DNA of 62,573 bases, counting the filler, from Rhabdomonas costata (taxonomy: Eukaryota), in assembly GCA_019059605.1 (NCBI GenBank). It is 40 parts of 40 records of this genome, joined end to end, with 100 filler letters (N's around TTAATTAATTAA, not from the genome) between each part and the next. Parts side by side here need not be neighbours in the genome. Positions count along the whole stretch, not along the records: positions 6,274 to 7,741 come from JAHMHO010015176.1; 39 more parts are not named here. One strand, 5' to 3'. The notes under the pieces were generated by a model that made no database searches, was not told the origin of the DNA, and saw only the letters and a list, made by a program, of their open reading frames with translations. A program made the translations under genes and the position numbers. Within the stretch, counting starts at the first letter, position 1. Every line of letters starts with the position of its first letter. This document shows, piece by piece, positions 1 through 62,573 of this stretch.

Positions 1-102
1 GTGGTTGTGTGTATACACATTTTTATTCGATTCTGCGATTCCACTGATGTGTCAAGAACTCCCTTGCCCTTTGCCGGCAACCATCATCATGCATTTGCAC
101 AG

Positions 103-1310
103 CGCCTACGTATGCTCCGAGCCCCGCCTCTCCCCCGGCTGGGGTGGACTTTTCCGTGCAACTCTCGGGTCCTGGGCTTGGTCTCGGAGACCTTTTCGCG
201 GCCCTTCCCTGGGGCCAGTCCTGCGGCGATGGCGTCCCCGTCGACATGGAGCGCGTTCGCGCGCGCTGCCTGTCGGGCTTCAGTCCCTCCAACTTCAGCA
301 CAGGAGGGCTGTGCTGGTCCGTCTCCAGCCTCGGCCTCCCTTCCCCGGGGACGTACCGCCTGTGCTACGCGTTTGACTCTGTGTCGTGGGTGCCGCTCAG
401 CCGCCCTCTGACTGTCGGTTTGCGTGTGTGTCTTGTGAATGGAACTTATGGCATCGTTTTGTTCATCCAGAGGTGGGCCTATTTTGGCTCTTCCCTCGGA
501 GCAGGAACTTCATTCCGTGAGGTCTACCCTTTGACTTGTTTGTTTGTTTGTTTGTTGTTTGTTTGTGCTCCATTGTTTCCTAACTTTCATTGCTAAGTGA
601 CTTCTTTGCACTACATGAGAGCAAAAGGCTCGCACGCACCTGACTGCTTTTCGAAAGCCGTCAATTGACTGCCTGTCTCTCTCACTGTCTGTGCTTGCGG
701 TTGGATGGGGTGGTGCCTTTCTCACCGCAGGAACTACCACTTTGGCCTCCCGCTCGTGGCTTCTGGTGCTGAACATTGTCGTTGTCGCGGTAGTGGCCCG
801 GCTGTGCAGCTTCCTGGCACACTGGTTCGAGCAGCCCCGGATTATGGGGGACATTGTCGGGGGGATGCTTCTGGGGAAGGACATCATGGGCCCCACTGCG
901 TTCGCCGCGTTCTGCCCTCCGCAAAACGTGTTCTCCCTGCGAGTGCTGGGGTACCTGGGGCTGATGATGGCCGCGATGAGCGCGGGGAGCAGCTTTGACT
1001 GGCGCGTGCTTCGCGGGGAGTATGGCAAGGCCCTGGCGTACACCGCGCTGAACGTGGTGCTGCCTGGGCTGCTGGCCCTGCCCCTGGCTACCTTCCTGCC
1101 CGACGACAGCACCTACCGGGGCCCGGAGTACGACCCAGTGATCTATGTGCTGTTCCTGGTGTGCGTGATGGCCTCCTCGGCGCTGCCGTTTGTTTTCCTG
1201 ATCTTGGAGGAGCTGAAGATCAGCGACCGCCACAGCCGGTTCAGTATTGGGGTGGCGTGCATGTCCACGGTGCTGCTATTCTCGATTGTCTCTGCCGCGG
1301 TTTCCCTCAG
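103..1310 (+). CDS. Cation/H+ exchanger (CPA2, CHX/Kha1-like), partial; exons 103-417 and 731-1310
   Basis: QPRIMGDIVGGMLLG, LGYLGLMM and SSALPFVFLILEELK motifs plus multiple TM helices. The GT-AG intron 418-730 (phase 1, G|GA) joins both exons in frame. Confidence 0.85.
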
Positions 1311-1469
1311 GTACTGGGATCTCTTGGGGGTTTTCCCTTGGGTGTTTTTTCTTTTTTGCTCTCTTTCCTTCTTTCTTTCTTTTGTGAAAAAGCTGTCAGA
1401 CACTAATGGAGATTTAATAACGTGGTCCATTGGTTTGTTTTGAATCGCAACATAGTTCCGGCGATTCGA

Positions 1470-1569
1470 NNNNNNNNNNNNNNNNNNNNNNNNNNNNNNN
1501 NNNNNNNNNNNNNTTAATTAATTAANNNNNNNNNNNNNNNNNNNNNNNNNNNNNNNNNNNNNNNNNNNN
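1470..1569. other. Artificial contig linker, first of 39 identical 100-bp spacers recurring about every 1,567 bp
   Basis: 44 N + TTAATTAATTAA (stop codons in all six frames) + 44 N. The intervening contigs are nearly identical in length (1,459-1,471 bp), i.e. a length-sorted concatenation. Confidence 0.99.
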
Positions 1570-2838
1570 CTCCATGTCTGTCTAAGATAACGAGCACCGC
1601 CTGCTGGAAATGTCTGCGGAGACAACCTCACGCTGCATTACTGCTGATACCCACGTGTATCGTGTTTCGCACACAGGCAGAGTGAATGATACCAACACAT
1701 GGCTAGCCAAAACATCAAACACCCACACACACCAACCCACAAATCGACACACACGTGCACACACCAACTTCAACACCGCACCAATGGTGTTGAAGAAGCT
1801 ACAAACCATGACACAAAATGTTTTCGTATCCAGGCAGCGCGAACATCAGCTTTCTTTTTCTATTTACATTACGGAACCTGGCTCCAAGTGTTCTGATATT
1901 CTCCATTTGTAAAAGCTGGTTCACACTCATTGTTGCATTTGTTTCTTTGTACCGATGCTGTCGTTTTTATATATGTGAGTCACCTCATGCACTCCTAATC
2001 TGTACGTCTCGTACGAGGCTTTTCGTTGCACAGTCTTGGCGCCTGTTACACACTCCGTTGTATGTTTTTATCCTCAAACGTTTCTGTTCATTTTCAAAAC
2101 CCACACTATATTTCGAAGTTAAATTTATCAAACCACCACGCCATCAACGCCAGCGGTAACAAATGTGTAACAAAGGTCAACTTTTCTTGCCATTCCATTA
2201 GAGTCGTTGCTGCGATGTTTTGCAGGCACAATACCACTTGCCATTTTAGTGCATTTTTTCTACCTCATTTTGAATTTTTATGACGAAGAACATCGGCTAA
2301 TAATCCTCTACTAGCTTAAATAACATTCCACATCGTCGAACAATTTGTGCTACTAAAATAATGGCCATGGGACACTCTTACATAAGTGGGGAATTCAAAT
2401 GAAACATCTTTTTGCCAGTCTTTTATAATAAATGATGCCGAGGTTCCGGAATAGAGAAAAGCAAAATGTGTGTTGCTCCAACTCAAACTGGAAAAAGAGC
2501 AAATGCATAGTGGTGGCGGCTGTGGCGCTCATCATCTTATGTAGACACAAATTCCTTACAATTGGTAGTAATGTGAAAATGGAATTAAGCAATACAGCCA
2601 CAGGGTTTTTGGTTTCAACCAAAGCTCCACAGAGCAATTGTTGCAAATTCTTTGATAACACCGCAACTGGCAAAGATATTGAAGGACTTTTTCAGCTCCC
2701 AGACAACACAAACGTCTTTGCACGTAATTAATGTGCTCGGTAAAGAAAGGACACTGCGCGTGGCAGATTGATATCGGCAGCTTAAGAACAACTCAGAGAC
2801 AGCTCACTCTGAGACAACTCCAAACACGGCGCGGCCTT

Positions 2839-2908
2839 CTACTGACCTGAGGCTTATCTTCTGAAATCAGACGGGTTCAGGCGTTTTCCCCATAGTATGG
2901 CCGTACGC
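2839..2908 (-). pseudogene. 5' ~70 nt of 5S rRNA (truncated pseudogene or 5S-derived SINE head)
   Basis: Reverse complement GCGTACGGCCATACTATGGGGAAAACGCCTGAACCCGTCTGATTTCAGAAGATAAGCC matches the 5' half of eukaryotic (Euglena-like) 5S including box A. Box C and the 3' stem are not seen. Confidence 0.85.
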
Positions 2909-2910
2909 GT

Positions 2911-3037
2911 AGTGTCTGCAAGCACGCCCACTACGCTGCCCTGTACGCCTACCTGTACGAGCTGGAGTGGCCCCACCTGAGGCTCTCCGAGCAGGCCCGC
3001 GCGGACCGCAACATCACCTTCGTGGAGCTGGCGATCG
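2911..3037 (+). mobile_element. Coding fragment resembling the C-terminal region of a non-LTR retrotransposon ORF
   Basis: Open, GC3-rich frame HYAALYAYLYELEWP...NITFVELAI(D). This L-x-W...ITFxELxxD pattern is recalled from protist LINE C-termini. It could instead be a host exon after the AG at 2911-2912. Confidence 0.4.
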
Positions 3038-3139
3038 NNNNNNNNNNNNNNNNNNNNNNNNNNNNNNNNNNNNNNNNNNNNTTAATTAATTAANNNNNNN
3101 NNNNNNNNNNNNNNNNNNNNNNNNNNNNNNNNNNNNNTG

Positions 3140-4300
3140 CGGCACGTTTCCATTCCATCCCATTTGAAATGCTGGAACTGGATCACATTGGCTATCGACC
3201 ACTCCTAAGAATGCTAACAAAGAGCTTCAACCCTACAAGCTGTTTCACAAAAGACAAAACTGCCTTACATTGTGGTGAAGTTTGACCGCTATGTTCTAAA
3301 AATTCACACATGCCAACAGAAAGCGGTAAGTTCACCTCCAGCTCGGTATCAGTGCATGGGAATTTCATTTTGTGCTACTGTGCCAAGTTGGAACGGAGGT
3401 GTGGTCCACTTTCAGTTGGGAAACTTGAACAGAATGATCCGTTCAGTTACCAGATAATTAATACCGACATCATTTTAGCAGCAATGAGGACGTTATTCTG
3501 TGCATCGCGGTGTTTTTTGCAGTCCGAAAGAGCTTTGCTGTCGTACTTAGGTGGATCTCTTTGCAAGCCTACAGCATTTTTTGACTGACCATGATGACAC
3601 CGAGTCCGAAGGCTACAATGCCTTGAACACCACTGGCACCCTACCAGATCAACCAATTCACACTGGTCACTTCTGGATTAGTTTTTTCCAAAACAACTCG
3701 GCTGAAAAGAGCCGGGTGCTCCTTTCAATTCTTACCAGCACTAAGTATATTGGTACCAAATGATCAAAAGTCTTCTACGGGTTCGGCATTAGTTGAGGCA
3801 GCCGTTGTTTTTGGAAGAAAACAGCTCGCTAAGACGGAGTCCGAAGGTCTTTCAGTGTATTAATCTTTATTGATGTGACTTCAGCCACACCATTGTGGTA
3901 ACGTTTCGCTTGCACCACATTCAGATCATGGAGTCCGCTGCTCAATCACACACATTTGGCACATACCGTTTACTGCCAACAGCATGGAATCTGTCGTTCA
4001 TCGCAGTGATAAATCCTACACAAGGGCGTGGCAACCACATGGGAAACATCGGGCAAAGCAACCCCATTTAGCAGCACCATTTCGACTGTTAAATGAGTTC
4101 TTTTGTGGCCAAAACCAGTAAAACTCAGTTAATAACAGTATGGTTCCATCAAGGTTTTCAGGAATAAATGGAAGGGTGTCGCGAACTGGACTGGTTCCGG
4201 CAAAATGTGTGCCAATTTCCACCCTTGGCTTTGACCTGGATGGACCTGGCTGTACCTGGCTGTGTGACATATGTTGCCGGTTTGCCACCGCTAAAATCGT
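3140..4300 (+). mobile_element. Decayed hAT-family DNA transposase
   Basis: SIPFEMLE..GYRPLLRMLTKSFNPTS near 3140-3250 (Hermes-type DNA-binding region) and WFRQNVCQFPPLAL near 4190-4240 (hAT dimerisation motif). Many stops/frameshifts, lower GC, no intron pattern. Confidence 0.5.
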
Positions 4301-4705
4301 TCCTCTTAAAAAAACTCATCCACAAATGGGTCTTCCAAGCCAAAGACAATGGGAAGAAGGCCGTTTACTTGGTTCCTGCGGCCGCCGCAGCCACGAGAGC
4401 TACGGCTTCAAAAGGAAGCGCCTGAACCGAAGAACTACATGAAGCAGCAAAAAGAATCTGCACCGGAAGAAAAAAGACGACATTACGACCAACGCACCAA
4501 ACGTTGCAAGATTGGATGTTGCACACTGGTAGCCGGAACCGCCAAAATTTCCACCGCAGAAATGTCCTGACGTTTCCTCGACGTCGTAAACGGTACCGCA
4601 GATTANNNNNNNNNNNNNNNNNNNNNNNNNNNNNNNNNNNNNNNNNNNNTTAATTAATTAANNNNNNNNNNNNNNNNNNNNNNNNNNNNNNNNNNNNNNN
4701 NNNNN

Positions 4706-6049
4706 GGTGGGTGATGGCGAACGCGAGGGGCTAGAGGAAAGACTAGTTGAAGGAGTGGAAGTAAGTGACACGGTAGAAGAAGAAGTGTCTGTAATGTTCC
4801 ATGTGAACGTTCGAGAAACAGCGGTAGAGCGACTTAGGGTGAGAGTCTTCGCCGGAGTAACGGTTGCGGTCGAAGGCGGGGAAACGGAGCGGCTGGCGGT
4901 AGGGCTCGGTGTGCGCTGGGATGTCCACGACAATGATTCGGTGGCTGCCTTACTGATCGTGAGAGAGGCACTCGCTGTTGCAGTATCTCGGTCGGTTGCG
5001 GACAAGGTGCGGGTTTGCGTCACCTGTGCAAAGCTTTCCGTATTAGTTGAAGATTTCGTGGTGGTACTGGTAATCGCGAGACTCACGGACATCGAAGTGG
5101 TGACAAGCCTCGTAAGAGATGCGGTAGGCACCTGGGAGAAGGTGGGGGAGATGGTAGGCGTAGGTGAAGGAGTTGGAGGTGGACTGCAAGAAGGAGTCAA
5201 CGAGAAACTTCCGGTCGGCTTAAAAGTTTCACTGATGGTTGAAGTGGGCGTCTTGGTGAGGCTGGACCACGAGAGAGATCGAGAGGAACTGAGTGAAAGG
5301 CTCGGAGTTGCGGTTGCTCTGAAGGTACTTGAGCATGTTGAGGACACGGATGCAGTTACCACGTCCTTGCTTTCGCTCTGTGTTGTGGTCAGCGTCAGAG
5401 AGTGTCGCAAAGTAGAAGTTTTTGTCACAGTGGGAGCAACAGGACGGGTAAAGGAAGAGGAAGCACTTTCACTGCTCGTCAAAGTCGGGGTTGATGACCT
5501 CGACAGCGTGGGAAAAGGACTAATTGAGGGAGATGGGCTCCCTGTAAGGCTTTCAGCTGGGGTCAGCGACACACTCAGAGTATATGGGGGAAGTTGAGAA
5601 CGAGTTGAGCTGTACGTTTTGGAAAGGGTGCGCGAAATTGTTCGAGGAGATGTCGAAGTCAAAGAGACTGAGGAGGAGTACGTGGGACTTGCTCGGCGAC
5701 TGGATGAGGATGTGATAGTACTGCTCAAAGTGTGGCTGACGGACGCGTAGACTGAATAGCTGGAGCTGTGCGTAATCGTGAGAAGCACCGTCAATGTGGA
5801 TGACGCAACGGGTGTGGAAGAAAAAGACGGCGTGAGCGACGCAGAAGGCGTGCTGGGAGTGGAGCTGGGAGTCTGAGTGGGTGTCTTCGTTTTGGAGCTC
5901 GTTAGGCTGCGTAGGAAGCTCAGAGTGGGCGAAAGGCTTGAGGAAAGGGTCGCAGTGACGTCGTACGTCAGTGTGGCAGTTGGGGTCATAGTAATGCGGA
6001 GTACGGTGGGGGTCAATGTGCTGGTTGGCTCCCGCGTGAGAGTGTGGGA
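4706..6049 (-). CDS. Ser/Thr/Pro-rich mucin-like protein segment, partial
   Basis: About 445 uninterrupted codons dominated by S, T, P and L; open to the contig edge. Confidence 0.8.
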
Positions 6050-6273
6050 GTTTAACCATCACGCCTAAGCTCACGCCGACGCCGACCTTTTCCCTCACGG
6101 TCAGTGCAGATCCTACGAAGTCGCTTTCGCGCACGCGCACTACGTCTGTGACCTCAGGGCTTTCAGCAACGACNNNNNNNNNNNNNNNNNNNNNNNNNNN
6201 NNNNNNNNNNNNNNNNNTTAATTAATTAANNNNNNNNNNNNNNNNNNNNNNNNNNNNNNNNNNNNNNNNNNNN

Positions 6274-7741
6274 GGCCGTGCCGCAAATTGACACCAAGAG
6301 GCCCCGTGTGTCCATGACATACACCCCGGACATGTAAATGGGAAGCGCACACGATAGCACCATGCCGCCGATACCCATCCAGTACATCATCGTCTCCTTC
6401 CGCGTCACGCCCAGGGCATGCTCCCGATGCTCTTTGAAGGTGAGATTGGCGGACATATCAAGCATATCCATTTCGACGGGCATGTATAAGCCCCCTCGGT
6501 ACCGGAAATACTGATTAGACGAGGGGTCCCTTACTACACAGCGGACCCACTCATTTCGAATCAGTCGGTGTATATCCTCTCTTCGCCCCAAAACGGCTCT
6601 CACCCGATCCACTGGTGCGTCGATGACAATCAGAGCACGAATGGGCACGTGCATTTCGGTCATCTGAGTGGGTAGCCCGGGCCGCAGGTCCCCTCTGGTG
6701 CCCTGCAGAACCCCGATGTTGCCCACGACATTCAGAGGGGCCTTCGTGCCTGGGCCATGGTGCTCGTGACTGATGGTGGAGTACAGATACTCCAGGTTGA
6801 TGCCGGAGGCCACCACAAGAGCGGGAGCCAGCACCAGCTCCAGGTTCGTACCTCTCTCATCGTCCGCAAACGGGTCGTAAGAAGGCAAAAAGGCACGCCG
6901 GTCAAGAAAGCGGCCCTTGGTGAGCTCTCGCCGACCCACTACCACGGCCGCATTAGTCGCATGGTTGAGTTCAGGCCGCGCTTCGGCGGGGTCAATCGAG
7001 CGAAGGAGAACGTGCCGAAGGGCCTCCTTCTCCGTCTTTACTTCCGCGGCGAGCAAAAATCTCTGGCATCTCTCAAAGGCATTCTTCCCGCGCGCCTGCT
7101 CCAGAACCCCTTGGGCGGCTGCAAAGCGCTCACTGTGAGACCCCGGGAGGGCATCCAAATCGTAATACGTGATGGTTTCTGCAGTGGTGTTGTGCAGAGC
7201 CCCGATAAAGACGGTGTCATCCGGGATGGTGATGTCATGATTCTGTCAACAAAAAGATAACGTCTTAAAAACGTCAAAACCCAAGTCAACACATTGACAC
7301 CCATTGAAGCCCACCAGATGCCCTACTCCACCAACAAGAAGAACAGAAAGAAAATGACAAAAAAATGAACATTACTGACCTTCTTGAGATGCTCCCGCAC
7401 AACTCGGTCGTTAGCCAGCCGCGCGAAGAGCCGGGCGTTCGGGCCACCCTCGTGACCACAGCATGCGCCGCAGTTATATGCCGCCATGAACGGATTGTTC
7501 ACACTGGTGGCGCCGTGGCCCATCACAATCACAACAGGTGCGAAGCGACGAGTTTCTTGGACGCCAACGTTCTTGAAAGTTTGAGCCAGCAACGTGGCCC
7601 CCACATCTGGCGGAAAGGGCAGCTGAAAGTCGGTCCGCGGGGCCTTCACAAACCGGTCCAGAAGATCCTTCAGTTTCTGCCGAATAATGGGGGCAAACCC
7701 AAATACGTACAGCCGTGCAAGAGACAGAGGAAACAACAAAC
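6274..7741 (-). CDS. dabA: DabA/MpsB-like (DUF2309/UPF0753) inorganic carbon pump subunit with C-terminal membrane extension, partial; exons 7741-7380 and 7242-6274
   Basis: Motifs in canonical order: FAPVVIVMGHG-NNP-CGACCG-GPNAR, IPDDTVFIGALHNTT, RSIDPAEARPE, LDRRAFLPSYD, INLEYLYST, GTKAPLNVVGNIGVLQGTRGDLRPGLP, LIRNEWV. A 137-bp phase-0 GT-AG intron (7379-7243) restores the frame exactly. Confidence 0.95.
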
Positions 7742-7927
7742 NNNNNNNNNNNNNNNNNNNNNNNNNNNNNNNNNNNNNNNNNNNNTTAATTAATTAANNN
7801 NNNNNNNNNNNNNNNNNNNNNNNNNNNNNNNNNNNNNNNNNCGTTTCAAGGCGGTTGAGACCTGATACCAGGGGTTTCCAATCGCCATTGCTCGTCAGTA
7901 ATGTCCAGTTTGGTTTTGGCACCTCAG

Positions 7928-9300
7928 GTGTACTCCTTTGGCAGTGACGGGGACTTTTCCTTCGAGGAGCACCTCCTGTCGGTGGCCCCGCAGTGTGAGG
8001 TGCACACCTTCGACCCCGGTAACTTCGCTGTGCGGGTATGTGACATATGCATTTCTCGAAGCGTCGCGCCCTGGCCACCGATTTTTTCTACTTTTAGTGC
8101 TGTGTCTGAAGTGCCTGGGCTAAGGGCGGCCCTTTCCTCTCGGGCATGAAGAACCAAGAGCTTCCGATGTGCGCTCAGACTCACATCTGCGACGAGTGTA
8201 AGTAGAGCTTCGTCTAAGATCATGTCGTTGTGGCCACAGTCACCATTGGCGTCCGTGCCAACCAATCCGGCTTGGTGTACCACAGAGCCCGAGCCGGAGC
8301 TGGATCCGTTGTGACCGTTTCATCGTTCCCATGGCCCCAGGGCGTGGGAAGGGTACTGAAGATGTTGTAAGGGCACCAAAAAACACAATTGAGAAAATAT
8401 GTTGGTCAACCCCGCCAACACACTCCATGACAAATCTGTGGCAAGGGAATGACATGGGCGGGACAATGACAAGAGACTTTTGGGAACTTAAGCGCCAACG
8501 CCCAGCCAACGCCCCCTCTGGGTTATGTCGAATCTGTGGAGTGTGGTCTCATCCTGGTCGACCCCACCGGGAGTTTATTCCTGGGTTACCACACTGGGAG
8601 TGGAACACAGAGTCCGAGCTGCCTGTGAGCGGCGGAGGCTGTTGTGGAGTGAAGTGTTTGTGGACAGCGCCCGTGTGTGTCGTTTCGGCTCAAGCCCGTT
8701 AACGCCCTTCTCAGCCAAAAGGGCACCCCCCCCCTGCAGTCGAGCCGCCTCGTAGGGGGCTAGAAAGCGATGCTTGGGTTGGAAGGCGATAGGCGTGCCC
8801 CCTGGGATTCCAAGAGACTTTGCAGGGGGTTAGCAGGCGATTCATGGGGTAGGGATGCTCTTCACAAGTTGCGTGCACCGCGTTTGCACGTTGTCTCTTT
8901 GTCGTTACTGGTGTGTTTCATGTGCTGTTCCTATGGGACCTTAATGGACGAAACGGTATCGTAACCGTCACACCACTTGGAACCCATTCCGCTGCAAACT
9001 TCAATCTTGACAAAGCATTACCTCAAACTCAAGGTAGGCTCTGAGTTGCGCGCATTCACGTCCCTTTCTAAATAGATCCCCAAGGATCTAAAGGTGGTCT
9101 ACCACCGGTGGGGGCCCAACCTCACCGATCGGGCCCCGCTGTACTCCCTGGCCACCATCCTGCGAAAGCTCCACCACGACCATGTGGACGTCCTGAAGAT
9201 CGACGTGGAGGGCTTCGAGCTGCGGATCTTCCCCGAGATCTTCACCGTCCCCCGCCGCCATGCCGGGGTGGGTCCCGTGGGGGTGCTACTGATGGAGCTG
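7928..9300 (+). CDS. METTL24/Methyltransf_22-like SAM methyltransferase, partial; exons 7928-8035 and 9076-9300
   Basis: VYSFG..DFSFE..CEVHTFDP and SLATILRKLHHDHVDVLKIDVEGFE motifs. Phase-0 intron GTATGT...TAG at 8036-9075. Confidence 0.85.
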
Positions 9301-11511
9301 NNNNNNNNNNNNNNNNNNNNNNNNNNNNNNNNNNNNNNNNNNNNTTAATTAATTAANNNNNNNNNNNNNNNNNNNNNNNNNNNNNNNNNNNNNNNNNNNN
9401 TCTGCGTCGGAGGGCTTCGAGTCCCCCAGCTTGCGGGATCCCCTTTTTCCTTCTTCCTTCTCATTCGCTGCAAGTTTGCTCTCTCCGTGTGGGACCCCCA
9501 CTGTTGAGACAAAATTTGAAGAAAAAAACAGAAAATCAATGCAGCCGGCCAGGGGTGAAACGACCGGCGGCAGTGGGCCCCATCTGCAAAAGCTGTCTGA
9601 CTTCCGCAGCAGCCGCGAGCATTGTACAGCGGAAGCGTGATTTAGATTTTTCAAGCAAAGCCCCAAATCTTAAAATGGCATAAATGCTTCTGAAATGCAG
9701 TTATATTTAACAGAAATGCTTCGGGAAACGCATTCATGCTTAGCATAAATAGCAGCATAAATGCAGCGCAAAAGGGGGGAAGGGGGGGGGGTGTTCAGCA
9801 GCCTGTAGCCTGTGATGGACGCAACGGGGACCTGACGTAGTTGTTCTGTGGCTCGCGTATTGACCAAAGACATCGAAACATCAAGAAGGGGAGGGAAACA
9901 TTGCAAGCACAGTAATTCTTTCATTTTTCTCTTTGCGGAACAAGACACTGGGGGGTATTAAGTAGGGAACCTGGTACACGTGGACCCCATTTCAAGCACA
10001 AGCACTCCCATTTGAAGGCCAATTAGAAACCTGAGAAGCAGCCTTTCGAATTTACTAGTGCACACTATTCTCAGTCTGCAGACGTCTGGCCCAGTTTCCC
10101 TTTGCCAGTTTTGCTTTCCAGAAGCCAGCGCCTTTGTCTTCTCTGTGCACTGGTGCTGTGTGTATTTGTAAAAGATAAAAGAACTGAAATATTTCTGTTC
10201 ATTTTTATATATTTATCACTGCCCCCAGTCCCGAAACGCTGCGTGGCCGGTCCTTGGGGTCAGGAGATTCCCGATCTTTCACCCTCAGCCGGTTGTAGTG
10301 CCCCTTGGTGGCTGTTTTGTAACCCTTTTGCTCCTCTTCTTGCCCCACGCGGCGGAGAGTTTACGACAGCACCTATAACGTACTTTACAACGAAACTCAC
10401 GCCGAAAGGGACTAGGCAACTGGCTCTGGGCCGCGTGAAGCCCACAAAAATCACCTCAACACTGCATCACTGTCACCCCATGTTCACTGTTTCCCAACTA
10501 GTTGTGTGCTTTTTCGCGTAGTTCTCCACCTTGCCCCTGCCCCTGTAAGCTGGTTCGTGATGGTTCATATCTCCAACCCGAACGCCGTTATTTTTCGGCT
10601 TGCCTGGCCAGAAAACAGTGCATGCGGCTCGGGGAGGAGCTGGTGGTGTGCTCTAAGCGGCTGTGGAGGCGCCTCTCCAGTGCGGTGGCCCGGTCGCTGC
10701 TCTGCGGTATTGGGACGGGTCCTGGGCAGTCCGCTCCGGGTTCCGTACCAGCGGAACCCTGAACACTACCAGCAGCCTTGCGCTGAAGCCCGTACGTGGG
10801 TAGGTTCGTAGAGCTTCCACTCCTGATTGTTGTTCATGCTGCCGCCTCGCGACAGCCCATTGTCCTTTGNNNNNNNNNNNNNNNNNNNNNNNNNNNNNNN
10901 NNNNNNNNNNNNNTTAATTAATTAANNNNNNNNNNNNNNNNNNNNNNNNNNNNNNNNNNNNNNNNNNNNTTGTTTTGGGATGGTAGTGGAGTTGATTCCA
11001 ATTGGTATTTTCTCAGAAAAATTTTGGGAGGAGGGGGGAGGGGAACAAAATTCGCATGCAATTTCAAGCTTGCCTTAGTTTCATCAGAGATTACACAGGA
11101 ATGTATCAATATATGCATCAATATCGAATACCAAATCGAGAAAAATGTACCCCCGCGCAAGCGATGCAGAATCAGACATCGAGTGCCCACAGTCACAACC
11201 TTTAGCAATGATGACGTAAATCTTACACATCAAGTACCAGCAGTGATTTTAACGAGTAAGAAATAGCACCCTGTATGTCCCAAAATCCAAAATCGGTAAT
11301 TTGTGCCAAGCGCTCTCTCTCTCTCTCTTTAAACTTACTTCAGTTTAAGACCGCGCTACTGATAATTGAATGGCGTCGACACACGTTTGGCCGCTATAGA
11401 TGAGCACCTTCCCATCACGCCCACAAAATATCCGCACTCCCGGACACGCAAGAGCCAAAGAAGTGGTCAAAAAGGGATGCCAAGCAAGGCACAAGGATGT
11501 GGGCAGGCCAC

Positions 11512-11689
11512 CTGGGATATCCAGCACTCGTAGAGTCTCTGAGGCGGCCAGGACCCCACTGAGCTGCGCGGCGAGATCCACGCTGAGGTTGGCGTTCAGG
11601 GCAGAAGCGCTGGTGCCCAGCCGCAGCTCGGTAAGGCCCTTGGCTCCCCGCAGCGCGGGCAGCAGCGCGGCGAGGCCCTCATCATCCAG
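11512..11689 (-). CDS. Exon of a ribonuclease-inhibitor-type leucine-rich repeat protein
   Basis: LDDEGLAALLPAL..LTELRL and LAASETLRVLDI; GC-rich exon bounded by CAG and GT. Confidence 0.65.
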
Positions 11690-12349
11690 CTGACACAATG
11701 CGAAAAAACAAAATACTGCTGAAACCACAACCAATCCTATCCTTCTCCCCACAATTGCACATTGCGCCAAAGTTACCACGGCCGTTGAGCCATAACCACA
11801 GATTGTCTGCCTACCATTCCTGTCGTCAATCCTGGCGCTAATGGAAACAGTAAGCGGATAGGCATAGGTTTTGCCAGAAGCCCAAAAACAAATCAAAGGC
11901 ATCATCACCTCAACCCCTGAAAATGGACCAAACCAAAGCAAAAAAAAACACGTCAATGCACACGAGGGGAGGACAGGGGGTCATGTAGATACTAGTGCTT
12001 TCAAGCAACTCAAATAAACTGAAACAGGTCGGGAGCCTTGTCCCGAAGCTTTTTGTAATTAGTTGTTTTCAACGCCTCGTTCAAAAGGTTTGTTGGCCGC
12101 AACACTTCAGGCCGGTGTTCAAAACCAATGTAGGGGATTTTTTGCCAACAAACTTTTCCGTTCCGGATCATGCGCGACACCCCCCAATTAGCACACTACA
12201 TCTGACATAGCACCCATTTGACCGTTGCCAACCTTCAACCGCACGAAAAACGTCCAGGTCACCATCAATCCTGGAATGCAAGCTGCGACCATACCTCCTG
12301 TCGATGCTCCGGGCTACGAAACGTAGCGAAAGGTTTTTGAAACATACTC

Positions 12350-12436
12350 ACGTACGCACACGCACACGCGCACACGCGCACGCGCACACGCACACGCACA
12401 CGCATATGCATACGCATACGCACACAAACACAAACA
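12350..12436 (+). repeat. Compound (CA/CG)n microsatellite
   Basis: cacgcacacg-type tandem run up to the contig end. Confidence 0.9.
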
Positions 12437-12536
12437 NNNNNNNNNNNNNNNNNNNNNNNNNNNNNNNNNNNNNNNNNNNNTTAATTAATTAANNNNNNNN
12501 NNNNNNNNNNNNNNNNNNNNNNNNNNNNNNNNNNNN

Positions 12537-13732
12537 GGTGGTGTGGCTGTACTCGCGGTGGAGCTGCTCCATCTTCTCATCAAGCTTGGAGTCCACCAGG
12601 GCCTTCTCCAGCCCGGCCTGACCCTCTGTGGAGTCCGGCAGGAAGTCCGGGCGGTTCTCGGATCGGTTGTAAATCATCCTTTACAGGAAACCCACCCCAT
12701 CAAAAAAAGATGGATGCCTGCATGTTTGTGTCTGGTTGGTGCGCCGATAGCGGCGCCGGGGATGCTGGCAGCTGGGAGCTGATGCCACGGAGCTGAAGTG
12801 TGGTTGAGACTTCCTCGGGTGCCCTCGTCTTTACCGAAATCTACCGGGCACGAGATGCTTGCCAAAGACTCTCGGCTGCCACAGCCTTGCCGTGACGATG
12901 GCTCTGCGTTGAGTGAGTGACCCCCCCCCACTATTCACCCTCGTGAATAGAGAACACTTTTCATGAGTGGTGTTCGCCACGCACGGCTGAGGACCTCCGC
13001 TTCGGAAAAACTTCGAAACGGACCTAACAGTACGTAACGGGGTTCCGTGATCGCATGGAAGCGTTTTGCGCCCAGTGCTGGGTACATTTTCTCATGCGCT
13101 TGTGTCAAGTTGCTCTATTTGAGCTATGTTTCGCCTACGAAAATGTTCTGTGAGTTGATAGAAGAGAAAGGTGATGGGAAACATTTTTATGCGCTAAGCT
13201 GAGTAGCGGCAAACGCTAATCATGAATAACGAACGCAACCCACAGCCGAATACGGCGTCAATGGCACCGCTACAGCGGCTATTGCGGTGAGGGGGGAGGG
13301 CAAAAGAGTCCATGACATCCCATATGACTCCAGAAAGACTGAAGGCATCTGGGTCCGGGAAAAATTCCTCCGGGAAAACCGACGAGAAAGAAACTCGAGA
13401 AACCTGTTACGAGGTGATATCGCAAAACGGATCCGGACAGAAAAACTGTCGCCGCAGTACTTCTAACACACAGCCCACATCCCAGCGTGGTTACACTGCT
13501 TTTACTTTCCCAGATTCTCCCTCGCCCTCATTGTGACCAACTAACCAAAATAATCAAAGTATCAGGACAAAATTCTTGGAGAACGCAGAGATTTTCAGAA
13601 AGGTGGGTCTCATCCCCTCCGAATCCGCCGGCGCTGAGTGTGCCACCCCGCAACCTGTGCACGTATCGATCCGCCTCGTAGCACCAGACCCGTTGGGACT
13701 CAAGCTCGATGGCAAAGCTGTGGCCGGACTCC
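12537..13732 (-). CDS. BRAP: BRCA1-associated protein (BRAP2/ETP1) homologue, partial; exons 13732-13655 and 12678-12537
   Basis: zf-UBP tail ESGHSFAIELESQRVWCYEADRYVHR, spliced (phase 2) to MIYN...SKLDEKMEQLHREYSH, the BRAP2 coiled-coil entry. Confidence 0.8.
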
Positions 13733-14709
13733 CTGTGATAACACCAACGAAAGGACAACGACTTGGGGCCAACATATGACCTGAACAGGGAAGACTGGGA
13801 AACTATTTATTCCACATATATGGCGCGCGTCATGTCAAAAGAGAGAGTTACTGCCGAAGCAAAAAATTTGCAAAAACGGACCATGAAAACTCAAGAAAAG
13901 ATGTGATGACACTCATAAGGTCGTTTTAACGTCAATGGCTGAAAAATTCCACATGCACCCCGTAAAGTCGCGCGCCATGAGAGAAAACCATGTTACCATG
14001 TGGNNNNNNNNNNNNNNNNNNNNNNNNNNNNNNNNNNNNNNNNNNNNTTAATTAATTAANNNNNNNNNNNNNNNNNNNNNNNNNNNNNNNNNNNNNNNNN
14101 NNNGGGTGGTGGTGTTACTCAAGGAGGGGGGGGGCGCACCAGCTCGATCTGCCACTGCTGAGCCTCAGCTGCGCTGGCGGTGGGCTCTCGGATTGTAAGG
14201 AAGCCAATGCCCACACCACGGGCGGCCTGCTCCGCGGCGGCGGCGGGTGGGGTGGGCCCACGGTGATGGAGATGCGCCTGGAGCAGCGCGGGGTGTGCCC
14301 CAGAGGACAGGTCCTGCGCAGATCACACAGAGGTCAATGGAGGAAACACCAAGAAAGAACAGATGGTAAGAAACCACGTCAATCCAAGAAGCGCCACATA
14401 CATACTCTGTCATACTCTCTCGGAAGCCTCGTAACAGAAAAGCACAACACTGGAATTATTCGCGCAATCCAACAAATCGATTACTGCAATTGCACTTATC
14501 CTTATACTTATCAACATAACCATGAACATGACATGTTTTTGGTCCCTCAGGGTTGGCCGATCTTCTTGCTCATCATCCTCTGCTTTGGTGGTTCTGGATT
14601 GACACAACACCTCTTCGATGTCTGCTCTCCTCCTTCAACTCCTTCAATTGCAATTAGCCCTTCTTTTCATGAAGATTAAACGTGTCACAAAAAAGTGGGG
14701 ACGAGTAAG

Positions 14710-14965
14710 CGCAGCTGAGCCCGCAGCGCGCACGCACCAGCTCTGAGGAGCTCCGTGGGGGCGTGGGGGCACGCTGGCGTGTTGGGTACGAGGCCAGGCG
14801 GGTGTGCAGCCACAGCAGAGTGGCCCGGGCCCACCGCCGCAGCCTCAGAGAGGGGAACGTCGCGGCGAACGCCGCCGCAGCCATCACGCGGTACAGGTCC
14901 AGGGGCTCAGGAACCCACACCATCATGTCCTGGCACAGCACCAGGGCCAGGGCGTGGAAGTAGCA
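14710..14965 (-). CDS. Exon of an unknown protein (3' boundary approximate)
   Basis: GC-rich open frame CYFHALALVLCQDMMVWVPEPLDLYRVM after a polypyrimidine-CAG; no family recognised. Confidence 0.45.
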
Positions 14966-16917
14966 CTGTGCGGGGAGAAAGACCCAGAACCCAACAAGAC
15001 AGAGGGCCGAGGAGGGATGGGCGGGGATGGGGGTTCGGCACCTCCCTCCCACCCTCCGCTCCTCTCCCGAAACCCGTTAAATACATATAAATCAGGCGGG
15101 CAGCTTTCTGCACAGGCTGTTAAGAGTGAATTGAAGGGCAGAGATTACTTTTAAATGTTCCGGGTAAACTGCAAAAACCACGAAGCCCCGTTGGTGTAGC
15201 TCAGGGGCTATGACAACGCATGCAGCGCTTGGCGTTGCTGAACAGGTGTGAAAACTGAGTCGAACCAGGTTGCCCAACAGTGCAGCGATAATGTTACAAA
15301 ATGAAAAAAAAAAAAAGAAGGCAGAGAGGTTTTCCAGAGGGATACGTCCAGTCGCAGCTGGCGGGGAGGGAGCTACACATTTAAACAAAGAAGCCAAGCA
15401 GGAGGGTAGACGCGACGGAGTCGTGACAGAGAGACGGGATGGCGAGGAAACAACCGTTGCTTCCCAAAAGCAACAGCTTCCGGTGATACTAATGAGAAAA
15501 AAAAGCAAAAAAATCACAAAAAAGTGATGGGGAGGGAACGGGAAGCAACCATACCAACCACACCCAACACNNNNNNNNNNNNNNNNNNNNNNNNNNNNNN
15601 NNNNNNNNNNNNNNTTAATTAATTAANNNNNNNNNNNNNNNNNNNNNNNNNNNNNNNNNNNNNNNNNNNNGGGGTGGGTGCACTGAACGCTTAACTCCGG
15701 TCAACACAAATTTAATTTTACTTTTAAATTCTAATTTGACAGTTCTGTAAGATAGGGATTTTCCAGTTTATGAACATCAGCTCTATAAGGGTAAAGGAAA
15801 AAATAGCATATAACTTGAACAGTTGTTGCGCGAAATGGAAAGGTTGGTTATGAAGATATGAAAACGCAACCCGGAGTATTGCAAGAGGCGCATGACAGTA
15901 TGATGTAGTACGCAAAGTGGGCATGCACCCATGCCATATGCAATCCCACTGGTCGTCCCCACTCCACTGTCACCCCCATGTCCACACCCCTGCCTGCAAC
16001 AAGATAGCATTGATTGTATACATTCTGTACGAACGGAAAGTAAGCGCACGTGGATGCCACAAAGTCCATACTTCTGAGGCACGGCTGATGCGGTAAGGCA
16101 TCGGGGGACCGGGAATACGCCGCAGCCAGGGCAGACGCCACCCCAATTTGCAAAAGCAGGGCCAGGAGTACGAAAAGGGGGGATTGCGGGGAGGCGCATG
16201 GAACCCCGCACATTGTAATCGAGCAGAACAAATATGAAGGAGGAAGCAAAAAAATACGTCTCCACTTCCGAGCATAGAACTGACAAAGAGGGGTGAGTGA
16301 TCTAAGCTACAAGCGATGTGAGAGTACTGCGGAAATGCTAAGAAAACAATTAAAACGAAGTGAATAAGCAAATGTGATTTTGCCTTTCAGTTTTTTCCAG
16401 CCGTTTTTAAGCCTACGGCAGCTCGTCTCATGTTCTTGTCATTTTCAGCACGTCTTTACCGTAAAATGCACTCGTTGCACCTTCCGCAAAGGGGCTTCCC
16501 AACTTCAAGAAAACCCACGAGTACCAGCATGGAAGCGCCCAAACGACCGGTTACCAGACAAATGAGACGATGATGATCAGCACAGCTGCGAGAAGAATGA
16601 AGCGGTACGAGTGACACCCGTCAGGGGAAAGGTACTGTGATCAAAATCAGCAAAAGGGTGCAGCTCCGGAAGAAACGGCATCTGCACCAATGAAAACTCC
16701 GAAAGTGCAAGCAGAGCTAAAAAAAAAACCGGACGGTAACGACAGCGAGGCAAAGGACGGTGCGACCGATTGCCGAGAGACATAGGCATGGACCGTGGGC
16801 TCAAAGAGTCCAGAGAGACGGCCCAAATTTGAGAATGGAAAGCGCCCCTCGCTCACCGCGGCAAAGAGGATTGCACCGCAGTGGTGGATCTGCCTTGCGA
16901 TCAAACCTGCGCGAGCC

Positions 16918-17133
16918 CTACCCCTGTCCTTGCAGCCGCTCGGCCAGCATGGTGTGACCGTGGTCCTGTGCCAGCTGAGCTGGGGTGCGGCCCTCTTTGT
17001 CCTGCACGCTGACGCTGGCTCCTCCGGCAAGCAGGGCCAGCGCGGCGCGGTCCTTGCCCGCTGTGGCGGCGAGGTGAAGGGCGGTCTGGTGCATGGCGTT
17101 GGGGGCGTCCGGGGGGGCTCGCGCGACACACAC
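16918..17133 (-). CDS. Ankyrin-repeat protein, terminal exon
   Basis: QTALHLAA..G..LL..GA and DKEGRTPAQLA ankyrin consensus, ending at TAG. Confidence 0.85.
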   Translation of the reverse strand: MCVARAPPDAPNAMHQTALHLAATAGKDRAALALLAGGASVSVQDKEGRTPAQLAQDHGHTMLAERLQGQG

Positions 17134-17511
17134 CCCNNNNNNNNNNNNNNNNNNNNNNNNNNNNNNNNNNNNNNNNNNNNTTAATTAATTAANNNNNNNN
17201 NNNNNNNNNNNNNNNNNNNNNNNNNNNNNNNNNNNNGTTGTGTGGTTGGGTTGGTGGGGTAGGACCTTTTACTTCGGCCCAAAACCTCGCATACTGAGCC
17301 TTCGCACTGGCTTTTCATCGGGCTTGGGCTTTGATGAGAGAAAGAACTGCAGGCTGGCACACCGTCAGCCCACCTGCACGCCGGTGTACCAGCAACGATT
17401 TTTGTTGCTGCTGCTGTTGCTCTGAAGGCGCTGGATAGTATCCAAAGGACAAAGAACTGCACGCTTTTGCGAGGGTGCTTGCGAAGGGGAAAGGAGGGAA
17501 GAAGGTGCAAC

Positions 17512-18551
17512 CTCTGGCAGAGACACGAAGTCCTCCCCAGTGACGGTGATTGAGGGCATTAGTGGACGGGGCACCATGGGGGGCGAGACACTGAGGATGT
17601 GCAGCGGCTGGCCCTCCTCGACGGCGCCCATGTCGTGTACCCACTCCGGGACAGGGGGCAGGAAGAGGTTGCCTCGCAGCGCCGTCTCGTTTTCGGGATA
17701 CCACCGCCACATCTGCGGCTTCTCAAACCTATTCACCACACGAGCACCACTCAAGGGGGGAGGGAGAGGGGGTGCTTGTTTGAGTGATATCATGAGGATG
17801 AACCATAACAAGGCCAAACCCCAATCTGGCCTGCCTGTCTTGAGAAACAGTTGGAACGGGAGGGGTTAGTTTGTTTGGTGTGAGGTTGAAGGTCGACCCC
17901 CCCTCCGGTAACCACTTGATCAAGCTGTGAACCATGCTCTGTCCCTCCCCAGTTGGGATAGAATTGGACGCAAAGGCCAGACGCGGTGCGGCCGGAGCCA
18001 TCCCACTCCCGAGATGCATCACGCCCTTTACCACCCTTTGTGCCACAATTTGTTTCCCTTATGGGTGTTTGTGTCACGGGTGCAAAGTGCAAACACATGA
18101 TTCACACAGGGGGACAGGGGGGGGGACTGAGTTCCAGTTTAACCCGGTTTTTTAGAGTCGAAATTCAGCAGTGAAACGCAGAGCAGACAATGACCTTCCG
18201 AGCTTATGACCAAAAATTCCCTTAACTAGCTCCAGGAGACAGAAGCGGAACCAACAAAACGCAGCAGGGGTCGCATGTCAAATTGGCCTCTGCAGCAAGA
18301 AGCGATAACAGTCATTGATTCCTTCATTAATGATGAAGGCTGACTCGGTTACACATACACTTGCACAGGCCGCTTGTCAACCCGCACCAAGCGGCAGAAA
18401 CGGCATACTCGGACGGGACGTAACCCGTGAAGAAGTTGTCTGCCAGCCCCAGCTCCGTGAGTGCAGGCAGGTTCAGGATTTTGCCGCTGATGCTGCCGTT
18501 GAACTCGTTGTGCTCCAGGTGAATGTGCTCGTCCGTCTTCGGATAGGCCAC
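17512..18551 (-). CDS. Extracellular LRR + IPT/TIG-like protein, partial; exons 18551-18409 and 17728-17512
   Basis: Plant-type LRRs (LEHNEFNGSI, LADNFFTGYVPSE, LRGNLFLPPVP) followed by HILSVSP...ITVTGEDF. A phase-2 GT-AG intron joins the exons in frame. Confidence 0.7.
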
Positions 18552-18567
18552 CTTTGAATGAGGAGCA

Positions 18568-18696
18568 GGTATCATAAAATAGTAGTCTCTTTCAGAAGAC
18601 CGGGTGTTCTCTCCATTTCGATGGAAATGAAATCATTTTTCGTCGAAATGGAGAGAACACCCGGTCTTCTGAAAGAGACTACTATTTTATGATACC
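18568..18696. repeat. Perfect inverted repeat, 54-bp arms (18568-18621 / 18643-18696), at contig end
   Basis: Arms are exact reverse complements with an imperfectly pairing 21-nt spacer. Confidence 0.95.
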
Positions 18697-18821
18697 ACCA
18701 ACCNNNNNNNNNNNNNNNNNNNNNNNNNNNNNNNNNNNNNNNNNNNNTTAATTAATTAANNNNNNNNNNNNNNNNNNNNNNNNNNNNNNNNNNNNNNNNN
18801 NNNGGGTTTGTGTGGGCCTTG

Positions 18822-18849
<28 letters not shown>
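18822..18849 (+). repeat. (GT)n microsatellite
   Basis: Directly visible dinucleotide run. Confidence 0.9.
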
Positions 18850-18852
<3 letters not shown>

Positions 18853-21062
18853 GGCGATTCCTCCAGGTCCCATGACTACCTACCTATATTCTCGGGACCT
18901 TCGCAGGTGCGTTTCAGATGTAACCCATTAATTCGTTTTGCAGGTGAGTGACGCGGGCCGGTTTATTATGTGTAATGTACCACCACTGCAAAAGTACCGT
19001 GAGCCCTGATGCAGTCGAACTTATCCTCTGTTGCGGGCGTAGGTGCCCGTTGAGCAGCTCGCGCTCATTTATGGGAGTGCTCATGTGTGAGAAAGGGGTG
19101 AGTGGCCCCGGAACTCTTTCCAGTCAGTCGCTCCCCCCCCCGTTCAGAAACATTCCTTTTCCCCATATCTCGTCAGTAATTTTGCATTCATTGTATCTCT
19201 TTTTGGGTGTGGGAAGAAATTCGGTTGCTCTCTCTTCTTTCTATTGAGATGGATTCTTCGGTACATTTATGGCTGCATGCACACGCACACTCGCATCACA
19301 AGGAGGAAGGAAGGAAGGAAGGAAAGAACGCTTGCATGTGCCCCCAAGCTCTTGACGACAGAAGGTCTTGTCTCCTGTGGGTTGTGGGGTCTCATATATT
19401 GCTTTCTCAGCCCTTAGTATGCACGGAAGGAGCTCTTGGTTAGATGCTGATGTGAGTACAAGTCCGAGGGGCCCGTGACGACACATCTTCATGTCTCTTG
19501 TTCCCCTCTCTGGCTTTGTGCATTTGTGCTGCCTCGGCCCTTGCGTGAAAAGGAGCCGTGTGTTTGCTGTTGACATTGGCGAATATTTGCACAGGATAGG
19601 CTTTAAAGAATGGATGCGTATTTGATCACATTCCTCTTCGTTGTAGTGGCTCCGGCCCTTCCCCGAAGAATGTGCCTTCCCCAGCTCGTTGTGAACAGGC
19701 GTTTGGGCCGTTCTCATCCCTTTTTCGCTGTAGAGCAGCCCATCGACCCCCCACGTTTCCCACCGCATCCTTTCTGAGGTTTTTCCAGCGTGCTTTTGTT
19801 CGTTTTTCTTTGGTCTCACATCAGTTTCCTCCCCGTGCTGGCGTGTCATGTCTGAGTTTTTCAGGTACAGTTTTGACTGGATCCACTTTTTGCGCTGACG
19901 TTGCTTCGCCATCAGTTTGACCTCACACGCAAGTTTTCCGAGCCAGAATTGGCCGCCCTTCGAGGTTTCTCAGTGGATAAGCCCAAGGATAATATTGAGC
20001 GAGTCGTTGTGAAATGCTTGGGGGGGGGGGCGATGCTGCGTACTCCAAACATGCCACCACCTCGCATCGTTTATTATGATAGGACGATTTGGTGTCTCAT
20101 TCCCTTCAATGAAATTAATTCTTTTGCATGATGTTCGGCGGCGGCGTCTGCAAACCCCAATGTCTGAATGGGTGTGCAAAGTTTGTGGTGAGGCATCGTG
20201 TCATGATACCAAACATTCTACGAATCAATGAGAAAAGGTTTTTCTTCGCCAAGGAGCCCACGGATGGAAGGTGGNNNNNNNNNNNNNNNNNNNNNNNNNN
20301 NNNNNNNNNNNNNNNNNNTTAATTAATTAANNNNNNNNNNNNNNNNNNNNNNNNNNNNNNNNNNNNNNNNNNNNGGCTCTGGCGAGTGAGCGGGGTTATC
20401 TTCTTTTGGAGAGGGGGGGGACACTCCGGGGTGAGGGCGAAACGGGTAGGTGGGAAGTTGGTTGTAAGGGTAATGCAACCATCAACAAACATGCTACGCT
20501 CAAATGCTAACTTTGGCTGTGTTTTATCTGTAAAACGGGTGAAGCGGTAAACTGTGCTCAAAAAACCTGTACAGCACAGTTGTTCGTCATCTGCCCAGGA
20601 GCTAGACACTTGTTAGTCTGTGGTGGTATCAGACATGTGCGACCAAAAAGGGAGACCACAATCTGAATGCACAGGCGTGATCGAAATCCCCCCCCTCCAC
20701 GGGTTAATTTGAACCCCGGATTTCCGGGTTTGGGACAAAAACGGCTCCTCACCCTAAAAGGGAGTTGTGGTTTCCATTTGGTAATTCTAACAGAAGAAAT
20801 GGCAGGGGGTTAGGGGGCGACAAACGCAACAAGCCATTTGAGTCGAAGAAATGCGTGGGGTTAGGGCGATGCTCATGTGGGGGGGGGGGGCGGAGCCCTC
20901 GCGACTGAAGTGGAGTTAATTATCGGCGTTTCTATGGTTCGGAGTGGGTTTTCAGTGGTTTTGACTGGTTTTAATTGGTTTTGTGGGGGGTTTGACTGAT
21001 TTGTCACTGGCTTTGTATGGTTTTAAAGCGGTTTTATTCCCCCCACTCTCTCGCCGCAGGAC

Positions 21063-21209
21063 CTCGAGATGCTCTCCCCGGCGAGCAACGAAGAAGGCCA
21101 CCTTGTGGATCACCTCCAGGGCGCCCTTGGGGAGCCCCGCCGGCACAGCGGTGGCTGGGACACCACCGGCTGCGCCCCAGCTGCTGGAAGATGCAAAGTC
21201 CGAGGCCAT
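21063..21209 (-). CDS. SURP/SWAP-domain splicing factor, first coding exon
   Basis: ATG start, then EVIHKVAFFVARRGEHLE matching the SURP consensus IxKxAxFVxxxGxxFE; GT donor follows. Confidence 0.7.
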
Positions 21210-22275
21210 TCTTTAGGCCCAACCGTAGGGTCACACCCAGTTCAAGGTGACAGAAAGATACCTTTCTCGACGGCACCCAGCCTAACCGCAGCACGTCCCC
21301 CAGAGAAGCAGCGAATTCCGCGGGCGGGAACAGCAGCGGAGAGTTTGCAAAAGGTTTCACGGAAAGAAGATAAAACAGAAACCTTGGAGGTGGGAGAAGT
21401 GAGAATGTCACGACTCACACGATGAACGAGAGAGGAACACCCACCCTTCCGGGTCCGTGGCCCGAAGGAGAGCGTATCCTAGATGGCATCCTCCTTCAGC
21501 ACTCTAACCAACTCTTCGTCCCGACTGGCAGGCTAGCGATGACCCCCAGCTCAGATGGGCCAACCCAGCGTGTGTACCGTATGGCATGTGCACAAAAAGG
21601 GCTTCACATAAGCAACAGTACAAGATTGTACGTGCCCACAGAAGCGCCGAAACAGCAATAGCACCTCGACAAACAGACACATGCATTCAAGGCAACAGAC
21701 ACGCAAACAAAAACGCTCCACAGAGGCAAAGAAATAACAAGTGCATTTCATTGATTGCAGAGGAACCCCTCCATACACGCTCACGCACACACAGCTCTGC
21801 AGAAGGAAACCCTCCTTCAGGCTGGTGGGTGGCTCGCAACCNNNNNNNNNNNNNNNNNNNNNNNNNNNNNNNNNNNNNNNNNNNNTTAATTAATTAANNN
21901 NNNNNNNNNNNNNNNNNNNNNNNNNNNNNNNNNNNNNNNNNCAGTGGCGGCGCTCGAATTTCTGTCCTAAAGAAGGTTAACCATTCCCAAAGCCGGTCGT
22001 ACGACCAATGTGATCAAGTTCCAAAAGTTAACTGCACCAATACACAGAACTGCTCACATTCAACACAATTTAAGTCAAAAGGTCAGCACAATAAAAAGTA
22101 CCTATTAACAGAAATGTAAAAAGCTCCGACTCCACATCCAAGTACAGACGCAGGTAAAACGGCAAGCGAACCCAAAAAAACTCAAAGGAAACCCCATAGA
22201 AAAAGCGATGCCCAGAGAGTGACTAGACTGCCACTTTTCAGATGGGCCACATTGTGCAGCGGCTTTTTCCGGAAA

Positions 22276-22774
22276 TCACACGTTGGAGTAAGCACAGGCA
22301 ATTCGGAAGAACTGGAGGAAGTTGCGGATCTCCAATTTCAGGTCAGAAATCTGAAGTGTCCCTCGGCGGCGGGTGTCCAACTCAGAGAACGCTTCCTGTG
22401 AGCGAGCAAGCGGCACAATGAAAGACAAACAGACATGCCACTGTTAAAGGCTGTCCATGTCCCATGTCCCTGTTGTATGCCTTTCCTTGGATATGGATAG
22501 GGCGGGGGGGGGCACGGGTCTGGAACTCAATGATGCAAAACAGCAGCGCCTAACAGCGTCTTTCATAGGTGGTTTCCGAATGAGGGTTGGTAGAAACGAC
22601 CTTCACATCCGCCTCGGTCGGGGAGTCCTCGTCGAGAACCCTCGAGGAGAGCAGACGGTAGTGCCGAAAGTCCTCCAAGCAGATCTCTTCCTCAGCAGGA
22701 TCGCTGGAAGCCTCTGGAGGCAGGCCAAACACTGCTCTGGCAAAGCGCAGACCCACTTGTGGAGCCTCCAAAAC
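22276..22774 (-). CDS. EF-hand protein, last two exons (22774-22601 and 22395-22276)
   Basis: Phase-0 splice gives TEADVK|EAFSELDTRRRGTLQISDL, a degenerate EF-hand, ending at TGA. Confidence 0.65.
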
Positions 22775-23348
22775 CTTTGAAAAGGCGCGCACGGCACCCG
22801 TTGTTCCCACTCTTATGCTATGACCCCCCCTCCCTTCAAAAAGATCTGTCAGGTTCTCTTTTCGTCTTTTTCCTTTGCCTCAATTTGTACATTTTTTCGA
22901 TCGGCAACAGCAAATTGGGATTGGAACGCCTCCCAGCAGCTGGGGACGCAACCCAGACTGGGTGCTTCTCATTGCACTAATGAGTGATGGGTGATGAAAT
23001 GGGGGGTCGACAAAACTGCGATATTGGGATGGTCGTTCGAAATCGATCAAGTTTTAGGGCTTTGGTCGATCACAAAAATCCCACTTGCATATGTTTCTGT
23101 GACAACCATCCTTTCCGCGTTATTTCTACCAGTATAAAACAGGAAACTCCAAAACAAAACCGATCTACGGTGAGCGGATACGCTTCCCAAAGAGTGGTAA
23201 ACGGGACAACACCTGTCCCACGGCCTGCGAAGTTGGTACGCCCGGAAACAAATCCTCGAGCACCACCTTGGGGTCGCGGACCCTACCCTGAACGGGCACC
23301 GGCAGAGCATCAGTGGCGTTTTCCAGTTGCGGGTGTTTTTGATCAGAT

Positions 23349-23383
23349 GGCGGTGGCGGTGGCGGTGGCGGTGGCGGTGGCGG
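23349..23383 (+). repeat. (GGCGGT)n hexanucleotide repeat
   Basis: Directly visible tandem run. Confidence 0.9.
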
Positions 23384-24112
23384 CGATGGCACGGGCGGCA
23401 CAACACACNNNNNNNNNNNNNNNNNNNNNNNNNNNNNNNNNNNNNNNNNNNNTTAATTAATTAANNNNNNNNNNNNNNNNNNNNNNNNNNNNNNNNNNNN
23501 NNNNNNNNTGTGGTGGGTCTCCCCAGTGAGCTGGCACAAGGCGCCAATGCGTTCCAGGGCGGAAGGGCCCTGCGCAAGACATGCAGACATTTTATCACAC
23601 AGCATGTTAGGATCCGGCCACCCGACGTTAGGAGCTGCTGTTGGGGACACTCGACTTGGGACACTGACTCGGAGCATGTAGGCACGATTGAAGGATCTCT
23701 CAACGATATCAAGTCTTCAGGCCTGCTTCGGTTTCGCTCTCTGCTATACTGAAACAATAAAAAGGAACGCACCTGTTTGGTCAGGTGGCTGATACCAATG
23801 GTAGTCTTTATCTTGTCCCCCTTTCAAGAAATGTTCCCCTTTTGGGCACCCCTTTTGCACACGAAGTCTTACAACAACACCGGCCTCTGGTCCACAATTT
23901 ACAACACAGGAGCAAACGGCTCGTCTGGTGCCTTTTTTGAGACGTTTCTGTTGTTACCAAAGAAGGGGACCCGGCGTCCAGAATTGCGTCTGTTTTGTAT
24001 GCGCCAGTACAGAAGCGGTGCCCAGCAATCCGTTTGTTTTGCGGAGACCCCAAAGCCTAATTTTCGAGAAGAGGCGTTTGCGAGCGTACTGCCAACAACA
24101 AAATGTAGAGAC

Positions 24113-24229
24113 CTGAGGATTGGCCTCGAAATGAAGCAGGTCCAGCGCCAAGGTGATGCCCAGGTTCATGGGCTTCACCACGGCCCCGTCCAGGCCCATC
24201 CACTGCGCAGTGGCCTCGATTAGGGCCAC
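24113..24229 (-). CDS. Exon of an unknown protein
   Basis: GC3-rich frame VALIEATAQWMGLDGAVVKPMNLGITLALDLLHFEANPQ followed by a GT donor; family not recognised. Confidence 0.45.
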
Positions 24230-26089
24230 CGGAGCAGGAAACTAAGCACAGAGCCCGTTGCAAAAGCATTGGAGACACAATCATCATAATATTGTAACAA
24301 CCGAAAAAAAAAAGAAGTGCACTTTAAAATCAGGCTTTGTCGGACGCAGGAAGTCAAGGGGGTGGGGAAGCTGCTTTGTTCCTGGTGGTGTTTTTGCTTC
24401 CTTTTGGCCTGTTCTTCTGAGCCCTCTTCCTTTTGAGATGACGAGGGCCGCATAAGATCAGAACAGAAATTCCAGGACCCAGGAATCAACATCAATAGCT
24501 GGGGCGAAAACGAAAGGATCGGACAGCACAATGCCAAAAGACGAGTTAAGTTGCGGGAAAGGAAATGCGCTCAAGGTAGGTAGGGGGGTTCACTTCTTTC
24601 TTCTTCTTCCCCTCTCCTCCCCTGCCCTCACCCCGGAGCACAGTTCGAGGTTCATTTTCGAAGGGCATCATTTGTCAAACTAGAAAATGACGGTGCGCGA
24701 TGCTCTTCGCAGTGAGCTGCGCACGAGCACTTATGCACGCTTATGTGGTATGTGCGAAGGACATCGATTCTATTTCCAACTGTTCGCGCGTCCACCTCAT
24801 CTTTCATTTCAGAGAGTTAGAATGTTGAACTTTTGCACAGCCCTGAAAGGAGAGTGAGCCCGAATGAGCGAAACGATGTGTCGGTCCTGGAAGGGAAGGG
24901 AAGGGAAGTGGGTTCATGGTAACCACTCGTACCCCCCCACCCCCACCTCTTTGATCTTCAGCACGGGGACCCGTTNNNNNNNNNNNNNNNNNNNNNNNNN
25001 NNNNNNNNNNNNNNNNNNNTTAATTAATTAANNNNNNNNNNNNNNNNNNNNNNNNNNNNNNNNNNNNNNNNNNNNGTGGTGTGTTTCAATTTCCGGCACT
25101 TGTCTCTCCCCTTCCGGCGCCCACGTCTATGCATTGCTTTCGTTTTTGTTTGCGCTATTGGGTGCGGACATAGAAACCGCCTTGGGGGTTCCTCACCGTG
25201 CCCGTTTCTGGTGCAGTTAATTCGTTTTCCACTAAGCTCGCAGTGATTAATGGCCGGGGGTGCGACGAACCAAAGCCAGCTTTCAAAAAAAAAAAAAGGA
25301 GAAAAAACTAAGCCCCCGATAAAAAATCATGCCCAGAATGTCCTTTAAATGGGCTTATCAAGGGGTCAGAATGGGAGTGGGAGGGTAATTTTTGTCCGCT
25401 TGCGGATGACGACCCTGCTTATTTGGGGATTGATGCCTCCCATCTCCACAGAGTTCCCTTTTCCCTTCTGGTCGCTTTTTCCATTTTCGGGTGTGGGACT
25501 CCCTTTTTGCTTTTTGCCTCGGAGGTAAAGGCCTCGGTGTGCGGTTCTCTTTTTGAGGGAACAGTGCATTCGGTGGCCCCTGGGCGAGAATGGCCATGGA
25601 GCAGGTCAGCTCTGTTGCTTGCATCCTCCTGTGCTGCCTTTTTTTTCGGGTGGCTGCGGGGAACTTTTTGTGCACGCCGGTGTTTTTCCCACCAGGTATA
25701 ATTATCCCCGTGAAACAATAAAGTTGGTGTGGGGGGGGGGGGCTAAGCCGACCCCTTGCCCATTGTTGTCTCGGACGACCCCGCACCAATTTCCGCACTT
25801 CCCTCGACGCAACCCGGGGGCAAAAAGGGGGAGATGATCGGCGATGTCATCCGGGCGTACCCCGCTGGTCTTCCTTCCCCCGAAAGCACCACAGGCGTGA
25901 AGTGGGAGCTCCCCGCCGTCTCGGATGTCCCGCTGGAAGGCTGACCTCGGGGCTGGCGGCAAGCTGCGGAGGGGGCGCGCAGGGAGTAGGTGTAGGCAGA
26001 CTGCGCACCAGCCTGGCCAGCAGCTGAACCAGTCGAGCCACTGTGGAGGCCACCAGAAGGCGTGCTCCAGCTGGCAGAAGGGAAGCACA

Positions 26090-26468
26090 CGAGGAGCTCC
26101 TATTCAATGGCGCACTCCTTGTACCCACGTGGACCCTTCGGGATTGTGGAATCACTGGCAACATGACAATACAAGCACGGCATGGCCTTGGACGGCTTTG
26201 GACCCTCCGGGTGCCCCAGAACTCTCGACCTCAGCAGCGAGCCCCATCCCCACCCCTTTGCTTCCGCTTTTCGTGCGGCTGGTGGACGGCCGGTCCCTCG
26301 GTAGAGCTACCAGCTCCAGTCTGTGACCTGATGCAACTCGTCCAATCCCGCGAAGGAATTCCTGCAGAACAACAGCGCCTGCTCCACGGAGGACTTTGCC
26401 CGACTTGCCGCCTCATCGACGCCGGTCTAGTGGCAGGTTCAGAGGTGGCTTTGACGCTTCGAGGTGGC
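26090..26468 (+). pseudogene. Tandem ubiquitin-like domains, frameshifted
   Basis: LLFNGALLVPTWTLRDCGI (end of one Ubl), PLFVRLVDGRSL in a different frame, then VQSREGIPAEQQRLLHGG...LTLRGG. Confidence 0.65.
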
Positions 26469-27111
26469 AACGCCATGTCATGGGCACCAATTCCCTGCTC
26501 GGTCGACAGGCCGAGGCACCGCCTAGACTGGGTGAACGACACNNNNNNNNNNNNNNNNNNNNNNNNNNNNNNNNNNNNNNNNNNNNTTAATTAATTAANN
26601 NNNNNNNNNNNNNNNNNNNNNNNNNNNNNNNNNNNNNNNNNNGGGGTGTGGGGAAGAAGTAGGGGCCGCGTGCGCGGCTGTGGCAATGCACACACACCGC
26701 CCGACTCCACCGCTGCGGGCGCCGCTGTGGCTGAGCCCCCAGCCGCAGCTGCAAGTGTGGTCAGAGCAGGGCAGACTGAAGGGGTGCCGCTCATCCTCGA
26801 AGTGAGCAGCGAGGTCACTGTGAAGGAAAAGACGCACAGTCGCAGAATGGCAGCCCGAAGCCGTCAGTTTTTGGTTCGTGAGCGAGGTTATCGGAGTACC
26901 AAAGAGTCTGAGGCAAGCAATAAGAAGCACAGCAATGCAGGAGCAAGGCGCGCAATGAACAGAGTGGAGAAGACGGGGTGAGGGGTGGGGGTGACTTTCA
27001 AAACAAGTTGGAGTGCACATGCGCAGGCATAAGTGCATTCATGCCCCGCCCCCTACGCATTCAGAGTTGGTGTGTATGCGTGTGCGCGTTTGTGTGTGTT
27101 GGGTGCATTGA

Positions 27112-27278
27112 GCGCTGGCTGTTGCCTGGTTGACTGGTTGCTTCGTTGTTGGTGACCACTGCGGACTGACGGGCGAACGCGCTATTGGCCACGGGTGCTC
27201 GCGAGAGGTGCCGTTGGAGCGAACAGTGCCGTGGGGAACCGGAACCGGTTCGCGGAATGTTCGCCGAATGTGGTAACC
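27112..27278. repeat. Dispersed ~150-170 bp repeat, copy 1 (homologous to 60808-60958)
   Basis: Collinear shared blocks GACCACTG-GGAC, TTGGCCAC, GTGCTCGCGAGAGGTGC, GGAGCGAA, GTGCCGTGGGG, TGGTAACC. Confidence 0.85.
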
Positions 27279-27469
27279 TCCCTTCAGCCCGCCAGCTCTT
27301 TTCCAGCGGCTATCTGCATTATGTGCGCATATGTGTGTTTGATTTCAACCCTTGGTGCAGTAACTGGGTGCTGTCCTGTCCGCAGCAGAGTGCACCCAGT
27401 GAGTGGCTTACATTGACCCTTGACAAGTGCAAACGCGCACCTCGTGAAATTCTTGCAGCAATGGCACAC

Positions 27470-28054
27470 GTAGTACTTCTCCGCGCTGCTCAGCTCCAGA
27501 GCGGCCAGCACCTCGGGCATGGTCTGCTCGGGCTTCGCCGAAGGATCCAAAAGGGACTGTTGCGTAAGGAAAGCAACCCTTGCCCCACTCCGCAACCATT
27601 ACCAGCCTTGTGAATGTCCAGCGTGAAAGGTACTCCACATGGAACCGCCACACAAAAGAAAGGCAAAAAAGAAAGATGAGGGAGGCAGAAAAAAATGAGG
27701 GGAATTGGATGGGATGCTCGTACTAAGATAGCAATGGATGCGAAGGAGGTTGGCAGTGGCACTGGCGAGGTCACGAGGGTGTGGTACATGAGCTGAACAG
27801 TTGGGATTGGGGAGGTAGGTGCGGAACTGCGCCACCAGAGCGCTAACCGGGAAGCACACTTTGTATGTTCCTACATCGGGAGGGAACACCCCAGTGCATT
27901 TGTTTCCGCGTCCGTGTTCTGTGGGGTTTGGCCACACCTTGTCCTGAGAGACCTTCTCCAGACCCTCGCCGTACTTCGCCGGGTTGGCCACCTTCACGGT
28001 GGTCTTGTCGATCTCCTCCTGCAGCGCCGCAACTTCCGTCCTCAGGTTGCGCAC
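27470..28054 (-). CDS. Multi-exon unknown protein with a coiled-coil segment (boundaries approximate)
   Basis: GC3-rich exons VRNLRTEVAALQEEIDKTTVKVANPAKY (~28054-27938) and SLLDPSAKPEQTMPEVLAALEL (~27556-27470), each after a CAG. Confidence 0.45.
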
Positions 28055-30032
28055 CTGAAACCAGCAACCTAACCCATATAGACCAGAGGGTTGCAGGCCG
28101 TCAACGTTTCNNNNNNNNNNNNNNNNNNNNNNNNNNNNNNNNNNNNNNNNNNNNTTAATTAATTAANNNNNNNNNNNNNNNNNNNNNNNNNNNNNNNNNN
28201 NNNNNNNNNNGTGCTGTCCTGTGGTGCCTGCTTTTGGGATGGCAGTGAGAATCCCAAAGGAAACGGGCTGTGCTGCGGCTGAGGAGGAGGAGGCTGAGCC
28301 TGCCGTGGGGTTTCTAACGAAAACTCCCGTGGGGCCTGGGCAGCTGCGGCGGCGAATGCATACTCTAACAGTGGAGGAGTATTTGAGGAAAGCAGTTGCA
28401 CAGCAGTCACCGCGGAAGGTTCGCTGGGTGCCACCTGAAAGACATTCACAGAAAAGTAAGGAGTGCCAGCAGTCTGGGTGCTTAGATAAACTAAAATCAT
28501 TAGTATGTTCCCAAAAACATTGTCCGGTTGCTCAGGGGCATTGATTTCACAGGCTCATCCAATGGGCAACCCCAAGATCTTCCCCAATCACTGACTGGTG
28601 TTTGTTTACTCCACCATTCTCTTCTGTTCTGGGGGGTCTTGAGTCCTTTTTCGCCAGATAAAAAATATGCAGCCCTGCGGTCCACAGGGAGCAAATGGGA
28701 AAATGCTATGCTCCTTAAAGTCAAAGCCATAATCGCTCCTTTCTTTTTAAAAACACCACGTACAAGACATCACATGGAAACTTATTTGACAAGAAGCACC
28801 GATGGACTGCCGCCGAAGAAGTCTGTGAGGGAGTCCCCACTGCACCTTCGGGTTTCCCATCCAAGGGCGTAATCCCTGGGGGCGCACCGGCTGCTGCGCT
28901 TGCCGGATCTGCAGTTCCAGGGGACTCGGGCACGAAAAAGTGCACCTAATGCGAGCAAATGCGCGAGAAAACCACCAGCCAAAAGACCGCAAAAACAATG
29001 GAATAGGAACATTATCCCCTTTCTGGGGTGTGGTGTAAAAGTTTTGCGAGTTGGAACAAACACAGAATGAAATGGGGCCTTTCCGCAAAAGGAAAGGTGA
29101 TACGGGAGAATAGAACCGTGTCGAAAAGAAAAGTAGCACGTCGGGAATGGGGAGGAGGGAGTCCAGGTAAAGGAGTGTGTGGGCAGGCTTAGTAGGGTGA
29201 AAAGGCACGCACCGCAGCTGGAGAGGTTGGAAGGCTGCTCTCGGGTTCAGCAGGGCCCACTGTTCTCAGCCTCAGCAGAACGATCGAGGCCCACAATGTC
29301 CTCCTGAGTGCTGGCTTAAGTGCACCACTTCTCCAAACAGAACTGACTTGAAAAAGTAAATTTCCAAGCGAGACTGCTGGCGGCTTGGGTTGCTCAGTTG
29401 TCACGTTTTAGTCCATGGGGGGCGTGCACCCGCCCGAGGACGACCGGCGAATCCGGTGAACGGGACAGAACCCACGGCAGGGGGCTCATGCTGAACCCCT
29501 GGAACCGCGTCCGAACTTCCAGAAGGAAACGCTGAGCCCGTGATGGGACCCTGTTCCGGGGCAAAGTTAAAAGTGGCAGGACCAAATGTTCAGATTCTGG
29601 CGGTTAAGCAAAGCGACAGTTGTCCCGCTCTAATAGCAGGCCCGCTTTCCTCGCTTACTAAACCCCACTCTACACAANNNNNNNNNNNNNNNNNNNNNNN
29701 NNNNNNNNNNNNNNNNNNNNNTTAATTAATTAANNNNNNNNNNNNNNNNNNNNNNNNNNNNNNNNNNNNNNNNNNNNAAAAATTGAATAATCAATTTTTT
29801 TTTTTTGCATCGCTGTGGTTTCTGGCAATGCTGCGAACGTTGGGAATGAACAAAATACAAAACCTTTTTCAAAGCTGTCGTTTTTTTTTGAAAACAGTTT
29901 TTTTGCCGAACCTGGGACGAAGCCTTCCCAAAATACCTGTGGTTTTCCCCTCACATGTGGTTAGCGTGGATCAAAAGTCTGAGTCCAAGGAATTTTAACA
30001 CATCCCACTGCGCCCTCTTTCACTTTCTTCAG

Positions 30033-31052
30033 GGGAGAACCATATCGAGTTATTGGAGTACCTCAGGAAGGCAAACTCGAAATAGCTGTCAAAGAGTTGA
30101 AATTTCAGTGCTATCCTCCCGCGGTTCATACTGGCTCATGATTCCTTCTGAAGTGTGTGATTGCTTTTGAGTTTCCACACAACTTAGGGGACCCGTGCCC
30201 TGAGGAGCTGCGGAAGATGATGCTCACCATGATGATGAGTGTTCGGAAGGGCCCAGTGCTGAATGGCACAGCGGTCGCCCTGGGTCTTGGAACGGGGGAG
30301 CTGCTGGGATTGGTGGCGCACCCATCAACCGGAGAGCTCTTCTGGTCTGTCAGCAACAATGCCACAGGGTACAATAAGACCATGTGGCCAGCCACAGTGA
30401 CGAGGAACTGTGAGGGTTGCACGCCGACCGAGGAAGGGCTCTGGGCGGATGGAAATTGGAAATTCCGGTTCAATGAAAGCGTGACGGTCTCAGGACATTA
30501 TAATGCCTCTGAAAGAGTGTGTTGCTGCTGCTCTCCTGTGCGGTTTTTATTGTGGTTCAGTCCCATCGTCTGGGGCTCGTGTTTGGTTTGGTGTTCTGAG
30601 ATGCCTAGTAGGTATTTTTTGAGAAGTCGCTCGAATAGTTGTTCCACCCACAGGGGTTTCGTCCGCTCAAAATTTTGTTAACTGCGCAAGGGATGTTGCG
30701 AGTTTTGAGGCCTTTTCCTGCACGTGTTCTCATCAGGTTTGGTATCAGGATGCTCTTCATGACACCGTGGATGACAACCATGTTGCAGTCCTGGGGCAGA
30801 CCTTCGTTGGGGTAGTTCCCTCAACTGGGGGCTGGAAAACAGCTCTGGAAACACCTGTTGCTATCCCAGTTCGTCGGCAAGGCGTGGGTGCTGTGTTTGC
30901 TGTGGCAACAGCGTTTTTCGACCTTAGCCGCGTCGAGCACATGATGGAGACGGTGTGGGTGTTTCCGACATTTTTTTTAGTGCCGTTCTGATTATCATTA
31001 TTATCATCTTCAGGATCTATCCACGAGAACCTGGCTAGTGACCTGGAGTGAT
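30033..31052 (+). CDS. Cache-like extracellular sensor domain of a receptor, partial; exons 30033-30070, 30188-30516, 30737-30952, 31014-~31052
   Basis: Splicing yields YNASER|VWYQDA (Cache YDPRxRxWY signature), then a PAS-like strand pattern ending AVATAFFDLSRVE; several N-x-S/T sequons. Confidence 0.65.
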
Positions 31053-31360
31053 GTGACTCTTTCTGATGTAGTGAGGCTCCTAAATTCATGCATCACAATT
31101 CTCCTGCTTGTGTCAACACATTGTTCTTCCGCTGCGGCATTTGATTGCTTCGGTGGCTCTGTGGTGTCTGGTTTTCCCTACAACTTTCACTGCTCCGTGC
31201 ACTCCCGGACAAGTTTTCAGAATGGCGAGGAGAGGTGTTTTTGAGCNNNNNNNNNNNNNNNNNNNNNNNNNNNNNNNNNNNNNNNNNNNNTTAATTAATT
31301 AANNNNNNNNNNNNNNNNNNNNNNNNNNNNNNNNNNNNNNNNNNNNTTGTGTTATCGCAG

Positions 31361-31570
31361 GTCGAAGGTCCGGTTGAGGTGGAGGTTTCGTTTGTGCGGC
31401 CTACATTGCTCCCCATGGAAATCGAAGTCCTGGGCAGCAGCACGGATGAGGGCTTTGCCAGTGACGATGGGGGCGAGTCCACAGTGGTGGTGGCCTATGC
31501 TCTCCGCCATGCAAAGGACGGAAAGGAGCTCCTGCGGGGCGTGGTAAAGATTGGCAAGCAAAGCAGCTGA
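31361..31570 (+). CDS. MaoC-like hotdog-fold dehydratase, terminal exon
   Basis: EVEVSFVRPTLLP...YALRHAKDGKELLRG pattern; CAG acceptor and TGA stop. Confidence 0.6.
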   Translation, partial: VEGPVEVEVSFVRPTLLPMEIEVLGSSTDEGFASDDGGESTVVVAYALRHAKDGKELLRGVVKIGKQSS

Positions 31571-32371
31571 GGCACCTTTGGAAGCTTCGTCGTGCTTTGC
31601 GGCGCCCCTGGAACTTGAGTTGAAAAGCAACTTATGTTGCTGGTACCCCGCAGCTTAATCGATCCGTTTCAAATTCTCTCTGAAAGCTCAGTGTCAATGA
31701 ATCTCTGTTGAATACCTTTTAGCCCATGCCACTACCTTCCAAGTCTATGACTGTGCTCGACGCGCGCTCCGCGCTTTTTCTGGGGTTGTCGAGACGAAGC
31801 TGATAGTTGATAGCTGACGCAATTCAGTGTTCGCACTGTTAGTCGGCAACCGAGGGCCGAAACTTATGCGAATGCCCTATCATCCAGATGTGATGAAACC
31901 GGAGTACTGTGAACGCTTCTGGAAAGTTGTTCATTAGCGCACCACTTGTTCTTTGTTGTCAGGGAATAAAGTTCCCACCCTCCTATAAACACCGCTTCCC
32001 CGCCTCCCTCCTGACTCAGCATAACAACAATAATAAACTTTATCCGCAACCACCACTGCTTCTCTTGGGGAGGTGACTACTCTTCTGGGATAATACGGTT
32101 GCGACAGATCACCGGGCTGAGGAATGCAATTCAGGTGTCCACACTGTTATGTGCCAGGCAGAGTGTTTAGCTTGACGTGGCTTCTTTTAGTGTCCGTTCC
32201 CTGCGTCGTGGTGCTGATTGAAAGGACGGCACTATTCTACCTACTTGATATAAGTTATTGATGATAATTATCTGTTTTGGAAAAGGCTGCCGCCGACTTT
32301 TTTGTGTTGAGCCCCGATTCTCACTGTTCGCACCTTTACTCACACCTTTACGTCCGCGTGAGATTCATAAT

Positions 32372-32763
32372 ATGAGGGCAAGGCGTCGCAGGGATCCTCA
32401 CTCGGAGGGGCGCAAAGGGAAGCGAGGTTCTCGCAAGCCTTCCCATGACCCCAGCGAGGACCCCCAGGACTCAGAAAACCTGGGCTGTGCCAGCGCAGAG
32501 CGCGTGCCTGCCTCCTCTTCCTCTCCTGACCCCGAGGCGCCCGTGGTAGCGAGGTTCCAGTCCCCTTTCCGGAAGGACCCAGCCCATCCTTCATGCACGC
32601 AAAGGCTTTGCCCGGTTTGTCACAAGTGGTTCCTCTGTCAGCGTAAGTTTGTCAAGGCCCACAACCGCAGCAAGGCTCACCTCCGGGCCCTGAACTCCTT
32701 GAGCAAGGCAGAGCTCGACGAGCTTGAGGCACACAAGGACAACAGGAGAACCACTCAGGACAA
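32372..32763 (+). CDS. U1/matrin-type C2H2 zinc-finger protein, first exon
   Basis: Basic N-terminus, then CPVC-x13-H-x5-H (HNRSKAH). Confidence 0.6.
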
Positions 32764-32913
32764 GTGTGTCACTTCACATACCCTTTGCACGTTCTTACTG
32801 CTGCCCACACACCNNNNNNNNNNNNNNNNNNNNNNNNNNNNNNNNNNNNNNNNNNNNTTAATTAATTAANNNNNNNNNNNNNNNNNNNNNNNNNNNNNNN
32901 NNNNNNNNNNNNN

Positions 32914-33510
32914 TGTTGTGTGGTAGTGTGGTAGTGTTGGGCTGTCATGTGTGTTTGTGTTGGAGGTTGGGGCTGTCAAGATGTAGTTAGGTGTTTTTTT
33001 TGCTGTGGTAGTGGTGTGGTAGTGCATTGTGTGTGTGGTAGTGTTGTGTTAGGGCGTTGGGTGTTGGTGGTTGGGGCGTTGTGGTGGAGTATGGCATGTT
33101 GTGATGGGTTAATGTGTTGTGGTTGATGGTGTCATGGTGGCTGTCAGTGCTTCTTGTGTGGTTGTGTGGTTGTGTTGTGTTAGTGCTTCTAGTGTAGTAG
33201 TGTGCGTTGGTGTGTTAGTGGTGGTGTTGTGATACGGAGTGTCGGATGGTGTTTCATGCAGTGGGTTAGTGTTTTTGGAGGGCTGGTGGTGGTTGGTGTT
33301 AGTGTCTTGTTAGCGATTTGTGTGTTCATGTGTTAGTGTGTTCTTAGTGCTTGTGTGAGAGTGGATGTTGGTTCAGTATGTGGGTTCAGGGCTTTGTGGT
33401 GTTCGTGGTGTTGACACTGCTTGTTGAGTACATGTTGTGTGTTAGCGTTTCTGGGGCTGTCTGGTGGTATTTGGTAGAGTTGTGGTTGATGTTGACGTTG
33501 GAGGCATTGT
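32914..33510 (+). repeat. ~600-bp G/T-rich low-complexity tract
   Basis: Strongly depleted of A and C on the + strand; no fixed period. Confidence 0.9.
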
Positions 33511-35738
33511 TGGTAATCTAGAGCGTAAAGAGCAGGAGTATCAGCATGACTGTGAGTGAAGAATGCAGCAACTCAGCATGACTCAGAGGAAGAGAAGAGA
33601 ATAAGAAGAATACTCTCACGTTCCTACAGCTGGTGCCTTCTACTACGCATGGCCAGCTACGCACCCATGCTTCGTGATTCTATGCCTTCAAGTGAACCCG
33701 CAACTGAGGTCTTCCACTGTGGCTACGCCAGGTCGGAACATTCAGTAAGCACCTTATGGTGGTGGAGGGGTTGTAGAGAGACACGTATATGTGATGATGT
33801 TGGTTGTGAGAGAAACAGTGACAACGGTGAAGCTAACAATGAAGACATAGTAATAACATAGTCGCATGACAGCTCGTGACATCGATGCCATGCTCCATTT
33901 CTCTCTATCACGTTCTTCTTTCTGTCGTTAACATTCGCAATTGATACGCTCATGCTCATGTTCCCTCCTTCTTTGCAATAGTGTGTAGTCACTTCACTTG
34001 CTGCGCTCGTTACTTTCCTCCACTTTCTTTCGATCACGTAATGGTTCACAATCGCATCTCGTCACTGCGTTCCTCGATGCTCATGTTCACTCAGTGTCGC
34101 TTCGTCACATTCGCTGCGCTCATGTCACTCGCTCCGACGTCCTCACTCGCTGCGCTTCGTTTGTCATCTGCATCCTTTCTTCTGATCACGGTTCACATTC
34201 GACTCTCACTGCGTTCGTGTCTCCTGTTCATTGGTCTTCAATAGCTCAGTGCCTTCGCTTCTTCCTCCTTCTATACGTCGTCGGTTCGCTCCTCATCTTT
34301 CTTTGACGTTGATGGTTATAATTCGTTATCAGCGTGGCGGGGGCCGACTTCTAATGGTTTGGTGCTTAAGACAAAACAACNNNNNNNNNNNNNNNNNNNN
34401 NNNNNNNNNNNNNNNNNNNNNNNNTTAATTAATTAANNNNNNNNNNNNNNNNNNNNNNNNNNNNNNNNNNNNNNNNNNNNGGTGTGTGGTACAACGGTCC
34501 TTGGATTGGGAGGGGGCGAGTAATGGTTGCATGGCGAATAGTGTTATCAGTGGTTGCCGGAAAAATTTCCGTGAAGTGGTTTCCGTCCCTAAACTAATGT
34601 CATACCTCTCCTCGTCCAAGGTGCCACTCCTGAGCCATGAGATGTATGTGGTGATCAAGAGACGGATATTCAAGGTGGAAGGGCCACACCAGTCTTACCA
34701 AACCCGCCGTCTTGCGAGCAATGTCGTGGGTTGTTGCAGCAGAGTGGGACAGGTTAGGTTTAGGAAGCGGGGGGTGCTGCTGGCACGAACGTGATATGGG
34801 GGCGTGTGATAAAACACTGCGAAACATCGTCCACAAGTGAAGTTGTTACTATTCGATGGGTGACCGCTACCCAGGGTATCCCTACCCCCCGTTCCCAAAA
34901 ATGTGTTGGTGCGGCATTTATAATTGTGGATCACCGAATCTCTCTTCGGCTTAATGCAAAGCTCTCTTTGAAAAACGAAACCTACTCGCATTTTCAAACC
35001 TGATTTCGACTCCTCAAGAAGGGATTACTACTAGCAATGCATGGTGATCATGCATACGTGCGCAAGCCCAGAAATGCTCAGCCCAGTGGCTCCCTTTTTA
35101 TAAATGAGCTCTTTGGTTTGCAGGAAACACTCTCTCTGTGACCTCATGGGACGCTGCCTTCACTTCATGAATGATGGATGTTTTTCGGAATAAAGCGATT
35201 GGGACTGAAATCTTTGCTTTGTTCGGACACTGTTTTTATTTTTCTTGTTTATGCCTCACTTGGCTGCTATATTTTTCCTGGAGTTTGTGCTTCGGCATGT
35301 GGAGCTTTTGAGACGCTCCTTCCTGGCGAAGGAGTGAGGGGAGGACACAGGAGCATTGTAGAATATCTGGACATCTCGAGTCGTGTGGTTAGTGCGTCAC
35401 TTTTCCTTGTTACTCGCTTGTCACTGCTTGTCACTGCTTGTCACTCGGCGCCACTCTGCTTCAGTTGCTGTTGTGGTTTGGTGTTCCTCCAGTGGAGTCC
35501 CATGGGTAATCATGAGCAAAAGTGGTAATCATCTCACTGTCAAAGATGTTTCCTGGAGGTCTGCTGGGACTTAGGGGAGAAGAGGAGGGGGTGCTCTTTG
35601 AAAGTTTTTTGAAAATTCAGGTCCGTGATGCCTTAAGCGTAATTGAGGGGCTGCGCTTGCGTTTTTACTTTGAATGGCGTCGCAAAGTCGTCGAAACCCG
35701 CTACCCCAGACCATTCCCCTGTGTGTGCGCGTGCCTGC

Positions 35739-35940
35739 TGTTAAAATTATGCATTGCCCTTCTGGATAATGCTGTTTCGATCGTTTGCTCCGTCGGAATT
35801 GACCGCGAAATGGTAATTTGCCATCTGCCTATAATGATTGACGTGCTTTATTTTCCACACCGAAACGTGGTGGGACCTGTGAACGCGCAGAATAACGATC
35901 CAAACAGCATTATCCAGAAGGGCAATGCATAATTTTAACA
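35739..35940. repeat. Perfect inverted repeat, 39-bp arms (35739-35777 / 35902-35940), at contig end
   Basis: Exact reverse-complement arms, extended 7 bp inward after one mismatch. Confidence 0.95.
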
Positions 35941-36181
35941 ACACCCCNNNNNNNNNNNNNNNNNNNNNNNNNNNNNNNNNNNNNNNNNNNNTTAATTAAT
36001 TAANNNNNNNNNNNNNNNNNNNNNNNNNNNNNNNNNNNNNNNNNNNNGGGGGTGGTGGGGAGGAGAGAACCGAGATTTCCATTACCAAAGGATAGTCAAA
36101 TTATGGATCAATCAGGACCTTGCTCCATTTTTATACCGTACTTTTGGGAGTAGGGACAAGGAAGGGTTGTGATTGTTTCAG

Positions 36182-36750
36182 GCGATCGGCTCCACCAAGA
36201 GCGCCCCTCGGCCCGACTTTGTATTTGCGAACCCACGGAACAAGCACGGCGTTGCCGCGATGGAGTCTCGCAAGGCCACCCTTGGGGCTCAGCTTCTGGC
36301 AAGGAAAAACAAGGGCGTCCTGATGGACAAGAGAAGAGAAGAGAAAAGCCTGTCTGAGGTTAGGACCCTTCTCGGCTTTTCTTTGACCCCTTCCCCTGCA
36401 ACGCTTTCTGGAATGCGGATGCCAAGCTGATCACAAATGAAAGATAGGAGTATTTCGCATTCATTCTTTATATTGCCATATATTCTCGTGATGTTTTTTC
36501 AAGAGTCTGATTGGAGACCGGGGCGGGGGGTGCTGTAGGAAGACAAAGTTTGGGCAAGGCTAATGAAGCACCGGCAGGGCATGTCCGCCCGCAAGCGAGG
36601 CCTGTACGATCTTTCTGACGAGGCAGGGGAAGGGGAGCCCGAGGGAGTCCGTGAGGAGACCTCCCTGGGAGCAACTACCCGTCCCCCTGGCGAGCGCCCG
36701 CCAAACCAGAACGACCAGAAGCCGCAGCCCCACCGCAGGCTCACCAAGCA
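36182..36750 (+). CDS. NOP14: Nucleolar protein 14, N-terminal exons 36182-36358 and 36539-36750
   Basis: RKATLG..LL..KNKGVLMDKR..EKSLSE|EDKVWARLMKHRQ..K..YDLSD matches the Nop14 N-terminal pattern; phase-0 GT-AG intron. Confidence 0.72.
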
Positions 36751-38346
36751 GTACGAGCACACCCTCCCTCTGTCAAAGATCGGGAGAGGGGAGGGGGACT
36801 TTCCCGAACGATTTATCCTTGAGCAGTTGATGTTTTAATCATCTCTCTCTGCAAAGATCTACAAGTCAGGCCCCCTCGGAGCAGAAACTCGAAGTGGATC
36901 TATTCTATTTTATTCAATATCATTTTATTATGTGAGAGTTGACGGTTCAAGGTTGGAGCAGCCCTTCCAGATGTCATTTCTGGGCCACTCGGGGCTATTC
37001 GGGGGTACTTTTGCTGAGAATTCCAATCACGAAGGTATAATTTCACAGCCCTTTCACAGACCACCCCCACAGCGCAATGTGACCTTCGGCCACAGGCGCC
37101 TTTCCCTAAAATAATCTCTTGGTCTACTTGCCTACCCGGTATAGTAATGCTACTGATCTAAAAAAAAATAGGGGCAAACGTGATCCCGTGGTGATGATGG
37201 AAGCGATGAGCATTTCGAGGGCAGGAAAGAAATTCTCGCACATTCCTTTAGATGAGTCCAACCGAAATTGGGGAGGTGCTGGGGGGGATGACCGCATGCA
37301 TCCCGTAAGGCGTGAGCATACAAAGCGCTTGAACCACACTTAAATGCCTCAACGCTTCGGCGCCTCTGGAAAGCACGAAAAATGGAGCAAATAGCACCCC
37401 ATTTTTGTTTGGACATCACGAATAGGTGATTTTAATTCCCTGCTTTTTCAGCGCTCGACTTCGCTTACCTCTCAGTGATTTACTTTTGCACCGCTTCTTT
37501 CCGAAAACCACACANNNNNNNNNNNNNNNNNNNNNNNNNNNNNNNNNNNNNNNNNNNNTTAATTAATTAANNNNNNNNNNNNNNNNNNNNNNNNNNNNNN
37601 NNNNNNNNNNNNNNGTGTTGGGTGTGGGTGGGGGGGTTTTTACACTATTTTTGTCATATAAAAATCTTGTTGTGGGCTTCTTCTTCTTCTTTTTTAATCT
37701 CGCTCTGGGTCGTCGCACTCTCGGCCCTTAATCACTGCGAGCTTGGTCACAGCCAACGACGACAGGAAACACATTCGAGCAAGGTGGGAAACTCGCCAAG
37801 GCGGTCTCTAGTTCCGTTCGCAATAAACTAACAAAATCACACGGGCGGTGGAATAGAGAAGAGGCACGAAAGAAAGAGGGGAACCCGCTGGGAACCTCCT
37901 ATCGCTCAACAATACCAGAGCCCCGACGAAGTTTCTCCATCTTATGCTTGAAACAGCGATGCAGTGTGTTATCGCAAGGGGGGGGGGTTCCACCGGCTCC
38001 TTTTTGATGTGTGATGTAAGCCTGCCTTGAAAAAGACCTGATTTATAAAGCGATACTCCACTCCTTGCGACCCTGTGACCCCGCTTCCAAAATCAAACCC
38101 ACTCAGGGACAGACAAAACCAACGGGGAACAGGAAGTGGCGGACTCACGAGCACAACCGAATGATGACAATTAGAAAGCTGAAATCAAAGGCAAAAAGCA
38201 ACGAGGCCCAAAACACAGTGAAAAGCCAATCACCATCATGGGCAAGTTATTGTGCAGATTGTGTTCGCTTGCGAATGACTTGCGAATGGTTGCGAGAGAT
38301 TAATTTGGTATGCTGATGGTAGTGGGGGATCGGGAGGGGGTGAGAC

Positions 38347-38802
38347 CCGTCTGGAATGAGGAAGAAGGTACGCACAGGTTCGACTGCGTCGCAGATGAAG
38401 AACCCACGTCGCTGGAACTGGATCACGTCTCCCTTCTTCACTGCGGTCACCGCAGGTTCCGCAAGCCCTGACCACCAAAGCACCAAAGCACCAAAGCTCA
38501 ACAGCGCAGAAATCACACCTTTCCAGAAATCAATATGGAGTCCGAATGGTAAACCCAGGTGATTCCAATGACACACTCCAGAGACAACACACCCTCCAGG
38601 ATGTACTGGGTGCGTTCACGGACGATCGAGTCCACATCGTCGTCCTTGCTGATGTCCCTCTCCGTGATCAGGGAGTCGAACTCATACATGCGCACCGGCA
38701 CGTTGGAAGTGTCTTCGGCAATCCAGGACAGCTTCTGCTCCGTAGTCTTGTAGTCGCCCTCCAAATGCAAAGTGAGGGTGAGGGTGGTAATCGCCCCTGC
38801 AT
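38347..38802 (-). CDS. Cytosolic glutamyl-tRNA synthetase anticodon-binding domain; exons 38802-38593 and 38467-~38347
   Basis: LHLEGDYKTTEQKLSWI, YEFDSLIT, KKGDVIQFQRRGFFICD and IPDG motifs of eukaryotic GluRS; phase-1 GT-AG intron. Confidence 0.9.
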
Positions 38803-39181
38803 CTGCGGGTGGACAGCAACGCAACGAAAGAAAAATGGAACGTTAGCCGAAGCATAAGTACTTCAGTGATGCATTTTGCCGATTTTAAGCAAATTGAAGA
38901 AGCATTTTCAATCTGCTGTCCTCAGCCCAACCAGAACCGACTTCAATGGCCCAAGAATGCAGCTAACCATCCCTTCGAATCCCCTTCGAATTCCATTCAC
39001 TTTTTAACAACAATTATTTTATTTTCAAGATAGCCACATCCAACAGGAAAGCGCGACCTACACGTGAATCCCAACCCCAACNNNNNNNNNNNNNNNNNNN
39101 NNNNNNNNNNNNNNNNNNNNNNNNNTTAATTAATTAANNNNNNNNNNNNNNNNNNNNNNNNNNNNNNNNNNNNNNNNNNNN

Positions 39182-40201
39182 GGTGTTGTGGAGAGTCGAT
39201 TGGTGGACTTCTTGGCGACAATGCAGGCCTCAACGAAGCGACTGCTGGACTTCGCGGGGAAGTCCACCATTGGTCCAGGTGCGCTGGGAGCGACTGCTTT
39301 GCATCAGAGTTACTATTACAGTCATGGGTACATCAGCGTCCAGAAGTCAATAGTAAAGGTACTCGGAGCGATGCATCCCGAGCAACTCTGTGCAAAGCGG
39401 AATGAAAGGTCTGCTAGCGTTGCAGGTTAGCGTGGCGTGCACGGGTTTTGCTGAACATTTGGAAATTTTATGTGCTTCTTGTATGTACGTTTGCGTCGGC
39501 CTGTAATCTCGCTGGAACTTCTCTGACAGTTGTTTCATGAGAATTTCCATGTGGCTGATAGTAGCTGCACTGACGGCCACACCTTTGCTGTGCCTTTACG
39601 CCAATGTCCCCGCCACAACCTATGCTACCGAAGTGTAACTTTGCGTGCATGGCCACAGTTTATTCTGATGGAACCAACCCGGGACTTATACTTTGACGTG
39701 GAAAATAACCACGTAATGGTAATACTCCACGTTCGGCAACGCATTTCAAGGGTTCATCGCCATTTGTTGCGCAGGCCCGCTCTTAACAGTCATGAGATTC
39801 TGCGGGAATGCTTTCCGCTGCGGAGGTAATGTTTGGCAAGTCCTCAAGAATGCATGTTTTCCCCGTTTGCTGTCCGCGTGGGCTTCCCTTGCATGGGTGC
39901 AGGCAACCCTTCCACTGCGGACATGCGCCTGGAGATGTTCACCACCCCCCGAAACAATCCCCCGGGGGCGACCAGCCTGGTGCTGGGCTTCAGCAGCGGG
40001 GAGGCCCTGATCCTGGACACGGACCCCCAGAGCGGGGCTCTGACCTGGGGCCTCATCACGAACATCACGGACTACCGCCTCGCCAGCTGGCCTGCGACAG
40101 TCGCAACTGACCCCCAGCAAGGCCTGACCTCGGGCTCGGCGTGGATGCGGCGCTACGGGGAGGCCACCTTCGTGGGGAGCCATTTGGACAGCACTCTGCG
40201 G
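39182..40201 (+). CDS. Cache-like receptor paralogue of 30033-31052; exons 39182-39278 and 39903-40201
   Basis: TSLVLGFSSGEALILDTDPQSGALTWGL...WPATV aligns with TAVALGLGTGELLGLVAHPSTGELFWSV...WPATV; identical intron phases on both sides. Confidence 0.65.
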
Positions 40202-41169
40202 GTTTGCGGTTGGTTTTTTCTGCCGGGGATGTTCGAAAAAATACTCTGCGTCACAGCAACCTGTGACTTCACATCACCCTGAGGAAGGGGGGTGAGGAAT
40301 ATGCTTTGCTTGTTTCATCCGGATGGCCCCTGCTTTTTTTTTTTTGCAGTTTTTGTTTGAGGCAGTCACCTTCCACGGGCTCTTTTCCAGTTCTAGCAAT
40401 CGCGGATAGGAAAGGAGGGTAGCCGCAAGAAATGGGGATAGAAAAGAATAGAGGTACAAAGGCGCGGTCGTGATTTAGATGCGCCGCGCAGCTGGAGTCA
40501 GAAACAGCCGTTTCAGTCGTCGGGACCCCCATACTTTCAATCAAATCCAGGGGTTTTCCGTTCCTCCCTTCCTCCCGATCCCACCCTTTCTGATAGCCTC
40601 CAACGTATATTCCTCACGTCCGTTGGACACCCTGTAGAAAAACAAAANNNNNNNNNNNNNNNNNNNNNNNNNNNNNNNNNNNNNNNNNNNNTTAATTAAT
40701 TAANNNNNNNNNNNNNNNNNNNNNNNNNNNNNNNNNNNNNNNNNNNNTGTGGGGTGGGTACAGCTGCGTATCGTACAGATGCAACAGAAAAAGCACATCG
40801 CCATCCATGTCTCCTATTTTGTGGCCAACAATGTCCCTTAATCAAAGATGTGCTGGTTTGGTTCTAATGAGAGCTTGGGTGAGGTTAGATTATGCTGGCC
40901 AACAACCGGCACTTTACGGGGCGTTGTGGCGGCCCTTCAAATCTCAGCAAGTACCCTGCATTCTTTGTTGGATGCAAGCCTTGTATAAATCCGTCTGCGC
41001 TCGTGCAGAGGAAAAGTATTATATAACCCCGTTTACACGAAGCAGTCATAATTAATGAGTGTTGGTACAGTTGATTTATGAGCCATTGATAACCTGTAAC
41101 CCCAGCATTGACTCCACCTGTCACCTCTGGTAAACCTGTCATGCTCTCTTGTCCGATGGTAACGTTCAG

Positions 41170-42183
41170 GCACCGCACCGCGAGAGCCTGACTGGCTCCC
41201 CGCTGCACGCTGTCCCACAACCGCGGGCTGGCGCTGGAATGAAGGAGGCAGGAACTGAGGTATCTCTGGGGTTGGGGGTGGAGGTTCGAGCGCGCTGTGT
41301 ACTACGGGGTGTCCCAGAAATGCACTTGATGTATTTATCCCGTTGATGGAACTTATAATGAGAGTGTGGAATTGACTCACCAAAAGTCAGTCTGAACGTG
41401 CTTTGCTGGTTGGTTTCACGTTTCCCTCTTTCTGGTTTTGCGGTGGAATGGGTACCAGGCGAATAGGTTTTGACGATGGAACTACGCCTCCAGTTGATTC
41501 CCTCTGTTCTTCCAATCCATTATTTACCTCCTGACGTTTTTCTCGCTTTTCTGAGAGGAGGATCATGTCTTGGGGCATGCACTATCCTCGTTTCGTGGAC
41601 TCCAGCTCAACTTTTGCGTAGGCAGGTGGCTGGGAACTGGGAAGCTGACTCTGATGTTTGCCTGAGAGGGGGGTCCGGTGAAATGACAGCATCCATGCAG
41701 GCATTCCTTTGCCTCCAGGTTCCACGCCGTGAGAGCTTGGGTGTGTTTTCGCCCCGAACTCGTGCCGCAGCTGCCGCGGTTGCTGCCGCTGTACAGACCG
41801 AGGTGTGCGGAGGGGGGAAGTTGCTCTGCATGTTTGGGCGGGGGCATCATTTATCACACCCTCGGGCTTTTTTGAGTTGTGTGTATCCTGTCCCTCCCAC
41901 CACATCGCTATTCGAGGAGCAGCTTTCACTTTGAGCTGGCTGGAGCCTGAAGTTAGGCGAGCAATCGGCGTTCACTACTCACACCGTGAATAGCGCTGAT
42001 ATGCAAAAGTCAATTCTTGGGAGAGAGTGGAGTGGCGAAACAGAACCAGGCCGCAGTCGGGCCATTTCTCTCATTACTCTTCTTCCTTCTCTTCTCTGTT
42101 CACTTCTTGGTGGGATGTGTCCAGGCCCTGTCTTCGAGCGCCGTGCCCGCTCCTTCCCCCGTGGGCTTTGCTGCTCAAGCAGG
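41170..42183 (+). CDS. Three short exons of a low-complexity unknown protein (~41170-41259, ~41719-41802, ~42125-42182)
   Basis: Each is bounded by CAG and GT; they join in frame as APHRESL...TE|VPRRESL...TE|ALSSS. Confidence 0.4.
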
Positions 42184-42788
42184 TGCCCTTCGATGCACAG
42201 ATTCACCACCACACNNNNNNNNNNNNNNNNNNNNNNNNNNNNNNNNNNNNNNNNNNNNTTAATTAATTAANNNNNNNNNNNNNNNNNNNNNNNNNNNNNN
42301 NNNNNNNNNNNNNNTTTGATTGGGCGCTTCCGCAGAACTTTGCTCGAAGCAGAGAACATCCATAAACGGAGTTCAGCTGAAAAGATAATGGAAAGTGTGA
42401 CGATCCCTGTTTAGCCCTATTCAGAAAATTCCAGATTCAAGGAAAGCCAAATCTCTCACCTCATCCTGCACAGGATTTGGTCCCAGAGACTTTTGGCGTG
42501 CACCCAGATGTCTTAGAAACCACAGTTCACGACGGATCGGGGACTGGGATGAATCCATCAGAGCTCACATCAATGCTCTAACCTAGAAACTCGGGGGTGG
42601 AAATAATAAATGCAACGTGGACACATGTCAACCAACAGTTCGGGACTTTCCGATTGTTTTCTTTACCATTATGTTCTTTTTGTGTGCTGGTTTTCTCTAG
42701 CTTCTTTGTTTGGTGCGCCCGTTATTGCTGTGTTATTTTCCATATCTCTGTTTCCATGGTCTCGTTCTGAGCAGCTGCAAAAGTCAAA

Positions 42789-43017
42789 ATGGAGGGAGTG
42801 TACACCCTGGAGGTTTTTGTGCACTGTCTTGTCCTTGACAAGGCCTTCTCATCGTCCGCGGGTTCGGTTGGGGTCGGATTTCGGCTGGCGAGCTTTCCAA
42901 TGGTTTCGGTTTGGCCCGCCGCGTCGGCCGCGGGAGGAAGGCCGTGCGGGGCGGATCAGGACGCCCTGGACCTCACCGTATTTGAGGCTGGGAAGACGTG
43001 TTGGTTCCAGATGAGCG
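42789..43017 (+). CDS. MAP10/KIAA1383-like N-terminal domain, first exon
   Basis: YTLEVFV...GFRLASFPMVSV...FEAGKTCWFQM resembles the AFRLLDFP...GKSCLF signature; probable GC donor at 43018. Confidence 0.6.
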
Positions 43018-44265
43018 GCATGTGCATGCGTATGCGTTTATGGACGATTGCTTTTACATTTCACCCCATGGACCTGGTGTACGTTTTTTTTCAAAATCGA
43101 GTACCCATCGTTGGGTGGCGTCTCCCTCCGGGTCGCTCTAATTTTTTTTTTGGTTTCCCCTGTGCTGAGCATGGTGCGAGAGTGCCCCAGCCTAGCACGC
43201 CCACTATGTACGTCGGGAGAGGTAGGGGATGCAGGGAGCAGGTTACCAGCCCGCAAAGCACGGGCCTCCTGCCAGCGGAGGACACCCGTCCGAAGACGGT
43301 GTCTTTGTCCGGGTCGACGCAAAGCCAACCACAGCGGCCGGGAGGAAGGGAGCACCACTCTCCCCCAAAAAAGTTCACTCCTCCCCACTCCCAACGGACG
43401 TCAGTATCCCGCTGTAACGGGCAGCTGCGAGCTGCCTGAGGGCGTGGGGGGAGCTGGGCTGTGTGACAAAGGGTGAAGGGGTCCCCCCAAAGGGCGAAGC
43501 TCAGCTGCGCTACGATGCCTTTTTGCAAATTCATACGTCCCCAGAGTATTTTTGTTGCATTTTTTTTGTAGCTCTGTTGCCTGATCGCCCGGCACCTGGC
43601 ACCAGCGTATGGTATTATTCTCGGTCGGAGGATCCAGTAGCCCTTCTTTGGACATCGGCCGGCCGTTGGTTGTGGTTAGGGAGAGTAACTGATAGTTCAC
43701 AAAACGTCTACTCAACAATCTTCCTGTCTCCCGGAGTGTATCCAGTTTCCGGAAGCATTTCCATCCCCAACACACANNNNNNNNNNNNNNNNNNNNNNNN
43801 NNNNNNNNNNNNNNNNNNNNTTAATTAATTAANNNNNNNNNNNNNNNNNNNNNNNNNNNNNNNNNNNNNNNNNNNNCTCACGCAAAGAGAGGGCGCGCAG
43901 TGACTGTTGACGGAAAACACTTCTGACTATTTCTGGCTACTTCACGCGATTTTGACTTCAAAACGAGAAAGGTGTTTTTGACTTGTTTGACCGGGTGACC
44001 TTGAACCGGATTTTAAACCTTGAACAGGATTTTCACGCTCGAGACGTGACTTTTGAACACTCAAAATGAGACGTTCGCGCAAATTTTCTCGCATTCAAAT
44101 TTCAGCTCTGTTCGCTGAGCTTCGAAGTGCAAAGCGAAAGGAGGATGCCTTTCGTCCAGCAAAAGAGTAGGGAAACCTTAATCTAATGAATCACAATTGC
44201 ATAAAGCAGAGACAACACCACCAGGGGCACATTTAGCAATAAAAAGGGTGGGGTGAGAGGCGAAC

Positions 44266-44944
44266 CCAAATCCTGCATCTTTCGCCATGCGATGGGCTCC
44301 AAGTTGCCTGTCACGAGCCCAAACGCGACGTCCGAACGGCTTCCCAGGGCTCGCAGCAGCTCGGGCACCCCGGGCAGCACCCGGCCCCCTTCCGCGGCGG
44401 AGCGAGTACTTTGGTTCACAAAGTCCTCCATGACTCGCTTCAGCTGATGTGCGCATACTTTTACAAAACTCTTTAAACTCATGAGAAGTCTTCCGCGGGA
44501 GAAATTAGCTCATGATCCATGATGTTTATTTCTGTTTTCGTTTTCTCGAAACACCCAATTAGGGCAGCGGACGGCAGAACCACAGCACAGCCAAGGTCAC
44601 GTGATCACCATAGGCACCACTTCAGACAGGCAGAGGGAGAAGTGAACCCGACACAGTTGTTAGGGTAAAATCAACCCGAGGCAGCCCCCAATAAATTCAG
44701 CAATGCCAGGCTGCCGCCAAACTGCTAGTTTCACACCGTTCCGAGCCAGAGTGGGCGCTATCTCACGGCTAAGCAGCGAGCAGTAAAGGGAAATGCACAG
44801 GGCTCCCAGGCAATACACCTCTGGAAGAGCCTCGATCACCTTCTCACGGGAAACCCCGTGGAGCTCCAGCACCTCAATCATGATCAGCGGGTCTGTACTC
44901 CCGTTGTGAACGATCTCGTCGATGTGGGCGTCAATGTCAAAAAC
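44266..44944 (-). CDS. HAD-superfamily hydrolase; exons 44944-44819 and 44443-44266
   Basis: HNGSTDPLIM cap motif, VLPGVPELLRAL and motif II GLVTGNLEPIAWRKM; phase-0 GT-AG intron. Confidence 0.85.
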
Positions 44945-45476
44945 CTGGTTCCAACACAAGAAAGCTCCAGCAAAGGTTTCTTTTTGCACGTTGTGTGTGG
45001 GAGGGCGTTTAACCCTGCCATAGTGTGATGTTGAGTTCCAGTCAACAGCAGCCTGCAATATATTATGCGTGGAATGTGGGCATTCACGCTAAAAGAAACG
45101 CAACAAGCCGCAGTTTCGACCACCACAGAGTTGCACAACAGAACAGAACCATGCAAAATGCAGCATCTAAGGTAAGGCCCTACTGCGTGCTAATTCTTGT
45201 TGATCCAAATTTTACCCACAGTGTTTGCGAGAGTCAGTCTGGCGGCACGTAGCCCCCTCAGATGTGCGCTCTTGAGATGGAAGCGTTTCTTTTTATAAAA
45301 TATAGATTCACAGCAGTGTGCGTTAATACTAGTGATACACAAAACNNNNNNNNNNNNNNNNNNNNNNNNNNNNNNNNNNNNNNNNNNNNTTAATTAATTA
45401 ANNNNNNNNNNNNNNNNNNNNNNNNNNNNNNNNNNNNNNNNNNNNTGATGGTGTGTGGACACGCACACATACACAC

Positions 45477-46513
45477 CGCTGGCACCACTCCAACAAGTAC
45501 TGAAAGGGCAGCACCGGGTCGGGCCAGGATTCCGGGTCGTACACGCGGATAAGAAGCTCTTCCTGGTCACGCCCCACAAAGGCGTTGGTGACGCCCAGAG
45601 TGGGGCAGCTGAACGCCGTGAACTGCCTTCCCCCTGTCCCGCCACACCGCCCTACGAGGGTCTCCGGCCGCAGCGCCCCCAGCACCCCAAGCTGGGCCAG
45701 AAAGCTGCAAGCCCGCACTGCAGCGGCCTGGTCCGCAGCACCCGGGGTAGGGCCCATCCCCGTGGCGCAGAAGGACTCTAGCTCCCCAGAGGGACCTCGG
45801 ATCGGCACCTCCACCGCGCTGACCATGTCTGAGAGACAGTGAGCATGTGTGTGCGTGTGCGTGTTGGGGGGGGGTGACGGATGTGGTACATAGCCCACTC
45901 ATCCATACATAAATCCACACATACACTCGCTCCCTCACTCAGACACACACCCTGAGTTGGGTCTGTACGGTAGGGACTGATGAGGATAAGTTCACGCCCT
46001 CCGAAATCGGCTTGAATACAAATTCACAGTTCAACAAGTCAGTCTCAATCAGGCAACACAACAATGAAGGCAGCTCTGGCCCCCACATATACACCAACTA
46101 ATCTCTCTCTTGGGAAATGGCACAGCTCGTCACATATTTGTGCGTGTGCCATAGTGAGAGCTTGCAACCAGAACGCACGACCTACCAGAATTATCCCAGT
46201 CGCAACCTACAACAAACCCTCAAGAGAGAACCCCCCCCTGGGTTTCACTGTCGCGCATACAGAGTTCGTCGCTAATCCGGTGAGGAGTTTGGCACTGCAG
46301 GTAGTGCGGGCGCGGGCGGGGCTCGGGGTGGTCGCGGTGGAAGTCGAAGAAGTATTGCTCCAGCAGCTGCGCTGGGGCCAGGTGGTACCACTCAAGCAGC
46401 TCCTTCTCGGACACCACCTGGCGCCCCACGGCGAGCCCACGCACCACGGCCTTCATGGAGGCCTCCGTGCGCAGCAGGGCGTCCACCTTGGACAGCTCCT
46501 TGGGCTTCGCCAT
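45477..46513 (-). CDS. Protein with a divergent dsRNA-binding motif; exons 46513-46261 and 45828-45477
   Basis: PAQLLEQY helix, beta strands, then ATGMG...ADQAAAVRACSFLAQLG (dsRBM alpha2); phase-1 splice in frame. Confidence 0.5.
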
Positions 46514-47102
46514 CTCAGAAAAGAACAAGGAGAGAAGTTGAAAAGTCAATATAAGCACAGTGACACATTATGTGTTTAATAATTGAAGATAATTATGTCT
46601 GGTAAACGTCATCCAAAACCTGTGTGGATTAGTGGTGAAGAGGGTTTTGAAGAAATTCAAATTACCCTTAGTGGAACTGCAAGCCAGACACTACTTCGCC
46701 AATTCCCTGATTGGTGGCAACACTTGCTGAATATTCAACCCTGAAACGCACGGAGCCTCAAGTGTACACCATGCAGGAACTAATTGCTACTTTGCGCTTT
46801 TTGCGTCATCATTATCCATGGTACTCCATATAGAACAAGCAGACAAGCCAAGCAACAGCCACCCCCCCCCCTCCTCCAGGCACACACACACACACACACA
46901 CCAACAACNNNNNNNNNNNNNNNNNNNNNNNNNNNNNNNNNNNNNNNNNNNNTTAATTAATTAANNNNNNNNNNNNNNNNNNNNNNNNNNNNNNNNNNNN
47001 NNNNNNNNCTGTTCGTGCTGGACAACACGACGGGCGTTGGGGTGAGAGTGTGCGCCGTGCCCATCCACACACACACACACGTGTGCGCGCACACACACAC
47101 AC

Positions 47103-48469
47103 CCAGATCGGTGTCAGCGGAGCGAATCGTGGGCAGCCCAAAGCTGGCGCGCATCATGTACTCCTTCCCGCCTGGGAAGGACTTGATTGACCACACGATC
47201 GCGTCGTGCTCCGGGGCATAGCGGGCGGTCCCCGTGTTGGTCTGCGAATTCAAAAAAGGTCCGGCAACGTCCGTCATCACACCACAGACGATGCAAAAGG
47301 AGAAGAAAGAAAGAAAGGACTGCCAGTGCAACGTGACAAACAACCACCAGGATGCGTGCGCGAGAAAATGAAAGCTATCTGATATTGTGTTGGCCTTCGG
47401 AGACAATTATGATGATTGGATGTGATTGGATGCTGAGACCCGAAAAGACTCAATTCTAACAAAACCAAAAAAAAACATGAGTTTCCAAGAACAACAACAG
47501 CATCAATGACCCCGAAGAAAAGCGTTTTTGGAATTTCATTACACTACCACCACCGCCACACTGGCAAAATGCAACCCAAGGAAGGTGCACAACTGCAGAC
47601 TCCGCCGAGGAAACATTAGAAATCGAAAGCCACCGAAGATTTATTTGTTTGATTGTTGTTTGATGAAGATTTGTTGGTTGATTTCTGACGCGACACGCTA
47701 CTGTTGGTTCCAAGCTCGAAAATCCGGCACCACTCCGTTACAGCGACTGTGCCCTCACCATCGCTTTTCGGCTATTCCACAGAGAGGCTTAGCCAAATAG
47801 TAGTGCTCCGTACTGCGCCTGTGCCACGTTTCCTGAACCTAGTTCGCGAGTGTGGATGACCTTGAACGTGGGAGTGTCTGCGTCATTGGGTACGGGAACG
47901 AGGATCTCCACCCCGTTGGCGCTGGAGGACTTCTTGTACTGCGACCGGCACTGTGGGTGAAGGGAGGGTGCAGCCACTCAAAGCAGTGCGGATGCCCCCG
48001 ATTCACCCCACCCCCACCCACACACACACAAGACCCAGGCCTCTCAGCCAGCCCATGGACCCATTTGGGGACCATTCCACCTGCTATCGCCATTCGAACA
48101 TTCGGTTCAGCCCTCTGAAGCAATAATTGACACTTGTACTGAGTTTTCCGTTTTCAAATGGTTCGCGTACTAGCCCTTTTAGAGCGACGGTGGTTCCGCA
48201 TTCCAAACCACTCAACGTTCCCAAGGCTGCAGTATTTGCAATGTCAAATTCGAGCTTGCTCCACCCAGCAGCCAAAAGGGTGGCGGCTATGCCAGTGCAG
48301 ACTGGGATCGTTCACTCTTCGTCTTCCCCAATCACGGCGGCGTGATGATTGCCAACCCAAAGCATTCGCTCCAGAAGTCCAACCCAAGAGCACAGACCTT
48401 TACAAGGTATTCCAGCCGACTGGAGCCATGCTTCTCCACCTGCGCCTCGACGCTGATCATGGGCCTTAC
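47103..48469 (-). CDS. AP1M: AP-1 adaptor mu subunit; exons 48469-48398, 47950-47861 and 47241-47103
   Basis: SRLEYLVK|CRSQYKKSSSANGVEILVPVPNDADTPTFK|...AIVWSIKSFPGGKEYMMRASFGLP; all introns GT-AG and in frame. Confidence 0.93.
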
Positions 48470-48823
48470 CTAATTNNNNNNNNNNNNNNNNNNNNNNNNN
48501 NNNNNNNNNNNNNNNNNNNTTAATTAATTAANNNNNNNNNNNNNNNNNNNNNNNNNNNNNNNNNNNNNNNNNNNNGTTTTTCGGCCGTTTTCATTTTGAC
48601 AGGTCGGCTGGGTAACCAGAGCTTTTTGTTGTGGGCCGGGGCCCCTCCCCGCCGACTCTGTGTTGCCGTCCCGGAAAGGGGACGTGGGTAATGACGGCCC
48701 AGTGCACCTCCCGACCGAATGGTCTCAGAATGCGACAAAAGTAACCTGCACAGACGGGTACGGTTGTTGTTGACTTCTGGAGGGTCGTAAGTGGACCAAG
48801 CCGAGGCCAACCAAGCCATCGAC

Positions 48824-50041
48824 TTACATCACAATCATGTTGATGGGGATCTCGATCAGGCCTTGGGCCCCAACAGCCTTCAGCCGGGGGATGATATTCC
48901 GGATGAAAGACTTGTCAACCACGGTCTCCACGGCGATCCACCCCGCCTCTGCCAGGTGGTTGATCGTGGGGCTGTGCAGGCTCTGCGACGCTAGAACCTC
49001 CAGAATCTGCACAAAAAGGCGGGATTTCAGATATACCCACACGCGCCGCGGGAGGCAAATGACGACATGGGCAAAAATGATAGGAAAGGATAGTCGGGAA
49101 AAGACACTACACTATGTGTGTGGGGGAGTAGGCGTCAGGTTGAGGTCTCTCTCTCTCTCTCTTAAGGGATGGAGCAGACGAAAAAGGTTGGAAAGTTGGA
49201 AAGTTAGTGCGCCAGAACCTGAGGCAAGTCCGCCTCCTTGGCGTTGAATTTCAGCAGCACCTTGGCCCCCGCGTCGAAAGCGCCCTTCAGCATCAGACAA
49301 ACAGCATCCATCTTAGCCTTTTTCTGCAAAGAGCGAATGACCCGAAGACTTATCAACCCACCCAACTCCATTAAGACAAGAGCTGTACCGAAGTCACCCA
49401 TGTTCCTCCACATCACGATCAAAAAACAGACAATAACGTACGTTCCAAGATGGCACAAATCGCCTCCAACGGTACAAACCGCCAATCCGATCCACACTGG
49501 TGCCAGCATCTAGCATCTAGTACCGGTATTTCTGTCTGAAAAACGTTATGAGACGAGAAGGGAGGACACAACACTCCCCTGTATGCATCACTCGGTAATA
49601 TAAAGGTTTATATAAGGTTCTGTCATCGAGTGTGCTGATCTAGCCCAGCTCCTTCCCTCTAACCATAGGATATGGGGAACCTGAAGGGCCAAAAACTTTT
49701 GCTGGGACTTGAATACTATTCAGGTCAAATTATGAATGTATCCCACGTCCACATGAGAGTGACGCAATCATTGGTGATGGACACAACGCAACATCTGATG
49801 TAGGATCATCACATTTCTGGGAATGCAAAAGTGCAGTGACGTTCCGGACATTCATACCATGCGGACGACGTGGGCGGGGTGCACGTGGGGGGTGGTCGAG
49901 TATCGATGTGTGGAAGTGTGTGTGTGTGTGAGTGGGCGGGAGGGAAGTAGCTAGTGATTCGTTCTCACTGACCACATTCACCAAACTCACCCTATAACAC
50001 ACCACGGGGTCCTTGAGGGAGTCCTTGTTGGCCACAAACAC
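48824..50041 (-). CDS. hisG: ATP phosphoribosyltransferase (long form), 3' exons 50041-50003, 49323-49219 and 49006-48824
   Basis: FVANK...LKGAFDA..KVLLKFN...SPTINHL..GWIAVETVV...LKAVGAQGLIEIPI: HisG with its C-terminal ACT-like domain; phase-0 GT-AG introns. Confidence 0.9.
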
Positions 50042-51714
50042 NNNNNNNNNNNNNNNNNNNNNNNNNNNNNNNNNNNNNNNNNNNNTTAATTAATTAANNN
50101 NNNNNNNNNNNNNNNNNNNNNNNNNNNNNNNNNNNNNNNNNGGGTGTGGTTACAGGTTTCGCATGACACATAGGGGGTGTTGGGCGCTGGGATTGTTGAG
50201 AAATTTCCTCTTTGTGCCGTGCGTTGTTACCGGCGTACCGGTATTGTCACAGCGTGCTCATCTCCAGCCGTCACCGTTTAGTCTTGTCCCAGTCACGTCG
50301 CGTTTCCGGACCACTGCATCTATCTGCCGTGTTCCTGATGTGTCTCCCTCTTCATTTTTCTTTTCGGGCTGGGCGTGAGATTCAACCGAAGCCACTGAAA
50401 ATTTCCAGCGAAAGCCAAACGTGTCCCCTGTAAAATGATGCTAATCACAATCGAGCTTGCCCCCTTGAGCTACTTTGCAGAGGTGGTATGTTTACGCTTT
50501 TGTGGGCGGAGGGCTCCTGCAGCCCCTAAAGATAGCTGTTGCTTGCACCTTAAGACAATAAATAATCACCCCACATGCAAAAAGAGGCAAAACAGGCAGG
50601 AAGAAGGCAGGGTGGAGGGTCCTTTTTTTTTTTTCGCTGTTCTGGAGATGCTTCCGGGTGCAGCTATCCAGCCTGTTTTGCCGGTCTTCGGAGCTTCATC
50701 AATAGTTGGGGACCTCACTGTGAAATGCAGGAGCAGTGGTGGTGGTGGGGGTCCACCGCTGGACCAATAAAACTACAGATCATCATCATCAGGTTCATCT
50801 CGAAGTGTTACCCTATTCGCTGAAGGAAACACCCCTTAGCACTTCAGGATCGGACCCGAACGGACGACTTGGAATGGACCTCAGAAGACGAGCTGGAGTG
50901 ACGGCTTGGTGGCGCATGCTTTGGCCTGGCGTTACTCCTGAGTTACTCGCTGTCCAGAAGTTCGGCATTCGTTATGTGTTGCCCAGGATACAGGTCTCTT
51001 TCTGTAGTGTTTGTGCTTGATTGTTTTCTCTACTTTTCGGCCATCCACTGTCTCACTCTCACGTTCAGCCCCTTTCTGATTAACTTGTGTCAACCGTCAA
51101 CCTGATGGCCAACTATGCCAGTGCCGGGGGGCTTCCCCAGCCCGCCTCACCGGCCATGCCCACCACCACGTCCCCCTCCGGGTCGTCAATGAACATCCTG
51201 TTCGCCTCTCCCGCGGTGAGCCCCTCGGCCCGCTCCACTTCTGCGGCCAGGGTCTCCCCAACTTACGCCCCTCCCGCTCCGGTCACTGCAGAAAAGGCGC
51301 CCCCCCCCGGGGGGGGGGGAAGCGATCGTGGATGATCTCTCGCAAAAAAGAATGGAATGGGAAGATTACTTATCTGATTCTGAAATCGAATGTTTCCAAG
51401 AGAATTGGGTAATGTTATCTTTTTGATGAGAGTTTGCAGTTGCATTTGCACTGGGTTTTTTAATGGTCTTCAAAGCGTGAATGAATCATGGAGCGGCGGA
51501 CTACTTCATCACACCGAAACTCTGCATATTATCGCTATGAACCCAAATTTCTCAAGAAATGAGCATCCCAAGGCAGTTTTTACCCTACTGCCTTCTCAAC
51601 CAACCCCNNNNNNNNNNNNNNNNNNNNNNNNNNNNNNNNNNNNNNNNNNNNTTAATTAATTAANNNNNNNNNNNNNNNNNNNNNNNNNNNNNNNNNNNNN
51701 NNNNNNNGGGGTGT

Positions 51715-51780
51715 GGGACTTTCTTTAGCCCATCCCCTCTCCCAGGAACCTTGGAGAGGGGATGGGCTAAAGAAAGTCCC
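51715..51780. repeat. Perfect inverted repeat, 28-bp arms (51715-51742 / 51753-51780), at contig start
   Basis: Exact reverse-complement arms immediately after a G/T-only tail. Confidence 0.95.
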
Positions 51781-51879
51781 GTGGGCCCCAGACGATTGGT
51801 GAGGTTCCGGAGGTCGGCTGAAGACTTAATGGAACCCCCAGATTAGCGATAAGCGAAAGAACTGCAGAGTGTGGAATGA

Positions 51880-53167
<1,288 letters not shown>

Positions 53168-53329
53168 GGCTGTNNNNNNNNNNNNNNNNNNNNNNNNNNN
53201 NNNNNNNNNNNNNNNNNTTAATTAATTAANNNNNNNNNNNNNNNNNNNNNNNNNNNNNNNNNNNNNNNNNNNNTGTTGGGTGTGTGTTGTGTGTGTGGAT
53301 AATTCCCTCAGAGCTTTTTTGTCCAGAGG

Positions 53330-54320
53330 CCGGTGTTCTATGGTGTGAACTCGAGTCAGCCCGAGGATGGTGCGCTTACCCTGGCACTTCAGCGAAGAAT
53401 GAGAAGGATCCCAAAGCCCATCACCAGAAATGTCGTAGATGCCTGGAAGAAGAGCCTGAGTTCAAATAGCTGGGAGGCTTTTCGGATGACATTCGCCCAT
53501 GAACCAGGACTGTGACAGCAATTTCGTACGTTTCGTGGTCTCGCCGTGTTTGCCTATTTTCAGGGGGCACTTGAGTTTCTGCAAGCGCTCGATTTGCTGC
53601 CCGGAACCACCCCTTTCAGTGGTTAATGGGTGAGGCCCACGCTGCGTGATGTTGTCCCTTTCGACGGAGAACGGCTTGTGGGGATTAGCCGCCGGATCAC
53701 ACCAACCTGATGTTCGTAAGCTGTCTCTCGGCGAGGAACTCCGTCCTGACACCCTACTGGCAATTCTCTGCGGGCACTCATTTGAATACTCCGACGTTCA
53801 GATGCTTAATCTTCTCTGGTTGTTGTGCGGATCGAAGACGCACCCGCCGTTCTGGACTGTTTGTCTCGGTCAATTGTCGTTTTATCGATGGTTTTGAGGG
53901 AGGCAGACGGTCTTTGGATCGTTGGATCGCCAGTCTTGTTTCACATTGCTTTGTGCTATGTTGGTGCGGGGTTGCTATTCGTGTCAATCCTTACTTGCCG
54001 ATGCTATGCTTGGTCCTAGCAGAACCTTCAAACGGATGTGTTCCGGCCCCTTACCACTGCATCTTCCAGGTCTTCCAGGCTCTACAGTGGGTGGATTTTG
54101 GGCTCACCCATTTTCACTGTCAGGGAATAGGGCATTGCCATGAATTGTATGGTTTGGTTTCAGACAGGTTGGACAGGTTTTTTCGTGCCGAAGGTCAGAC
54201 TGTGCGTGAGGATGTTTTCGCAGCAGGTTAACTCGGGCGGGCGGCTTTGCTATGCAGACTTCGCAATGAACTGCGAGGGAAGAGCAAAGGCCAGTTGGAT
54301 TGGTCAAGTGTGAGGCGATA
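53330..54320 (-). mobile_element. Heavily decayed non-LTR retrotransposon, zinc-finger region
   Basis: Frameshifted pieces LLR/ILT, CPTC and ETKPYNSWQCP near 54125-54225 recall the CxxC...ETxxHxxWxCP finger; many stops and no exon structure. Confidence 0.35.
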
Positions 54321-54839
54321 CGGCAGAGTCTTTTGTGCGTCAGAGCGAGCCGTGTGGTTTGGCCGTTGGGAGGGCAGCGCCGAGACGGGGGAGGTCCGCA
54401 GTCGAACAACATAGGCACACCACCTGCCTCCGAGTCGGCGAAATTCAACTTGGAGGCACCCGCAAAGCAAGGAGATCCTGTATGAATGACGCGATGGTTG
54501 AGCGGTTAGTGTCTATCTATGTTGTGCTGCTACTTTTGTGATATCTGATTTCTGCAGAGGGGCCTTGTATGATTTGTGGGATTCCGGAGGTGCTTTTCTC
54601 ACCCGAACCACACCCAACGGCGACCTTTGAGTGTGCAAGCTGGCGCGGATGCGCATTTGGGAAACAGCATGGATCTCGCTTCTCCTGTTAGCGCTTACGG
54701 TGTGTCCCATGTTTTTCCGGCTCAGTTTCACAACAACCCNNNNNNNNNNNNNNNNNNNNNNNNNNNNNNNNNNNNNNNNNNNNTTAATTAATTAANNNNN
54801 NNNNNNNNNNNNNNNNNNNNNNNNNNNNNNNNNNNNNNN

Positions 54840-56120
54840 TGTTGTTGTTGTACAGCACCACGGAAGGGCAGGAGTTGGCGAACCCATCACAAGTCACGGC
54901 AGGAGAGCAATCCCCGGCAGAAACTCTGCGAGAAAACAAAAGAAGAAACCACTTCACCGAACTCTCGCATGATTGTTTTTCATCCTACTTGGGTGGAAGA
55001 GCGGTACCTTCAGACCTTCAGGCAATTCAGTGAATGAGCAACCCATGCCCTCAAGACGAGCAAGAAATATCAGGTCGACGAAGGCACGCGCCAATAGCGG
55101 GCCACTGTTCGGAGACTAACGTGAAGAGAGAGAGAGAGAGAGAGCGAGTGTGTGTGTGTGTGTGTGTGTGTGTGCAAGTGAGGGTGAAAAGGGTAACGCT
55201 GAGCTCAAAAGCGAGGAGGGCGCCGAAGAAGGTTGGGAAGGGAAAATGGGATCAAAGGCAAGGGAGCACTTACTGGCAGACAAAGGTGTCGCTTTGCTTG
55301 GCGTCCGCAGGGCAGTCCGCGTTCACGCCGTCGCACCACTCCGCGAGGTCGCAGGGGCCCCCGGCGGCGCGGCAACCAACGCGGCCGGTCATCACTAGGT
55401 CCATGGGGCAGGCCGCGGAGTAGCCCGTGCACTGCTCCACAATGTCACAGGTGCCGTTCAGAGGCCTTAAGGAAAGAACACCAGGACCAAAGCGTGATTC
55501 CCGCAATGTACAAAAGAATGAACAATCGACCGTCACGGTCAGTGATGAGTCAGACGCAGCAATAGCCTAACGAAGAGGTGGCACGGTCCGCCTCAACGCA
55601 ACCCAACGCAATGGTGCACGCAGAAAACCTACGGCACAATGTGAACAAAACGCATCTGCATGAGAAAAGCAGTTTCCAACTCTCCGCGCCGCCGCCACCA
55701 CCCCACCCTGCGGTCTCCTACATGTACTTTTCACCTGTGTTTTTGCGATGTGACACGGAAAATAGAGAGAGGGAGCGAGACGCAACTTCCCAATTCAGCT
55801 TAATGGCCGAATTTCACCACAAGCACAAAAGACCAAAGCAGAGATGGGGAGCACACCTGCACACGGTGCCCGAAGGGACCATCTCGTTCGCAGGACAGTC
55901 GATGTCAGTCCCGTCGCAATACGCAGGAAGCTCACTGAAAGGGAAAAGATGTCCGCTAATACACAATTCCAGCTCGGCTCCCGCGACATTACAGAGCGAA
56001 AAGGAAAGGTACCATACCACAGGCCTGAGGCATTTCGGCACAGCTGTGTGGGGGAGTACTTCACGTCGTCTGGGCAGACATCGGAAGCGCCGGTGCAGGT
56101 TTCCGCGGGATCGCAGTCCC
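54840..56120 (-). CDS. Tandem disintegrin-like repeat protein; exons 56120-56018, 55934-55857, 55465-55274, 54925-54840
   Basis: Five copies of (CR)xxxGxCDxxExCxGxxxxCPxD; three phase-2 GT-AG introns, all in frame. Confidence 0.88.
55125..55174 (+). repeat. (GA)n(GT)n compound microsatellite in an intron
   Basis: Directly visible. Confidence 0.9.
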
Positions 56121-56407
56121 CTAAAAAGGGGGAAGGGAAGTCGAAGTCATGAGAGAACCCACAGAGAACTCACAGCAAGTCAATATAGAGCGGTACTCAG
56201 GGTGGAATATAATAGATGGCCCCAAAAGAGAGAGAATGACCGGCAGAAGGACGGCAGGTGACGTCCGAGGGGAGACCCACACAACCCAAACACACCACCA
56301 CAAAACANNNNNNNNNNNNNNNNNNNNNNNNNNNNNNNNNNNNNNNNNNNNTTAATTAATTAANNNNNNNNNNNNNNNNNNNNNNNNNNNNNNNNNNNNN
56401 NNNNNNN

Positions 56408-56610
56408 GCAGAGAGCGTGAGGTTGGCCCCCAGGCAGCGCGTCACGGTGCCCATCGGCAGAACCTCGGCGTCGAAGTTCAGCGGCGTGGCGTTGCCGGAG
56501 GTGTCGAAGGCCAGACACTTCTTGGTGTTCAGCAACTGGCCGGTGAGCACGCAGAAGTGGAGGGTCAGGGAGCCCGCAGCTTCGACCGCAGGGCGGTCGC
56601 AGCATGTGCC
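56408..56610 (-). mobile_element. 5'-truncated non-LTR retrotransposon RT fragment
   Basis: FCVLTGQLLNTKKCLAF...RCLGANL matches RT subdomains 6-7 (GxxLNxxK...LG). GC3-rich, with an abrupt compositional change upstream where YxDD would lie. Confidence 0.6.
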
Positions 56611-57124
56611 GAAAATGGCCAGGACCGCGGATTTGCGAAGCGAGAATTTAGCGAAGGGATCTAGTTCGCCAAATTCTGTTAAACAAATGATCCAGGTGTC
56701 CGGGGAGATATGAGTAAAGCACATAGATTGGTAGATGCGGATGCCGGAAAGGTAAAGGAAGGAAAGGTGCAAAGGTATTCTTTACCGAAGAAAAGCATTA
56801 GTAGCCAGTAAAAATGTCTTCCAGTGTAAGCCTTGACTGCTAGTTGCTTCTTTAACCTTCGAAGCGCCATATTTGTTTCCCTTTTCTTCAATTTACCGAA
56901 ATTTTTTTAGATGTCTGGATGGGTCTGGAGCTTTTCGACTCTCAATTTTGGCGTGGCACAGGCCATACAACAAAAAGACCTATTCTATCCTATTCTATCC
57001 CATCCTATCGTTTGATATCCAAATTGTGTGATTTATTTCGGTGTTGTCTTATGGAGTGGAGTGTGGCGGAACCCCAAATATAGGGCGCTTGGCTTTTTTG
57101 ACTTCTCACCGTTTCGTCTTCCAG

Positions 57125-57351
57125 ACGCTCGTACAGCACTTTCTTTTTATGTCTGCTGTTGAAACGGCTGGGGCCGAGCAGGGTCCGACAAACGGGCCGC
57201 AGCTCTTTCTGACCGAATCACCGGACATGAGTGCCCTGACCCCACAGCTGGAAGCCCACGTTGCGAAAGCTCCTTCAGTCGACCTGCAGGACCGTGCTGA
57301 ATTCGTGCAGCAGTTTGCAGAGTTCTGCTCCCTGCATTGGAAAAACTCTCT
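57125..57351 (+). CDS. Exon of an unknown protein
   Basis: CAG-preceded open frame TLVQHFLFM...FCSLHWKNSL followed by GT and a poly-T intron start. Confidence 0.4.
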
Positions 57352-57973
57352 GGTTTGCCGCGTTTTTTTTTTTTTGCGTTTTTTTGTGTTACTGTTGAGG
57401 ACCACCTTGTTTTCCGGTTCCATGGACCAAAAAGCTGTCACCCGTTGTCTGCTAACAAAACTTGGTCGGCTGAAAATGGCGTCGTGCGGAGTTGTATTCA
57501 TGACTTTCTAGCACGAAACGAGCGAATGTGCATTTCACCGGAGTAACCAGCTTACAGCTGACAATGGGTACCCGCCCAGTATCAATCCCTGTGGAAACCC
57601 AGGAACGAGCGGATCAACTCTATGTCAAAAACTGGCACGGGTTGTCTCCAACCTCTTGCCCACACCGTACTTCACGGTCGCCTCACCGTCGCCGATGCCT
57701 TTGGGTCAGTCACAAAACGCGGCCATCTCCGGTGGCTCCTTCTTGGTCAGTTTGGCTTCCGTTACCTCGATTTGATGATTTCTAGACTCAATGTGCCACA
57801 AATGACATTACGAGGCAGGACTCCGTCACGCTCAAACAGGCAGGCAAAAAGAATTAGAAAACCAAACCAACAANNNNNNNNNNNNNNNNNNNNNNNNNNN
57901 NNNNNNNNNNNNNNNNNTTAATTAATTAANNNNNNNNNNNNNNNNNNNNNNNNNNNNNNNNNNNNNNNNNNNN

Positions 57974-59420
57974 TGTGCCCTTGGGGGGGGGTGCGCTTCG
58001 GCGTCCGTGAGCACCACCACGGGCTCCTTGCTCCGCCGCGGAGTAACACTCACCGAGGACCGAAGCGCACCCCCTCCCAAGGGCACGCTACCCAAAAACA
58101 GTCCTGACTGGCTGGAGATGTTTGTGGGGGATTCCATCAGCTCAGAGGCAAGGCTACGCCCACTGTCATGAGGGAGGGCTGGGCTGGAGGCTGAGGCCGC
58201 GGCCCGGCGGCACTCCTGAACGTACCGCTCAAAGGCTTCGCCAGAGCCACTCTGACGCTCGGAGAGAGTTCCTGAGGAGAGTCTCGATGACCCCAGGGGC
58301 TCTGGTGACGCCTGTGAGGGTGTGAAAATTGAATTCACTCAAATCCCCACTCCAGAACCTCACCGCCCACCTGGAGGATACGCCTAAAACAGGGAAGGGA
58401 AAACCAGTTTGACTTGGTCAATTAAACCAGAAGTGTGAGGACAGCACAGCAACGTCAACATAAGAGCAAACCCGGGAGCCAGGGCGCCCAATTACTGCGA
58501 CCCTTATCATCATTCCCAACGTTTGCAGACGTTTGCAGGCAGAAACCAGCTGGACAGAGGCCAGCAAAAACCTTTTACTCTGGAAGCAGTTGTATTTAAG
58601 TGGGGGCAGTGTCAAACTTTCGGCACCGCACTTCTGATCGTTCAAGAATACAAAAGTGTTCAGCAGTGCCACAACCTCACAGTTTTTATCACCTCCCTTG
58701 CATACAAAAAAGTGCGTCTAGGAATACTCTCTCCTCTTTTTCTTACGCCAAAATACATGTGTCAGTTAGTCGCTGACACAGTTTACCTCTTTCCTGGAAA
58801 AAAATAGAGTCAAACCGACTGGTTCCCTTACTTCACACCGAACAGTGAAGGACAACCAATACGCACCTGTGCAAAGGCGAGGCCCGGACCGAGCATCCCC
58901 AGTTGGGTGGGGTCCTCAGGCGGCGTAGGTTGCCAAGCCACAAGCACCCCCTTTTCTGGGGAGGAGTATCGCAGCACAAGCCCAGGGATGCACCGCACCC
59001 GCCCCTCCACCTGTTTCGGGGAGGGAAGATCAGTACTGAAACCACACCTGCAATACGACAGTTCAGCCAAAGCGGCTAGAAAGTAGCGCACAAGAGACTT
59101 TGTTGCAAGCACGAGATTTTCCGGCCGATGGGAGCTGGGAAAAAGCTCAACCAATGGTGGTCACACTACCTGGGTCACCTGTACTACTGGTGAAGATATG
59201 AAGGTATGGGCATGCGGCTACAACTGCTGTTTCGTGCTGGTACCTTGCGAAAAACGCTTAGAGCGAGCCCAAGTGAAGGAAGCGCAAGAGTAGTCACATA
59301 AAAAACAAACTACACAAGCCCCACCTGCGCCTTCACCGCCTCAGTCACCAGCACGGGAACCCCAATCGCACGGCACCCCACCTTCTGCAGTGCAAGGGCC
59401 TCGCTGACGGATTCCCCAAC
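57974..59420 (-). CDS. Class III nucleotidyl-cyclase-like C-terminus plus Ser-rich tail; exons 59420-59325, 59010-58867, 58311-57974
   Basis: VGESVSEALALQ...GVPVLVTEAV parallels GDTVNxAxRL...ILxSE; phase-0 GT-AG introns. Confidence 0.5.
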
Positions 59421-59661
59421 CACCCCAAACACACCCACCACNNNNNNNNNNNNNNNNNNNNNNNNNNNNNNNNNNNNNNNNNNNNTTAATTAATTAANNN
59501 NNNNNNNNNNNNNNNNNNNNNNNNNNNNNNNNNNNNNNNNNGGGGGGTTTTGCGAAGAGGGTGAGGTACCATGTGGTCGATTTCATGTGAAGTCAGTGCA
59601 ACGAACCCGAGGCAAGCGAAGAAACACCCACCCACACCCATGCACCCACACACGCACACAC

Positions 59662-60750
59662 CATGGCCTCGGCGGGAGAAACCCCCGCGGCCCACAGCCT
59701 CCCCAAGGTCTTCGTACGCTTCTCAATCACAAACACCACTGCGGTGAGCCCAATGCTCTGCGAGAAGGAGATTGTGATGACGATCCCGGGGGTAACGAAC
59801 ACCGTAAAGTCCGTGTCTGGGCTGCCGAAGACACCTCGCGTGAGCTGCACTGCAGGCTGCGCCGCCGCAAGCTGCGCCGCGCTGGCGTTCACGGCGTGGA
59901 GCATTTCCGCCAGCAGCGAGGCGTAGGCGGTGTACGCCGCCTTCTGCACAGAGGCCGCCACCTGAGCAGCAACCCGCAGACAAGATATGCAGGACAAGGG
60001 CATCCAGTAATATCCATCCAAACTCGGTATTGAGGTCCCCTTAAGGCCACAAAGGAGCCCCTTTCAACAGAATCAGGGACACCTATGGGGAGGTCAGGTG
60101 GTCATCTTCAGTGTGGTCATCTTCATGGAAGAGGAACAGGAGGAAGAACAGAACCAGAAGCATTCACCTGAATCTTGAAAAATCACAAGCAATCACACTT
60201 TGAGAGGACAGTAACTGAACTCCCAGAGGCTAAAAATTATCTGTCTTTCCCGAGGTGGGGGCCCAAGTCTACCCTCACCGGTTGGGGCTAAAACAATGAG
60301 AGCGCCTGAAGGAAGGGGGTGCACCACCTTGAGAGATTGTTGATTGTTTTGTTCGCATGCATGGGATACTAGTGCTAGAAACAGAAATAAAATGAAGCAG
60401 CAGAAGATGCCGTGGTTTAGGCGCGGGCGCCAGGAAGCACCCATTGAGAATTGCCAGAGATGATTCAAATGGATCGCACGCCGTTGCAGCTTCGCACAAC
60501 CTCCCAGTAGAGTCCCATATCGAGTACAAAAAGCCCAGAACCGACCCTAACCATAAACCCCTCCTCCCAGCCCCATCAGGTGTAGCCAGACCTGCATGTT
60601 GGAGAGGTCCAGGGTAAGGCCCACGGTGCTGTTGCCCAGGAGCTCCGGGGTGATCGGGATGCTGGATGGGTGCATAAGCCGCACCGGAAGACTGCAGCTG
60701 AAACCCGGGGGAAGGTACACCATCCCCACCGTCCGGTCCTTGCTCCCTGT
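59662..60750 (-). CDS. ABC-2 type permease domain (ABCH-like); exons 60750-60592 and 59961-59662
   Basis: LDLSNMQ|V, FTVFVTPGIVITISFSQSIGLTAVVFVIEK..TLGRLWAAGVSPAE. Confidence 0.8.
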
Positions 60751-60807
60751 CTGCACGCAAGAGACAGGGAGCAAGAGAGAGATTGTGTGGGTGTCGGTGT
60801 GTGTTGG

Positions 60808-60958
60808 GCGCTCGCTGTTTCCTGACTGACTGCTCCAGACCACTGTGGACCAATAGCCGCACGCGCTGTTGGCCACACCGTGCTCGCGAGAGGTGCATTC
60901 GGAGCGAATGGTGCCGTGGGGTACCGGCTCACCGCCAAACCTTCCACACATGGTAACC
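60808..60958. repeat. Dispersed repeat, copy 2 (homologous to 27112-27278)
   Basis: Shares the 17-nt identical core GTGCTCGCGAGAGGTGC (60880-60896 vs 27195-27211) and collinear flanking blocks. Confidence 0.85.
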
Positions 60959-62573
60959 CCCACCCCCCAACACGCACACATAAGCAAACGCTTCGAGACC
61001 ATCAACANNNNNNNNNNNNNNNNNNNNNNNNNNNNNNNNNNNNNNNNNNNNTTAATTAATTAANNNNNNNNNNNNNNNNNNNNNNNNNNNNNNNNNNNNN
61101 NNNNNNNAGCACCGCCACCCTGCGGAGGCCTTGCGACGGGAAGTCTGATATCTGCAGTCGTCAGCTCAATATCAGATGACCCACGGGGGAATCTCTGGTG
61201 AAAACGGCGGGAAAGAACAGAATACCACAACTCCCAGATGGCCTCGAGGATCCCGCAGGTGGCGGCCCCAATGGGAAGGACAAGCATCTTCAATTCAGGC
61301 TGAAGAACAACTTGGAATTTGTGAAATGAAACAGGGCAGAAGGGAAATGCAAAAACAGTTTCGCCTAGCAAAACAACCGCATGTGCTTTTGAAGTTAACC
61401 AACACGCTTATTTTGAACAGAACAAGAAAATAGATCACAAAATAGATCGTCTGTACTGGGGCTGTCGTGGGCGCTTTCCTGGTTTTGAGTTCACATTACC
61501 ATCCATGTGCATGTTCTGCCTGGCTGCGGATGGGGGAAAAGGATTGTGGGGTGGTTTGAATATGTTATTATCTGCAGACTGGAGCGACTGAGCTGAGCTT
61601 ACTTTTCTATACTGACTGCCCCCAAAATGCGACGGATATGTGTCCCGCATGTCAGTGACGACTCAGTGACGACAGCACTCGAGAGCTCCACGTCTGACAA
61701 CGGCCGGGCGGCATTCTGTTGGCCGGGAGGGAGCCCAGCCCCGCAGAATCCGCAGCCTCGAGGATCCAGCCACAGCCACAGGTGGCCACCACAGAGGGAG
61801 GAGCTGCATTTCGGAATACCCAGTCGGCGACTGTTCAGGTGGAGTGAAAAACCGGGTGGAGTTGTCGGGGTAAAGACAGAAGAATCTCAGGGTAAAGACA
61901 AAAGAATCTCGCTGTGCAAGTTTCCTCTCGACGGACGGAGTGGGGAGGAGAAGGGAGTCGGCGCCATTTCCATTCTGGCTGGATATTGCCTTCAGCCGGG
62001 CCTGCGAGCAAACTGAAGCGAAATAAGATCTGAAAACTCGTCACCATTCCATCCATAAGAGTCCCAAATGAAGTCTGAATTGGTCACGTAACCAAAGAAC
62101 ACAGTTTCTCGGGAACGGAAGCGCAGCCCGTTTCCAACCCGCACATCACGCACATTACGCACAACACAACACAAGCCAACCTCTGAAAAGAGAAAAACCC
62201 AACAAAGAACGAGCACGCCTCGAGACCGCGGAAAAGAAAAAAAAAGAAAAGAGGTGCACATCAAGACACAATCACCGCAGGAGGGCATGCCTTTGTCCAT
62301 GGTGTCTAAGGTGCACCAACCAGCAACCCAGCAGCCCACCTACCCACCCACTACGAAAAACACCTGGGTTAACATTCCTGCCAAACACACAAGAAGAGCC
62401 TTCTCCCGGGTAAAATTGAATCGAGGTTACTAAATGGAAGGTGGTTGCTGCATATCGCCTCTCCAATCCCTATGGGCGTCCATGATGCCCATACGCATGA
62501 GCACGGAATCGTTATTGGGTTGCGGGAACATACAACGAAAAAGGAACGCAAACTCGTTGGTACCCCACACACC

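Follow-up and report, generated by a model that had tools for sequence, protein, structure and literature searches.

A probable fragment of a eukaryotic nuclear gene for a single-chain DabA-DabB protein in the Rhabdomonas costata assembly

Analysis of a 62,573-nucleotide window from the Rhabdomonas costata assembly (GCA_019059605.1) showed a DabA-type gene. The contig that carries it probably represents part of a nuclear gene from a eukaryote, encoding a single-chain DAB, a protein that would perform gradient-driven CO2 hydration. The window, meaning the whole stretch of DNA that was analyzed, consists of 40 unlinked contigs of 1459-1471 bp each, joined by N/TTAATTAATTAA linkers. The gene was confined to exactly one of these contigs, positions 6274-7741, on the minus strand. 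Other parts of the gene, the PF00361 module included, were found nowhere else in the window, and an Rfam search of the whole window gave no match.

The contig contains two exons (Table 1) that encode the C-terminal ∼310 positions of the Pfam DabA family (PF10070, formerly DUF2309; profile length, 747; curated cutoff, 25 bits). Exon 1 (7380-7739, 120 aa) matched profile positions 439-515 (E = 1.5e-28, 100.1 bits), and exon 2 (6274-7242, 323 aa) matched positions 517-747 (E = 8.9e-82, 276.1 bits). Since the first match ends at 515 and the second starts at 517, the two pieces are colinear with one profile position between them. The DabA identity proposed in the first-pass annotation was thus confirmed by the profile on both exons. 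In the same Pfam search, PF10070 was alone at E ≤ 0.01 for both exons; the canonical beta-carbonic anhydrase (beta-CA) family, PF00484, was not found at that level, and an NCBIfam search returned no family for either exon. The likeness of DabA to beta-CAs is described as structural (PMC13144422). In the alignment, the exons were found to keep every residue that is invariant in the family, and the DabA part of exon 2 alone has 87 invariant columns across 16 sequences.

Table 1. Features of the DabA-type contig, in window coordinates
Feature	Positions	Strand	Description	Basis
Exon 1	7380..7741	-	second helix of the membrane "finger" (probable) and part of beta-CA-like domain I with two Zn ligands; 5' end open at contig edge; frame from 7739; 120 codons	tblastn to fused homologues, residues 1-120, 55-65% identity; aligned with 9rd0_A residues 508-565
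Hydrophobic segment	7683..7739	-	model residues 1-19; probably the second helix of the DabA membrane finger (alpha17 of DabA2)	Kyte-Doolittle mean 1.79 over 19 residues
His codon, equivalent of Zn ligand His524 (DabA2)	7515..7517	-	exon 1 His75	alignment to 9rd0_A
Cys codon, equivalent of Zn ligand Cys539 (DabA2)	7470..7472	-	exon 1 Cys90	alignment to 9rd0_A
Putative intron, 137 bp	7243..7379	-	GT...AG, phase 0	pyrimidine tract before AG
Exon 2, DabA part	6544..7242	-	residues 1-233; rest of beta-CA-like domain I and C-terminal part of domain II	PF10070 517-747; aligned with 9rd0_A residues 571-824
His codon at Leu658 position of DabA2	6961..6963	-		gapless RPELNH versus RPEWGL of 9rd0_A
Exon 2, tail	6274..6543	-	residues 234-323; linker and first membrane helix; 3' end open at contig edge	
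Predicted transmembrane helix	6313..6378	-	model residues 409-430	Kyte-Doolittle windows 1.46-1.59

The 137-bp insert between the exons behaves, at the level of sequence, like a spliceosomal intron. It starts with GTCAGT, ends in a pyrimidine run followed by CAG, has stops in all three frames, and is of a length that is not a multiple of 3. Its GC content is 38.7% versus 57.9% for the exons. Furthermore, none of the 80 related loci in which both parts match has the insert at this place, and one frame runs throughout in each of the 80. The spacing of the two parts equaled the number of unaligned residues in 34 of these loci and was one residue fewer in the other 46; in six related loci, the full-length matches abut base to base. 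Removal of the insert from the contig restores the Pfam colinearity (515|517). The ends, the drop in GC content, and the absence from 80 of 80 loci fit a putative GT-AG intron splitting the gene, as described in the first-pass annotation. The idea that the insert derives from a transposon or MITE was rejected, as a second copy was absent from the window. Fused metagenome loci related to the contig gene also showed eukaryotic features. For instance, GT-AG introns occur at other positions in loci L007, L023, and L065, and locus L006 adjoins a eukaryotic Rsa3 gene.

The reading frame extends 90 residues beyond the DabA domain, through a linker and then into a membrane helix. Among the rows compared, this tail aligns only with ∼1250-aa DabA-DabB fusions (PF10070 plus PF00361), and the initial description of the gene as a DabA subunit alone was therefore not upheld. 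The tail aligned with 24 of 24 fused rows over 85-90 positions (16-37 identical residues), and these rows continue for 368-474 aa past the aligned tail. In the 30 prokaryote-type DabA rows, the tail alignment covered 26-32 positions, and the proteins end 5-40 aa later. The nearest relatives listed are proteins of ∼1150-1390 aa with 59-64% identity over 99-100% of exon 2, and 111 of 120 relatives among the matches listed carry both PF10070 and PF00361. The domain order was DabA followed by Proton_antipo_M in each of the six fused relatives scanned. The contig ends at the start of recognizable DabB homology, at about residue 878 of P0088. An AF2 model of the fused homologue P0102 was confident as one body (pLDDT 86.9, pTM 0.88), and its long helix 742-777 corresponds approximately, by alignment, to the helix predicted at the contig end. 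In a Foldseek search of this model against the PDB, the C-terminal module matched ND5/NuoL/NdhF chains; the best 50 PDB matches were all of this kind, and 9rd0 was not among them.

Two of the zinc ligands known from the bacterial enzyme are encoded on the contig. His524 and Cys539 of Halothiobacillus neapolitanus DabA2 (PDB 9rd0) are reported as Zn ligands, and a membrane finger is described for the same protein (PMC13144422 and its preprint). The two residues aligned with them are 15 residues apart in exon 1, a spacing already pointed out in the first-pass annotation, and each is conserved in 54 of the 54 rows with a residue at its column. The annotation had also called the C-terminal motifs intact, which is true of the ligands visible on the contig, and had placed the CxD ligands upstream, off the contig. 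This agrees with the homologues, where the CxDxR ligands lie ∼170-180 residues upstream of the His, whereas the contig begins 74 residues upstream of it. The equivalents of Cys351, Asp353, and Arg355 (C254, D256, and R258 of P0102) are invariant in 58 fused homologues, and those of Glu444, His524, and Cys539 are invariant or at least 90% conserved in 58 fused sequences. The essential finger residue Glu444, whose equivalent is ≥90% conserved in homologues, would fall 12-13 residues beyond the contig end; in P0102, the hydrophobic segment starts 12-13 residues after the Glu aligned with Glu444. At the Leu658 position of DabA2, the place that the transition-state Gln/His occupies in beta-CAs, the contig encodes His. 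This column was His in 55 of 55 rows, a biased sample because the rows were fished with a pattern containing that His. A eukaryote-specific change at this position was ruled out, as His is present in all 30 prokaryote-type rows.

Phylogenetic analysis placed the contig gene among eukaryotes. In a quick, unrooted IQ-TREE tree (328 columns, 25 versus 30 rows), a branch of length 0.89 (SH-aLRT 100) separated the 30 prokaryote-type rows from the contig's sequence, 15 fused metagenome rows, and nine EukProt/NCBI eukaryote rows, eight of which belong to named species and one of which bears no species name. The named carriers are Paulinella chromatophora, P. micropora, Fabomonas, Apocalathium, Clydonella, Pseudopedinella, Hyaloraphidium, and Amoebophrya, which span Rhizaria, alveolates, a stramenopile, an amoebozoan, an ancyromonad, and a fungus. 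Paulinella, Apocalathium, and Pseudopedinella are phototrophs, and Fabomonas, Hyaloraphidium, Clydonella, and Amoebophrya are non-photosynthetic. The highest identity for the DabA part was 74% over 156 columns, to Clydonella. An ESM Atlas search gave a best score of 0.80, to unnamed fungal clusters, which is below a meaningful level. Among viral contigs, 25 pattern matches included no relatives, and there was no sign of a giant-virus carrier.

When 185,579 prokaryote species genomes were scanned with the two most conserved motifs of the clade, four relatives were found, at most 45% identical. Three of these hold a whole dabA, and in them dabA and dabB are separate genes; the fourth is a short contig cut inside dabA, with two matches in different frames. 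The prokaryote dabA-dabB operons closest in sequence, those of Bdellovibrionota and Oligoflexales MAGs (L001 and L002) and of a Spirosomataceae MAG (L003), resemble the fusion in having dabA followed by dabB, and the contig in having His at the Leu658 position. They differ in that the genes are separate ORFs in different frames, are 40-45% identical to the contig gene, and are divided from it in the tree by the long branch. In the two loci with ORFs listed, dabA and dabB overlap by 40 bases (L001) and 4 bases (L002), so that loss of one stop could fuse the genes. A SulP transporter gene lies upstream in both of these loci.

The tree and the identities (59-64% within the eukaryotic clade versus 40-48% for the nearest prokaryote genes) bear out that the nearest relatives are eukaryotic, not bacterial. 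The idea of a horizontal acquisition in a protist fared less well as a lineage-specific event, since the clade is common to many eukaryote groups. The distribution suggests that any transfer was old, or that the gene spread among eukaryotes afterward.

Three other explanations of the contig were considered. A bacterial dabA, either a contaminant or a recent nuclear insertion, might have been broken by a 137-bp insertion into a pseudogene with GT and AG ends by chance; read as bacterial DNA, the gene is indeed split into two frames with stops. This is exceedingly unlikely. The GT and AG ends fall exactly where removal gives a gap-free, in-frame join, the insert has a pyrimidine tract and an intron-like fall in GC, both exons stay open as far as the contig ends, 443 codons in total, with the family-invariant residues kept, the prokaryote genes are more distant than the eukaryotic clade, and the tail is of the fused eukaryotic type. 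The tail also bears on whether the gene encodes a stand-alone DabA with a C-terminal membrane anchor, with DabB encoded separately. The contig shows a linker and one hydrophobic helix only, with no PF00361 module, as such a protein would, but the 90 residues align in full with each of the 24 fused proteins and with none of the separate-type DabAs, and all clade members complete at their 3' ends are fused, which makes this very improbable.

A somewhat less remote explanation, although still improbable, is that the contig, although real eukaryotic DNA, came from another species (prey, a symbiont, or a culture contaminant, for example) and not from the assembly's organism. It is the sole contig of the 40 that is almost wholly coding with a strong Pfam match. 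Among 30 long ORFs from the other contigs, the one clear family in Pfam was ubiquitin, above the cutoff, along with a partial FkbM piece and a weak PAP2 match below the cutoff. The trinucleotide likeness of the contig to the others is 0.70, the seventh lowest of 40, and it may thus derive from another eukaryote present in the sample. However, six contigs are even less like the rest, its GC content (56%) is within the range of the other contigs (45-59%), and short contigs of one size class are expected to mix coding and non-coding DNA. We favor a nuclear gene of a eukaryote that encodes a single-chain DAB.

By homology, the likely function of such a protein would be gradient-driven CO2 hydration. 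Its N-terminal DabA module would be beta-carbonic-anhydrase-like, with a Cys-His-Cys Zn site, an Asp-Arg dyad, and a helical finger dipping into the membrane, and a short linker would join it to a C-terminal DabB module, a NuoL/ND5-like cation channel. The contig, which one putative intron interrupts, would then take in the final third of the DabA module, including two of its three Zn ligands, and the helix that comes first past the linker; the missing 3' part presumably encodes the DabB module. If the protein is active as its homology with bacterial DAB2/MpsAB suggests, it would sit in an energized membrane with DabA on the inner (N) side, and inward flow of H+ (or Na+) through the DabB module would drive one-way hydration of CO2 to bicarbonate. 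Purified bacterial DAB2 is reported to have no CA activity in vitro (PMC13144422), and activity is therefore not readable from sequence.

The weakest step of this scheme is its site. The mitochondrial inner membrane, where the bicarbonate might serve matrix carboxylases or where respiratory CO2 might be trapped, has about an even chance of being correct, judging from the presequence-like N termini of homologues. A crude, home-made rule called for a Met start and, within residues 1-30, at least 3 R/K and at most 1 D/E. Of the 55 fused proteins whose N-terminal extension is ≥20 aa long, 32 were presequence-like by this rule, and many start with MLR.... The same pump in another membrane, either the plasma membrane (energized by an H+-ATPase, with DabA cytosolic) or the envelope of a plastid or chromatophore, where it would serve carbon-concentrating uptake, seems to us somewhat unlikely, although it has several points in its favor. 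The other 23 extensions did not pass the rule, among them those of the dinoflagellate, Amoebophrya, and Pseudopedinella, alveolate and stramenopile members with acidic N termini. Several of the carriers are phototrophs. On the other hand, the 32 extensions that passed are basic and free of acidic residues, and several carriers are non-photosynthetic. The carbon-concentrating role suggested in the first-pass annotation is for this reason unlikely to be general, at least for photosynthesis. Bacterial DABs reside in the cell membrane (10.1101/476713), which again fits a site other than mitochondria.

Comparison with known systems showed where the fused proteins depart from them. DAB2 (DabA2/DabB2) of H. 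neapolitanus, with cryo-EM structures 9rd0, 9rd8, and 9rd9 (PMC13144422, 10.64898/2026.03.13.711513, 10.1101/476713), belongs to the same Pfam families. The contig keeps the equivalents of its His524, Cys539, and His585, whereas Asp590 is Glu and His takes the place of Leu658; identity to DAB2, as read by eye from the printed alignments, is only ∼30-35%. The fused homologues keep Cys351, Asp353, Arg355, and Glu444, together with a NuoL-like channel module with the KSxQ...GPTP motif. Unlike DAB2, which is two bacterial proteins, the fusion is one polypeptide with the order A then B (the engineered fusion made by the DAB2 authors is B then A), the homologues carry N-terminal extensions, and the contig gene is probably nuclear, with a putative intron. 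A natural DabA:DabB fusion is noted in the bacterium Acidimicrobium ferrooxidans (10.1101/476713); this means that single-chain DABs exist in nature, in that case in a bacterium. MpsAB of Staphylococcus aureus has the same two Pfam families in two separate genes, and it supplies bicarbonate in a non-autotroph, the role expected in the heterotrophic eukaryote carriers (PMC6689103, PMC8552792). In the available text of the sources, gradient-dependent uptake, seen as uncoupler-abolished rescue of CA-free Escherichia coli, is described for bacterial DAB2/MpsAB only (10.1101/476713, PMC6689103).

DAB/MpsAB pumps have been described as prokaryotic, "found throughout prokaryotic phyla," in the portions of the literature available here. 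The string "eukaryot" has zero occurrences in the available portions of three sources (10.1101/476713, 10.64898/2026.03.13.711513, and PMC13144422), and the MpsAB surveys, in the parts available, are limited to finished bacterial genomes and say nothing of homologues in eukaryotes (PMC6689103, PMC8552792). The remark in the first-pass annotation that no characterized eukaryotic example was known to it holds in that our literature search found no paper on a eukaryotic DAB; homologues are, however, already present in public eukaryote protein sets, uncharacterized. The window itself holds a fragment only, and its value is as a pointer to this family and as genomic, intron-level evidence of a eukaryotic gene.

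A broader proposal is that fused DabA-DabB is an old, possibly ancestral machine of the eukaryotic mitochondrial inner membrane. Driven by the respiratory proton gradient, it would trap CO2 as matrix bicarbonate, and it would have persisted in scattered lineages from at least five supergroups, whereas animals, plants, and yeasts would have lost it. We regard this as speculative and rather doubtful. If this is true, the fusion would be a counterpart, in a single protein, to two larger systems: the CO2-hydrating NDH-1MS complex of cyanobacteria and the gamma-CA domain that complex I carries in plants. Both NDH-1MS/MS' (CupA/B) and the plant domain, which is mitochondrial, are vectorial CO2-hydrating modules on complex-I-like machines; in each, coupling between a CA-like module and an antiporter-like proton channel allows CO2 to be turned into bicarbonate against equilibrium. 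The likeness is one of analogy and not membership, as their CA modules are unrelated and they are many-subunit, redox-driven complexes.

For plant engineers, the family may offer a natural, nucleus-encoded one-gene DAB. Uncertain energization and the import of two proteins are named as obstacles to DABs in chloroplasts (PMC8438413), and if the proposal above is true, a bicarbonate pump that is ready-made, nuclear encoded, and organelle imported as one gene would be at hand. The clade also poses an evolutionary question, namely, whether a single origin was followed by many losses or by spread between eukaryotes. With such a clade, eukaryotic cell biology would gain an energy-coupled CO2-hydrating enzyme, perhaps a mitochondrial one, which would bear on the supply of bicarbonate-dependent carboxylases and on the handling of respiratory CO2 in protists and early fungi.

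Both parts of the minus-strand open frame in contig 6274-7741 match the DabA family (PF10070), and the two matches are colinear on the profile. The 137-base insert between them has a length that is not a multiple of three and carries stops in all frames, and its GC content is 38.7% compared to 57.9% for the flanking coding sequence. No second copy of it was found within the window. Both exon translations were aligned to each of 84 related loci, of which 4 came from prokaryote genomes and the other 80 from metagenomes. The two parts were in one frame in all 80 loci matching both, with a spacing equal to the unaligned residues in 34 and one residue shorter in 46, and an insertion at the window's intron point was found in none of the 80. 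In six loci (L006, L007, L008, L018, L019, and L027) the full-length exon matches abut with zero bases between them. Since the relatives have no insertion and these matches abut, removing exactly 7243-7379 restores a gap-free protein. The insert looks like a phase-0 spliceosomal intron. Thus, a C-terminal DUF2309/DabA gene split by a 137-bp GT-AG insert, as described in the first-pass annotation, was confirmed; the DabA observation is genuine and goes beyond chance.

Features of contig 6274-7741
Feature	Position	Strand	Details
Exon 1 coding	7380-7739	-	120 residues; PF10070 profile 439-515, E 1.5e-28
Insert (putative intron)	7243-7379	-	137 bases; starts GTCAGT, ends in a pyrimidine run + CAG
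Exon 2 coding	6274-7242	-	323 residues; PF10070 profile 517-747 (profile end), E 8.9e-82
His at DabA2 Leu658 position	6961-6963	-	Alignment to 9rd0_A
Hydrophobic helix	6313-6378	-	Within the 90-residue tail after the DabA domain

The PF10070 profile ends at exon 2 residue 233, and the open frame runs 90 residues further to the contig edge. A search among longer proteins yielded 623 relatives, and both PF10070 and the DabB/NuoL family domain PF00361 were present on 111 of the best 120 of these, the top matches being ∼1150 to 1390 aa long with 59 to 64% identity over 99 to 100% of exon 2. The DabA domain came first and the antiporter-like module last in all six relatives scanned. In a common alignment, the tail aligned over 85 to 90 positions, with 16 to 37 identities, to 24 of 24 fused sequences, which run on for 368 to 474 residues beyond it, whereas only 26 to 32 positions aligned to the 30 prokaryote-type DabA proteins, which end 5 to 40 residues later. 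The contig edge falls about where recognizable DabB homology would start. The gene had at first been read as a DabA subunit alone, a reading that this difference makes unlikely; judged from the alignments, the contig very probably holds part of a gene for a single-chain DabA-DabB. Two thirds of the gene are absent from the contig, and no other part was found elsewhere in the window.

The window (1-62573) consists of 40 unlinked contigs of near-equal size (1459 to 1471 bp), with a six-frame stop linker between contigs (∼44 N, TTAATTAATTAA, ∼44 N). Because these are joined separate contigs and not one genome stretch, the neighbors of 6274-7741 are uninformative on genomic context, and ORF or context arguments across a linker are void. 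The adjoining contig is mostly occupied by a 451-codon open frame (4706-6058, minus strand) made up almost entirely of mucin-like, Ser/Thr/Pro-rich low-complexity repeats. An ORF at 26028-26540 (plus strand) matches the ubiquitin family in part (PF00240, E 1.5e-7, profile 21-45 of 72), with another ubiquitin-like stretch lying upstream of the match. The ORF has the appearance of exonic pieces from a eukaryotic ubiquitin-like gene. The stretches 9076-9300 and 57032-57508 (both plus strand) gave between them part of an FkbM-type methyltransferase domain (PF05050, E 1.8e-6), which reaches a contig end, and a weak PAP2_3 match under the Pfam cutoff.

Every named source of the fused protein is a eukaryote, namely, Paulinella chromatophora, P. 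micropora, Fabomonas tropica, Apocalathium hangoei, Clydonella sp., Pseudopedinella elastica, Hyaloraphidium curvatum, and Amoebophrya sp. A25; Rhodomonas salina gave a weak partial match. Because several of these sequences come from transcriptomes (MMETSP, TSA, and Trinity ORFs), homologues are expressed. Both modules lie in one frame in metagenome loci L005 to L033, L040, L065, L067, and L083, which are 46 to 62% identical to exon 2 in matches covering most of it. All other metagenome loci show at most 48% identity, save L080 (50% over a truncated match); these loci have separate ORFs, dabA then dabB, or end before dabB (six loci). In L006, a eukaryotic Rsa3 ribosome-assembly gene adjoins the fused gene. 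GT-AG introns in the fused loci L007 (3546-3621), L023 (about 3704-3838), and L065 (1150-1410) are placed otherwise than the window's, so intron positions in the fused family are not conserved. The related protein P0001 (304 aa, 1328-bp contig, 62% identical) has its ORF start three codons before the residue opening exon 2, which would fit a same-position intron in a related organism.

A pattern-limited scan of prokaryotes with the fused clade's two most conserved motifs (one genome per species, 185,579 species) confirmed only four relatives, 40 to 45% identical, in metagenome-assembled genomes of Bdellovibrionota, Oligoflexales, Spirosomataceae, and Bdellovibrionaceae. In the three holding a whole dabA, it is apart from dabB; the fourth (Bdellovibrionaceae) is a short contig that breaks off within dabA, and its two matches fall in different frames. 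In the first two (L001, 651-6711; L002, 53-5257), dabA and dabB overlap and are immediately preceded by a SulP-family transporter gene. The arrangement suggests a three-gene inorganic-carbon locus, the SulP family being one that includes bicarbonate transporters. The viral contigs yielded no relative.

The first-pass annotation had proposed a phylogeny against prokaryotic and eukaryotic homologues. A quick, unrooted IQ-TREE tree (LG+C20+F+G4; 328 columns covered by the window's gene in the DabA part) comprised, besides the spliced window model, 9 eukaryote rows from EukProt/NCBI (eight from named species, one lacking a species name), 15 fused and 28 separate-type ORFs taken from the loci, and 2 bacterial proteins, 55 rows in all. 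Left out were near-duplicates (L011, L012, and L014, like L013; L021, L022, L024, and L025, like L023; L007, like L008; L029 and L030, like L028), loci that were truncated or split by introns, and all other separate-type loci. The spliced window model, the 9 eukaryote rows, and the 15 fused rows were separated from the 30 prokaryote-type rows by a branch of length 0.89 (SH-aLRT 100), placing the window's gene in the eukaryotic clade. Within it, the gene grouped, without a resolved branching order, with Paulinella, Clydonella, Hyaloraphidium, and Fabomonas, and the alveolates grouped with Pseudopedinella. The tree has no root, and the fishing motifs bias the prokaryote sample; the claim is therefore limited to a single origin of the fused form, with no donor or date. 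In every respect testable from sequence, the gene is eukaryotic.

The sole PDB sequence match of both exons was 9rd0_A, Halothiobacillus neapolitanus DabA2. Exon 1 His75 (7517-7515) and Cys90 (7472-7470) align with DabA2 His524 and Cys539, and exon 2 His17 and Glu22 align with His585 and Asp590. The zinc ligands of DabA2 are Cys351, His524, and Cys539, with a supporting Asp353-Arg355 dyad (10.64898/2026.03.13.711513, PMC13144422), and the 15-residue His-to-Cys ligand spacing noted at first pass was correct. So was the placing of the Cys-x-Asp ligands upstream, off the contig: in homologues they precede the His by ∼170 to 180 residues, and the contig reaches only 74 residues upstream of it. Across 150 DabA2 homologues, Leu658 is reported to be strictly conserved in place of the transition-state Gln/His of beta-CAs (PMC13144422). 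A His stands at this position in 55 of 55 aligned rows, all 30 prokaryote-type rows included, in a biased sample fished with a motif containing this His; a large DabA subfamily apparently retains the beta-CA-like His.

Among 58 fused homologues, the Cys351, Asp353, Arg355, and His524 equivalents are invariant, and those of Glu444 and Cys539 are kept at 90% or more. Their channel module keeps Lys...Ser-Gln...Gly-Pro-Thr-Pro, which we take to be the signature of NuoL-type subunits. From the alignment of these homologues, AlphaFold2 modeled the fused homologue P0102 with confidence as one body (mean pLDDT 86.9, pTM 0.88) with about a dozen C-terminal membrane helices and a helical hairpin at the place expected for the membrane finger, whose essential tip in DabA2 is Glu444 (PMC13144422). 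By Foldseek, the C-terminal module resembles ND5/NuoL/NdhF chains (E down to 3e-7), and the matches listed for the model did not include 9rd0. The best reading is that the fused protein is a one-chain DAB.

A search of openly accessible full texts, which also covered mitochondria and horizontal transfer, found no paper on a eukaryotic DAB. The stem "eukaryot" does not occur in the founding preprint (10.1101/476713), the structure preprint (10.64898/2026.03.13.711513), or its published version (PMC13144422), and the MpsAB surveys covered finished bacterial genomes only (PMC6689103, PMC8552792). A DabA:DabB fusion was already noted in the bacterium Acidimicrobium ferrooxidans (10.1101/476713), and fusion by itself is therefore no novelty. 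The fused eukaryotic clade is widespread and, in the literature searched, undescribed.

By the mechanism proposed for DAB2 (PMC13144422), cation flow would pass through the channel module of the one-chain DAB, be sensed by the finger, and switch on one-way CO2 hydration at the buried zinc site, which would lie on the inner side of an energized membrane. Which membrane this may be was approached through N termini. Among the matches listed, 87 relatives were at least 1100 aa long. A motif search placed the conserved start in 65 of the 87, and N-terminal extensions of at least 20 aa occur in 55 of those 65. A crude presequence rule was passed by 32 of the 55 extensions, many beginning MLR... with no acidic residue; the 23 that failed it include the extensions of the Amoebophrya, Pseudopedinella, and dinoflagellate proteins. 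The main rival to a mitochondrial location is that the protein sits in the plasma membrane or plastid. From the extensions we infer only that DabA may face the matrix from the mitochondrial inner membrane, which would be the same topology as in bacteria. A mitochondrial one-chain DAB would provide carboxylases in the matrix with bicarbonate or capture respiratory CO2.

Follow-up and report, generated by a model that had tools for sequence, protein, structure and literature searches.

A contig of the Rhabdomonas costata assembly that probably encodes part of a eukaryotic single-chain DabA–DabB protein

DAB pumps have been described as prokaryotic systems, and are regarded as candidate carbon-uptake systems for engineered chloroplasts. 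DabA homologues are reported from more than 15 prokaryotic clades in the text of 10.1101/476713. In H. neapolitanus DAB2 the zinc site of DabA2 is formed by Cys351, His524 and Cys539 and is accompanied by an Asp353–Arg355 dyad, and the Lys235/Asp185 pair of DabB2 is described in the same text as functionally important (10.64898/2026.03.13.711513). Fusion of the two subunits has precedents. A natural DabA:DabB fusion in Acidimicrobium ferrooxidans is mentioned in 10.1101/476713, and the DAB1 structure preprint (10.64898/2026.05.01.722082) states that the DabA and DabB domains are fused in some cases. An engineered Dab2 fusion modelled on the A. ferrooxidans protein joins the DabB2 C-terminus to the DabA2 N-terminus (10.64898/2026.03.13.711513), and it complements carbonic-anhydrase-free E. 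coli (10.1101/476713; 10.64898/2026.03.13.711513). As far as the texts of these sources go, a natural DAB fusion is nothing new in itself, though the published domain order is opposite to that described here.

The window analysed here, a stretch of 62,573 bases, consists of 40 unrelated contigs (1,459–1,471 bp, about 1,467 bp) joined by runs of N and a TTAATTAATTAA linker. The feature under study sits on the minus strand of the fifth contig (6274–7741), and there is no other gene on this contig. We propose that the contig covers the middle of a nuclear eukaryotic gene that very probably specifies a one-polypeptide, energy-coupled ‘vectorial’ carbonic anhydrase in which DabA is followed by DabB. 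Translation of 6274–7239 on the minus strand gives 322 residues without a stop codon (P0001), and the contig has 443 coding codons altogether. A first-pass annotation, made from the sequence alone, had DabA reading through into a membrane domain; the three peptides it quoted are all present in P0001, and there is indeed no stop at the usual DabA end, the frame staying open for a further 70 codons (6483–6274) as far as the contig edge, which is a real one, at an N spacer. Searching the whole window by tblastn with three fused relatives gives a match in contig 6274–7741 only, and the remainder of the gene is therefore absent from the other 39 contigs. An extension of the tail was also sought with P0001 residues 225–322 among proteins of similar length, and none of the nine candidates was significant. 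Among 10 long ORFs on other contigs of the window, Pfam matched just one, weakly, to ubiquitin.

The DabA part of the gene is divided between two exons. The upstream exon (7380–7741, minus strand, with the coding frame starting at 7739 and the end cut by the contig edge) encodes a part of the β-CA-like domain I, and the downstream exon encodes the β-CA-like domain II and the C-terminal end of DabA (6484–7242), as judged from Pfam matches and BLASTP identities. The Pfam DabA profile (PF10070/DUF2309; cut-off 25 bits) matches the downstream exon with 275.6 bits over profile positions 518–747 of 747 (P0001 residues 2–232) and the upstream exon (piece 7381–7739) with 99.1 bits over positions 439–515, so that the curated cut-off is exceeded and the C-terminal end of the profile is reached. 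The downstream exon shares 61–65% aa identity with fused relatives, and the upstream exon 62% with residues 389–506 of the fused relative P0004 (BLASTP). The unfused bacterial DabA P0129 (821 aa) is 42% identical over its residues 561–809 to the DabA part of the downstream exon; its alignment extends to P0001 residue 252, 12 residues before its own C-terminus, and H. neapolitanus DabA2 (PDB 9rd0_A) aligns with a fused relative as far as the equivalent end point. Two of the three zinc ligands are in the upstream exon, namely the His of a GHG motif and the first Cys of CGAC, which correspond to P0004 H461 and C476 and align with DabA2 His524 and Cys539; the equivalent of DabA2 His585 is a His in the downstream exon. 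The equivalents of Cys351, Asp353 and Arg355 map upstream of the contig, and the C-I-D-D-R motif that contains them is invariant or nearly so in the relatives. The upstream exon also contains the second helix of the membrane ‘finger’ of DabA. We considered whether the helices of the tail could themselves be this finger, and rejected the idea because the finger is internal (α16/17, domain I) and its second helix already lies upstream, in the upstream exon.

The tail that follows the DabA end is composed of a basic linker (P0001 residues 253–283; 6391–6483), a hydrophobic helix that we refer to as TM-a (P0001 residues 284–306; 6322–6390), a seven-residue loop and nine residues of a second helix. 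TM-a has a hydropathy peak of 1.59 and is predicted to be the first transmembrane helix of a membrane module. The linker has four Lys/Arg and three His residues and aligns with the linkers of 25 fused relatives; the alignment of the 70-residue tail with these 25 proteins is free of gaps up to the contig edge. The linker ends in a Glu (E788 of P0004) that all 27 aligned rows share, the window's among them. A conserved linker and one helix thus come straight after the DabA end. The short loop between the helices (YVMDTRG; 6301–6321) is aligned to A-M-N-P-x-G in the relatives, and the D-x-L that the first-pass annotation had expected within a TM–loop–TM pattern is not a conserved feature, since most relatives have N-P-x-G before the second helix where the window has D-T-R-G. 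The second helix (6274–6300) is cut by the contig edge and is the putative start of the equivalent of DabB/NuoL TM3.

Relatives were collected with a database search restricted to longer proteins, which returned 4,383 significant matches among 8,000 scored candidates, and the best 120 of these 4,383 were examined. They share 48–65% identity with the window's protein, and 105 of the best 120 are single chains in which DabA comes first and a NuoL/ND5-like Proton_antipo_M domain second, the fused chains being approximately 1,100–1,500 aa long. Precomputed Pfam annotation gives both PF10070 and PF00361 in 104 of the best 120. When these best 120 of 4,383 are aligned jointly, the tail and at least 150 further residues are present in 105 and the tail is absent in 14; P0049 has the tail, and its chain is cut inside the membrane (DabB) half. 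A Pfam scan of seven relatives finds DabA, ending at profile position 747, followed by Proton_antipo_M in every one, with 127–183 residues between them (367 in Amoebophrya), and the Proton_antipo_M matches score a modest 33–62 bits (PF00361 cut-off 21.5 bits) and extend only from profile position 1 to about 230 of 294. In P0002 the PF00361 match begins 41 residues past the point that aligns with the window's end, and contig 6274–7741 itself stops before the domain. The earlier proposal of a single-chain DabA–DabB fusion is therefore supported by homology, through the fused architecture of 105 of the best 120 of 4,383 relatives and the gap-free tail, and within the window the chain ends 10 residues into the DabB-like core. 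From the relatives, the window's gene presumably continues into a full membrane module of some 370–450 further codons; the family motifs in this part are RRYLHGEFMF, KSSQFPL and SMEGPTP, and two hydrophobic helices and a basic tail would close the chain.

The phylogenetic position of the DabA part is consistent with this. A FastTree analysis of 250 DabA columns in 123 rows (P0104 was left out as too gappy, and support values are SH-like rather than bootstrap) places the window inside a 110-row clade with SH-like support of 100, the support within the clade being weak, and the sister group consists of unfused bacterial DabA proteins of about 1,030–1,070 aa. By class, the 110 rows comprise the window, the 105 proteins tallied as fused, four ‘unfused’ rows and the cut P0049, which is itself also labelled ‘fused’ although the tally of that class is 105. 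Two of the four rows (P0097 and P0102) are gene models that enter an intron after PSQMT; the other two (P0094 and P0096) end about 40 residues past DabA with a different C-terminus that they share, and may be genuinely unfused. The latter pair gives some weight to another interpretation, that the window's gene encodes a DabA with a one- or two-helix C-terminal anchor only, or that past the contig edge it is cut short or a pseudogene, given that the contig's frame ends at P0001 residue 322 and that the assembly is highly fragmented, with contigs of about 1.47 kb. We regard this as improbable: the tail has its homologue at the beginning of the membrane module in the 105 fused relatives, not in the C-terminus of P0094 and P0096, the contig's coding codons run without a stop or frameshift, and the other short members of the clade are cut gene models, whether running into an intron (P0097 and P0102) or ending inside the DabB half (P0049). 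Two bacterial chains with DabA followed by DabB were considered as possible ancestors and set aside, as their junctions resemble deletion or read-through artefacts: P0140 has no helix separating DabA from the TM3 equivalent, and P0141 still has TM1 as well as TM2 and breaks off after TM11.

The membrane half can be characterised in the relatives. In PDB sequence searches P0004 residues 254–757 match DabA2 (9rd0_A; E = 4e-65), residues 822–1083 match DabB2 (9rd0_B 94–371; E = 1.2e-10), and residues 831–1060 match ND5 98–338 (E = 6e-18). When a profile of 36 fused proteins is compared by hhalign with one of three bacterial DabB sequences, P0017 residues 786–1046 align with DabB residues 85–363 (probability 99.9, E = 3e-37) and nothing outside these P0017 residues does, and TM-a and the last ~130 residues are therefore without detectable DabB homology. 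The last 10 residues of the window correspond to P0017 residues 786–795, so this is the extent to which the contig enters the DabB-homologous core. An AlphaFold2 model of P0017, computed with the alignment used for hhalign, is confident (mean pLDDT 83.2, pTM 0.84) and has its 50 best Foldseek matches in the PDB exclusively among NuoL, ND5, NdhF and MrpA (E from 5e-6 to 2e-4), with low TM-scores (0.28–0.43 by target length) and rmsd values of 17–23 Å; the DAB2 structure is not among these Foldseek matches, although it was found by sequence search. K915 and D879 (P0017 numbering), the counterparts of DabB2 Lys235 and Asp185, are invariant in the relatives, and the TM11 His (H1024) is nearly so. 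The TM5 Glu is absent, as it also is in DabB2, which has Ile151 there, and no equivalent of the TM12 Lys/Asp region is detectable by hhalign. The region corresponding to DabB2 TM12–15 is replaced in the relatives, and the proton path may consequently differ or be incomplete.

The way in which the two halves are joined can be rationalised from the topology of NuoL-type subunits, whose N-terminus is on the outer side in complex I structures. TM2 thus runs from the inside to the outside, and a TM2-like helix is the only one to which a DabA located on the inside could be connected directly. In the stand-alone DabB P0126, TM1 and TM2 are followed by a loop of ~25 residues and TM3, and in the fused family there is a single helix and a loop of 5–7 residues before the TM3 equivalent, an architecture that fits a DabA joined directly to a TM2-like helix. 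TM-a, which corresponds to part of helix 741–780 in the P0017 model, would thus take the position of DabB/NuoL TM2; this assignment is by position and topology only, because profile–profile comparison with DabB TM1 and TM2 reveals no detectable sequence homology. When the loops of P0017 are assigned alternately to the two sides using the helix boundaries of the model, the DabA side carries 22 Lys/Arg and the opposite side 1, a modelled distribution that agrees with the positive-inside rule.

The two exons are separated by a 137-nt intron (7243–7379, minus strand) that begins with GT and ends with AG, lies in phase 0 and has a pyrimidine tract before the AG, as read from the sequence. Translation straight through 7243–7379 runs into stops, and the flanking exons match the adjacent residues 506 and 507 of P0004 with nothing lost (BLASTP). 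The GT–AG boundaries and the abutting of the exons at P0004 506/507 indicate that the gene is eukaryotic and spliced. The named sources of the relatives are Paulinella chromatophora, P. micropora, Apocalathium hangoei, Amoebophrya sp. A25, Hyaloraphidium curvatum, Fabomonas tropica and Clydonella sp., with one further relative from an MMETSP transcript, so that Paulinella, dinoflagellates, Amoebophrya, a fungus, an amoeba and an ancyromonad are represented. In the case of P0008 the fused gene shares its contig with adjoining genes for Integrator subunit 3 and a LIM-binding protein.

These observations bear on the origin of the contig, which may derive from contamination by another eukaryote. 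That it is instead a bacterial contaminant or an assembly chimera, and the eukaryotic fused DAB an artefact, might be suggested by the mostly bacterial nature of the characterised DAB genes and by a short contig with a solitary gene; this is very improbable, and for the window's family member a bacterial contaminant is ruled out by the spliceosomal intron that interrupts its DabA frame. The canonical intron splits the frame precisely between residues that are adjacent in the relatives, among the closest relatives are genes that lie on long contigs of eukaryotes (890 kb in Hyaloraphidium and 1.6 Mb in Amoebophrya), and one of them, as above, adjoins strictly eukaryotic genes. Moreover, a motif-based scan of 185,579 prokaryotic species, with one genome per species, finds only four related loci, all of them distant (~32% identity), and the genes are unfused in the three that were inspected in full (L001–L003), each having separate ORFs for dabA (821–854 aa) and then dabB (621–631 aa). 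The two ORFs overlap by 4 nt in L001 and L003, and the listed GTG start in L002 is 40 nt inside dabA. That the frame stays open past the end of DabA by chance, in an intron or 3′ untranslated region, as conceivable for a gene with at least one intron and for a 70-codon open stretch in DNA of 53% GC (our estimate), is refuted beyond reasonable doubt by conservation of the tail as protein, with its gap-free alignment and invariant Glu, and by BLASTP with the tail alone, which matches 75 of 126 test proteins at E ≤ 1e-3, always directly behind the DabA domain, and gives no matches either to 16 unfused DabA and DabB proteins or in the same test with 20 shuffled tails.

A single-chain DabA–DabB protein of this type could work as follows, after the bacterial DAB2 complex. 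The soluble DabA part would be a zinc-containing, Cys2His β-carbonic-anhydrase-like enzyme on the cytoplasm- or matrix-like side of the membrane, with its helical hairpin inserted into the membrane module. Through the basic linker and TM-a the polypeptide would cross the membrane and enter a NuoL/ND5-like proton-conducting core (equivalents of TM3–TM11), behind which would lie a short divergent C-terminal part. Protons passing through the core, down the membrane potential, would be coupled to the one-way hydration of CO2 to bicarbonate in DabA. By analogy, the product of the window's gene would be catalytically active and coupled to protons, and its topology and cellular location are predicted in the same manner.

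The N-termini of the relatives raise the question of where such proteins reside. Among the 105 fused proteins 31 match the motif at the start of DabA, and 18 of these 31 have N-terminal extensions of at least 39 aa; in 14 of the 18 the first 40 residues contain at least four Lys/Arg and at most one Asp/Glu. In their sequence these extensions resemble mitochondrial presequences. We put forward, tentatively and as less likely than not, that at least five eukaryotic lineages (Rhizaria, Alveolata, Fungi, Amoebozoa and Ancyromonadida) possess a nuclear, intron-bearing single-chain DAB that arose by a DabA-then-DabB fusion of its own, in which the loss of one DabB N-terminal helix kept the topology consistent, and that it is imported into mitochondria, where the proton gradient of the inner membrane would drive one-way conversion of CO2 to bicarbonate in the matrix.

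The eukaryotic DabA-then-DabB single-chain proteins form a sizeable clade that is visible in databases and appears to be undescribed. The letters ‘eukaryot’ do not occur in the main texts of 10.1101/476713, 10.64898/2026.05.01.722082 and 10.64898/2026.03.13.711513, and a full-text search, which covers main texts of articles readable without subscription, found no paper on eukaryotic DAB. Reversed domain order, a trimmed DabB and a eukaryotic nuclear gene together set this clade apart from the known DAB fusions. The firm contribution of the window is the spliceosomal intron within the DabA frame. A natural eukaryotic DAB would mean that expression, targeting and assembly of such a pump are already accomplished in eukaryotes, and it would solve the two-subunit problem in a different way from the bacterial fusion, with a nuclear-encoded and spliced gene for one DabA–DabB chain. 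It would also raise the question of bicarbonate supply, or of CO2 retention, in the mitochondria or another compartment of photosynthetic as well as non-photosynthetic protists and early-branching fungi, and were the mitochondrial reading true, it would be an energy-coupled carbonic anhydrase so far unrecognised in eukaryotic carbon metabolism.

The window's family can be compared with four kinds of known system. With H. neapolitanus DAB2 (PDB 9rd0, 9rd8 and 9rd9) it shares the β-CA-like fold of DabA and its Cys2His zinc site, the equivalents of His524 and Cys539 being in the window and those of Cys351 and Asp353 being conserved in the relatives, together with the membrane-inserted helical finger and a NuoL-like core (TM3–TM11 equivalents) that has the Lys/Asp pair and lacks the TM5 Glu. 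However, DAB2 is made of two polypeptides, with 15 helices including TM1 in DabB2, whereas the window's family is a single chain with only one helix before the TM3 equivalent, a short TM2–TM3 loop, and ~130 residues past TM11 in which no DabB homology is detectable; it is also eukaryotic, and the window's gene bears an intron. The three bacterial MAG operons from Oligoflexales, Bdellovibrionota and Spirosomataceae (L001–L003) have the same dabA-then-dabB order and the motifs PTQMTEMH and RYLHxE, and they are 42% identical to the DabA part of the window and, in DabB, 32% identical to the membrane core of a fused relative; unlike the fused family, their DabB has TM1, TM2, the long loop and a full C-terminal part, and retains the TM5 Glu. 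The first-pass annotation suggested that a dabA–dabB operon was fused into one gene, which may have removed the need for two coordinated transfers; L001–L003, the nearest bacterial loci inspected, do keep separate, overlapping ORFs in this order. The membrane half of the relatives also matches NuoL, ND5, NdhF and MrpA (PF00361) in fold and sequence, but it is without the long lateral helix, the TM12 Lys/Asp region and a Proton_antipo_N match, and it is joined to a carbonic-anhydrase-like enzyme and not to a redox module. Finally, the A. ferrooxidans DAC/DAB protein and the engineered Dab2 fusion resemble the window's family in having DabA and DabB functions on one polypeptide. By the published description DabB precedes DabA in the A. 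ferrooxidans type, whereas DabA comes first in the window and in seven of the seven relatives scanned, and on this order the window is not of the actinobacterial single-subunit DAC type. The reversed order suggests that the fusion took place independently and that the topological problem was solved in another way.

The window (positions 1-62573) is made up of 40 unrelated contigs of 1,459-1,471 bp each, joined by runs of N and a six-frame stop linker, TTAATTAATTAA; the open reading frames that cross these spacers, recognizable by runs of X, are artefacts. Among 10 long open reading frames in the other contigs of the window the sole Pfam hit is a weak ubiquitin-family match at 26043-26594 on the plus strand (31.2 bits, against a cut-off of 25.4). 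The contig at 1-1469 carries a hydrophobic plus-strand frame of 250 codons (691-1443) whose product resembles a membrane protein with several passes. A Pfam search with it gave no match at E<=0.001; the frame continues into T-rich, intron-like sequence. The 452-codon minus-strand frame at 4658-6016, in the contig at 4706-6173, is nearly all Ser/Thr/Pro-rich low-complexity sequence, and could encode a mucin-like surface protein or else be merely repetitive DNA. The GC skew of this contig is strong (0.38).

Two bacterial chains, P0140 (from a Flavobacteriaceae MAG) and P0141, have the domain order DabA, then Proton_antipo_N and Proton_antipo_M. P0140 has no helix separating DabA from the equivalent of TM3, and P0141 retains both TM1 and TM2, its chain being cut off beyond TM11. 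Both look less like working fusions than like products of deletion or frameshift.

The metagenome-derived contig encoding the relative P0008 (L017) is eukaryotic, because it also encodes an Integrator complex subunit 3 (9855-11543) and a LIM-domain-binding protein (13349-14497), both on the minus strand.

Some relatives end early. P0094 and P0096, members of the fused clade, terminate about 40 residues past DabA with a different C-terminus (ending EVA), conserved between the two, and they may form a subgroup that has lost the fusion secondarily or is spliced in another way. Two further relatives, the metagenome proteins P0097 and P0102 (71% identity), stop directly after PSQMT and run on into V-initiated junk, which suggests that other eukaryotes have an intron at this position. 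The window has none there.
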